This document shows, in pieces, positions 1 through 64,000 of a DNA stretch of 64,000 bases. The notes under the pieces were generated by a model, which was not told where the DNA came from, searched no databases, and saw nothing but the letters and a program-made list of their open reading frames with translations. Source of the stretch: Octopus sinensis (Eukaryota); the NCBI RefSeq assembly GCF_006345805.1, contig NC_043013.1:19406001-19470000 (forward strand), read 5' to 3'. Numbering within the stretch: the first letter of the stretch is position 1; each line of letters starts with the position of its first letter. Made by a program: the position numbers and the translations under genes.

Positions 1-476
1 ATTCTTGGATCTTATATTTATATACATATATGTGTGTGTTTATGTGTATATATGTGTGTGTATGTGTTTATATGTGAGTTTATATATGCGTGTGTGTATA
101 TATGTGTGTGTGTGTATATACATGTGTGAGCGTGTATGTGTGCAGATGAGTGTGTGTGTGAATGTCAGTGCTTGGTAAGTTGTGACACTTGTTAAAATGT
201 TTCTTGTTGAGTGCTCCCAGTTATATTATATTGTGGTACCTACTTACAGCTAGATAGACTGGACTCTTGACAGTTAACTCACTTGGTCGTATACACACTG
301 TCACAAACTCAACCACACCGTGGTTCCTACATACAGCTATGTAGCCTGAAATTAAGGTGTCTTTGTCAAGGACTCTTTGCAGAGAACTATGATATAGTGT
401 GGTACCAACATAAAACTAAATAGGATGGACTGTTTACAGTTAAGTGTCTTGATCATGGATAAAATACAGGGAACTA

Positions 477-705
477 CAGTAATCCCTCGACTATCGCAGG
501 TGTTACGTTCCAAAACACCCCGCGATAGATGAAAATCCGCGAACTAGAAACAGTACTGTACCGTATATATTTTTAAAAATTATTTTTATAATTTTTATAT
601 ATTCATTTTATTGTGAATACAAAACAACACCACGAAGGAAGGAGTCGAGGTAAGCTTAAATAATAAACTGCGATAAGCGAACCGTAATATGGCGAAGAAT
701 TACTG
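477..705. mobile_element. Tigger/pogo-like MITE (229 bp)
   Basis: Imperfect TIRs CAGTAATCCCTCGACTATCGCAGG / CCGTAATATGGCGAAGAATTACTG, TA on both sides (475-476, 706-707); CAGTAATCCCTCG is a Tigger-type terminus. Confidence 0.8.
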
Positions 706-888
706 TATATCAATCTGTGGTGTCTACGCACAGCTAGGTAAACTAGGCAGTTGACAGTTAGATGATTTGCTCAGGGTCAGCACTATGGAATCTACAGTTA
801 GGTAAACTTTAATATATATTAAGTAATTCTATTGATAAATAAATGGAAAACTTTGATCCAACGAACTTATCTAAACAATTGTTATATA

Positions 889-1254
889 TCTCTATATATA
901 TAAACGGCAAAATGTCTGTCTGTGTGCGTGTCCTTTATACAAATCCACAATTCTTCAGGTAGAGGACTCGCATTTTCTATGGTCATTCAAAACCGTCCAA
1001 GGGTGGTCGTGCACATCTTTACATTCCCCGGTCACCCCGCAAAGCCATTAAAAATCAATAGAAGTGACTTTTTTGTGAATTTTCTATCCAAAACCCAATC
1101 AATATGCCCGAAACTTGATACGCCAATTGAATGCCAGCTAGCTGTATGGGATTGGTCAGAGATTTGGACAGTACTCGCATGTATGTGCCCACTCACGCAG
1201 CTGTATATGCATGCACTAGCACTATGACCCGGCTTTTTCGGGTCATAGTGCTAG
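889..1254 (+). mobile_element. Non-autonomous Helitron
   Basis: A|TCTCTATATATATAAACGGC 5' end, 3' hairpin ending CTAG|T, no TSD; 5' end shared with 26152-26536. Confidence 0.75.
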
Positions 1255-1689
1255 TCTAATATAAACTACAAACAAAGAGAGCTCTACATACTATATACGC
1301 ATAGATTAGTGATACCTATATGTACATAGTAAACTCTTTTCTATATAGAGTATACATTATTTGGAATTTGACGATTTTTTATGTCTCCTTTCTTCAGGAG
1401 AAGCTTGATGAATTGGTGAACAGCCAATAGCGTTGGACAGCATAAAGATTAAAGTTTATAGCTGAAAAGAATTTGGCTAAGGTTGAAGCAATCTGGATAT
1501 TGGAAAAGAGTTACTTGTAACATGATAATTTGCGCCGGGTGTCAAAACGCCGACATCATGACTAAGGCTCAATGCTCCGTAAATACCATATGACCAGTTG
1601 CAATGGAGAATACAAAGCTGTGATCAGCAGAAATGAACACGGCAAGAGTTCTGACTAAGTCCATACGCTGGAATTCATCGACACGTATT

Positions 1690-2090
1690 TCAATAGGGCC
1701 TTAGGCTCAATTTACACGGCTGTGTGAATCTGCTGCAGACTGTGGCCAATCCCTGGCTGGCGAGACTTGATGCTGGAAGCGGAAACCTATGTGTAGCAAT
1801 AGGATGCGTTTCTCTGCCATACTTCCGGAAAGAGTCAGCAGTTTTTGTCAGAGAATTCCTTCAACCCAAATTCTGGCCTCCTAATTCCAACGATTTTAAT
1901 CCAGTGGGTTACTAAGTGTGAGGTGCCGTTCTACAAGGCACCAAGAGCTTTGCTTGCATCACCAATGTCGGACTGGTGGTCAAGATCGAGGAGATGCTCG
2001 AAAATCTTTCTAGAGATACAGTGAGGAGCGTATGCGCCAGACGCTGGAGCCGTGTTGAGGCCTTGGTGGCGGCTCAGGTGGGTTACTAAT
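1690..2090 (+). pseudogene. Tc1/mariner-superfamily (maT/DD37D-like) transposase relic, C-terminal half
   Basis: Frameshifted and stop-containing segments LLQTVANPWL, YV*Q*DAFLCHTSGKSQQFLSEN, FWPPNSNDFNPVGY*V*GAV, RDTVRSVCARRWSRVEALV resemble QQDxAPCH and WPPNSPDLNPLDY motifs. Confidence 0.75.
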
Positions 2091-2100
2091 CTCAATAATC

Positions 2101-2337
2101 TACTCTTTTATTCTTTTACTCTTTTACTTGTTTCAGTCATTTGACTGGGGCCATGCTGGAGCACCACCTTTAGTCGAGAAAATCGACCCCATGACTTATT
2201 CTTTGTAAGCCTAGTACTTATTCTATCGGTCTCCTTTGCCGAACCGCTAAGTTACGGGGACTTAAATATACCAGCATCGGTTGCCAAGCGATGTTGGGGG
2301 GACAAACACAGACACACAAAAATACACGCACACACAC

Positions 2338-2398
<61 letters not shown>

Positions 2399-2554
2399 AC
2401 GGTCTTCTTTCAGTTTCCATCTACCAAATCCACTCACAGGGCTTTGGTCGGCCCGAGGCCATAGCAGAAGCCACTTGCCCAAGGTGACACGCAGTGGGAC
2501 TGAATCCGGAACCATGTGGTTGGTAAGCAAGCTACTTACCACACAGCCACTCCT
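2101..2554 (-). mobile_element. tRNA-derived SINE, family B, full length
   Basis: Minus-strand head GGAGTGGCTGTGTGGTAAG...GGTTCCGGATTCAGTCCC, CCTTGGGCAAGT core-like motif, internal (TA)n/(TG)n, tail GACTGAAACAAGTAAAAGAGTAAAAGA; multiple homologues in the window. Confidence 0.85.
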
Positions 2555-2797
2555 TTTGGAAGTGATATTGTGTATTCTTTTCCTTTTATGAAAAATATCA
2601 ATCTTTGTTCGAACACACTGTATGGTACATCGATCTGACCTATATTTTGTATGTGTGTGTATGCGCGTATATATATATATATTTAAAAAATAGGATAAAA
2701 TCTTAATAAGAAATTATCAAGTAGTTAGCGTGAAAAACCTCATAAGAGAAAAAATCTGTAAATTTTTTCACTTGGAAATATTTATTTATATTATATA

Positions 2798-3168
2798 GAG
2801 GGCATTATTACACATAAATGCCGCACGCTAGGAGGGACTTTTAAAGTCATAACTACCAAATATAAACAAATCGTACCGAATACAATTCTCGAAGCGAGTA
2901 ATTTAAAAACAGAATTTAGCTCCAGATCACCTGTGATTTCGCAATCAACGCAGTATCCGCGTCCCTTGCTCTTCAATGAAGCGAACTCAAGATATATCAT
3001 GAATAAACAAAATCAACATACCAGATAGACAACCGTCGCCTCCATCGTAGCATATGGAACTGTTCACCCCTCATACATCTATGTAAATGGCGGGCTTTTT
3101 CGAATTGCATTTCGGTAACAACGTGCTTCTTCGGAACAAATTAAAAAAATATGTGTAATAATGCCCTC
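2798..3168. mobile_element. MITE with perfect 19-bp TIRs (Sola2-like or TA-targeting)
   Basis: GAGGGCATTATTACACATA (2798-2816) and TATGTGTAATAATGCCCTC (3150-3168), flanked by TATA on both sides. Confidence 0.75.
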
Positions 3169-3184
3169 TATATAATATATATAT

Positions 3185-3218
<34 letters not shown>

Positions 3219-3520
3219 CATACATGGTGGCTGCCCCCTCGTTATCGAGTATGACCATTGCACGAAGCTTAATCAATGATGTTATCGTGCAATGCCTGTG
3301 CAAGAAGATATGTTTTAAAGTGAGGAAAGGCTGTGCACTGAGCCAATGCCACTCACTAAGCAACAGCAGCATAATCCGAAAAGAAGAACAAATCAACATC
3401 ATCGGTAACCGCTGAGCTGCAGGTTTTATGTCGGAGTTATCTCAGTTACCTGAGTTACCTTCTCCTAGAAGGATGCCATAACAAGGCTAGGAGTCCTTCA
3501 CTCCTAATGGTTTAACCGAC

Positions 3521-3586
<66 letters not shown>

Positions 3587-3633
3587 GTACATACATCTCT
3601 CTCATATAGTGTATATCATATGTGTGTATGCGC

Positions 3634-3674
<41 letters not shown>

Positions 3675-4439
3675 AGTAGTAGAATGAATTATCTTGTTAT
3701 GGATAATTCGGTTAACCGATACCTGGGTAGCAAATTCACATCAGAGAAGACACGTTTGAAGTTACGTGCTTTCGTGTGGAAATTTGTATATTATTTTTAA
3801 AAATATAAATATATGAAAGAATGGAGTTGAACGACGAATTAACAAAATTCCTTTATTTTCGACATATGTTTCGAAGGCTGCATATTCCTAATTGCGAAGG
3901 AATAAGGAATATTTATATATATATATATATATGTACATACATCCCTCTCATATAGTGTATATCATATGTGGACCTCTCCTATGTATTGTATACCTCCTAC
4001 ATTCACTATATAGTATATAGATCTTTCCTACATCTTGTAAATAGTATGCAGATCTTTGTTATAGAGTGGATGATTTATATGTCTTATTGTTCATATCCTG
4101 AAATGTCTGTCCTTGTGTAATGTTTACCTCTATCCAATATGGTGGCTTACGAAGTCTGATTTTGTCTTTTGTCTGTAAATTTCTCAGTGAAATCAGCTAA
4201 GAAAAATCCTAGTCACACAGTCACATGAAAGACGGCTTCACAGTATTTTAGTCACACTTCACTAACAGCAGCCACTGCAGTAATTAAACTAAAACTACAT
4301 CTCAAATGTCACAGCGAGATTCGATCGTGTTACTGGCAGACCAGAAAATATGATATTAATCACAGCAAGGTGGCGCTTATTTAATGCCTGTTGATTGTTA
4401 TGAAATCCGGTGAACTGTCTTAGGTTATCTTATCTGATG

Positions 4440-4492
4440 TTACTGCTGCCGCAACTGCTGCTGCTGCTACTACTACTACTACTACTACTACA

Positions 4493-4545
<53 letters not shown>

Positions 4546-4546
4546 A

Positions 4547-4578
<32 letters not shown>

Positions 4579-4652
4579 TACTACCACCACCAGCACAACC
4601 ACCACCACCACCACCACCACCACTACTACTACTACTACTATCACCACCACCA

Positions 4653-4698
<46 letters not shown>

Positions 4699-4800
4699 CA
4701 CAACCACCACTACCACCACCACCACTACTACTACTATCACCACCACCACCACCACCACCACCACCACCACTACTACTACTACTACTACACTACTACTACT
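4440..4800. repeat. Compound (CTG)/(CTA)n/(CCA)n microsatellite
   Basis: Direct reading; explains the poly-L and poly-V ORFs. Confidence 0.95.
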
Positions 4801-4961
4801 ACTCGCAATACCAGAGGGCGCACACTCTCCTACCCTGATGTAATCTCCAGGGATACAGGCATCCAGCAACAGGACCTAAGTAATGCCATGATGGACCGTG
4901 AAGTCTGGCGTAGCATGGTAAATTCCATTGTCTCGACCACGGTCGAACAATGATGATGATG

Positions 4962-4962
<1 letters not shown>
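4801..4962 (+). mobile_element. RTE-clade LINE 3' end with (TGA)n tail
   Basis: Reads TRNTRGRTLSYPDVISRDTGIQQQDLSNAMMDREVWRSMVNSIVSTTVEQ* (RTE-type C-terminus, DRxxWR motif), then TGATGATGATGA. Confidence 0.7.
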
Positions 4963-4998
<36 letters not shown>

Positions 4999-5025
4999 GG
5001 TGATGGTGCTGATATAATTTTAAAA

Positions 5026-5190
5026 TTGTAGTTTAGCCCCCAAGTCAGGCTTGATCGAGTAGATCATGATCGAGATGAGCAATATACTAGTGGTGACCAA
5101 CACATCATTTGCTTTTTATTCAGAGATAATACATCATGGAAAACTGAATGTACTAAATCGTCTTTTCTTCTCTTTTTAGTCTACAGAATT
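5026..5190 (-). mobile_element. Old SINE-like repeat, family E (fragment)
   Basis: TTGTAGTTTAGCCCCCAAGTCAGGCTTGATCGAGTAGA matches the reverse of 7490-7530 and the copies at 57240 and 58660. Confidence 0.5.
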
Positions 5191-5364
5191 CTGTATGATA
5201 GGAATTGGATGTTACTTTTTAGTAAGTCAGACAAACACACTGATGTTCTCCTAAAATTCAAAAAGTGATAATTACTTTTAACTTCATTTCATGAACGTCC
5301 AAATTTATGTGGAAGAAGAGCTACTGTCGATTTAATCGAGCCCAATATATAACTGGTATTTATT

Positions 5365-6088
5365 TGGTATGGTCATGTGGCGAGAATGGATGAAGATAGG
5401 TGTGTGAGAAAGTGCCAATCCCTAACAGTTGAGGGAACCCGTGGAAGAGGTAGACTCAGGGAAACCTGGGACGAGGTGGTGAAGCACGACCTTCGAACTT
5501 TAGGCCTCACTGAGGAAATGACCAGCGACCGAGACCTTTGGAAATATGCTGTACGTGAGAAGACCAGGCAGGTCAAGTGAGCCCAGCCCACTTATGCATG
5601 CCTTCCCTCCCTTGGACACAAAGACCTGTTGAGGCAAGCGAAGTCGATATAGAACCTCATCCGACGACAGGCACCCATGCCAACCCCCTTTGCTTGCGAA
5701 GACATGTTGGGGCAAGCGAAATCGAAATCGAATTGAACCAGCCAGGATCCCTGGTCTGGTGGTACGTAAAAAGCACTATCCGACTCGTGGCCGATGCCAG
5801 CGCCGCCTCGACTGGCCTCCATGCCGGTGGAACGTAAAATACACCAATCCGACCGTGGCCGTTGCCAGCCTCGCCTGGCACCTGTGCAGGTGGCACGTAA
5901 AAAGCACTCACTACACTCACGGAGTGGTTGGCGTTAGGAAGGGCATCCAGCTGTAGAAACATGGCCAGATAAGACTGGAGCCTGGTGCAGCCTTCTGGCT
6001 TCCCAGATCCCCGGTCGAACCGTCCAACCCATGCTAGCATGGAGAACGGACGTTAAACGATGATGATGATGATGATGATGATGATGAT
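5365..6088 (+). mobile_element. RTE-clade LINE, 5'-truncated (ORF C-terminus, 3' UTR and (GAT)n tail)
   Basis: WYGHVARMDEDRCVRKCQSLTVEGTRGRGRLRETWDEVVKHDL...DRDLWKYAV (stop at 5580) is a typical RTE C-terminus; GC-richer UTR ends CGTTAAAC(GAT)n. Confidence 0.9.
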
Positions 6089-7169
6089 CTCAGGAACATG
6101 AAAGATAGTGACCTCAACAGGGTTTGAACTAAGTTAAAAAAACAGAAGAGACAAAATTAAGTTGAATATTCGAGAGGTTTTACTCTGTTGCTCTACAGAT
6201 TCAGCGATTCTTCTCCCTTCGAGAGGATATCATATACAATGCTAATCCGTGGTAGACCGACGGATTAAAATGAAATGCAACAATGTAATAATTAGCTATT
6301 TCCCTTTAGATTTAAATCTTACCAGAATTGATTAAAAGGCCAAAGACCCAAACGCCATATGTGTGTGTGTGTGCATGCACGCGCGTATGTATATATATAT
6401 AAAGATATATATATATATATACACACACATACACACATATATATATACACACACATACATATCATTCAACCACGGTAGTGGTTGAATATATTCTTAAGTC
6501 CACCATTTCGTCGTTCGCAGCAGATTCCAAGCTTCACCACTAATTTAGTTCTCAACTAAATTATAATTACAAACTGTTAATAGTTTTAAAGAGGACACCT
6601 CCTCAGCTACACTTTGGCATCAATAGTTTGAAATTTGGTTCAGTAGAAAAAAAAGTTACATCAAAATATATCAGACCTTGGACAGTAAGGCAGATATTCA
6701 TCTTCAATTAACATTTTTTTTTTAAATTTTAAGTTAAACGTATACTTTTCTTAGATTTAAATGATAGAAAAATGCATGAGGAATTCAGGATCGTTAGTCG
6801 CATTAAACAAAAGTTAGTAGAAAAACAGTTATGAGGTAAAATATTACGAAATTTTATGTCAGCAAGTTAGGCAGTAAGAAGTAACGTTTAAGCAATAAGA
6901 TAAAGTATATATTTCTAAAATGAAGACTTATTTTCTGAGGTGACACACTGGCAGAAATGTTAACGCGCAGGGCGTAATGGTTACCGGTATTTCGTTTGTC
7001 TTTACGTTTCGAGTTCAAATTCAGCCGAGCTAAACTTTGACGTAAAGATTATTTAATTAACTTTTTTTTAACTAAACGCTTTCAAGCTCCCGATACTGGT
7101 AGAATGTATCCCTTAGAATGTGTCACATAACGTTTTTGACAAAATTTTGTATTTTAGAAGTTATTTCGT

Positions 7170-7252
7170 CAGAAGTTACAGAGTGACAATGGACAAATTC
7201 GTGCTTGATAAGTGCCAATGCACGAAATTTTTGACTTACTTTGTAACTTCTG
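7170..7252. repeat. Palindromic hairpin element, centrally deleted copy
   Basis: Arms CAGAAGTTACAGAGTG...TTCGTGC / GCACGAAA...CTTTGTAACTTCTG; shares TGATAAGTGCCAATGCACGAAA with 51370-51493. Confidence 0.65.
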
Positions 7253-7339
7253 CCGATGATATATATATATATATATATCCTTAAATCCTTAAATATATAC
7301 ATATTTCATATATGTGTAAAAAAAAATCTCATCACGCAA

Positions 7340-7530
7340 TCGAACCAATCAAAGAGAATCTATCTAGTCGCTCGACACGCTAAAAATAGCAACCAAAGTA
7401 TCCCCCTACTTAAATCACACGCCCATTGTATGATATGTCCTAGATTATCCTTAAAAAGACAGTTTGCTGAAGGCTGGAATGTCTTTGATGACAGGTTTGC
7501 AGTATCAGGGTTGATCTGAGGCTAAATACA
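7340..7530 (+). mobile_element. Old SINE-like repeat, family E
   Basis: TCGCTCGAC..GCTA.AAATAGCA..CAAA...AAATCACAC head and GGGTTGATCTGAGGCTAAA end; homologous to other copies in the window. Confidence 0.5.
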
Positions 7531-7940
7531 AACATTATAGTAAATTTCTATATTAACTCCCGCACGGTTTTCGCTGAGAAAAAGAATACAAATTTGATTT
7601 TTTGCGTGGAATCAAGTACACTGACCTCCTAATATGCTTCAAATCCCTCATTTTGGTTCGGAAAAAAATTAGGTGTGTGTGTTGTTTGTAACTTTTGGTG
7701 AGCCATGGTGCAACTAACAACACGGTAAAAATTTGCCATTAATTTGGTGTTGATGGGTAATATCAAATAATTCAATCCCAACATATATTTAAATTAAAAA
7801 TGAAAAAAATGAAATATTATCACTTACATGGAAAAACTGAAATATTATCTTTCAGTATCTTATAAGGTAAACTCTTAAATTATTAATTGACACATTGTTA
7901 ATTATCTTATAAGAGCAGTGCCCGGAAAAATCATGGATTA

Positions 7941-8434
7941 CATGGAAAAATGCGAGCATGAAAAGTAATATTCTGAAGATTATAAAGCTGGAAAAGTACA
8001 GGACAAGTAATTACACTTGTAAAAGTATAGGATAAGCTATTATTTCTAGTAATGTAAAGAATAAGATATTTTTTACTAAAAACATTGCAGCTAAAATTAA
8101 AATTTGAATAATAAAACTTATTTTATTATAGTTTACAAATAACACTTACTTATTTAAGTAGAATTTGGCTAATTTACTATCTTAAATACAGAAAAAAGTG
8201 ACTAATTAGACAAACTTACCGATTAGCTGAACAGTTTTGTAAAATAAATTTAAAAGTTGAGAACTGTAAAGGGTGATAAATTAGAAGAACTGGCATTCTT
8301 TGCTGCAATAGTTTAAGTAAAAACTTTCTTATTCTTTACTGGAAGTAATAGCTTGTCCTATACGTTCACAGGTGTAATATCTTTCCAGGTATATAATCTT
8401 AATTATATTGCTTTTCATGCTCTCATTCTCCATG
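7941..8434. mobile_element. Foldback/MITE with ~150-bp imperfect TIRs
   Basis: 7937-8091 is an imperfect reverse complement of 8302-8438; termini TA|CATGG...CCATG|TA. Confidence 0.7.
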
Positions 8435-8621
8435 TAATATATATATGTTTATTTAATGTTTATTTAATTTATTGATTTTTAAAAAATAATATTTATTATA
8501 ATATATTTAACTTTTTTCTATTTAATATGGATATCTTTCATTATTGACTTGCTTAATAAATGTTATTTCTCTTAATTATATACATATAAACACATGTATA
8601 TACAAATTATATACATATAAA

Positions 8622-8974
8622 CACATGGTTCCGAGTTCAGTCCCACTGCGTGGCACCTCCGGCAAGTGTCTTTTACTATAGCATCGGATCGATCAAAACC
8701 TCGGGAGTGGATTTGGCAGACGGAAACTGAAAACTGCCCATCGTGTACACACACACACACGTTTATGTATGTGTGCGTGTATTTATTCCTCGCCATCGCT
8801 TGAAAACCGGTGTTGGTGTGTCTACGTCCCTGTAACTTAGCGGCTCGACAAAACCTAACGATAAAATCAGAACTAGGTTTTAAAAATAAGTACTAGGGTC
8901 AATTCATTCGGCTAAAAATGGTAGTGCTCCAGCATGGCCGCAGTCTAATGACTGAAACAAATAAAAGAATAAGA
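8622..8974 (+). mobile_element. SINE family B (head partly lost)
   Basis: CATGGTTCCGAGTTCAGTCCCACTGCGTGGCACC...CCAGCATGGCCGCAGTCTAATGACTGAAACAAATAAAAGA. Confidence 0.8.
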
Positions 8975-9229
8975 GAACACATTGTGAGGATAATGAGTTC
9001 TCATCTTTTTCGTTGACATTAGTGAATAAGGTACGTAACGATGCTGATTAAAACTCTTGTAGATGTAAATATTTCAAATATACACGATAAAGAGATCTAG
9101 TTCCGATCTAGGATGTTATTTATGTATGTAGGTCCAGTAGTAATACTCTTGATGACGAGTATTGAAACCGACCGAAATGCAATGTAGATATCACAGTTTT
9201 TGAAAACAACTTGCAGCTGCAAGTGCTAC

Positions 9230-9510
9230 CAGTTGAAAGCTCCTCATATCGGATGCTAGCAAGTTTGTGGGGTCATCAGAAGAGAATGCACACCATTCCG
9301 GGCCCTTCCTTTCGACGGTGTTATTGCACAACGGCCCACTCCCTCACTGAGATGAAGCCTCGCTTGATAGATCAGCTGGTTACTAGGTTTCCCTCAATAT
9401 TCTTCTCACCATTGCTCATCGTCTCTATTTAACCAAATCCAGTTGCTTGCCTCCTTCTTCACTACAGTCTGGATATCATTCATGATGGTATTTGCTTTAT
9501 GATGAGTTAA
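9230..9510 (-). pseudogene. Possible LINE C-terminal relic
   Basis: Minus frame IMNDIQTVVKKEASNWIWLNRDDEQW resembles the AExASxWLWxKR end of REL-type LINE ORFs. Confidence 0.35.
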
Positions 9511-10429
9511 GCCTGGCAACAACAGCAACAATGAGCCCTCTACATCCAGCTTTAAAGACAACCAGTTCTTATCTATTCTGGTAAAGCGTTTATATCCAAG
9601 AATAAGACATCTGATGTCGAGTAGAGACCAAAACGATCAAAGCTTATTTTAGATGTAAATATTTGTTTATATTTTGTCAGCTCTACAGACGAGAATAAAC
9701 GTTGGTAAAGTTCAAAATTCTAACTAGTCACTAAACGGTGTTGTGGGTCGGTATTTCATTTTCAGCTTAGACATGTCTGAAACACAAGGAATGTTGATCT
9801 ATTGTGATGATATGTAGTAATCTGATAGGACATCGCTCAGGTGACTCGGTAAGTTTTACAACTTGATCCGAAATGGAAGGCAAAGAAGAAGCAAACAAAA
9901 ATGAAACAAGTATCTAAAAATATATTTCAGATTATATTTAGTTTGGCTTAGTCTTATTCTATTTATTGTTGTTGTTGTTTTTAGTGGTGGTAGTAGTGGT
10001 AATGGTGATGGTGCTGGTGGTGATGGTGTTGGTGTTGATGGTGTTGGTGGAGATGGCATTGGTGATGTTGGTGTCGGTGGTGGTGAAGTTTAGTGTCAGA
10101 CACGATAACAACACCCTCAACAACTATGGTGCAACTACGGTCAAAGGCGTTCCAGCTGTGACTAACACACCGTATATTCGCGTGCAGTGTATCCAACACC
10201 GCATTATTTACTGCATACCTGATCAGATCATCGGAAGAGATGCTACGCGGTATTTTCTTCCGACCTTCTACCCACTGACTTCAAATCCCGCCGAGGTTAA
10301 TTCTGTTTTCTTTCTTTCGGATTTGATAAAATAAAGAAAACGTCAAATACTAGGATCGATATCATCGATTAACCCCTCCCCCCTTTCAAAACTGCTGTCC
10401 ATGTGGCAAAATAAAAAAAAAGATATTGA

Positions 10430-10635
<206 letters not shown>

Positions 10636-11077
10636 ATATATAAGAGCGTTGTAGTTCGCTTCAAGCATTGTAATATCGAAGAAGGGGGAAAAAAAGAGAG
10701 AAGATAGAAAGCTTATGACGACGCAGAAAATTTTATAAAGCCTCTATATTTCTGGCTGAGAAATGTCTAGTTATGCAGGTTCGGTTAACAGAACCTGCAT
10801 AATTAGAAATTTCCCAAACAGGTTTTCTTCTGAAGAAGGGCCTTTGCGCCTGAAATATAAAGGTTTGTGAAACTTTACGCATTGTCAGAAGCTTTCAATT
10901 TTCTCTCTTTTTTACCTTCTTCACACACACACAGACACACACACACGCACGTATGTATATATATATATATATATATATATGAGTGTGTGTGTGTGTGGTG
11001 TGTGTGTGTGTGTGTGTGTGAAGAAGGTAAAAAAGAGAGGAAATTGAAAGATTCTGACAAGATTCTACAAACGCACG

Positions 11078-11134
<57 letters not shown>

Positions 11135-12201
11135 CTTTGTGTCTGTGTTTGTCGAATTGTTCTGAGATTGATTTGTTCGACTCAAAGATGGCTGCAGTCA
11201 AATGTAAGAAGTAAAGTAAAACAAAAAATAAAAGAGCTGATCTTTTAAACTCTGAGTTTCCATGTTCAGTTTTCGGAGCACTGCTTTAGAAAGACATGAA
11301 CTCCACAACACTACACCCACCCCTTCTCTTAAGATACAGGTCCTTTTTCTCTAATGTAAAGAAGATAATATTTTTGGTGAACACTCAATGTGACTAACAG
11401 ACTGTGGGCGACTTTAAGGTTGGCATTATTGACGGAACGGAGAACCGAAAAATAAATAAATAAATTTATAAAAACATAAGAATAAAAACGGAAATACATA
11501 ATAAAATAAAGTATAGAAATTATTTCTGATAGAATATATCGAGTTGGTTTCGTATTCAAAATTACAAAAGAATATTTTAAAGAATATATTGCTAGCGATA
11601 TTATGGAAATTCCAAATATATAATTCTTCAGCTACTGAATAAATCTAAATATATTTCGTCGCCAAAAAAAAAAAAAAAAAAAAAAGGAAGTAAAGAAAGA
11701 AAAGAAGAATGAATGAAATGAAATAAAATAGAAATGATAAGATAACCAATTCGAAAGTATTACAATTTTATGATATTACGGTCAATATGAAAACTAAAAT
11801 GTAAAATGAAATGGAATAAAATAAATTCAATAAAAATATTATTAAAAGAAAAATCACGAAATGAAATCTTGTAAACGAGAATAAAATCAATAAGTAAGAG
11901 GACTGTGGAAGCAAACGTTAAGACAATTGGGGTGGGTGGCTTATGGCTAGGAGATAAAATTTCGGTAAACTGATCTATTTGTACGGTTTCGATTCTCAGC
12001 TGCAACGAGCTTAATTTATTTTTTTTCTTTTAAACTTTATTCAGTTATTGTTTTAGCTTTGATGTTCCACATTTTGCCAATTTCTATTTCAAGATTTTTA
12101 TACTTGCTCAGTTTTTTGTAGGTCTTGACAGATACGTTTATATCAATTGGGACAGTCATATCAATGGGGAGGTATGATTTTTGTCTGAAGTCTTTCAATA
12201 T

Positions 12202-12538
12202 TTTTTTTTTAAAGACTCCGCCGGTTACGACGACGAGGGTCCCAGCTGATACGATCAACGGAACAGCTTGCTCGTGAAATTAACGTGCAAATGGCTGAGC
12301 ATTCCACAGACACGTGTACCCTTAACGTAGTTCTCGGGGATAATCAGCGTGACACAGAGAGTGACAAGGCTGACCCTTTGAAATACAAGTACAACTCATT
12401 TTTGCCAGCTGAGTGGACTGGAGCAACGTGAAATAAAGTGTCTTGCTCAAGGACACAACGCGTCGCCGGGAATCGAACTCACAACCTTACGATCATGAGC
12501 CGAATGCCCTAACCACTAAGCCACGCGCCCTCACTACG
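12202..12538 (-). mobile_element. tRNA-derived SINE, family C, young copy
   Basis: A box TGGCTTAGTGG, B box GAGTTCGATTCC, A-tail, TSD TCTTTCAATAT (12191-12201 / 12539-12549). Confidence 0.95.
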
Positions 12539-12846
12539 TCTTTCAATATAATGTCTAGCCTATTCGCACCCATCTTTCTGTCAGTTTGAATGGTGAAGGT
12601 CCAGAGGAGTGAGATGGGATCATCTTCAAGCACTGGAGGTGGTTTGTGTTCTCACCAGTTTTTATCATGGGGCAGGTCCAAGTTTTTGCAAATTACCCTG
12701 TAAATATATTGTGCTGCTCTATCATGCCTGTTGAGATACACTTTAGGTGCAAGAAGACTACACATGGAGACAACATGATCAATGGTTTCATTTTGTTGTT
12801 GACATATACGACAGGTTGGGCTACTGCCGTTCCTTAATATATTAGC

Positions 12847-13182
12847 CGTAGTGAGGGCGCGTGGCTTAGTGGTTAGGGCATTCGGCTCATGATCGTAAGG
12901 TTGTGAGTTCGATTCCCGGCGACGCGTTGTGTCCTTGAGCAAGACACTTTATTTCACGTTGCTCCAGTCCACTCAGCTGGCAAAAATGAGTTGTACTTGT
13001 ATTTCAAAGGGTCAGCCTTGTCACTCTCTGTGTCACGCTGATTATCCCCGAGAACTACGTTAAGGGTACACGTGTCTGTGGAATGTTCAGCCATTTGCAC
13101 GTTAATTTCACGAGCAAGCTGTTCCGTTGATCGTATCAGCTGGGACCCTCGTCGTCGTAACCGGCGGAGTCTTTATATATAG
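12847..13182 (+). mobile_element. tRNA-derived SINE, family C, young copy
   Basis: Same sequence as 12211-12538 on the opposite strand; TSD AATATATTAGC (12836-12846 / 13183-13193). Confidence 0.95.
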
Positions 13183-13764
13183 AATATATTAGCCTGGTAG
13201 TTTCTTGTAGGTAGGCATTGATTTTGGGTTACTATGATAAACCCTTCTGTTTCTGACTTTAAGCTGCAAGCCACTTACCATTGATAGGTAAGCGCTTTGG
13301 CAACATCGGCGCTATTAGCTCTCTTTGGGTATTTGCCATTGAGAGGTTTTTCTTGCTATTATTCAGTAAGAATATCTAAGCAGCAGTTTTAGCACGGGTT
13401 TTCATACGCTTAGCTTTTTCTGTGCTTGTTTCTAGTATGTCTAATTCTGGAATTTGTTGTATTTGGAATTCACTTAGATATTCCTTTGCCTGTTTTGTTC
13501 CTGAGCGTGATGTTGTTCTTATTTTCATGCTTTGAGTCAAGTTTTAACATCCAGTCATCAGAGTTTTTCAGGTAGGTGTCTAGGTCAATTGTGGCAATGT
13601 TCTTTGCAAAAAATGATCAATCTTCTGGTCGGTTTTGCTGTTTTTTTCTGTCGGAATCGATAAAATAAGTACCAGTTGAGTACTCGGGTCATTGTAATCG
13701 AGAAGCCCCTCGTCAAAGAAAAGAAAAAAAAGGAATTCAGACTTTGTGCCTGTAGTAGAAAGGA

Positions 13765-15560
13765 TTATTATCATTATTATGTTATGTTTTTTGGTTTTGC
13801 TTTAATTTATACGAGCTGCACCCAAATCTCAATCTGAGACATGAAGATATAACTAGGTTTTTGCATCTAAAAATGCTAACAGGTGAGGTACCATACAACT
13901 GAAAACATTGACGTAGGAAAAAATATTTCAAGTGCCTCAATAATAGTAATAGGGAATGTTGTTGGTTTGACATGTCACATTCTTTTGATTTCAATCTTCT
14001 GGTCCTTATATTTGCTCAGTTTTTCAAATGTTTTCAGAGGTATGTCTCTGTCGGCTGGGGCTGTAGCATTAATCAGTAAACAAATCTTTACGATGTGATT
14101 TTTCACAATGAAATCAGGTCGGTTTGCCTGTATTTCCCGATCGATCTGAACATTGAAATTCCGAAGGATGGTAACATCAGCATTGTGGGCATTTTGTAGT
14201 GACTTGTGTTTGCACCAATTATTTTTGTGAGTGAGGTGGTATGTGTGGCATATTAACCTGTGTCTGTACCGAGCAGCCCTGTCATGACTTTGCAAATATT
14301 CTGTTGCTGCCAGTCTGCAGTATCGAGAGAAAATGCAGTCGAGTGTCTTTGGGTGCTTTCCACATATGTAACATGATATGCTTCTTTCAAATTTCAGGAC
14401 GTTATTCTGTTAATTCCTATCTGTAAGGGAATGGTCCTGAGCAGCAATGATAAACCCCACAGTTTCTGGTTTGAGAATAGAGCATCACTGCAACTGATAA
14501 GTAAGAGCTTGATCTAAATCAATGTCCCTGATTCTACTCGGGTATTTGTAATGTAGTGGCCGTTGCTCGAATGTACCCTTAATATATTGGAACCTAGGGC
14601 GGCGAGCTGGCAGAAACGTTAGCACGCCGGGCGAAATGCGCAGCCGTTTTTCGTCTGTCGTTACGTTCCGAGTTCAAATTCCGCCGAGGTTGACTTTGCC
14701 TTTCATCCTTTCGGGGTCGATAAATAAAGTACCAGTTACGCACTGGGGTCGATATAATCGACTTAATCCCTTTGTCTGTCCTTGTTAGTCCCTTGTGGGT
14801 AGTAAAGAAATAAATATATTGGAAGCTAGTTTCTTTGGCTAAGGTTTTTAAGTGTTTCTCCTTGTCTACTGGGAACACAATTTCTTCGGGTACTGGTTCT
14901 TTAAGTTGCATTTCTCAGAGGTATACTTTCTAGTTTTCCGTCAATGATTGCAACTTATTGATATCTTCATGCTTCGGAACTGGTTTTATCATCCAATCGT
15001 TTACTTGTTGCAAGTAGGCAAAGCGTTCCATGTTATAATTTTCACTGAGAGTTGAGACTGTATTAATCCCGGACTGCTTTCTTTTCTCGGAAGGTATACT
15101 CGGCCAGTGTCTGTTTTTGCGTGATGCATACGATGCATTGTCATGAGCTTTCGTATTTTGATATATCAACCCTGTTAATTTCATAGAGAGAGAGAGAAAA
15201 GTTTATAATATCTATTTCTTTATTGCCCAAAAGGGGGATAAACATAGAGGGGAGAAGTTTATGATATTGAAGTTGTATGTGATTACAGGCATGGCCAGTA
15301 TGTTTATGGCCTCAAGTTGGTGTTTAGCGTTCAACTAGGTTTTCAGAATGGTTCTTACTCTTCAGTAGCACTCCTTCTTTATCCATTTTCTCATTAGTTA
15401 GTGGTTAATCCCATCTCCTTCATATACCCCAGATACCTATATCTACCCTGAGGTGCAAATTATTTTATCCTGTATCTCTAGGGTGATGCTGCATGTGATT
15501 GGTGACTTTTAATATAGAAAGGTTGCTGATTTCGCTGTTATTTCTGGCAGATTGATCGGC
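13765..15560 (-). pseudogene. Second R4/Dong-like LINE relic (RT thumb to REL domain and 3' end)
   Basis: YRYLG, LKPETVGFIIAAQD, HDRAARY, QANRPDFIVK, KLSKYKDQKIEIKRM motifs; many stops and frameshifts. Confidence 0.8.
14598..14812 (+). mobile_element. tRNA-derived SINE, family A
   Basis: GGCGGCGAGCTGGCAGAA head, GAGTTCAAATTCC B box, CTTTCATCCTTTCGGGGTCGATAAA body; TSD AATATATTGGAA (14581-14592 / 14813-14824). Confidence 0.9.
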
Positions 15561-16191
15561 TTCCAATAGAGCAATTAGTTAACGTGGAAACTTGTGCCGT
15601 ATGAATAGAAATATTTTAACCAAACTTGGCGGCAGCAAAATCTTCATTATCGAACTCTTCCCCGCGAACTTACAAATTTCGAATCAGGAAAGTATGGAAA
15701 CCATTCCGCTACTTAAACTGGAATTAAGACATGGAAGTTCTTTAGGAACACCATCGCGAGCAACAGCAGCAGCCGTTCAAAAATTTGGACCTGGAGATCT
15801 CCATTTCCAGCGACTTTGAGGCTCACCTCCCAGTGGTGTCGGGCGTCAAAGAAGAGCCCTAGACTACAACAAGACGACCAAAGTTTTTTTTTTTCCAAGG
15901 TCTGGGCTCTCCCGCCCCTAAGCCCTAGACCATCACCTAACAACAACAGCAGCAGCAACAACAGTACAAACAGCAACAGCAATAACAACAATAACCAACG
16001 GCACAACAAAACAGCTTCTTTTGGTGGTGTAGCAGCCTTAATAACCAAATGTAATGACAACGGAGAAGTAACATCTTTCCCCACTTACCTGCGCCTACCT
16101 TTGAATATATGTTGTGTGTGTGTATGTATATGTATGCAAGCGTTTATGTATGTGCGCATCCACACACACACGCGCACACACACGCACTCAC

Positions 16192-16595
16192 GTGGCTGTG
16201 TGGTAAGTTTGCTTCCCAACCGCATGGTTCCGTATTTAGTCCCACTGCGTGGCCCCTTGGTATGGGTCTTCAACTATAGCCTCGGGTCGACCAGAGCCTT
16301 GTGAGTGGATATATATATATATATATATAATTAAATAATAAGGGTAGAAACTGATGTTAATCAATTAAAACCAGTGGCTTAGCATATTTAAAAACTGAAG
16401 ATTAAATATTGTGTTACATACAAAATTAAGAGGAATGGCCACTAAAAGTGGACAGCCTATACGCTAAACATAGACGTCAAATCGCCATTGCCACGAAGAA
16501 TATGTTCTTGAGAACACGTTCTTCGTGGTAATGGCGATTTGACGTCTATGTTTAGCATATAGGCTGTTCACTTCAGTGGCCAATACTCTTAATTT

Positions 16596-16671
<76 letters not shown>

Positions 16672-16910
16672 TATACACATATATATATATATATATATAT
16701 CTGTGTATGTGTGTGTTTGTGTCTGTATTTGTCTCCCCACCATCGTTTGACAGCCGATGTTGGAGTGTTTCGGCAAAAGAGAAACGATAGAATAACTATT
16801 AAGCTTACAGAGAATAAGTCCTGGGGTCGATTTGCTTGACTAAAATCTTTTAAGACGGTACTCCAGCATGGCCGTAGTCAAATGACTGAAACGTGTAAAA
16901 GAAAAAAAGA
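16192..16910 (+). mobile_element. SINE family B split by a nested palindrome and (TA)n
   Basis: Head 16192-16309 and tail ~16700-16910 match family B. Confidence 0.75.
16418..16600. repeat. 183-bp near-perfect palindrome
   Basis: Two ~90-bp arms, roughly 90% complementary by eye, with almost no loop. Confidence 0.9.
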
Positions 16911-17123
16911 ATAGATAGATAAATAGATAGATAGATAGATAGGTAGATAGATAGATAGATAGGTAGATAGATAGATAGGTAGATAGACATATATATATAT
17001 TTAATTCATTCACCTACTTATATATATATATATACATACATATGTACATACATTTATATATAAAGATATGTGTATGCATACATTTATGTATAAAGAATTA
17101 TCATTATATATACACACACAGAA

Positions 17124-17352
17124 GGCGGCGAGCTGGCAGACACGTTAGCGCGCCGGGCGAAATGCTTAGCAGTATTTCGTCTGTCGTTACGTTCTGAGTT
17201 CAAATTCCGCCGTGGTTGACTTTGCCTTTCATCCTTTCGGGGTCGATAAATAAAGAACCAGTTTTGCACTGGGGTCTATGTAATCGACTTAATCCTTTTG
17301 TCTGTCCTTGTTTTTCCTCTCTATGTTTAGCCCCTTGTGGGCAATAAAGAAA
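17124..17352 (+). mobile_element. SINE family A
   Basis: Full head-to-tail match to the other family A copies. Confidence 0.9.
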
Positions 17353-17635
17353 TATATATATACACACACAGTTATATACATACAAACTTGCACGCACACT
17401 CTCTCAAACACACACAGACACACGAGAAATATCAATTTTTTTAATAAAAGTTTGATGTGCTGAATTGAGAAAGGACAACGCAGCGGTAATATTGAACGTG
17501 AATTTGCCATAAAAAAGGTGGGGGGGGGGAGAAAACTTCAAAACATGTAAAATAAATTTAGTCGAAATTAACACAATTCGAAAAGAAGCTCTTAGGTAAA
17601 AGGCCTGATTTGCTTCATCTTATTTGTTTTGGATT

Positions 17636-17854
17636 TTCTTTTACTTGTTACAGTTATTTGACTCCAGCCATGCCGGAGCACCTCCGTTAGTGGTACGAGT
17701 CAATCCCAGGACTGAGTTTTTGTAAGCCTGGTACTTATTCTATCGGCTTCTTTTGCCGAACCGCTATGTTACGGGAACTTAAAACACACCAACAGCGGTT
17801 GTGAAGCGATGGGTGGTGGGAACAAACACAGCCACAAACACAAGCACACACACA

Positions 17855-17912
<58 letters not shown>

Positions 17913-17973
17913 ACACACAAATGTGTGTGTATGTGTATATATATATATATATATATAATATATATATATATTA

Positions 17974-18007
<34 letters not shown>

Positions 18008-18030
18008 TATATATAAATATATATATGTAT

Positions 18031-18087
<57 letters not shown>

Positions 18088-18262
18088 ATATATATATTAT
18101 ATACGAGGGGCTTCTTGCAAGTTTCCGTCTTGCAAATCCACTCACAAGGCTTTGGTCGGCCCGAGGCTAGAGTAGAAGCCTCTTGCCAAAGGTGCCACGA
18201 AGTAGAACTGAACCCGGAACCATGTTGTTGGGAAGCATGATTCTTACTACGCAGCCACTTCT
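17636..18262 (-). mobile_element. SINE family B with ~260-bp internal (CA)n/(TA)n
   Basis: Tail 17636-17845 and head/core 18105-18262 match family B. Confidence 0.85.
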
Positions 18263-18644
18263 GTGCCTCGTATAAAATAATATTTCTCCATATTTTCAGC
18301 CTCCGGATTCGAACCTTTCCCTACAAGGATTAATATTATCCCAACTCACTACAACACCTGCACTTATCAGTTGTATAAAAGTATACATATCTGAGGTAAA
18401 TTTACGCAAGTTATATCGAATTTTCACGGGAGATAACAAAGAAGGATTGTTACAGAGTTATCTCCCCTAAAAGAACGCAAAATATTATGGCAATATATGC
18501 ACCATGAAATCGATATTCTTTTATATGAATTAAAGAAGCAAGTGGAGTATACATCGCCTACTTTTTTATTTTTCTTCTTAAACTAAGCAAAAAACAAAAC
18601 AAATAAGCAAATGACTGCGTTATTTGACAAAGGTTTAGCTATTA

Positions 18645-19014
18645 CTAGCAGTATCGCCCGGCGTTGCTCAGGTTTGTTTCGACTCTTTAGAATTGGATAT
18701 TTTTGAAAAGTAAAAATTTGCATTATGTAGCTTGTTATTCTCTTTAAGTGAACATTTTTCTGGTTGAAATACGCCGAAAAATGGCGACACAGCAGTAAAA
18801 AAATCGGGATTTTCATGGAAAAAAAGCACCTTTTTGATGTAAATAATTTTTGGTCCGATTTGAATTTTTTCTTCTACAGAAGGAAGAGCAAACCTTCTAT
18901 CATACTCTCAATTTTGGTCAACTTCCGCCGCAAGGTCTCGGAGGAGATAGTGTTAGTTGAAGGCTACCAAACCTGCCATACACAGACAACTTCAGCTTTA
19001 TATATAGAGAAAGA
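18645..19014 (-). mobile_element. Non-autonomous Helitron
   Basis: Minus strand A|TCTTTCTCTATATATAAAGC ... CCTGAGCAACGCCGGGCGATACTGCTAG|T; homologous along its length to 57396-57786. Confidence 0.8.
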
Positions 19015-19179
19015 TTTCTACCGAATGGTGTGTGACATGATTTTGACTTCTGTAAGGATAGGATTTTTATGCTGTCTCATACAAAAGCTATCTTCATTGA
19101 TTTAGGAAGAAGTGTCAACGGAGAATAAGGGGGCGGGAGAGAATAAAACTTTACACAGAACCCATTCTTTCTCGCTCAC

Positions 19180-19291
19180 TCTCTCTCTCTTACTTCGTCT
19201 TTCTCTGTCTCAATCTATCTGCCGCTCGGTCCCTCTTTCTCATTCCACCTCTCTCTCTTTATCTGTCTGTCTGTTTGTCTGTCTCACTGTT

Positions 19292-19329
<38 letters not shown>

Positions 19330-19371
19330 CTTCTCTCCCTCCCTCTCTCTCTCCTTCTCTCTCTCTCTCCT

Positions 19372-19422
<51 letters not shown>

Positions 19423-19530
19423 TTCTCTCTCACTCTCCTTCTCTCTCTCTCTCTCTTTCTCTCTCACTCTCCTTCTCTCTCTCTCTCTCTCTCTCTCCTT
19501 CTTTGCTTGCTTCCGCGATCTCTCTTTCTC
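19180..19530. repeat. (CT)n/(CTGT)n compound microsatellite
   Basis: Direct reading. Confidence 0.95.
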
Positions 19531-19687
19531 TGCTACTCTATCAATTAGCAACTCCATCACTATCCATCTCAACCTCTCGTCTTTTTTCTGTTATATGCGC
19601 TTATGTATCTGTGTGTGTATAAGTGTGCGTTTGTGCGTACATACTTGCACACACATAGATTATACTTAGCCATTTAAATGCACGCGT

Positions 19688-19722
<35 letters not shown>

Positions 19723-19941
19723 ACACACACTCTTTCTATCGCTGAAGATGGCAAGAATATTCTTTTGACTTCCTAATTTCCTCCTCAATCATCGATTGGT
19801 CCCTGTTTTCGAACTCATTCACAAAATTCCAATAAAACGGTGTGTTACCGACTCACCTATTTTCTATGAAGCAAGAATTACTTAACATAAACCTAAGAAA
19901 GGAAGAATCCCTTGTATTGATGGTATTCCAGCAGAAGTGAA

Positions 19942-20172
19942 GGCGGCGAGCTGGCAGAAACGTTAGCACGCCGATCGAAATGCTTAGCGGTATTTCGTCT
20001 GCCGCTACGTTCTGAGTTCAAATTCCGCCGAGGTCGACTTTGCTTTTCATCCTTTCGGGGTCGATAAATTAAGTACCAGTTGTGCACTGAGGTCGATGTA
20101 ATCGACTTAATCCGTTTGTCTGCCCTTGTTTGTCATCTCTGTATTTAACCCCTTGTGGGTGGTAAAGAAATA
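19942..20172 (+). mobile_element. SINE family A
   Basis: Full length; TSD GG(T/G)ATTCCAGCAG(A/C)AGTGA (19922-19940 / 20173-20191). Confidence 0.9.
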
Positions 20173-20255
20173 GGGATTCCAGCAGCAGTGATCAGAAGAA
20201 GGGAGGGGGAATAAGATCCTTGATTTTCTGTACAGAATTATATGCATGCCTGCTT

Positions 20256-20880
20256 AAACGTGGATGTTCTGTAAGAACAAACTATACCGTGGTAGATACC
20301 ATGAGGGAAACTCTCATACTGGCTTTTGGTGCAACATGCTCGCTTATTTATATCGGTAGCGGGGAGATAATTCCCCACTAATTCCAGCACCGAGACCACC
20401 AGATCATGTGATACGCTCGACCGCTAGATATAGCAGCGACTCATCTCCCCGCCAGCGATATATATAGAAAAAGCAGTACAGAGCAGGTGCTGGTGTTACG
20501 ATTATCCAATGAGCTTATTAAAATATATATATATATATTAGCGACGGAGGCAGTATTAACACCATGCGGTGGTATTTATCCCCACTGAAATGTGGATGTT
20601 CTGTTAGAACAAACTATACTGCGGTAGATACCATGAGAGAATCTCTCATATTAGCTGTTGGTGTAAAATGTACTCTTTTTTACAGCGGGGAGGTAAATTC
20701 CCGCAATATCCAGCGCTGAGACAACCAGGTCACGTCATTTCGACCTTTCTTGGCCTCGTCAATGATGGACACACAATTTCTAAAGATAGCAGTGACTCAT
20801 CTCCCGCCAGTGATATATAGAAAAAAACAGTGTCAGAACAAGCGCTGATGTCGCAATTAGCCAGTGGGATTGTTAAATGT
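20256..20880. repeat. Diverged tandem duplication (~330-bp period)
   Basis: GTGGATGTTCTGT(A/T)AGAACAAACTATAC..GGTAGATACCATGAG and GATA(T)AGCAG.GACTCATCTCCC recur with starts at 20256 and 20588. Confidence 0.8.
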
Positions 20881-21149
20881 ACTATATGTAATCTGTGAGA
20901 AAATAGTACAGTTCCTTAAAATTGGAAAAATGTTTTGCAGAAGGTGTTTTAGAAAGAGAAGGATAGTAAATATATAAGTAGGAAACGTAAAGCAATTTGC
21001 CACCTGAGTCTCATACGGAAAGTATTGAATAGAAATATTCATTAAATACTCATTTAATATGGCGAAGCATCTCTTCTTCCTAAGTCTCAGACGGATGTTT
21101 TCAGTGAATGAGGAACTAATGTCGTAGTATTTTCTCCGTTGGTCAAGTA

Positions 21150-21890
21150 CATCAGAAATGCATTGGACAGAGACTTGCCCTTTGTCTTTGGCATTTTGCT
21201 TCATTCACTTCTCCAGAGCCTTTCGGTAAGGAAATCATGATGTATTATATGTAGTCTTTAGAAAAGTTAGTTGTCCTGATATATTTACAAATATTACTAA
21301 CTCTTTTCATGATGATATGAGAGCGTGTTCTAATTCATGGAAAATGCGCAGACATATTTTCAATTAGTGATGATGTACAAGGTGATATAACTGTCTCCTT
21401 TATTTGTTCTATATTTCACAATGACATATATTCAGTAACTTTCAAAGGCTGCCAAGAGACAGTCTGTGAAAGCGATTGAATAATTACTGCATACTAACCT
21501 TAAATCGTACAAGTTGTATGTTGGTGATTGTGCTACACTTACTGTCGCAAGCCTTGAAAAGCTTTGTCGATTCCTTATATATTGGCATGTAGCATACAGT
21601 CCTCAGAATAAACCGTAATAAAACTGTTATTCTTTATCAACACTTCTTTAGAAAGCCCAAAATAATGGTATATGTTAAGAACTTTCTTCACCTATTCTGG
21701 AAGCATATTAAACAGTGATACATATCTTGATGATGCAATTACACAAATGCATATCTCTTGGAAGATTACTATCTCCACTTTAGTTTCAACCATATACAAA
21801 GAATTGGCACTAAAATATCGATTTCCCAGACATGTACTTGGTCTATCAAAAAGTTTTTTATGGCTGCGCAAAATGGATATTATATATTGT
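21150..21890 (+). pseudogene. RTE (BovB-like) reverse transcriptase relic
   Basis: KVSCPDIFTNITNSFHDDMRAC, VQGD, LYVGDCA and FTYSGSIL segments resemble GCPxKF..FHxxM, VKQG, YADD and FxYLGS. Confidence 0.6.
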
Positions 21891-22149
21891 ATAATAATGA
21901 TATTATATGTTGAAAACATTTTAAACAGTTGGAACATTTTCTGCAAAAAACAAGTAAATTCTTTTTTTTTTTCTATCTCTTTGTGCTTTGGAATCTGTCA
22001 CTTTCTTTCTGTCTCTATTTCCATGAGTACTTTTACCTAACCTTTCGATTTCTTTACACAACAGTTCTTCATAAACTCATCTTTACGTAAAAGTGCATAA
22101 AATTTTATCGGAATTTACTTTTTTAAAGAGGGGCTTCTTCTCTTCAAAC

Positions 22150-23070
22150 TCAAACTCTCTGGGTATTTGCCATTGAGAGAGGTCTTTTTTTTTTTTTGCC
22201 ATTTATCAGTAAGAATATCTAAGGCAGCTGTTTTAGCACAGGTTTTCGTACACTTAGCTTTTTCTGTGCTTGCTTTCAGTACGTCTAATTCTGGGATTCG
22301 TTAAATTTGAAATACACTTAGATATTTCTTTACCTACTTTGTAACTGAGTATGATGTTTTCTTGCTTTAAGACAAATTTTAACATCCATTCATCAGAGAT
22401 TTTTAGGTAGTTATTTACGTGAATTGTGGCAGTCTTCGTTGTTATTTTCAGTTGAAATAGTCCATAGCCAATCTCTTTTCTTGGCAGGTAAAGTCGTTCT
22501 ATATCTGCCTTAGGGTGGTGCATTCAATGCATCGTCAACAATTTTTTTTTCTGTGAAGATTACAAGTTTCAGTAATTGACCAGTTGATAATATTGAAACT
22601 GTAAGTCACGATCGGTATGGCTAAAGTATTGATCACTTCGATCCTGTTTCTTGGATCCAGCTCTGTCTTGAGTATTGCTCTTACCCTGCGATAATATTAT
22701 TTTCTGATCTTTTCGCTCGTCGTTGAATGTTTGATTCCATCACCTTCAAATACTCCTAGGTATTTGTAGCTCTCCACTGGTTGTAACACCTTTATGATAT
22801 TCTGTTAGTTAAGATTAACATTGGATGTGTCTATCGTTTTTCCTTTGATAAAGCTAGTTTTTACACATTTGTCGAGGCCAAAATCTATCTTGATGTCATC
22901 GCTTACTGTTTAACAATTGCTAGTAATCCCTACCAAGAAAAGAGAGTTGGTCCTTTTTGCAAAGAGTTTTAAAACACCCATGTAAGAGAGATGGTTTATA
23001 CTTTTATCAAAAGTTTTTTAGCCATATTGTAAATCATCGAGCAATTTCGAAAAAGATTTAGGGAGTTACT
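22150..23070 (-). pseudogene. R4/Dong-like LINE RT relic
   Basis: INHLSYMG, FGLDKC, ESYKYLGVFEGDG, HHPKADIERLYLPRKEIGYGL; same family as 13200-13600. Confidence 0.8.
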
Positions 23071-23271
23071 AAAGCAATGGATAAGCAATGTGGTTGGTCA
23101 ATGTAGAATGTTCAATGCATGTACTTTTGTGAAGCAGGTGAAATAACATCAGAAGGCAATTTAAGAATAAACATTGTAATTTATTTAGTTGTCAGGAGGA
23201 ATTTATTTGAGTTTCTGTGTATGTCATAAAATCATCATTCTCTTTTTTCCTTGTATTCCAACACTCCATTC

Positions 23272-23457
23272 AGAAGTTTTTTCACCGAATTTTATTGTTT
23301 TTTTAAAGCAAATTTCATTGGATTTTTGAGGTAATATGAAATAACAGTAGCGTTCATGCTCCAACGGAGCTAATTTTCGCGATAACAATCTCACTTTTTG
23401 TTCGTCCGGCCATGATTTGCAATCTTGCTTAAAGATCTTCTCGTACCTTCTGCAGTA
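23272..23457 (-). pseudogene. Ty3/Gypsy gag-like fragment
   Basis: RRYEKIFKQDCKSWPDEQKVRLLSRKLAPLEHERYCYFILPQK...FGEKTS resembles invertebrate Gypsy gag (DxxKVRLLLRKL..EHxxYxNFILP). Confidence 0.6.
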
Positions 23458-23874
23458 CGATGCATAGTACAGGTGATTGAGATTTGTAATATCGAAATTA
23501 TTAGCTGAAATTATATCTTTAAGTGCAAGGCGGATTTTACCAATTACTTTCAGGTTTTGGTTAGAGTTGCGAATTTTTAGGAGTGTGTCACGTTCATTCA
23601 TAATGGTTTCTTAAATTTTCAGCCATTCAGTCATAATTTGATTTTTTAGATCATGTGGTTCAGATGGATCAATTTCCATGTGATTTGCTTCTTCTATTTG
23701 ATTTTCATCTTCCTTGGTATGTATGGCCAGTTCAGAAATATTTCACTTGGTTTATTAGATATATTTGACTCTTTCTACTATTACGGCATTTTTATCAGAT
23801 CTGGGTTGGTCTGTAATTATTTCCTCAGTAGTATTATCTTTAGCTGAAACTTCGCTCCTTTTATCCTTTATCGG

Positions 23875-24053
23875 TTCTTCTTCTTCTTCTTCTTCTTCTT
23901 CTTCTTCTTCTTCTTCTTCTTCTTCTTCTTCTTCTTCTTCTTCTTCTTCTTCTTCTTCTTCTTCTTCTTCTTCTTCTTCTTCTTCTTCTTCTTCTTCTTC
24001 TTCTTCTTCTTCTTCTTCTTCTTCTTCTTCTCCTCTTCTTCTTCTTCTTCTTC
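23875..24053. repeat. (TTC)n, about 60 units; probable (GAA)n tail of the adjacent LINE
   Basis: Direct reading; abuts the 3' end of 24065-24597. Confidence 0.9.
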
Positions 24054-24064
24054 CTATTCCTTCG

Positions 24065-24597
24065 TAACACAGTGTAGGCAAAAATGCACTGGAGCCTTTA
24101 GTCATCCGTCAAGTCACAACAAGGACCTCAGGCAGATTGTACTTTCCTTAAAATGTGCGCTGTGCCCAATAAGGCTGCGTTTTGCAAGACATCTACATTG
24201 CATGGGATTTCCAGTTGCCTTTAGAAGTCTTGAAGTTTCAACGCTCCGATCACCACTGGTATCACTTTTACATTATCCTTTCACATTCCATACATTCTTG
24301 CAATTTCCACCTTTAATTCAGAGTACTTGGTGATTTTTTCAACCTTTTTACTCACAACGTTCATGTAATTTGGTATGGCTACATCAATGATCTGACAGTA
24401 TTATGACAATAATCCCAGTGTATCCTTAGTTTTCCGTCCTCCAGCTTAACTTCACTTGGTACATGCTCATATCAGTTCTCTATTACTTCATATTGGTGTT
24501 TACGGCATAAGAGCCAATGAAGATATACGCATACTTTATCGTGGCGACGCTTGTATTCTTTTGGTGCAAAGCTCTCACATCCACTTACCAAATCTTA
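24065..24597 (-). pseudogene. R4/Dong-like LINE 3' end (REL domain)
   Basis: VSGCESFAPKEYKRRHDKV, KYSELKVEIARM, VIPVVIGAL, LQNAALLGTAHILRKV. Confidence 0.85.
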
Positions 24598-25122
24598 TTA
24601 TCATCATTAGTATTATTATTGTTGTTGTTGTTGTTGTTATTATTATTGTATTTACATTTAATATTATTTTTTATCAATGGTTTCCTGTAGAGCACGTGGT
24701 CACAGAAATCAAGGCAAACTTTTTCCCAAGGCGAAAACATTGGGAGGTGATCGATAACTAAGTCGGAAACAAAATTGAAAAGTGACGATGAAGATTTTTG
24801 AGTAAACAAATGGCAAAAAAATATATAAGAAAAGAAAAAAGGTGGAAAGCCATTCCATTAATCTCAGAACATGTCTGTTTTGTTGGGGTTCTATAAGAAC
24901 TTAAAACTGTTTATGGAGGAAGAGAACCGCACAGTTTGCCATGATAAGATGTTCTTTGCCAGTAGCAAAATCACAGTTCCTTTGGATACACACACACACA
25001 CACACATATATATACGTACATACGCATACATATATGCATGCATGCATATATATATATATGTGTGTGTATATGTATACTTATATATATATAATGTATAAAT
25101 ATACACACGCACACACCACACG

Positions 25123-25153
<31 letters not shown>

Positions 25154-25237
25154 TATGTATATATATACGTGTAATATATATATATATATGTATATATATG
25201 TATATATATATATATGTATATCTCTATATATGTGTGT

Positions 25238-25300
<63 letters not shown>

Positions 25301-25332
25301 CATATGCATATATAGTGTTTATTATTATTTAG

Positions 25333-25391
25333 CAGAAGCAACGGGGTGACACAAAGGGCTGAGAGTTTCGTGCGTTGGCACTTATCAAACT
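25333..25391. repeat. Half copy of the palindromic hairpin element
   Basis: CAGAAGCAAC...GAGAGTTTCGTGCGTTGGCACTTATCAAACT matches one arm of 51370-51493. Confidence 0.6.
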
Positions 25392-26007
25392 AGTTGAAGG
25401 TCAATGAGCTCTGTGTTTATATAGCTGGTGAGAATTACAATATCATGTGGATAATCCATATTTTTCAAAATAGTCTGTTATGTTGTTCAATCAATAAATA
25501 GGTGAAGAAAAAAAGAAGAAAACTTTGTGCGTATTTTTCATTCACAATTGTATGTGTGTATATACTCACCCTCACAAGTACGTTGTGAATAACATTTCTT
25601 CACAATCTATTAGCGAGATATCATTAATTCCCATGCGTTGCAACCGTTAGACATACAAACTGTTACATGTCCTTATGTGTATCCTAAGATGTATTATAAT
25701 ATATACATATATGTATAGTAATATATATTTATTTGATAAAGATGGTTGCTATCTCTCACTTGCAATAAACTCTTCATATTTTAACAAAACGAAAGGTAAC
25801 AATTTCTGTCTTTGATAAACAGCAAAAGTAACTATACTTAGGCCAGAAAATATAACTGAAGTATGATGTAAAGATGTAAAGACATGGAGAGAACTTAGCA
25901 GGTTTTATTGCTAAGAAAGTTCCGCAAGGGAATGTGAAGATCAGAATTCCTTTGACGCAACTGTATAATCATCTTCAACGTATAATTTCATTATCATCAT
26001 TATCATT

Positions 26008-26044
<37 letters not shown>

Positions 26045-26151
26045 CGGTCTATTTGTTGATCTATCTATATATGTAAATAAACACACATACAGACGCACAC
26101 ACATACGTATGTATATATGTGTGTATATATTTTTATATATATTTATATAAA

Positions 26152-26536
26152 TCTCTCTCTATATAAACGGCAGTTTGTCTGTTTGTGTTTCTGTGTGTCT
26201 GTTTGGTTGTACCCTCACCCTGACCACGGCTTTCAACCAATTCTGATGAAACTTGACACACACATAGCCCAATGTCATAATTCAAAACTAACGCAGCGAA
26301 AATTTTGAAAAGTTCCCCCAGTTCTGAAAAAAATCGATAAATTCGACATGGGGTCGAGAATCAGAAACACAAACCACAGACTGTCTAGGGGACGCAACTC
26401 GACCTTTTTTAACTCTCAAAAAAATTTACCATCATTTTTTTTTCCATTTTTTTGCTATTTTTTTGCTATAACTCTCTAAAAATGCTTTATAGTTATTTCC
26501 CTTACAAACCTGAGCAACGCCGGGCGATACTGCTAG
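26152..26536 (+). mobile_element. Non-autonomous Helitron
   Basis: A|TCTCTCTCTATATAAACGGC ... ACAAACCTGAGCAACGCCGGGCGATACTGCTAG|T. Confidence 0.8.
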
Positions 26537-26646
26537 TATATATATATATATATACTCTCTCTCTCTCTCTCTTTAGTTACATTAATTACATTTGACTGAT
26601 ATTTGTCCTCATCTTGTTTGTTGTTAACACTATATATATATATTAT

Positions 26647-26688
<42 letters not shown>

Positions 26689-26848
26689 GTGTGTGTGTGT
26701 GTGTGTGTGTGTGTTTCACTAAAGCGACTGAGGTCACCATTCAGCACCAGCATTGCTAGAAATAAGAGTCAAAACAACTCAAAGCCACATTAACGTACCA
26801 TCTTATATACTGACAAACTTCACTACTTATATATATATATATATATAT

Positions 26849-27190
26849 AAGGCACCGTTGTGGCGCGATTCTCAGACCGGGCGTTCTGAGTGTTTATTGA
26901 GCAAAAAGACCTAAAGCTCCACAGGGCTCCGGCAGGGCGGGGTGGAGAACCCTGCTGTACTCTTTCACCACAACTTTCTCTCACTTTTTCTTCCTCTTTC
27001 TGTTGTACCTGTATTCCAAAAGGGCCAGCCTTGTCACACTCTGTGTCATGCTGAATCTCCCTGAGAACTACGTTAAAGAATACACGTGTCTGTGGAGTGC
27101 TCAGCCACTTGCATGTTAGTTTCACGAGCAGGTTGTTCCGTTGATCGGATCAACTGGAACCCTCGTCGTCGGAACCGATGGAATGCCACA
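26849..27190 (+). mobile_element. Older SINE family C variant
   Basis: 3' half (CAGCCTTGTCAC..GAGAACTACGTTAA..CCCTCGTCGTCG) matches 12847-13174; 5' part matches 30548-30720. Confidence 0.75.
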
Positions 27191-27344
27191 TATAAGGCAC
27201 TGGTTGAAAGAATGATACCGATGCGAGTGTATGTATGTATGCATGTGTGTATGTATGAAAAACGTGCTGCAAGTAAACGCATATCTTTGTACATCTTATA
27301 TATTCATACACACACACACATGCACACAAGCATATATGCACATA

Positions 27345-27843
27345 CAAGGTGGTGCAAAAGTAGGCGAACAGTTGTATATCTTTATTTTTACAGGACAATG
27401 AAGTATAATGGAGGGCATGCTGACAGACGATGAAAGAATCTTGATCCTAAAGAATTATTGGAAATTTGAAAATGCAGAAACAGTGCACCAGATGTGGAGA
27501 GAAACCTTTCACACTGTGCCGCCTTCACGACGAGCGATTTACAAAATAAGAGACAAATTCGAAGAGACGGGTTCAGGGTGTAGTGAAATGAAAGGGATTC
27601 CAGAGAAAACTATGCCCTCTGCCTCAACTACGTTGGTCCATTATAGAGACCTGCCTGGAAATCAACACTGGCCTGGACCTGTGTCATCATCTGTGTCGCA
27701 GTGTAGCTGATAGACTCCAAGAATGTATCAATGTTCAGGGCGGACATTTTGAGCATTTACGAAATTAACATTGTACAAGGTTTTTAAATAAAAAAATAAA
27801 ATATACAACTATACAAGTATAAGTCTACTTTTGCCCCGCCATG
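27345..27843 (+). mobile_element. Internally deleted Tc1/mariner-superfamily transposon
   Basis: TA-flanked TIRs CAAGGTGGTGCAAAAGTAG / CTACTTTTGCCCCGCCATG; HTH-like N-terminus (LTDDERILILKNYW..PSRRAIYKIRDKFEETGS) and C-terminus DRLQECINVQGGHFEHL. Confidence 0.85.
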
Positions 27844-28255
27844 TATATGTGCGTATATATTCTACTTATGCCTACGTACAGTCTGTCCAAAAAGAAAATT
27901 AACTTATCAATTGCCAATACATTGCTTCCCTCACAATTTAACTGAACATGCAATTTAATCCTCCAACCCCTTTCGCCACCCAACTCACTGTCGTAACACC
28001 ATTTCTGATATTTTTCTCTTTTCAGGAACACGCTTGAGTTGCATTTGTAAGCGTAGTGTGCAGTTCTCGAAGAGGATATCGTATTCTCTCTCTTATCACT
28101 TGCAGACAATATCATTTCAGTATAGTTTTGTATTTGGGGAACAACTGTTTTACTTTTGGTGCCTGTAAGTCAGAACGACAGTAAATTACTCGTTCAAGGG
28201 AAGGGAAGAGAAATAGATGTGCACGCGAACTTCTGAGAGACAGATGAATCATACC

Positions 28256-28487
28256 TATTTCTTTACTACCCATAAGGGGCTAAACACAGAGAGGACAAAC
28301 AAGGACAGACAAACGGATTAAGTCGATTATATCGACCCCAGTGCGAAACTGGTACTTTATTTATCGACCCCGAAAGGATGAAAGGCAAAGTCGACCCCGG
28401 CGGAATTTGAACTCAGAACGTAACGGCAGACGAAATACTGCTAGGCATTTCGCTCGGCCTGCTAACGTTTCTGCCAGCTAACCGCCC
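28256..28487 (-). mobile_element. SINE family A
   Basis: Full length; TSD ATGAATCA(T/C)ACC (28244-28255 / 28489-28500). Confidence 0.9.
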
Positions 28488-29039
28488 TATGAATCACACC
28501 ATTACTATTTCATATAGCCTGGTGTGAGTGATAAAGTCTATGCAGCTCTATTATCCCCTCAGTCACTTCTCTATATGGATGTGACAGGGCAGAGTCGTAT
28601 CTGTCTTTGAATATTCAGGGTAGACAAGAAACTCTCAGTGTAGAAGTTTTCCGTCGAGACTATTCCCCTATCATAACACTCCTTGCTCTGTTCTGCCATA
28701 TCCAAATAATTCACACATAATACTGCACATTATCCAACAACAATGCATTTCATACTGACGAGATAACCAACAGTGAAAGAAAAGTACACTGGTCGACTGA
28801 GTACATTCGCACTCTCTTTTTAAGAACACACGGCTCGCGCTCGCGTTTACTTTTTATAGTTCCGAAGAAAAGACAAAATAGGGCTGCAAAACTTTGCATT
28901 TTGTATGAACTTTTCATTGTTCCATGGACCTTTTTTTTTCAACAAATTTTCAAATAGATACCTAGACAGATTGATAATTAGATAAATAGATGCATAGGTA
29001 GGTCGGTAGGTATGAAGATTGATAGATACGTATGTATGA

Positions 29040-29576
29040 GAGAGCTGTGCATGCCATCAAAGTAACACTGGAGTAAAATATACGAAGCCCAGTATACCCA
29101 TCATGACTACCCGTCTGGTAAGGCTACACCAGGCACATGCATCACAACCATATGTGCGCGACATGGTGATCTCATATCAAGATAAACAGCACATGACCTT
29201 GCAGGTGGGACCCAGTTAGAATTTTCTTCAGGCAGAGTAGCCCATCCCGCTCAAAAGGTCCCTGAATATGGGTTGTTTAAAGATGTTGAACAAAACACCC
29301 ATGCTTCCAGAGATGAATTATCTAAATCCAAAGAATTCCTTTCAACACATAGCTATGATGCTCCCTCACTACTTCTGCTCGTGATCAGAGATGTACATAC
29401 CGTCAGCCACTAAGGGACATGCTCAACTGATTAAGATCAAACATCTGACAAGCAAATCTGTGGTACTGAGCAGAATATTTGCTGTAGCCCATCTTTTATA
29501 CCAAGACAAAACAATGTACATGATAACACTTCCAATCAGTTAAGATCAGAAGCCACGAGGGCCACTGATGGTACTA
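29040..29576. mobile_element. Unclassified probable interspersed repeat
   Basis: Complex, GC-richer non-coding block between microsatellites; I recall it as a recurrent octopus repeat, but there is only one copy here. Confidence 0.35.
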
Positions 29577-29579
29577 AAT

Positions 29580-29908
29580 TTATGTATGTATATGTATTTG
29601 TATGTATGTATTTATGTATGTACGTACGTATGCATGCATGCAGGTAGGTAGGTAGATAGGTAGGTAGGTAAGTAGGTAGGTTGGTAGGTAGATAGATAGA
29701 TAGGTAGGTAGGTAGGTAGGTAGGTAGGTAGGTATGTAGGTAGGTTGGTAAGTAAGTAGGTAGGCAGGTAGATAGGTAAGCAGGCAGTTAGGCACGTAGA
29801 TTGGTGGGTAGGTAAGTTGATAAATAGTTAGATAGGTAGGTAGATTGGTGGGTAGATTGGTGGGTAGATAGATAGATAGATAGATAGGAAAGATATATAG
29901 ATAGATAT

Positions 29909-29988
<80 letters not shown>

Positions 29989-29990
29989 CC
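29580..29990. repeat. Compound (TATG)/(TAGG)/(TAGA)n tetranucleotide array
   Basis: Direct reading. Confidence 0.95.
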
Positions 29991-30414
29991 AGACTGATTG
30001 TTTGATCGATTGAGTGATTGATTGATTGACTGATTGATTACTCCTTCAATACAATCAAGGTAGATTTTCACACCTCAAGAATCAGATGTTTCTGAAAAAC
30101 ATACAATTTTATCATACATGTTCAAAATAACCGTCGAATTCTCACGTGTACATAAATCCTGAAATTTGGCGGATTGTTTAGTCTTTTAAATACGATGTCA
30201 ATCAACCAGCAGAATCGATTAAGTCTGGTATTTGATTTTATCGACCTCAGAAGGATGAAAGGCAAAGATGATCTCAGCATATTGGAAATCTGTACGTTAA
30301 GAGCCGTTAATAATTAGTACAAGATATATTATGCGATGCTCTACCGATTCTGAAGTAGGTTGTATTAGTATCTCTATATATATTTTCCAACATTAATAGT
30401 TATAATGGTGTGGT

Positions 30415-30491
<77 letters not shown>

Positions 30492-30493
30492 TA

Positions 30494-30529
<36 letters not shown>

Positions 30530-30547
30530 GCGTACAAGATATATATA

Positions 30548-30775
30548 TAGTGGAGGACATGGCCTAGTGGTTAGAGCAGCGGACTTGCGGGTTCGAATCT
30601 CAGACCGGGTGGTGTGTGTGTTTATGAACGAAACACCTAAGCTCCACGCTCTGGCAGAAGGTAATGGCGAACTTCTGCTGACTATTTCGCCACAACTTTC
30701 TCTCACTCTTTCCTCCTCCTGCATCGGAAACCGGGAAACCTCGCTCATGAGCGAGGCATGCTCGAGAAGGAACAA
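30548..30775 (+). mobile_element. tRNA-derived SINE (family C-related head)
   Basis: A box TGGCCTAGTGG, B box GGTTCGAATC, CCACAACTTTCTCTCACT shared with the 26849 copy. Confidence 0.7.
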
Positions 30776-30955
30776 AACATATATTTTAGATATAATAGAT
30801 ATATATATATATATAGAGATATAGATATAGAGATTTATATTAGAGATTATATCTATATTTTATATATATAGATATATATTAGATAATAGATATATAGATA
30901 TATATTATATAGGGATATAAATTATATATATTAATATATTATATATGGTATATAA

Positions 30956-30987
<32 letters not shown>

Positions 30988-31017
30988 CATCTATATATAT
31001 ATATTATATATACATAC

Positions 31018-31048
<31 letters not shown>

Positions 31049-31648
31049 ATATAGATATATATAATATAGATATATATATATATATATATACAATATATAT
31101 ATATAGATATATATATATATATAATATATATGTATATTATATATATACATATATATATATATACACTGTGTGCATATGTATGTGTGTACCTATGTGGTGT
31201 TGTGTAATGTTTATGTGCGCGCGTCCATTTCTCTATATGCGTATGCGAGTGTTTATGCATGCTTCATGTGAGAATATTGAAAGCACTTTCGTTAACGGTT
31301 TTATGACACATCAACTACGTGACTAATTCCTTGAATGGAAGACAGTTGATGACACTGCTGTGCAAAATCTATCATGTTTGGCATCAACTGACGGCAGCAG
31401 CCTACAAGAAGATTCTACAGACAATTTTAGCTAATACGATTACCATATTTAATTTCTTGAGGGTTCCATGTTTTTCTGAGTTGAATTTATTTGAAGGTAA
31501 CTGTGTAAACGCCCCTTGTGAGGTGTCTATACATCCATCCATCAATACGCACATACTATAAAATCAGTGAATTTCTGAATGATAATATGGAAAAGTAAGG
31601 GTTTTCTGAAACAGAAATCAGCCAACGTAGACGCACATAACAATCCAA

Positions 31649-31748
31649 NNNNNNNNNNNNNNNNNNNNNNNNNNNNNNNNNNNNNNNNNNNNNNNNNNNN
31701 NNNNNNNNNNNNNNNNNNNNNNNNNNNNNNNNNNNNNNNNNNNNNNNN
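31649..31748. other. Assembly gap (100 N)
   Basis: Run of 100 n. Confidence 1.
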
Positions 31749-32130
31749 AAACTTGGAAGGCACGCGTCTCATATTCAAATCTTCAGAGATAATGGACTGC
31801 ACTGAACCGTAACTAATCTGCATATCCTCTGATAACTCAAGGATAGTAATTTGACGATTTATCCTCACAGCTGCATGCACATCTGCGATGTTGTTCTCAG
31901 TTCTGCTGGTTTCAGGTCTCCCAGAACGTTCGTTAATATCGACATTCTTTTGGTCATCTTGGAAACATCTGGCCGACTCGTACACATGTGTGCGGCTCAT
32001 ACACCCCTCTACATACACTTTCTGCAACTTTGCGTAGACCTCCGAGCAGGTATCGCCATGACAGTTTGCTCTGTCATGGTCAATGCGACGATTACACACC
32101 ACACACCTTCCTTCCAAGCACTGCTGTAAA
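31749..32130 (-). pseudogene. Mariner transposase N-terminal (HTH) relic, cut by the gap
   Basis: EVYAKLQKVYVEGCMSRTHVYE..RSGRPETS..NRQITILEL..EDLNMRRVPSKF matches mariner HTH and the region before the WVPH-like motif. Confidence 0.85.
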
Positions 32131-32454
32131 CATGGCAGTGAGTTAGAAAGTTCAACCTTAGGGAGCATGAGAGAGCAGAATTCTAGGTCAATCTGTGCCA
32201 AGCGGCTTCACTCTTCATGCTTTAGATTCATTATATAACAACAGTTCGGATATTTATTGATCAGATTTCCACACACTCTCACACACGCAGACACACACGC
32301 TTGCATGTGTAGAGGTTATGAGAGGTAATGGTGTCATTGAGATCCAAAGGTGTCAGGTAATGCTGAATAAGTGCTATAAATAGACCAAAGTTAAGTTCCA
32401 TGTTCGGTGATTATGCGAATAAGGGGTTCAACGTTGGTCATATGTCAGCGTGTG

Positions 32455-32850
32455 TATATAAAATTTTTGTTTTCGTAATGAGATAAAAAAAAAACAAGGC
32501 TATTTCAGAACATTTATAGATAGAAGGCCATACGGCTGTTTCCAGGTTATTTGTTATATCCCTTCGTCGGAGACGGTGTGAGAGGATGGTCAAGTGATAG
32601 AAAATTTAGATTAGATAAAAAATAAAGAGTGAGTTGGAGGAGAGAAAATAGATGTGAGATGTGTAGAGATATTGTATTTGTAGATCCAGTTTTTTTAGCC
32701 AGAATGGTATACCATTCTGTATACCATTCCGTCTCCGATGAAGGGATATAACAAATATCCTGGAAACAGCTGTAATACCTATCTAAAATGTTCTAAAATG
32801 TACACAGCCTTGGTTTTTTTGATCTAATTACGAAAAAAATTTACATATAT
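32455..32850. mobile_element. Inverted pseudo-LTR pair, Penelope-like
   Basis: 32455-32576 is an imperfect reverse complement of 32729-32850; arms carry C(C)GA(T/C)GA...GAAAC hammerhead-like motifs. Confidence 0.6.
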
Positions 32851-33459
32851 ATATACACACACACACACACGAAAACACATATATATACAGTGTTATTCTA
32901 ATAACCATCAACATTTACATTATCAACAAACTTGTCATCCATGTGGAGTCATCATCATCACCATCATGAAAATCATCTTCGTTATTACCACTAACAACAT
33001 CATTATTATAATCATCGTCACCACCGTCATCCTCGTAGTTCACATATAAATATTTCCCCCTTAGTTAAGTATTTGAAAAGGAGGTATTTCAAGACATTCT
33101 AAGAAAAATCAATTTGTGATGTCAACATTTCAATACTTTGATAGTAAATGACTCTGCAAAACAAGAAATAATTCAAAGTTGAGTTCCTCCTTCCTAAGAA
33201 CGCGTATATCCGCAAAATAAATATAGTACTCAATGCATGCAGAACAAGAGCGACATGTGCTAATTAATTTATAGATTATTTCTGTTCTATCTAAAGAAAA
33301 CAAATAGTGACTCGATGAAAGAGTTTCGATAGAAGGAAGAAGAGGAGGTCGAGCAATAAGAAAAATGAATTACACACACGCAAACACACACACACACACG
33401 CAAACACACATACACACACCCGCACACACATACACACACACACACTCATTGCCTTTTAT

Positions 33460-33885
33460 CTTTAACTTGATTCAGCCATCTGACTGCGGCCATGCTGGGA
33501 CACCGGCTTGAAGGGTTCTAGCCGAACAAATCGAACCCAGCACTTACTTCTTTAAGCCTAGTACTCATACTATCGGTTTCTTACGCCGAACCGTTAAGTT
33601 ACGGGAATATAAACACACCAGCATCGGTTGTCCAGCGGTAGTGGTGGGGCAAACACAGACACAAACACATAAATACACATACACACACACACACAATTAC
33701 GATGAATACTATAATACATTAAATATATTATAATATATGTAGCCCCTTAACAATTAAAACCTAAAGGCAAGTTTATATCAAAGGTACACATTAGTACCGG
33801 CATTTGCTATATGTATATAGAGCGGGTGTCTTTTAGTTCCCGTCTACCAAATACATTCACAAGGCTCTAGTAGAAGACTTCCTCC
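33460..33885 (-). mobile_element. SINE family B (degenerate)
   Basis: GACTGCGGCCATGCTGG tail and CCCGTCTACCAAATACATTCACAAGGC core. Confidence 0.7.
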
Positions 33886-34079
33886 AGAAAACAGTTTATT
33901 TCGGCCCCATAAGGCATAAAGTTTCGCAGGCTCGTTACAAGAACATTGCTCGTCGAGCTCAGCCGGCCGAGCCCAACAAGTTAGGTGCTTCTAACGAGCC
34001 TACGGAGGTAAAATGCATAGGACTGAATCACACTGCTTTAGATAATAATAATAATAACAATAATAATAATAATAACAAC

Positions 34080-34143
<64 letters not shown>

Positions 34144-34415
34144 TATCTATATATATGCGAGTGTATACATACATATACACACACACACAATTACATGTTT
34201 ATGCATATAGCTAATAAAATAGGTGCATGTCTTTCTTGTGTAATTGATTTACTTATTCTTGCTATGAAGATGGTGTTATCGGTGCAGCTGTAGCTAACGT
34301 TTATATTAGTTATGTTGAAAAACATATGGTTTTTATGGATATTAAAAAAACCCCATTTGAGCATCAATATTAACTCTTTTCTGTTATCTATCAATCTAGT
34401 ATCAACATATCAATT

Positions 34416-34453
<38 letters not shown>

Positions 34454-34461
34454 GCACACAG

Positions 34462-34498
<37 letters not shown>

Positions 34499-35181
34499 AT
34501 CGCATTCTGGCCGTTTGACTGCTTTGCCTGTTGTTATAACTTGCCTGAAGACCCATTGAACGCAAAAGTGAAACTTCGGACAGAGGTATGAGACAAATAG
34601 CAGCTTTTATTTAAGTTCTTTGTGCAGTAAGTGATATTTATCTCCCACTTGATTCAGTACATTTTTTTGTTAATCCCTTCAATAACGAACACTATATTTC
34701 CACCGTTGTGTTCGCTGTTTCATCCCTGTCAATTCACGCTTCTCTCTCATCTTCAGCACACAAATCCACTCATGCCTAGCTAACCGCCTACACAATGCAC
34801 CACTTATGCACTTCCCCCAGTCTCCATCTCCTTACACAAACACATTTATATATACACAAAACAAATCTACCTCTTCCCCCCTTCTTATCTCCCCTATAGA
34901 ACCGCATTTCCAATTAATCACTAAACAGTTCCCGCTTTCTTCATGTTTTCCTTTATTTCTTTTTTCTTTCTTTCTTCCTTTCTTTCCCCCGTCAATCTTT
35001 TTTTTCTCTTTACTGATGAAGGACTGTAATGTCCGAAACATCAAAGATTCTATTCATTTCTCTGCTCAAGCGTGCGACTAATGGCTCTTTTTGAAATCTC
35101 GTCTCCCTTGTGCTTTTCCTTTTTTTGCTCATCATCATCATATATGAACATATAATATATATATATATGTATATATATAAT

Positions 35182-35218
<37 letters not shown>

Positions 35219-35433
35219 ATATATATATATTATATATATACATATATATATATATACATATACATATACTCAGTTATATATATATATAATACATATATAT
35301 ATATACATATATATATACCATACAAACATATATGTGTATATACATATTTATATATAATATGTATAAATATATGAATGTATATTTATATTTATATATGTAT
35401 ATGTATATGTAATTATATATATATATGTATATG

Positions 35434-35464
<31 letters not shown>

Positions 35465-35852
35465 GTATATGTATATGTATATGTATATATATATAAGTAT
35501 GTATGTATATATGTACATGTATGTGTAGACAGACACACACAAAGATATAAACGCTCTCACGCTCACGTGCGCACATTTCCGCCCTTACACACACATACAC
35601 ACACATACACAGAAAAACACACATAAAGGTAACACAATGCAGAAAATGCTTAGCGCCATTTCCCCCCGACTCAGATTCTCCAGTGTCTGTTTCACCTTTC
35701 GTCTTTTTGGGGCCGATAAGGTAAAGTACTAAACAAGTACTGGAGTTGATGTAATCGACTTCATTTCCATTTGTTGGATTCATACCAAAAGTAGAAAGAA
35801 TATATATATATGTATGTATGTATACACGCAGACACACACACATACACACATA

Positions 35853-35985
35853 CGAGAGAGTGTTGAAAAGTTCCTGGCTTTAAGGGTGTCCGAGTCCTTT
35901 TACAGAGCTTAGAAAAACTGAAGATTGCTACAGTACGTGTGAATCTGAGACGAAAATATGTTGAATAAATATCATAATTAACTGA
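35853..35985 (+). mobile_element. Mariner-derived fragment
   Basis: TA|CGAGAGAGTGTTGAAAAGTTCCTGGCTTT mariner-type terminus followed by degenerate transposase C-terminal sequence. Confidence 0.5.
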
Positions 35986-35986
35986 G

Positions 35987-36080
<94 letters not shown>

Positions 36081-36081
36081 G

Positions 36082-36150
<69 letters not shown>
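35986..36150. repeat. (CTAT)n
   Basis: Direct reading; similar arrays at 30417-30527 and 40812-40870. Confidence 0.95.
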
Positions 36151-36179
36151 ATATATATATACATATATACATATATGTA

Positions 36180-36585
36180 TGCATGACTGTATAGTAAGAG
36201 GCTTGCTTCCCAACCATTTTGTACAGGGTTTAGCCCTACTGCGTGGAACCTTGGGCAAGTATCTCTTACTATAGCCTCGGGCCCACATAAGCCTTGTGAG
36301 TGGATTTGGTAGACAGAAAGTGAAGCCCGTTGCACACACACAGTAATACACACACACACGCACATATATCTTTGTGTGTCTGTGTTTGTCCTCCCACTAT
36401 CACTTGACATCCGATATTTGTGTGTTTACGTCCCCGTCAGTTAAGAGTTCGGGAAAAGAGGCCGATAAAATACGTACTAGGCTTACAAAGAATAAGTCAT
36501 GGGGTCGATTTGTTCGACTACAGCGGTGTCCAGCATGGCCGCAGTGAAGTGACTGAACCAAGTAAAAGTATAAAAGAATAAAAAA
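36180..36585 (+). mobile_element. SINE family B
   Basis: Head, CCTTGGGCAAGT core and CCAGCATGGCCGCAGTG tail are all present. Confidence 0.8.
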
Positions 36586-36875
36586 ATATATCCTGTAATA
36601 TAAGTGAAGTTTATGGTCAAACATTCGATATAAAAAGAAAGCAAATTTACCAAGACGGTGGCTCTGAGTGTAGCTTTATGAGTGTAAGTGCAGCTCTGAA
36701 TTTTGAGCATGATTACGAAAATGTGTGTATCTGAAGCAAACATCTGATGGATGATATGGTAATTCCTTTAATAAATAACAATATATTTTACTGCTGGTTT
36801 GTTTGAATATTTCATGAGGGAAAGATAAGTGTTTCACGAGAATCATACAATAAACCCTATTGATTTAAACACACA

Positions 36876-36925
<50 letters not shown>

Positions 36926-36959
36926 AATACATACACACACACACACACACACTATATAC

Positions 36960-36992
<33 letters not shown>

Positions 36993-37816
36993 CAACAAAC
37001 ATTTATATACTCACAGATGTATACAAATTACAAAATATATGTATATATGCATTCATATACACACACCTACATATGAGCATATGCATATATATATATATAT
37101 ATATACAACAAATATATATATGCATACGCACAACAAATATATATATATGTGTGTGTGTGTGCATCAATGTATATATGTATGTATGTAAAACCCGATGTGG
37201 CAAAAACAAGTTAAGAATACATATGTAAATATATAAGGCTCTGGCGAACACAGCATTGGAGTGGATTTAAAGTGTGTAAAGACAAGACAAAAATATTCAT
37301 CCGTTATACCTCAATTATTGATTTTAGAGTTTTCGTTTGCTTAGAAACGGTTTTATGAAAGTTAATGAAATTGATAGTGTTTTGTTGTTCGTTATCTATA
37401 CGTCTGTTTTTGCTGTCTTTTGCGTTGTTGGATGTTTGAATGGGAAAACATCTCTATCTTATATTGTCACAAAGAGGGAGTTTGAAAGGGGCAGGAGGCG
37501 GGAGATGGGGGTTAGGAAGAGGAAAAGGAGTGTTGAAGTGACAGGGACGGGAGCGGCAAAAAGGTGTGGGGGGGAGTGGGATATATATATTTGGAAATCG
37601 TTAGAAATATATTGAACACGCATTCATGCCATATGTGCGCGTGTGTGATTATATATGTGTATATATACACATGCACCTATATATGTGTCTAATCCGTTAT
37701 GTATCTCATTTCCACTGTGTATGTATATATGTATACATATACGCATTTATCTATCTATCTATCAATCTATCTATCTATCTATCTATCTATTTATCTATCT
37801 ATCTATTATATGTATA

Positions 37817-37866
<50 letters not shown>

Positions 37867-38289
37867 ATATGTATATATTTACTATAAAATATATATAGAT
37901 ATATACACGCACGCACACACACATAAATATATAGTTATGTGTGTATGTAGTCAAATGTGCACATGCAGGTGTTTAGCATAATTGCACACTGAAATAACAT
38001 GCCCATGCATACATGCACACAATTCTTACATCCATCCATGCATCCATGCATCCACGCATCCATGTTTCCACATGCGTGTATGTTTCTATGTGACACAGAT
38101 ACACATCTGTACGTACAAATACCTTTATACACTCGTAATCGTATATTTTTGCACAAAATCCATTGATCCACAGATGTACTTATACGTATTTATACATACA
38201 TATACACATGCACTCATATATTCATACATAGATACACATGCATATTTATACACACAAATATAAATTGTTGTTATATTAGCGTTAGGAAA

Positions 38290-38520
38290 GGCGGCGAGCT
38301 GGCAGAAACGTTAGCAGGCCGGGCGAAATTCTTAGCGGTATTTCGCCTGTCGCTACTTTCTGAGTTCAAATTCCGCCGAGGTTGACTTTGCCTTTCATCC
38401 TTTCGGGGTCGATAAATTAAGAACCAGTTACGCACTGGGGTCGATGTAATCGACTTAATCCGTTTGTCTGTCCTTGTTTGTCCCCTCTGTGTTTAGCCCC
38501 TTGTGGGTAGTAAAGAAATA
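38290..38520 (+). mobile_element. SINE family A, young
   Basis: Perfect 17-bp TSD TATATTAGCGTTAGGAA (38272-38288 / 38521-38537). Confidence 0.95.
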
Positions 38521-38649
38521 TATATTAGCGTTAGGAATAGAGATATTTCGTAGTCATAGTCTGGGGCGTCTCCCTATACCGTAACTCCAATAAGGTCATC
38601 TCATAGATTTTAACCAACACCGGCAGAGGTAGAGCAATGTTTACCCAGT

Positions 38650-39260
38650 TCTATATATTAGAATTTTTACCTATCCATCTCGTGGGTTTATTATAAATGG
38701 CGCTAAATTTCGCTAGGTACATGCTGAATTTGAGCAATGAGGATATTAACATCGTCGTACAAGCCAGAAAAAAATCCTATTGTTGACGGTCTGAGTAATG
38801 CGAATTAATATTGGAGCCTCCTTTTGGGAGCGTTCTATTCTACTGTATGTTACCTTATAGGCCTTTCATTCTAGATAAGCTTAGTAAGAAATGTTCAACT
38901 ATCTTTGGCTTCTATAAGGACGGTGCTTTGACCCTATCGAGACGGGGCGAACAGCCACAGATTCGATAGATTCTTGTAAAAAGTCAAACGCATATCCTAA
39001 TTTCTCTTAAGAGCAAGTTTACAATAGAAATCGATTAGAAATTGATCGATTTCCTGGATTTAATATTAGACGGAAACCCTGGTATCTTACAGAAAAAAAA
39101 AATGAACGAGAAGCTGACATAAATTAACGTAGGCTCCTGCCCTCTAGATATAGTATTCCGGAATCTGGTCATCTGCATTTCCAGCCTACCTTCGAATAAG
39201 ATTTTCGAGGCCGCAGGGTCGTACAACAACGAGATCCTTATCACCTATGGTTTTATGAAT
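38650..39260 (+). pseudogene. Penelope-like reverse transcriptase relic
   Basis: ALNFARYMLNLSNEDINIVVQARK, GFYKDGAL (~GLYRDDGL), DFLDLIL and AAGSYNNE segments. Confidence 0.65.
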
Positions 39261-39669
39261 ATAACACATAAACAAAGTCTCAAGGATTGTTTTAAGATAC
39301 ATGGCGTATTTTATAAATATGCATGTTCAAGTATCATAATAGCATGAAACTATTAGCAGCTTTTTGATTGTGTATCTAATTTGATGTGTGTTGTGTGTGT
39401 TGTGTGTATGTATGTATAGAGGTTTCTGCATAGGTTCCACCTACAAATCACACTCACAAAATATTGATTGCTCCAAGGCTGTGTTCAAGATAGCTACCCA
39501 GGAACTTGTGCAATGGAATCGAACCAGGAGTTATATAACTGTAATTTTGAGGGAGGTGGGTAAAGTGGATGACAGTAACTCCAATGTTTGACTGGTACTC
39601 TGAGTATCTACATCGGCTGGCTTAGAACTCTTAACGTAAAAAGCCGGAACAAATAGCGCAAGACGAAGA

Positions 39670-40290
39670 AGGACAAGGAGAAGAGGGACAAGGAGAAGAA
39701 GAAGAAGAAGAAGAAGAAGAAGAAGAAGAAGAAGAAAAAGAAGAAGAAGAAGAAAAGAAGAAGAAGAAGAAGAAGAAGAAGAAGAAGAAGAAGAAGAAGA
39801 AGAAGAAGAAGAAGAAGAAGAAGAAGAAGATTCTTACAAACATTTTTTCCTCAAAGTCGTCTGAAACATTTATAAATTCCTCTCTGTCACCGATTAGGTT
39901 TTCTACTCGAAACATCTATCGCGTTCTTACTCCTGAACTTAACATATATAAGCGGTTGAGTATTCCGCAAGTTAGACCTTTGAAATGTGTCATCCAGAAG
40001 GAAGTATTTGTGTGCGTGTGTGTCTGAGAGAGAGAGGGGGTGGAGGGAGGATGGGAGGAGGAGGCGGAGGAAAAGAAGAAGGAGAAGGAGGAGAAGAAGA
40101 AGAAGAAGAAGAAGAAGAAGAAGAAGAAAAGAAGAAGAAGAAGAAGAAGAAGAAGAAGAAGGAGGAGGAGGAGAAGAAGAAGAAGAAGAAGAAGAAGGAG
40201 GAGAAGAAGAAGAAGAAGAAGAAGAAGAAGAAGAAGAAGAAGAAGAAGAAGAAGAAGAAAAAAGATAACAATAACAACAACAATAGCAAC
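39670..40290. repeat. Two (GAA)n arrays (~39690-39830, ~40070-40262)
   Basis: Direct reading. Confidence 0.95.
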
Positions 40291-40810
40291 ATCATCATCA
40301 AAACTGGTCAATTTCCTGTTTTGGAGCGTAATAGCTCTCTCGGATCAGTGTTGGTCTGCGGCCAAAAGAACAAGAACAACATGGGCATCTGTGTCACATC
40401 ATCTTGCTCTCTCTCAACGCTGTTAATAAATCAAAATTCAATTATTCTCTCTAAGTACCTCGTAAGTTTAAATTTCCAAATGAAGAGTACAGTTGAACGA
40501 ATGGAACCCAGCATATCGATGGTACCTATTTTCTGGATCACTGAAGTAGTAAAAGACAAAACTGACGCCAGCAGAACAACGACGAACAACGGCAAGGACT
40601 ATAGATGGCAGCAATAACTGCGAACATTAGTTCCTCTCAGTATGACTTCCTGGCTGACCAATATCATTGTTAATAAAATACCAATCTTGATTCTGTCCTG
40701 AATCCAAAGAATCATAGAAGTAGGTTATAATTCTTCACTTATAAGCACTTACACACTCTGTATATGAGTGTGTATGTGTTTGTATATACACAGACGCGCT
40801 TTCCCCCCCA

Positions 40811-40872
<62 letters not shown>

Positions 40873-41849
40873 ACATATACATATATATTTATATGTACGC
40901 ACACACACGAACACACAGACAGACACATATATGTATGTATGCATACACACATACATAAAGCTCTAAGTGTATATGTGTATGTAAATGTATATACATACCT
41001 ATATATGTGTATGTGTTTGCGCCTGTGTATGTGTTTACGTACATACAGGGACACACATACACACACATATATGTGTGTGGAGGGAATGAGAAGAGAGAGA
41101 GAGAGTGAAAGAGAGAAAGTGAGAAAGGGAGAGAGAGAGAGAGAGACTTGGAAACAGCTTGCGTTGCTTGTATTAGCTTGAGTGTAAATATATAGGAAAA
41201 TTATAGCTGTGTATGCCTTTATGTGTATATATATATATGTGCATGCGTGTTAGGGTGTGTACCTGTATTTATACACACGTCTTCAATACATGCATATATG
41301 TTTATCAATTGCAGCCTTTTTTTCTGTTGGCGGTGGTATATATTTTGCATCAGCAGAATCCAATCGAAGACCGGTTGATATAAAACATATCATATACAGC
41401 TGATATCAACTGAGCTATTCTTCCTCAGCCTATATTACCTCTCTGTCTCTGCCTATCTCTCTTTCGCTGTCTTTGATGTATGCCAATTATCCAATGGACA
41501 ATGGATATCAAATAGAATGGGGAGCAAATAGAATGGAAACCTTTTGAAGAAAGTCGATTAGATGAATGAACTTATCTCCATGTCAATATCTCTCTACTTA
41601 TATTAGTTACAATGTTTATGGTTTTATTCTGTTTTTGTTTTGTTTTGTTTTTCTTGTTTCATTTTTGGTGATAATACCTGTGTGAAATGGAGGAAGGTTG
41701 GCGGTGGTGGTGGTGGTGGGGGGGAGAGTCAACGGAGCAAGCAGCGATAGATGTGAGGCAAATGGAAGCGATAAAAGAGTTAATACCATTATTTTTATCT
41801 CCGCAGAGATTTGGATTGACGGCAGTATGTATAATCACCATTGCTGTTG

Positions 41850-42307
41850 CTACCATCGTCGTTGCAATCGTCGTTGCCATCGACGTTGCCATTGTCGTTG
41901 CTATCATCGTCGTCGGCGTCGACGTCGTCGTCGTTGTCGTCGTTGTCGTCAGCGTCATCATCGTTAACAACGCGGTCATATATCTTTAACGCCACCATCG
42001 TAATTCGCCTCCTCCATTTGTGTCGTAATCATCCTCTTCATCATCATTACCATCATCATCATCATCATCATCATTACCATCATCATCATCATCATCATCA
42101 TTATCATCATCATCATCATCATCATCACCATTTCAGACTTCGCCATCATTTATTCTCATCACCTTGACCATCATCATAATCGTCAACGTTAACCTCCTCC
42201 TCCTCCTCTTCCTCCTCCTCCCCCTCTTCATCATCATCATCATCATCATCATCATCGACGTCGTCGAGTAGTCGTCATAATTGTCGTTATCGTTATCGCC
42301 ATCGTTG

Positions 42308-42338
<31 letters not shown>

Positions 42339-42660
42339 CATCATCTTCATCATCATCAGCAGCAGCAACCGCAGCAGCAGCAGAAGCAGCGATAGCAGCA
42401 GCAACAGCAGCAGTAGTATCATTACCATCACCATCATCATTGTGTATCTCCACTACCGCTACCAACACCATAACTTCCATCATCCCACGATCATCATAAT
42501 CATCTCCATTATCATCAGCCCTCCCACCACACTAATAACCACACCCATAACAACAACAGCAGCAACAATCACATCAACAGCTTCACCACAACCACCACCA
42601 CCACCACCACCGTCACCACCATCAACAACAACAACAACAACTCTAACAACAACACAATAA
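41850..42660. repeat. Mosaic trinucleotide repeats (CGT/CAT/CCT/CAG/CCA/CAA)
   Basis: Direct reading. Confidence 0.9.
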
Positions 42661-42692
42661 TCCTTTCACAATTCTTGAAATTTGTGATGAAG

Positions 42693-43136
42693 CTCATAAT
42701 CGATTACATCGACCCCAGAATTCAACTGGTACCAATGAAGATCGTAGTCAAACTCGACGGAATTTGAACTAAGAACGTAAAGACGGACGAAAATACTGCA
42801 AAACACTTTTCTCCAAAACCCTAACGATTCAACCAGTTCGCAATATTTGGTTTCAAATATTAGCACAAAGACAATAATCTAAGGGGGTGGGCTAAGTCGA
42901 TTACATCGACCCCTAAAACTTGACTGGTTATTTTATTTTAACGATCCTTGAAGGATGAAAGGCTAAGTTGATCGTGGCAGTTTCTTTTTTTAACTCAGAA
43001 CAATAAAGAACCGGAAAATTTCTGGTCGTCATTTTATTCGACTTGCAAACCATTCTATCACCTCGTCACTTTAATAGCAACAATTACATTATCTAGATAA
43101 ATCAACCAACGAATGAACCAATAAAATTATATAAAG

Positions 43137-43188
<52 letters not shown>

Positions 43189-43620
43189 TCATTGTTATTA
43201 TTATCATTATTAACATACTGGCTGAATCGTTAGTACGCCGGAAAAAAATGTTTAGCAGCATTTTATCCGCCCTTACATTCTGCGTTCAATTACCTCCGAA
43301 GTCAACTTTCGATTTTATTCTTTCGGGTCGATAAAATAAGTCCAAGTCAAGTATTAGGGATCGACGTAATCGACTGTACCACTCACCAAAAACTGCAGAT
43401 CTCGTGATTTAGCCCACCAGGTGGAATGCTTAACGCCATTTAGTCCGTCTTCCCGTACTGAGTTCAAATTCCACCAAGGTCGATTTTGCCTTTCATTCTT
43501 TATTTTATCAGGGTAGATAAAATAAGTACCAGCTGCGCACTGGTAACAACTTAATCGACTTAACCCTCTTCTCCAAAATCACAGTCCTTTTGCCAAAACT
43601 TGGAATCATTACTAAAATTA
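42693..43620. mobile_element. Cluster of four degenerate family A-related SINEs (two minus, then two plus)
   Basis: GTCGATTACATCGACCCC / GGATGAAAGGC at 42693 and 42885; TTCGGGTCGATAAAATAAG at ~43320 and ~43510. Confidence 0.65.
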
Positions 43621-43690
43621 TTATTTTTAATTTTATTTTATTTTTACTATTGTATACTATATATTCTTCATTTCTCAGTTTAATTGTATA

Positions 43691-43860
43691 TCAGGTCATC
43701 CCATAAGTTCTGTCCGAATTTTGAATAAAGAAAACAAGTGATCGAATGTTATATTTGATTGAAATTTAATCATCAATGCACTTTCCCTGATTATCTATGA
43801 CTTCCTTCCATCTATTTACAAGCTTTTTAATCTCATCAATGTAAAACACTTTTGGTTTCA
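43691..43860 (-). mobile_element. Mariner 3' end relic
   Basis: TA|TCAGGTCATCCCATAAGTT terminus; minus frame KVFYIDEIKKLVNRWKEVIDNQGKCIDD*. Confidence 0.7.
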
Positions 43861-46447
43861 AAGCGAAGAACGCTGGCCAGATTGGAGCAATCTCGAGTAT
43901 AACAAACTGAAATTGCAAAGATAATCTGGGACTTGATTGAGGAAAGAAAGCCCCGAATGATCCGTCCTTGTTTTTTCTTGTGCCTTTTTTGTATCATCAT
44001 CCTGGATGTTTTGCATTCTTGTCCCAATTTTTGTATCCCTTTATATATATATATATTCCCCTCATTTCATTATATGTAAGCCTGTATCACGAATACTCTA
44101 GTATCTATATATCCAGACATATTTGTATAGTATGTATTCTTCTTGTCCTTTGTTTAGTCTGTCTTCATCTGCTTTTATCTAAACCTCTGCATTACAAACA
44201 GCCTATTTTCAACTGCGATCTCGTGGTATGTAAAAGAAAAAAAGAAAAACTTCTACATTATGCGCAGCCTGTATTCATAAGCGCCCCCGTGGAAGTAAAA
44301 ATATCATTGATGTTATCATTGCGGTATTTGGTCCGGTTCTTCACGCTCTGATTGCAAATCTCACAGCGATCAACTTTGACTTTTATCTTTCCGGAATCAA
44401 TATATAAAGAATCAGTTATGTGTTGGGATCGATATAATCGACCAATTCTTAAGCTCTGGTTTCTGGACTTCTGCGTAATCGTCATAAATAGGTAGTGTAG
44501 TACTTTTCAATGCCATACCATCTGTGATTAAGTCTAAAACGGATAATATCTAGTACAGGATCCAATGACAGAGAGGAATAGCCTTACAGGGGTATACTTG
44601 GAAAGGTAGAATGAGCAATTGGAAATTGCATCAAGATTTATGTGACAATGGTGGAAATAACTCTCAACGAATTCTTTAATTCAAAACATTTAGCCTAATA
44701 AAACAAGAGGTAAAGCAAAACCGTTTGATGGACTCTAGTGATGGAAGCTTGGTGTGACTAGAAAGCCACAAATCGGCCTTTGATGGACAACGCACGCATG
44801 TGCCACTCGGTTCCAAGTAGACGAATGCGGCTGCACTTTGCTCGACTGTCTGGAGGGAGTGATGGACTGTAGACGGTGGTGAAATCAAGTGCTTACCTCC
44901 TAATGACTCACGTCGAATGACGCAAAGTCTTGTGTAAGGCCGATAACATTAGGTGAAATACGGAAGATGACATGCGCTGCGCAAGTGACAAAGGGCAAAC
45001 TTAAATCGGGATTTGTACATATATTCTGGGAAAGAGAAGGTAAAAATAATGATTAGTCATAGAGGTCAGCTGCCCTATAAATGTAAGCATTCTTTCAGAC
45101 TCAGCGAGAAGTATATTTATGGGAAGGTTTCTAAGAATTTGCACTTTTTTTTACCATGATTACAAATTCACATTTATACCAATAATTACTGATTCGCTTA
45201 GCTATGTTATTAAACATCTAAATGTCAAGCAAGAAAAAAACTAGAATTTTCAACAAAAAGAAAGAAAAAAAAAAGAAATGAAATCCACAAACTCATATTT
45301 GCAGACACAATCTGTAAGAGGAGCAATAAATATATGCGAGATTTTTCTAAACTTCAACATGTAACATCGTTTTTCTTATCCAATTTCTAACGACGGGGTT
45401 TCTTTTTCAGTGTTACAAATTACCATTTTTCAATGAAGAATTCTGGTGGAGAAAACCCCATCCGCACATATACCAAAGTAAATATATATACTAACAAATG
45501 TATTTATATGTTGTACGTATGCATTACTTGTATTTTTGTTAGAGTTATACACTCAGCAGTGACTTATTTGATTACTATAAAACGACGAAAAAAGATTCCT
45601 CTCTTGGCTCTATGAGTAGAATAAAAATATATCAGGAAGAATTTCACCTAGTACTAAATTATTCCACAACAAAACAATCACGTCAAGCACTACATTTTTG
45701 GAACACAAGAAGAGACTGGTTGGTGATTGTAACTTTTTCCGAAAATTAAAGAACGCAATTTTATTTCCCACAGCGTGAATACTGCACAAATAGAACTACG
45801 TGAACATACTCCAAAACACACATTTGCGATCACAACGATGATGCAACACATCACAAAAGACCAAATTCCTATTGCTACTATATTACCCAGTAGTCAATCT
45901 GACCGTCCACAGCACAGCATCAGTAGCAGTAGTGATGATGATAATAATTGTGCTACGAGCTGGAAGCAGCGGTATTTTTACTTCATTTTGAAAACACCTG
46001 CTATAAAGGGTTTCAGTTAATTAGCATTATTGGAAGTATGACTGAGCTGGTGTTGATGTGATCAAAGAAATCGGGGAAATTCTTACGACAAAATAATACG
46101 CCTTGATTATGGCAAATAAATGCTTGATTATATACCCTCTCATCAAATGCCAAGTCCTACCTTGTAGGTACGGAGCAAGTAAAAGAAAGCAAAATTAATG
46201 GAAAACAATAGCCATCATTGATTTGGAACAAGATCGTTGATCAGTGAAAGACTATCATTTATGTGGTGTTGTTTATCACTTATAAATAAACAGATAGCTG
46301 CGCTTGTTACCTTCAGGAAAGAGGAAAATAAAATAGAAAGAACGTTTGGAAATGGTAAAATGAGAAGAGAATTAATGAGCCTGATACAGGAGTAAGAGTC
46401 TGTCAAGGAAAGCATCTCGCATCGGAACAGAAGAGCCTAAACAAATA

Positions 46448-47010
46448 TTGGGTTGTCCGGAAAGTTCGTGCCGATTTTTAAAGGAAACAAAAAGGTCAAT
46501 AAATACTTGCTATTACATTTTTAATCAACCAAATATGAACCATTTTGTTGCACAATGCGTCTCCATCTTTCCTTTAACTTGAAAATACCTTTTTACCAGA
46601 ATTGAGGTGGTTTCATGGCAAAGAATTCATCAAGGTATCTGTTTACGTCATTCGAGGAATTGAACTTTTTACCATTAAGACTATTCTGCAGAGACCTGAG
46701 TAAGTGGAAATCCGAAGGAGCAATATCTGGTGAATATGGAAGGTGGGGTAACACAGCCAAGCCGAGCTGCAGCAATTTTTGTCTGGTTCCCAAAGCATCA
46801 AGTGCCGAAAATGAACTTTCTTATCTTCCATTTTAAAGGGTTACAGAAATAACACAGGTTATAGGAACATAGACCTTCCACGAAAAGATAGCTTAAACTA
46901 CATTCTAAATAGAGGTGTAGTAAAATCCTATTTTATGGACTCAACCATGTTCTAAAATAAGTCGAAAGGTAATCTACTATAAATCGGCACGAAGTTTCCG
47001 GACAACCCAA
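46448..47010 (-). mobile_element. Internally deleted mariner (563 bp)
   Basis: 30-bp TIRs TTGGGTTGTCCGGAAA(G/C)TTCGTGCCGATTT with one mismatch, TA flanks; MEDKKVHFRHLMLWE joined to HLPYSPDIAPSDFHL. Confidence 0.95.
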
Positions 47011-47454
47011 TATAATTATTAATAAATTCAGCTGAAACCACTCAGAATGTTTGCAGACATATGAGAAGGCAGTCCATAAATATCACAGTCATCCCTTCTT
47101 AGGAAGATACACATTAATTAATGAATAAAATCCAGAGTGATAGGCAGGAATTTAAGGAAGATATAGCAAGGCGAAAAGAAATTCAAAAAGAAATGTTGTT
47201 CTACGTTACATCCAACACACAGTGATGATATTCTTGAGACTTATTAGAGAAGTATCATGAAGAGACTTGATTGCTGGATATTGGTACAAAAACTTTTCCT
47301 TCCTCAGGAGTATCTAAAATGGTAAAAGTCGAAGACGAATTTGGTGGGATTTGAACACAGAGCGCAAAACATCTGAACAAAATAAGGCCAAGCCCTTTAT
47401 TTAACTCACTGGCAACTCTACTCACTCTTACTGTCTATCTTTGACATTTTTTTA

Positions 47455-47630
47455 GTTTTACATGTTTCAGTCATTAGACTGCAGCCATACAGGGGCACCA
47501 CTTTGAAGAATTCTTATTCGACCCAGTACTTATTTTTTTAAAGCCTGGTACTTATTCTATCAGGATCTTTTTGACAAACAGCTAGTGTTACGTGGACATA
47601 AACACACTAACACCGGTTGTCAAGCAGTTG
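47455..47630 (-). mobile_element. SINE family B tail fragment
   Basis: TTTCAGTCATTAGACTGCAGCCAT...AAGCCTGGTACTTATTCTATC. Confidence 0.65.
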
Positions 47631-48109
47631 AACCAAAATCGCTCCTGATAATATGTTGTTACTTTCTTATGGGTGCTTTAACGATCTTGTTCACTTTGTC
47701 TATTGTTTCATCATTACTTCGCATTTCTAAAGAATTTATGATAATTTTATAGACATATGGTATACACAGTAGTAACTTAGATTTTCACCTAAATACCCAA
47801 TTTAAGATTTGAACTCGCCACTCCCAAATTGAAGTAATTCATCATATTAATAGTCCAGTCGTAAGTACTGCTATACCGCCGCACCAAATCTTTCTCTGTT
47901 CCTCCGTTTGTCTCTCTCTCTCAATTTTCCCCACCCCACGATACACACACACACATAGATATACATGCATACATTCATTCATACATTCGTACATAGTTAG
48001 GTTGGTGTATTTGTGTGCATATTTGTTTGTGTACATGTATATAGATTGATGTATACATACATACTGTATGTATTATATACAGATAGATACACAGACACAC
48101 ACGAGAAAC

Positions 48110-48140
<31 letters not shown>

Positions 48141-48622
48141 TGTATGTATGTTATGTATGTATGTATGTATGCATGTGTGTATGTATGTATCCATGTATCA
48201 GTTGTAGATATGTGCACGTGCGTGTGTGCGTGTGTATCACGTCAAAACCAAAATGGAATCTGAAGAAAAAAATTGTGACGTGACCGGAAACCACTTTGTA
48301 TTGGAGATTTATGGAGAGCGATGAGAATGTAGAAGAATTAGAGTGTAGGGCAGGATATTGCGTTAAGGGTATAAGAAGAGTGTATGAAAACTGCATCTGA
48401 TGGGTTACATTTACATTTAGAATTTACAGACAAAAATAATGCGTTTGTTGTGTTAAGTGAAAGCCTTTTTTGTATAGGTACTCACACATACACATATACA
48501 AGCATATATGCAGCTATACACAGACATACGTACATAAACGCATATACATATATATATATACATACATACCTATATATATGTATAAATATATATGTACACA
48601 CACCGACATATATATATGAATA

Positions 48623-48676
<54 letters not shown>

Positions 48677-49296
48677 GATATATATATGTATATTTATACA
48701 TAACACATACATATACATATATAGGCATGTATGCACATACACATAAGCATATATGTGCATGTATGTATGTAAATGAACGTGAACTTTAAAAGAAATGGAA
48801 TAGGAAATAAAATGCTTAGAACGTCTTAGATTTATGACCAAAAAATAAAAAGAAATATCTTGAATGTAAGGTGAACAAGCCCAAAGAATGGAGAGAGTGG
48901 TAGATAATAGAATCGTTGAATGAGTGAGAATGAGAGAGGGTGGAAAGTGGGGCGAAGGGGGGGGGGCAAAGGAGATGAAAAGTGAATGAGAAAGATAAAG
49001 AGATTGATGTGTCTCTTGAAAAAAAAGACGTTTTGAAATACTAGCTGCTAGAGAGATAAAAAAAAATAAAAAGGGATGAGGAAAATCAAAATGAAAATGG
49101 AAACGGAGGGAAAAAGGAAGGAAAAAAAAACATAAAGGAATATTTTCCGTTTTCGATGAAAAGAGACATATTGGAAAGATATACAGAGTAAACAAACGGA
49201 AGTGCTAGATTATTCAACCGTTCAACCATACAATACCCCACCCCCACCCCCACCCCCACCGCAACGACAACAACAAAGGCAACAATGACAAAAGTA

Positions 49297-49333
<37 letters not shown>

Positions 49334-49909
49334 ATAATAATAATAATAATACTATTACTACCACTACTACTACGACTACTACTATGACAAATATTAATAA
49401 TCATTTTATCTACTGTAGCCAAAATGTCTGAAATTTTTGGGGGAGGGGGCTAGTCAAACTAACTTCACCGATCCCAAAAGGATGAAAAACAATGTTGATG
49501 TCAGTGGAATTTGAACTTACAAGGAAAAGGCGGACAAAAGCATTTTTGCCTGTCGTGCTAACGATGTTTGCCTGCTAGCCTCCTTAACAACAACAACAAC
49601 AACAACAACAATAACTATGATGGTGATGATGATGATTTATCATAGAGGCACAAGGCCACTTTTAAGAATTGGGGAGAGTCAATAATATGAATCAATCTCA
49701 GCATTTGACTAAGAGTATAATAAAACAGAAAAATGTAAATGTTTTGATGGCTGTTTATTTTCCATTACACGTGTATTATTTGCTAATAGGGATTATAAAG
49801 ATTTACATGTGAGATAGACATGCAAGTAATTAGGAATTCCTCAGAGTCAAATTTTTAACATAGAAGACTAAATGTCTTAGACTTACTTCTGTGCTATTTC
49901 CACCTCCAT

Positions 49910-50007
<98 letters not shown>

Positions 50008-50132
50008 TATGTATGTATACAAACCTTGCGAGTGGATTTGATAGACGGAAATTGAAATAAGTCCATATCATATAATACATACATACATACATACATGCAT
50101 ACCTACCTACATACACACACATATATATATAT

Positions 50133-50165
<33 letters not shown>

Positions 50166-50199
50166 TATATCATATATATATATATATATATATATATTA

Positions 50200-50650
50200 C
50201 GAGTGGAACACACTGATAATAGGTCTCTTGGTTCAATGTCACAGGCACCCATCATCATCCCTATCATATCACCGACTCTTTTACTGCACTTCTAGCAACG
50301 TCATTTACTGCATTTCATGCTCTTTCGGCCACATCCTCATCCCACTCCTACGCCTCCACCCCCGCATCACCATACCCCACCACGCCCCAGCCCACATCCC
50401 ATCACACACTACCACACCAGCACACCACATCACACCATCATCCACACACCCACACATTAGAGACGCACATAATTGCCCACGCACACATCCACACGTCAAA
50501 GTCACTAGCTCCTATCCTCCCCACACACACATTCTCACATACACACACATGCACCTTCGTTCTGGGATCACCAATACTTTATTTCCTCTTCTTTCAAACC
50601 TATTATTTCCAAACCAGTCACCATGCTTGATCGCTAAATCCACAAGTTTC
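50200..50650 (+). pseudogene. Penelope-like GIY-YIG endonuclease fragment and 3' region
   Basis: FYCTSSNVIYCISCS matches the FxCxSxNVIYxIxC start of PLE GIY-YIG domains. Confidence 0.55.
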
Positions 50651-51369
50651 TTTTATTTTCTCTCGCTGTTTATTTGTATCAGGAACCAAATTTCTTACAA
50701 GGCCACATCTGCATCAATAGTGAAAAAAAAAAAAAAAAACCTAATATCTTAAGATTTTCAATTGATTTGATCTCCGTTTGGATTCATATATTTTCTTATA
50801 TTTGTGTATCGTATCTGATTAGGTACAAACTACGAACTTTTTAATTTAAACCAAGAGTAATACTATTATCCTTCAGTGAATCACATTTTCAGATTAATTT
50901 AGAATGTAATGTTGTTATTCCAAATTCACTTGGGTATTAGGTGTATATCTAGGAATAAGAACACTGACAGCAATAACCTGCACAATTCATTTCTTTTCAC
51001 ATTATAAGCCATCCACGGTTTCCGTGAACACTGATGTAGCAGAGAACTGACCTAAAATTCTGTAACCTTATCACGTAACCATCCTTAATCAATCAATCTT
51101 TCCGTCAGTTGACAGCGATCTTAGCCACAAACGACTTTTAGAAGAAAGATTAGAAACGACACAGTTTGCAATATAGCTTTTCTCAAACTAACATTTTTGA
51201 AAATTAAATAAACGTGAAACCGGTTAAGTGTTTTCATTTTAATTTAAATAACTCTTTATATATATTCTCTTTGCATTTTCAGCTTCTCATATGTATGCAT
51301 GTATGTCTGTATGTATACACACATACATGCGCGCATACACACACACAACACACACACATTAATATTTAG

Positions 51370-51493
51370 CAGGAACAACAGAGTGACTCGTGGGCCGGGA
51401 TTTTCGTGCGTTGGCACTTATCAGACTTCATATCAAGTTTGATAAGTGCCAATACACGAAACTCTCGGCACTTGAATGACTTTGTTGATTCTG
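51370..51493. repeat. 124-bp self-complementary hairpin element
   Basis: TTTCGTGCGTTGGCACTTATCA / TGATAAGTGCCAATACACGAAA (20/22) with imperfect pairing out to both ends. Confidence 0.85.
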
Positions 51494-51853
51494 TTGATTT
51501 TTGAACACTTCCAAACGGTAAATCATTTGCAGTTATTCTAACGAAAGAATTTCTAAGTGCACAGTTTGCTCATTATATTTTTTCTGCCGCACATTGTTTG
51601 GTTTCTAGCTGTGTTGAAAAGCAATGCATTATTTCCGTCTCTCTTCCAAAGTACACATCACCTTGACCAACTATTTATAGCAGTTGGCTGCTTGCAGATT
51701 AATTGTTTTCCACTGAATATCATTGTAAACACATGGACGTTTAAGCCTGATGTCTGGAGCCATTATAATAGATATTGAATTTAATATCTACTAATGTAAA
51801 TTGTGAAGTGCCTCTTTATATTTAAATGTATAATTGCATGCAGACATTTACAC

Positions 51854-51896
<43 letters not shown>

Positions 51897-52065
51897 AAGG
51901 GAGAGAAATGAGAGGGAGAGAGAGAGGAGAGGGAGAGAGAGGCAGACAGACAGAAAAAGAGGGGAGAGACTGAGAATGCAAAAAAAATTGTCATGCATAA
52001 GAATCGTTATATAAAACTTTGGCTACATGGTTGCTTCCTGCTATAGTAACCACGCCAAGCATAGA

Positions 52066-52075
52066 CGATGATGAC

Positions 52076-52172
<97 letters not shown>

Positions 52173-52215
52173 CTGATGATGATGATGAAAATAAATGTGG
52201 AAACGATGATGATGA
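52066..52215. repeat. (GAT)n
   Basis: Direct reading; (GA)n follows at ~52470-52615. Confidence 0.95.
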
Positions 52216-52466
52216 TAAAAATCAAAAACACCACACAACAATAACGATCATAATAATAATCGTATAGAAGAAAAAAGGAAAAAAAAACACATTATGAAAA
52301 GATTTTTTAAAAACCCAACTCACTGAACACACCTAGAAATAAAAGATAAGGATTCCCACCATTTGAAGAAATATATTTTAAAGTATTATCCGAAGTGAAG
52401 AAAGAGAACGGCAAAACATTCCTTTCAAAACAGTCTCTCATTCATTGCCCACCTCAACACTTTCAC

Positions 52467-52507
<41 letters not shown>

Positions 52508-52673
52508 AGAGGAGAGAGAGAGAGAGGGAGAGAGAGAGCGAGAGAGAGCGGGGTGAGATAGAGAGATAGATAGCGAGAGAGTGAGAGGAATAAAGATAGA
52601 GAAATAGATAGAGAGGCACGCTTTCATACACACATCTCCCAAAATGCTTTTGCACTGAAAATAATCACAACAC

Positions 52674-52723
<50 letters not shown>

Positions 52724-53176
52724 CACACACACATACATACATATGTACACATACACACACACGCCACACACACACACCACACACATCATATATATATATA
52801 TAAGTATATATATATATATATTATATAAATATATATATACATGTGTATGTGGGTTTGTGTGTGTGTCTATATATCTACATGCACACTTGTATATGTTTAT
52901 ATATCACATCTCTAATGCATATGCACATAAATGCGCACACAAAATTATATGTGTGTGTGTGTACGTACACGAACAAATTTACCAAAAAGCACAACGCAAC
53001 GTTCAGACATGAAAAGAATTTTGTGAAATACTTTGAATAAAAAAAAAAGTCTTAGCAAATCTGATAGAACGTCGGATAGGCATTCAACTTTCTAAAACCA
53101 TTCTTCCACACATATATAACTATATGTGTGTATATATGTAAGTATGCATGTATGTATGAATATATGTACATAAATG

Positions 53177-53239
<63 letters not shown>

Positions 53240-53246
<7 letters not shown>

Positions 53247-53501
53247 CTATTTGGGGATGGTTATGTTGCCAGTTTAGCCAATAAAAACACACGCACCATA
53301 CATTTGTGTTCACTTGCTTCAGTTTTATTTTATATTAATCGTATTTCAGCCTAAGTTCTTTCGTCACACTTCTGTAACCTCATCAGTGGTCCTTTGCATT
53401 TTTGTATGTCTTTCCTTACTAATGAAGCAGGTGCACACCAAATTTAGAGTGCGGGTGTTTTATAGGCTAAACTGGCAACATGACCGTCCCCAAATACAAT
53501 A
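53240..53501. mobile_element. Inverted-repeat element (~80-bp arms, 101-bp spacer), possibly Penelope-derived
   Basis: 53240-53321 is an imperfect reverse complement of 53423-53501; spacer has CTGATGA...GAAA on the minus strand. Confidence 0.65.
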
Positions 53502-53558
53502 TCTGTTTCAACACATGAATTGGCATCAAGAATCTTGAAAAATGAACATATAAATGTT

Positions 53559-53632
<74 letters not shown>

Positions 53633-54139
53633 CCTGCTTCCATTTCCTGAGCGCCTATTAATAATAATACTGTAATTGTTCCATTGTTGTTGTTTTTTTG
53701 TCTCCCGTTTGGATTAAAATTATATATATATATATATATACATATATACCGTAAACCATCGAGTATTATCCGCATTTTTTCCCCAAATTTTAAAGACCAA
53801 AATCACTAGTGCGTAATATACAGAAGGTTAAAAATGAAAAGTATTTTCAAAGGAATGTCCGAGTCTTTATTAGCTGTCCGGCAACGTTTATTCAGACGTA
53901 TTTTATGATGTCGGGCGCGAAAATGCCTTAAGCTAAGCCTGAAAGCAATGAAGTCATAAAAGAATCATTCATAACTTGCAGTGAGCAACATCTATTAAAA
54001 TAAAGTATTCAGAACACAGAATAACATGTAATAAAAACAATTGAAGTGGATCTGTATTGGGGTATCTAAAGTTCAATCAATGCAATGCAATTATATCCAA
54101 TGCGCGTACTGAACAAAACTGCTGATTACTATATATATA

Positions 54140-54180
<41 letters not shown>

Positions 54181-54194
54181 TATATATATATATG

Positions 54195-54225
<31 letters not shown>

Positions 54226-55665
54226 GTGTGTGTGTGTATGTATATATATATATATGATATATGTATATATATATATATATATTTGTATATATTTATGAAT
54301 ATATGTATGTATATATATATATTATATATATATATATAATATATATATATGTATGTATGTATGTATGTATAGTAATATGTGTGTGCGTGTGTTTAAAAAT
54401 CATTCACTCGACCAATGATCGCTCCCAAATTTCTCACCAGAAACAGCTGTAAGTTACAATAAGTAAATAAATGAATGTCTAAAACCCATTATTATTCCAT
54501 TTATGTGTGTTTGTGTATGTATATATATATATATACATGCATACATGCATGCATATATATATATATATGTATGTGTGTGTATACAAATGTATATACATAT
54601 ACAGACGCACATACACACATATATATGCATGCGCACATAGACACATGTAGTAATTCATCATACAACTATAGAAATGCGCAAAGACGTTCACATCAGCAAC
54701 CAGAAATCGGTAATGTTGTTGTCGTTTCTCTAAAATGTGTTTAAACGGTGTTAAATATTCAGGCACTGAATTCTCTGCAGGTGCAGAAGAAGATGTCTTC
54801 TAAGTATTCTGCATATTGAAAATGCAAGCATAAAATAAAAATAAAAATAAACCACTATGATAATTTCAGCATGTAACGATTGAAAGTGTTACTACCTAAG
54901 CTAATGTAATGATAGTTTACTTCCTTCGTTGGAACCAACCATTTTTTTGCAGTATATATGCAAGGCATATGCAAAGAAAATACAGAAAAATCTTTTTTCT
55001 GTTAAAAAGATACCGAAGTTTCAAGTCACACGACTTTACTTCGGGGCAAATATTTTACGTTAGTGATGTCGTCAGGATTAAAGTCACGATAACAGTAAAT
55101 CTAAGTTAATATTCTAAAAATTATTGTATATTTTTTATATTTTTTCCCCTATACCTATTCTACTGAGACTTTATAGTACTATACTCATACATACAGACAA
55201 ACAAATATGTGTGTTTATATGCATGCATGTATATATAAAAATACATGTGAATGAATATATGCATACGTACGTGTGTGATATATCATGCACGTTAAGCTGA
55301 GTTGTAAACCAAACAAATTTTTATTGTCTTAAATTTCTTTTTTAGTATATTTCACCTGTCGTTGCATTTTGCGATGGAGAAAGTGCTACCTTTAGGCAAT
55401 AGGTGTAAAGAAAGCCTTGTCGTATTGGGGATCTTCTGGCAGATGAATGCATTTGAGACAACCCAAAATTACATCGAAGCTATAGCTTCGTTTTAAGAAA
55501 GTCAGCAAAAACTATTTACTGATGTGTGCGATCGGCCTCCAGGCTTGAATAAAATATATGTTATGCATAATATATTGTGAGGTAAATAAACTTTTGAATA
55601 AGTTCAGGTATGTTTCTAACACCCATTCATACACTCACACACTAACAAACAGGCACACAGACAAA

Positions 55666-55756
<91 letters not shown>

Positions 55757-55789
55757 GTATGTATGCGTGTATATTTATACGAGTGAGTG

Positions 55790-56270
55790 GACAGACTAAT
55801 AAAAGTGGCGCTGAACACATTTCGGAATCTCCTGCAACTCATCTGGGCGGTCTACTTGTTTAACTTGATGAATGCTGCCATTACAAGGCGTTTTGTTGGT
55901 CCCTCGCTCAACTTTGCTCTACAAATAATAACCGAGAGGGTTGCAGTCTGGGGAGTTAGGTGGTAATATGGTCGCAGAAATTGTCTGACAACCATGGCTG
56001 GGTTCTCCTGCTCGTGTGACATGGTGCAGAGTCCTGTTGCTAGACGGAGGGCCTTCTAGCAGCCACCTTTTTGACCCAAGTCAGCACTACCTACTCCAGG
56101 CACTTGATGCAGCCCTCCGTATTGAGTCTGAGGCTGTGTGGGAAGATGACTGGAGGCATAACGTCGCCATCACTAGTGATCACTCCAAACACCATGATGT
56201 TGACCGGATGCTTATTTTTTTTATCATTCTCCGTACATTTTTGGGAACACGTCAAGCCAGCAGTTGTTCG
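55790..56270 (-). pseudogene. Tc1/mariner-superfamily (maT/DD37D-like) transposase relic
   Basis: KHPVNIMVFGVITSDGDVMPP, LRLNTEGCIKCLE, QQDSAPCHTSRRTQPWLSDNF; related to 1690-2090. Confidence 0.85.
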
Positions 56271-56529
56271 GTGGATTTACCATGTGTCCTTATTGGAGCT
56301 TCCAAGCAGCACAGCATGTCGTTTCCAAATTTCTGGCAGAGCAAATTACGTCATGGTGCTATTTTCCTCACTGTCGAGGCCCAAAAGACCCTAATATACT
56401 GTGTAGTCGACAAAATCTAAAACAGTGAATGCGCGAAATAAAAGATATATGGTAACAATTTACCCATCGCAACCTGTTTATTTAAAAGACATTCTGCTTT
56501 CAGTTTCGCCGCCTTAAATAGTAATGATG

Positions 56530-56575
<46 letters not shown>

Positions 56576-57395
56576 TAATAATTTTATCCTAAGCCCAGCA
56601 ACAGAGTGGAAAGTGAAAACTGAAAGCCAACAAAACCGTTTATAAATGGTATTATTGTATCTGACCTATTTTGGTAAGGCAAGATTTCTGGCCAATCTGT
56701 AGAATGTGTTTAACTAAGCAAGACATTTGATAAATATATGATTAACTTGGAAATTGGCATTCGCCTGACTTAATGGAGAAAAAACTGACAATATGAATAA
56801 TGACTACGCTTGATGGGCTTGACAGGCGAAAAGTAAGTCCGATCTTGATTGATTTATTGAACAAATAAATCGATATATATCAGGCCATAGATTGATTTAT
56901 AAAATTTGATTGTATTACTCACAAAGCATTTATGATTCACGCTTAAATTAATGTCTGGGGGAGTGTATTAATGTAATGGGGCATGAAATATCAGTTCTTC
57001 GCACACAATAAAGGCAGCGCTGAATTCTAACCATTAACTGAGACATATTAAGGCTTGCTAGGTTTGTGGACGGTTGTTATAAGGAAGCAAGTTCTGTGGT
57101 TGAAGTTTTTCAATGATAAATGTTTATAAAACAATTAAACCATTCCTATATGGTAAATAGCGTCTATATTTTGAAAAAGAGGAAATTAAGACGTGTCTAT
57201 TAAATTCAACAGTTTAATCTCATTACTGGTGATGGGACAGTTGTTGCTATGTTGGCGCTGTTTAGCCTGTAGGTCAACCCTGTTTCAAGCAGAGATGTGG
57301 TCAAATGCGTTTCAGTCCTAACAATCCTGTTGGTTATCAAGCTAAATTTACTCAGAAGCACATTATTCAATCTCTCCTTTCTTCATTATAAAGAA

Positions 57396-57786
57396 CTAGC
57401 GGTATAGCCCAACGTTGCTCGAGTTTGTTTCGACCCTTTAGAATTGGAATTTTTGAAAAGTAAAAATTTTGCATTATGTAGCTTGTTATTCTCTTTAAGT
57501 GAACATTTCTCTGGTTGAAATACACCGAAAAATACACCGAAAAATGGCGACACAGCAGTAAAAAATTCGTAAAAAATAGGGATTTTCATAGAAAAGTAGC
57601 ACCTTTTTGATGTAAATTATTTTTGGTGTTAACATGGTCCGATTTGAATATTTTCTTCTACGGAAAGAAGAGCAAGCCCTCTTCTATCATACTCTCAATT
57701 TTGGTCAACTTGCGCCCCATGGTCTCGGAGGAGATAGTGTTAGTTGAAGGCTACCAAACCTGCCATACACAGACAACTTCAGCTTT
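57396..57786 (-). mobile_element. Non-autonomous Helitron (same family as 18645-19014), 5' tip missing
   Basis: Long co-linear match; CTAG|T 3' end; 11-bp internal duplication (TACACCGAAAA repeated, one A between). Confidence 0.8.
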
Positions 57787-58399
57787 GTGATGTCAAGTAA
57801 ATGTGACTGATATTCGTAGCAGGTTGAGGGATCGGGAGAGACCTTCTTGGATCGTGTTCGACATAATGTATAGCTTATTGTGAAAGTGTCACTACGCAAC
57901 TGCATTATACTCCCTGACTGTCTCAATGTTATATGTCACAGTGTCACGGTGCCATAGGAAGAGTGATCCACAGTGTTATTGGATAATAGTGCACAGCGTC
58001 AAACTCCCGCATTCCCCGCAGAGGGAATCTTCTGCAATGGTACCGACTTACAGTAGGAAATGTCTTTAATTTACAATTGAATAAAACACTCGTCTATAAT
58101 ATACTGCTCCCACTACTTAAATACTGGGTCTTGCTCATCTTCGGTACACATTTACAAATAGCTGGATTCAAAAAGCAAACTTAAGTGTCGTAACTATTGA
58201 TTAAATCTAAACCTGTTATCAAAAAAGGAAACTTCCGTTTGTTTTCAGGTTGTAAATGCGATTGTATCGTTTCTCACTTCTGTCAAATGCAACTAAATGG
58301 TCTAAATTGTTTCAAAAATTTTCACCGATTGCAACTGAAGCTTTAGACCAAGATAGTGTATTCTCATTAGATATGCAATCTTTGCATAAAATTTTAGTA

Positions 58400-58653
58400 T
58401 TGGGTTGGTGCATAATTATTGCTGCTTTTTATCAACAATTTTTATTCAACAAAAACTATAATATTTCATAAAAACAACTTTAAATGACGGTCTGACCGTC
58501 TGCCAACCAAATGGGAAGTAGTAATTGAAGTAGATAGTGAATATGCTCCGGAATAATCACTTAAAGATGCTTTTGCTACATATTGTTATTGTTTTTGTTA
58601 AATAAAATTTGTTGAAAAAAAAAAACCCCGGCAATAATTATGCACCAACCCAA
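58400..58653 (+). mobile_element. Mariner MITE (254 bp)
   Basis: Perfect 23-bp TIRs TTGGGTTGGTGCATAATTATTGC, TA flanks; residual DRLPTKWEVVIEVDSEY. Confidence 0.9.
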
Positions 58654-58659
58654 TATAAC

Positions 58660-58930
58660 GAGAACGGGCATCACTCATGCAGTTTCAGAGTGTTCGGCAC
58701 CAGTGAGATGATGTTGCATTTGTTTTTTGTTGTTGTTTAATTCCTGGTAACCAAAACTCGTTCAGATCTATAACAAAAGCGGTTCCTGCCGTAAAAAATC
58801 CGTCTTTCTTCACACTAGGAATATCATTGTCCAAGGAATCTCTTTTTATTTAAGGCAGTAGAGTGTGGTTTGGTGAAGATTTAGCTGCTTTCCTTCTAAG
58901 TCATTCGCTCAGGAAGAAGCTACCTCGTTA
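58660..58930 (-). mobile_element. Old SINE-like repeat, family E
   Basis: TTGTTGTTTAATTCCTGGT..., GTGTGGTTTGGTGAAGATTTAGCTGCT; homologous to 7340-7530 (reverse). Confidence 0.5.
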
Positions 58931-59558
58931 GCTATAAAGAGTTTCCTAAGTGTCACAGTGGCACAGCAACATAGAGGCACAGTATAAACATGCTGAGCTC
59001 GTATTCAGGATAATGATATGGTTGGTGTTTATATCTTTTTTCTGCACATGTATTTGTATATAATTACTGTTTGTAGCAAGATGAAATCTCCTGTTGGTGA
59101 ATTAAGAGTTGTGACTATAAGCAGAAACTCAGTTTTTCCAGTGAATAATGTCAACCTGTCAAGGAAAGACATACTTGGAAGGGAAAATATACTTATATTT
59201 CTATCGTAACACGCCAGAACTGAAAAATAGATTAATTACATTTGTTGAAAAGTACAAAACTAATATCTTGGTCTCCCTTAAAACGGTGAGCTGGCAGAAT
59301 CGCCAGAACACCGGACAAAATGCTTTGCGACATTTCGTCTGTCTTCGTGTTCTGAGTTCAAATTCTGTTGAAGTCATCCCTCAATGCCTTTCAAACCTTT
59401 CGGGGTCGATATTAGCTGAATTCTGAGGTCGATATAATCGACTTCCTACCTCCCCCGGTCTTGTAATGCCACCATTCAGGCACTTCGAACATCTGTACCT
59501 GTACCTACTGTTACGCTTGATGCGATCACCCGCCCGGTCCTACGCAAAAAAGAAACCT

Positions 59559-59997
59559 ATCTTATTTCTTTATTGCCCTCAAGGGGCTACACATAGAGGG
59601 AACAAACAAGGACAGACAAACGGATTAAGTCGATTACATCGACCCCAGTGCCTAACTGGTGCCCAGTGCCTAACTGGTGCTTAATTTATCGATCCCAAAA
59701 GGATGAAAGTCAAAGTCGACCTCGGCGGAATTTGAACTCAGAACGTAATGGCAGACGAAATACCTATTTCTTTACTACCCACAAGGGGCTAAACACAGAG
59801 AGGATAAACAAGGACAGACAAACGGATTAAGTCGATTATATCGACCCCCAGTGCGTAACTGGTACTTATTTAATCGACCCCAAAAGGATGAAAATCAAAG
59901 TCGACCTCGGCGAATTTAAACTCAGAGTGTAACGGCAGACGAAATACCGCTAAGCATTTCGCCCGGCATGCTAACGGTTCTGCTAGCTCGCCGCCTT
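59559..59997 (-). mobile_element. SINE family A head-to-tail dimer
   Basis: Full copy 59997-59762 followed by a 5'-truncated copy; one TSD AAAAAGAAACCT (59547-59558 / 59998-60009). Confidence 0.9.
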
Positions 59998-60963
59998 AAA
60001 AAGAAACCTGTCTTGACCGCCAGCCTTCCGGTAACTTCTCTCCGTACATGTCTTTACTGCAGATGTTAATATGCAACAGTTTAAACAGAACATTAACGGC
60101 ACCTAACGCACCAATCTCTGAGGACATACCAGGGCCAGAGGATCTATTCTTTTTTCGAGAATAGCAAATGAATAAACAATGCAATTCCTTTTATCAGCAG
60201 GTTACGAGTTCAAATTCTGCACATTTTACACAATGTTTCTCATTTACGTAACAACCAAAAGGTAGTAAAATAAGAAAACCCTTAGAGTATCAAGGATATA
60301 CCTAGTATAATTTATCTAAATCCTACATCTTTTAACGTTCTGAGTTTCCTGGTAGATGGGGAGAAATTGCTTAAATATTCCTGACAATATGGTGTCTATA
60401 ATATGCCTGACAATATGGTGTCTTGTGAAACAGTAATTGACGAAAGGCATCAGGGACCCAATTTTGTAGCCTTCCAATAAAATTGCATTACAAAGCCTAT
60501 GTGCTTTTCATCGATGACATCATGTGGCATGCTTCAACCTAATCGTGTAATACTGAAAGGAATATGTTCATTTGTTTATCATTTGCTTTGCTACCAATGT
60601 ATACACAATTGTATTACTTTAAAATGCCGGACTTTCAATTTATGTGAAGAAACTAATCTCATAACGTTATTATGAATGTTACCCTGTATATGATATTATA
60701 TATCGAAATATATCTCTCTTTAACTTGTGGTATATGAAGTATTAAAATTACACAAGCATGCTTACACACAGGAAGGAAACATGCTCCAATACATACACAC
60801 ATATGTTCTTTTAATTTATGTATCAAGTTTAAAGTTATATGAAATTTATAGTTCATAAGTTATGTATGTGTATAATTTTTGTCTGTTTAAATTAATACAG
60901 AAGTTATAACAACAAATGGAAAAAATGTAATTTTGTGTACCAGTTGTGCGAGATTTGTATCAT

Positions 60964-60964
<1 letters not shown>

Positions 60965-61003
<39 letters not shown>

Positions 61004-61025
61004 TATATATATATATATATATATG

Positions 61026-61071
<46 letters not shown>

Positions 61072-61201
61072 TATAAATATATATATATTACATGTATATG
61101 TATATTATATATGTATATATGTATAGATATATATTATACATATATATATATACATATGCATATATATACATATGTATATATATATATCATATATATATAT
61201 G

Positions 61202-61253
<52 letters not shown>

Positions 61254-61280
61254 TATATATATATATATATTATATACACA
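60965..61280. repeat. Long interrupted (TA)n/(TATG) array
   Basis: Direct reading; comparable arrays at 30780-31160, 35150-35500 and 54135-54365. Confidence 0.95.
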
Positions 61281-61734
61281 CCACACATTATAGGCTCGCA
61301 TACATGTATACACACGCACAATAGGTTTAATTTTGTATGAACGAACTATGTCTATTGTTTACGTGCCTAAATGATTTTATTTGCAATTGTGTAAAAGTCT
61401 GCGACGACAGAGTGTTACTGTGTGTGAGTTTGTGAATATGGTGTGTGTGTGTATGTGAGGGAGCGATTGAGTGAGTGAATGTGTGTGTAATGAGTGAGTG
61501 AGTGAGTGATGGTGTGTATGTGTGTGCGTGTATATGACTACTGTTTACTGCTTACTGTCTCATGGAATAATGTGGTGAGAGTGTGCGTATTATTCGTTGT
61601 GTATATATATATACATACATACATACATATATATATATATATAATATATAAATATATGCGTATATATAACAGTATCGACTAGTAAAATATATGAAAAATA
61701 CATACATACATACTTCACACAAGTACATATTCCA

Positions 61735-61780
<46 letters not shown>

Positions 61781-62091
61781 CGTATTAATATGTGCACCTG
61801 TGTGGTGAATAGTATGTACATATGTGTGTATACAAATTACCATTATTTAAATATTGAGTGTTTATGTATAATTTTATATGAAAAATATAATTTGCTTGTT
61901 TACCGAATTGCACTTCTGGGTTGTATGTCTGTATTTTAAACATATATACACACGCATAGATGCCGCTCTCTCTCTCTCTCCACACACACATACACACAAA
62001 CGCATACACACACAGGGAAAGGAATTTTTAGCATTGTCACTGATTGCTTCAGGTTCACTATGACCAGGTTCTCTGAATACAAGCACACATG

Positions 62092-62130
<39 letters not shown>

Positions 62131-63319
62131 ATATATATATGGTATATATATATGTTTATATATATATATATATATATATATCTGTATATACACATATAAA
62201 CATAACTATGAGTGTGTTCATGTGAATGTATGTGTGTGTGTGTGTGTTAAGATGTACGAGATCTCATTAAGGTGTTTCTATGAATTTCCATTGTGTCTAT
62301 AAATATAGGGCTATTTGGAATTTAAAATTGCTGTTCCAAGAACCCTTATAACGCGCGCGCACACACACACACAGAAACACACAGATGTAGACACACTCAT
62401 ATACACATACTCATACGCACACACATTTAGATACACTGGGACATAATCAAGTTGATACTGAATAGCTACTCCGATAGTGATTTGCACCATAATTTAAGCC
62501 ATTATAGACAAGTTTTCACTTACCGACACTTACAAAATCACATCAAATATTGGTGGTTCTAAGGACGGGTGGAATTTGGTTTCCCTCACCTCTATCCCCT
62601 ATAAATGTTGCAATAAGGTGCGTTCTGCAACTACTTGCGTCCTCACCTGTGGGATCTCCTGTTGTTATTATTGTACCACTTGTAGATGCCTTTTTTTCCT
62701 TCTGAATTTCTTCTGGGTAAAAGACCTTCAAGCGACCTGTATTTTACCTCGCTGAAAGCAATTAACCTTCTATTCTGCCTAACCAAACTGATTGACATTC
62801 TTTCCCGCTCCCTCAGCCGATAACATCGTAGGTGTCAGCGGTCAATACGACTTGGAGTATTTGTAGATCCCGGTTGTGTAAATATTGTTGTAGGGACCAG
62901 CTGTCCCTACCGAGCTGTAGATGTAAGGACAAGTCAAGCAGCAATAATCTGACTGTACGCATTTCAACTCCTTCCATTTCGGAAGAAAGACAGCAAAATA
63001 TTTTGTCCGATACTGCAATGATTCTGCCAGCCAGCGCAACATGCTTAAAAAAGAAAAGAAAAAGAACTATAGAGTTCAAACAGTTATAACAAACGCAGAT
63101 GTACAGACATAATAATAATGAAAAATCTAGCGTATATACAACATACACACAGATAAAAGAAAACGTTAGTAAGGAATGGAATCATTACTTATCAATTAAT
63201 AGAATGTTATAGAACTTTGACGATCGGCAGTAATTCTTTAGTCGCCCCTTTAATAAGTCTGTGGTTATAATATTGTCAACTGGGTGCTAAGCGAAGTAAC
63301 AAGGTATGAGAGAAAACAT

Positions 63320-64000
63320 TGAAAATAGGCGACTTTATTTCCAAGACATCACATTAAACTTAATATGAAATTACTATATTTACCATGAATAGAAAAAGTT
63401 TGGGCGACTAGAAAGCTATTATGAAATAGCCACTGTAAGTTTGCAAAAGTATTCTGCAAAAATCGTAGAAAATAAATGCAGAAGCCAACAAAATACGAGT
63501 GGAGCAAGACGATAATTTCTTCCTGGAAAGGAGAAAGACAACTACAAAACTGATAGCAATAACAAACAGATATGAAAAACGAAAGGTGGAACAAAAATAC
63601 AAAGTGAGAAGTAGTTAAATTGTAAAATAAATTTGGGACTGCAAACTGCCATAATAAGACGATGGTAAGGAAAGACCCAACATGTCCAGTATGTGGATAC
63701 TTGGAAAAATGTAGAATTAGATAAGGACAAGTCATGACAGTGGCTGCAAAGTATTGAGCTGAAAAGTTCTTGACTGCGACACAGGTCCAAAGGTTTTTCC
63801 CCAGGAACCATCAAATAGCTATAATAATGTATAATACGATAACTGCTGAAGTTGTGGAAATTGAGAAGAAACAATTAATCACATTGTCTTTGAGTGGCTA
63901 ATCGTAATTAACAAATAATATATCCACAGATATTTAAGAGTTGAGAATTACACTTGATATTGTGCGAGTTTTATGAAATACTAATAGAAAATAGATGGTA
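63320..64000 (+). pseudogene. R4/Dong-like LINE relic (runs off the window)
   Basis: LLYLP, KS*QWLQSIELK, DNC*SCGN*EETINHI correspond to LYLPR, WQWL..LK and the CxxC..ETxxH knuckle. Confidence 0.6.

What the first reader, a model, noticed from the sequence alone, without database searches (positions are those of the whole stretch)
12190..13193. Twin inverted SINEs, 327/328 identical, each with its own TSD, 308 bp apart
12211-12538 (minus) and 12847-13174 (plus) differ at a single base (12299 vs 13086), while other relatives in the window are much more diverged. Each has a distinct 11-bp TSD, and removing both restores the host LINE reading frame, so these are two separate insertions. Either a currently active master inserted twice close together, or the copies were homogenised by gene conversion across the inverted repeat. 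Read-through RNA would form a 328-bp duplex, an ideal ADAR substrate (cephalopods edit heavily), and the divergent Pol III A/B boxes are intact.
Basis: partly seen in the sequence, partly recalled or inferred. Interest (0 to 1): 0.75.

Follow-up and report, generated by a model that had tools for sequence, protein, structure and literature searches.

The report
Two young inverted SINE copies in octopus
Two almost identical copies of a short tRNA-derived mobile element landed head-to-head, about 300 bases apart, inside an old decayed LINE fragment of an octopus-like genome; this is an ordinary by-product of recent SINE activity, and its only likely consequence is a long RNA hairpin if the region is transcribed.

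Summary
Copy A (12211-12537, minus strand) and copy B (12848-13174, plus strand) share a 327-nt core and differ at one base (12299/13086). Each has its own perfect 12-bp target-site duplication, or 11 bp if the preceding C belongs to the element. Their tails differ: A9 against ATATATAG. Deleting each copy plus one duplication restores a gapless C-terminal LINE reading frame that aligns with homologues, the best named one from Octopus bimaculoides. These are therefore two separate retrotranspositions, not a duplication or an assembly artefact.

The element is a tRNA-derived SINE with intact A and B boxes, a CORE-like middle domain, and a 185-nt 3' module. A second SINE at 26856-27189 shares that module.

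Perfect duplications, against mostly imperfect ones in an older SINE family here (4-7% from consensus), favour two recent insertions (about 0.4 My, CI 0.01-2.4). Gene conversion is not excluded. No genome-wide census was possible.

A read-through RNA folds into a ~330-bp duplex, but transcription and editing were not tested. Inverted repeats as ADAR substrates are already documented as abundant in octopus. Verdict: ordinary, low interest.

The parts
12190..12201 (-). Target-site duplication of copy A, on the 3' side in SINE orientation (GTCTTTCAATAT on the plus strand)
   Evidence: Perfect 12-nt direct repeat with 12538-12549 (family D13)
12202..12210 (-). A9 tail of copy A (T9 on the plus strand)
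12211..12537 (-). SINE copy A, 327-nt core. Sub-parts: tRNA-like head 12459-12528, A box 12513-12523, B box core 12470-12478, CORE-like domain about 12396-12458, 3' module 12211-12395
   Evidence: 326/327 identical to copy B. Rfam tRNA RF00005 scores 25.1 bits. Copy A carries the C at 12299 that the SINE at 26856 also has, so C is the ancestral state
12538..12549 (-). Target-site duplication of copy A, 5' side
   Evidence: family D13
12550..12835 (-). Spacer: host LINE coding remnant between the two insertions
   Evidence: Continuous with the flanks in one reading frame once the SINEs are removed
12836..12847 (+). Target-site duplication of copy B, 5' side (AATATATTAGCC)
   Evidence: Perfect 12-nt direct repeat with 13183-13194 (family D14)
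12848..13174 (+). SINE copy B, 327-nt core. Sub-parts: tRNA-like head 12857-12926 (anticodon loop CUCAUGA), A box 12862-12872, B box core 12907-12915, CORE-like domain about 12927-12989, 3' module 12990-13174
   Evidence: Carries the derived T at 13086
13175..13182 (+). Tail of copy B, ATATATAG, not poly(A). It resembles the start of its own target duplication
13183..13194 (+). Target-site duplication of copy B, 3' side
   Evidence: family D14
12037..13560 (-). Host: old, 5'-truncated non-LTR retrotransposon (LINE) fragment. It holds the C-terminal region with a zf-RVT-like Cys/His motif and is interrupted by both SINEs. The upper boundary is approximate
   Evidence: Pfam zf-RVT PF13966 at E=1.3e-4, below the cut-off. 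36 homologues found, best E=8e-58, including O. bimaculoides A0A0L8FXY1 at 69% identity. Gapless alignment across both empty sites. One internal stop and CpG o/e 0.39
26856..27189 (+). Related but different SINE. It shares the 3' module (27002-27183, 87% identical), has an unrelated head of unknown origin, has its own duplication ATATAAGGCAC, and has no poly(A)
   Evidence: No Rfam match for its head

Best explanation
Two independent, recent target-primed retrotranspositions of the same young subfamily of a tRNA-derived, CORE-like SINE. Both landed in opposite orientation, about 300 bp apart, in a much older dead LINE fragment of an octopus-like genome.

Shown:
- Each copy is full length from the expected Pol III start, 14 nt upstream of the A box, to the end of the 3' module.
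- Each made its own 11-12 bp target duplication at a TT|A(A)TAT site and acquired its own tail.
- The near-identity (1 difference in 327) is simply what two fresh copies of one master look like.

Inferred: the timing is about 0.4 My since a common template (95% CI 0.01-2.4 My), using the O. vulgaris calibration of JC 0.065 = 18 My. The one difference is a C-to-T change in copy B.

No function needs to be invoked. The one predictable consequence is that any Pol II transcript spanning 12190-13194 would fold into a ~330-bp near-perfect hairpin. Hairpins of this kind are what ADAR hyper-edits in octopus. Whether the site is transcribed is unknown.
For: Separate insertions: distinct perfect duplications and distinct tails, and both empty sites restore a homologue-aligned reading frame with no gap.

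SINE identity: tRNA-like head; A and B boxes present and no internal T4 run; CORE-like domain scoring 26 against 13.5+/-2.1 for shuffles, 0 of 1000 reaching it; a 3' module shared with a second SINE that has a different head, as expected for a LINE-recognition tail.

Youth:
- 24 of 24 duplication positions are perfect. In an older tRNA-SINE family in the same window (4-7% from its consensus, 89-93% pairwise), 3 of 4 scorable duplications carry a mismatch.
- The theoretical chance that both duplications stay perfect at 6.5% divergence is 0.044.
- At the single difference, copy A keeps the outgroup state.

Background: O. vulgaris has 4,544 SINE insertions no more than 2% from consensus, and SINEs make up 11.6% of its genome (PMC13282606).
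Against: No genome-wide consensus or copy census could be obtained, so 'young subfamily' rests on the duplications and the pair itself.

The two copies are the only members of the family in 64 kb. For uniformly placed elements, a separation of about 640 bp or less has a probability of about 2%. If young copies are as rare per family as in O. vulgaris, a same-family pair this close is not expected by uniform chance. Some local bias or homogenisation may therefore contribute.

CpG retention (o/e 1.1) is not evidence of youth here. The older family keeps as many CpGs as its consensus.
Confidence: 0.72

Rival explanations
1. Gene conversion. Two copies of the same SINE family inserted at different and possibly much earlier times. 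Intrachromosomal conversion between the closely spaced inverted arms then homogenised them, as happens in larger palindromes.
For: Close inverted repeats are good conversion substrates. Sex-chromosome palindromes are kept above 99% identical in this way (PMC8981503). This reading explains both the proximity and the identity without needing a very recent same-family double hit. The identity ends exactly where the homology ends, since the tails and flanks differ, which is compatible with conversion.
Against: Both duplications, which conversion cannot repair, are perfect at 24 of 24 positions. For insertions as old as the window's other SINE family this is expected only about 4-9% of the time. 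The tail of copy A is a pure A9 run. At the single difference, copy A keeps the outgroup base and the pair shows no obvious shared decay in the module comparable with the SINE at 26856. Moderately old insertions (1-2% divergence) are not excluded.
Confidence: 0.17
2. Parent and daughter. Copy A, which has the ancestral base, is itself a transcribed source copy, and copy B is its direct offspring reinserted nearby.
For: Copy A carries the ancestral C and copy B the derived T. Copy A has intact A and B boxes and no internal terminator.
Against: No mechanism is known that biases SINE reinsertion to within a few hundred bp of the source, because the RNA is used in trans by a LINE enzyme (established knowledge). 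Copy A's first downstream T4 run is 250 nt past its end, so its own transcripts would carry flank that copy B lacks. One base cannot polarise descent.
Confidence: 0.06
3. Artefact or DNA-level inverted duplication. The second arm was created by an assembly error or by a replication template switch rather than by retrotransposition.
For: Near-perfect inverted repeats are a known signature of chimeric long reads. The window is from a scaffolded assembly with a 100-N gap at 31649-31748.
Against: Only the SINE is repeated. Each arm has its own 12-bp duplication of its own target and its own tail. The 286-bp spacer and both flanks read through as one conserved protein frame. An artefact or template switch would not produce this. 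The gap lies 18 kb away.
Confidence: 0.03

Closest known systems
CORE-SINEs (tRNA head plus conserved CORE domain plus LINE-type tail), such as mammalian MIR and the octopus OR1/OR2 SINEs of Ohshima and Okada 1994. PMC4824008 and PMC4758252 cite these as the octopus CORE-SINE, one naming OR1 and the other OR2
   Same: A tRNA-like head with A and B boxes. Directly after it comes a ~60-nt block that aligns to the MIR core at about 69% identity (TGTGTCCTTGAGCAAGACACTT... / ...CTCAGCTGGCAAAAATG). After that comes a separate 3' module, and the whole is flanked by 11-12 bp duplications.
   Different: The OR1, OR2 and OK sequences could not be obtained, so identity with a named octopus family is untested. 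The tail is variable (A9 against ATATATAG) rather than a fixed repeat.
Inverted Alu (IRAlu) pairs in primate transcripts, and the neighbouring inverted repeats that account for hyper-editing in Octopus bimaculoides (Porath et al. 2017, PMC5625713)
   Same: Two copies of one SINE in opposite orientation within a few hundred bp, predicted to form a ~330-bp intramolecular duplex. This is the substrate class described for ADAR in all Metazoa. The paper reports it as especially abundant in octopus, where 4.4e-3 of random loci lie in long near-perfect dsRNA.
   Different: The arms here are 99.7% identical, whereas typical Alu pairs are 80-90% identical. Neither transcription nor editing was shown for this locus.
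Arm-homogenised genomic palindromes (sex-chromosome palindromes, PMC8981503) and fragile inverted Alu constructs (PMC7999016)
   Same: Inverted arms more than 99% identical, separated by a spacer.
   Different: The arms are 0.33 kb rather than tens of kb. Each arm is a separate transposon insertion with its own duplication. The ~300-bp spacer is well beyond the 12-52 bp range at which inverted Alus stall replication in eukaryotic cells; a 280-bp spacer is stable in wild-type yeast. No special DNA fragility is therefore expected.

Membership tests
tRNA-derived SINE | 5' head derived from a tRNA, with internal Pol III A and B boxes at tRNA-like spacing | tested here: met
   Rfam RF00005 matches 12857-12926 and 12459-12528 end to end at 25.1 bits, below the gathering score of 29, as expected for a decayed head. 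ARAGORN calls no tRNA. The A box TGGCTTAGTGG is at element positions 15-25 and the B box GTTCGATTC at 60-68.
tRNA-derived SINE | Short non-coding element bounded by target-site duplications, with an A-rich or simple-repeat tail, consistent with LINE-mediated target-primed reverse transcription | tested here: met
   327-nt core, stops in all six frames, perfect 12-bp duplications on both copies, tails A9 and ATATATAG.
tRNA-derived SINE | Many dispersed copies in the genome | not testable with these tools
   Only two copies and one relative sharing the 3' module in 64 kb. Four collection scans, a protein-level search and two foreign loci gave nothing.
tRNA-derived SINE | 3' end shared with a partner LINE | tested here: inconclusive
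   The 3' 185 nt are shared at 87% with a second SINE that has a different head, which fits a common LINE-recognition module. No LINE in the window carries this module.
CORE-SINE superfamily | Conserved ~60-65-nt CORE domain immediately 3' of the tRNA-related region | tested here: inconclusive
   Element positions ~80-142 align to the MIR core with a score of 26, against 13.5+/-2.1 for 1000 shuffles, none of which reached it.
Octopus OR1/OR2/OK SINE families (Ohshima and Okada 1994) | Sequence identity to the published consensus | not testable with these tools
   The paper and its sequences are not held. A k-mer search of the literature found nothing. PMC15861 is not held.
ADAR hyper-editing substrate (inverted-repeat dsRNA) | Long, nearly perfect intramolecular duplex | tested here: met
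   The 1005-nt read-through folds with about 330 consecutive pairs and an MFE of -780.6 kcal/mol.
ADAR hyper-editing substrate (inverted-repeat dsRNA) | Both arms present on one transcript, and clustered A-to-G mismatches in RNA-seq | not testable with these tools
   No expression data are available. The window shows no long complex coding ORF and no Rfam gene.
Conversion-homogenised inverted repeat | Arm-to-arm identity much higher than the age of the insertions, shown by private variants shared against the family consensus or by orthologous presence in diverged species | tested here: inconclusive
   Perfect duplications argue that both insertions are young.

The most novel reading that the evidence does not exclude
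The pair is not a chance double hit. It could be a small palindrome kept identical by continuing gene conversion. Alternatively, it could be a hairpin-RNA locus that is transcribed and used, for example as an ADAR-edited or small-RNA-producing structure. In either case its perfection would be maintained rather than merely recent.
Probability: 0.1. Interest if true: 0.45.

Novelty: new member of a known kind. Interest (0 to 1): 0.2.

Why it matters
It matters little on its own. The locus is a clean example of two very recent SINE insertions in an octopus-like genome, which gives it three modest uses:
- It could serve as a presence/absence marker for population or species work.
- It points to a SINE subfamily that may still be active, and to a 3' module shared by two SINEs that should identify their partner LINE.
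- If the site lies in a transcribed intron or UTR, it is a ready-made, nearly perfect 330-bp dsRNA for studying ADAR hyper-editing in cephalopods.

None of this is unexpected. Recent SINE activity and abundant dsRNA from inverted repeats are both already described for octopus (PMC13282606, PMC5625713).

Tried and rejected
1. Genome-wide census of the SINE. Exact-pattern scans of metagenome contigs and genome contigs with two conserved patterns found nothing. A protein-database search with the longest SINE frame found nothing.

2. Other assemblies of the locus. Look-ups of a junction-spanning ORF and two nearby ORFs found nothing on record. The O. bimaculoides homologue P0002 has no contig on record.

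3. Borrowed cephalopod DNA. Loci L001 and L002, reached through LINE homologues P0025 and P0020, carry no copy of the SINE. Each shares only one weak segment with the window, so they come from other organisms.

4. CpG retention as a clock. The pair has CpG o/e 1.10, against 0.78 for the window and 0.39 for the host LINE. I rejected this as evidence of youth, because the older SINE family keeps as many CpGs as its consensus.

5. Naming the family. The CORE-SINE paper (PMC15861) and the octopus genome paper (PMC4795812) are not held, and a k-mer search of the literature found nothing.

6. Twin priming or a single complex insertion. I rejected this because each copy has its own duplication and the spacer is continuous host coding sequence.

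7. The miRNA and snoRNA Rfam hits at 11032-11178 are artefacts of a (TA)n/(TG)n microsatellite and all fall far below their gathering scores.

8. The head of the SINE at 26856 has no Rfam match.

Full report
**What is there**

Window 12190-13194 holds a long inverted repeat with arms at 12198-12541 and 12844-13187, 98% complementary over 344 nt. Trimmed to the shared element, copy A is 12211-12537 on the minus strand and copy B is 12848-13174 on the plus strand. The two 327-nt cores differ at one base. Copy A has C at 12299 (read in SINE sense) and copy B has T at 13086.

Each copy has its own perfect direct repeat directly against its ends:
- Copy A: GTCTTTCAATAT at 12190-12201 and 12538-12549.
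- Copy B: AATATATTAGCC at 12836-12847 and 13183-13194.

At this base composition the chance of such a match at fixed positions is about 1.5e-7 per copy (inference). The tails are not homologous. Copy A ends in A9, and copy B ends in ATATATAG, which resembles the start of its own target duplication.

**Empty sites**

I deleted each copy together with one of its duplications and translated the minus strand. This gives one continuous frame across both junctions (...TRNYQANILRNG... and ...RLDIILKDFRQKS...).

This 179-residue product has 36 database homologues. The best has E=8e-58. The best named one is Octopus bimaculoides A0A0L8FXY1 at 69% identity, and a shorter O. bimaculoides hit reaches 87%. 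The product aligns to them with no gap at either junction. It carries a weak zf-RVT motif.

The host is therefore the C-terminal part of an old, 5'-truncated LINE on the minus strand, about 12037-13560. It has one internal stop and CpG o/e 0.39. A second, different fragment of the same kind of LINE lies next to it at 13978-14409.

Two exact empty sites, two different duplications and two different tails mean two separate retrotransposition events. This rules out a DNA-level inverted duplication, twin priming and an assembly artefact. The only assembly gap in the window is at 31649-31748.

**What the element is**

- The head matches the Rfam tRNA model end to end at 25.1 bits, below the gathering score of 29. 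The anticodon loop reads CUCAUGA. ARAGORN does not call it.
- The A box TGGCTTAGTGG sits at element positions 15-25 and fits the consensus TRGCNNAGTGG exactly. The B box core GTTCGATTC sits at positions 60-68.
- The element starts 14 nt before the A box, where Pol III would be expected to start (established knowledge).
- There is no TTTT run inside the element. The first one downstream is at +375 for copy B and +579 for copy A.
- Positions ~80-142 align to the core of the mammalian MIR element at about 69% identity, with a score of 26. Shuffles average 13.5+/-2.1 and none of 1000 reached 26. The literature cites an octopus member, OR1 or OR2 of Ohshima and Okada 1994 (PMC4824008 and PMC4758252). 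I could not obtain those sequences.
- Positions 143-327 form a separate 3' module. It recurs at 87% identity in a different SINE at 26856-27189. That SINE has an unrelated head, its own duplication ATATAAGGCAC and no poly(A). Two SINEs with different heads and one shared tail is the classic sign of a common partner LINE (established knowledge, Ohshima/Okada model). No such LINE is in the window.
- In SINE orientation both target sites read TT|A(A)TAT.

**Young pair or homogenised pair**

One difference in 327 nt is 0.31% divergence. I used the O. vulgaris calibration of JC 0.065 = 18 My (PMC13282606). This puts the copies about 0.4 My from a common template, with a 95% Poisson interval of 0.01-2.4 My. 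At the differing site the SINE at 26856 has C, so copy B's T is the derived state. It is not at a CpG.

The window provides an internal yardstick in another tRNA-derived SINE family, with six to seven copies: 14595-14819, 17121-17361, 19939-20178, 28241-28489, 38288-38526 and 59563-59998. These copies are 93-96% identical to their consensus and 89-93% identical pairwise. Three of their four scorable target duplications carry a mismatch. The pair's duplications are perfect at 24 of 24 positions.

Gene conversion cannot repair duplications. If both insertions were as old as that family, two perfect duplications would be expected only about 4-9% of the time (and the empirical count). This favours two recent insertions. 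It does not exclude moderately old copies (1-2% divergence) that were later homogenised.

I first took the pair's high CpG content (o/e 1.10) as a sign of youth and then dropped that argument. The older family keeps as many CpGs as its consensus, so CpG is not hypermutable here.

Recent SINE activity is documented in O. vulgaris. That genome has 4,544 SINE insertions no more than 2% from consensus, and SINEs make up 11.6% of it.

**Proximity**

The pair are the only members of their family in 64 kb, and theirs is the only long transposon-derived inverted repeat in the window. Two uniformly placed elements would lie within about 640 bp of each other about 2% of the time.

Genome-wide, N young copies give about N^2*d/G close pairs. 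With the O. vulgaris figures (N=4,544 across all families, G about 2.8 Gb, d=650 bp) that is about five pairs of any young SINEs, and fewer for a single family (inference). A same-family young pair this close is therefore uncommon unless one of two things holds:
- The subfamily is much more abundant in this species.
- Insertion is locally biased.

This is the main reason I leave 17% on conversion. Only a genome-wide census can settle it, and I could not run one.

**Consequences**

A transcript spanning 12190-13194 is predicted to fold into about 330 consecutive base pairs closed by a ~300-nt loop, with an MFE of -780.6 kcal/mol. Long, nearly perfect duplexes made by neighbouring inverted repeats are the main ADAR hyper-editing substrate across Metazoa. 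Porath et al. report that O. bimaculoides shows one of the two strongest hyper-editing signals of the species they studied. They also report an exceptionally high fraction of loci (4.4e-3) lying in such structures (PMC5625713).

Nothing in the window shows that this site is transcribed. There is no long complex coding ORF and no Rfam gene. The two Pol III units point away from each other and would both produce sense RNA, so they would not pair with each other.

At the DNA level the ~300-bp spacer should prevent the fragility seen for inverted Alus. Those stall replication with a 12-bp spacer, whereas a 52-bp spacer no longer stalls replication in eukaryotic cells. A 280-bp spacer is stable in wild-type yeast (PMC7999016).

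**Verdict**

The identity is best explained by two recent copies of one active SINE subfamily (0.72). Gene conversion is the main rival (0.17). This is a new instance of a known kind of feature and is of low general interest (0.2).

Noticed in passing
window 26856-27189 (+), and 30590-30723 (+): A second SINE with its own duplication ATATAAGGCAC shares only the 3' 185-nt module (87% identical) with the pair. Its 150-nt head has no Rfam match, and part of that head recurs at 30590-30723. Two heads on one tail suggests a common partner LINE.
   Followed up: partly
window 14595-14819, 17121-17361, 19939-20178, 28241-28489, 38288-38526, 59563-59764, 59752-59998: An older and more abundant tRNA-derived SINE family of about 231-250 bp, with a B-box-like GAGTTCAAATTCC. 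Copies are 93-96% identical to their consensus and most have slightly decayed duplications. The two copies at 59563-59998 are adjacent and in inverted orientation. I used this family as an age yardstick.
   Followed up: partly
window 13978-14409 (-): A second fragment of the same kind of LINE C-terminus lies directly beside the host fragment. It is 41% identical to the host at protein level, so it is a different, old copy.
   Followed up: partly
window 13175-13194: Copy B's tail ATATATAG looks like an imperfect partial copy of the start of its own duplication, AATATATTAG. This may reflect slippage or microhomology at the AT-rich target during reverse transcription, rather than a templated tail.
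   Followed up: no
window 5353-5577 (+): An open frame ending ...GHVARMDEDRCVRK...GRGRLRETWDEVVKHDLRTLGL...DRDLWK resembles, from memory, the C-terminus of RTE-clade LINEs. It shows no similarity to the SINE tail.
   Followed up: no
window 31542-32201 (-), 46596-46820 (-), 27402-27707 (+): Fragments that resemble mariner/Tc1-type transposase (helix-turn-helix region and DDE C-terminus). The first abuts the 100-N assembly gap at 31649-31748.
   Followed up: no
window 11032-11178, 10882-11060, 16415-16603, 29888-30529: Microsatellite arrays such as (TA)n/(TG)n form self-complementary stretches. They produce spurious sub-threshold Rfam miRNA and snoRNA hits and many short inverted-repeat calls.
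   Followed up: partly
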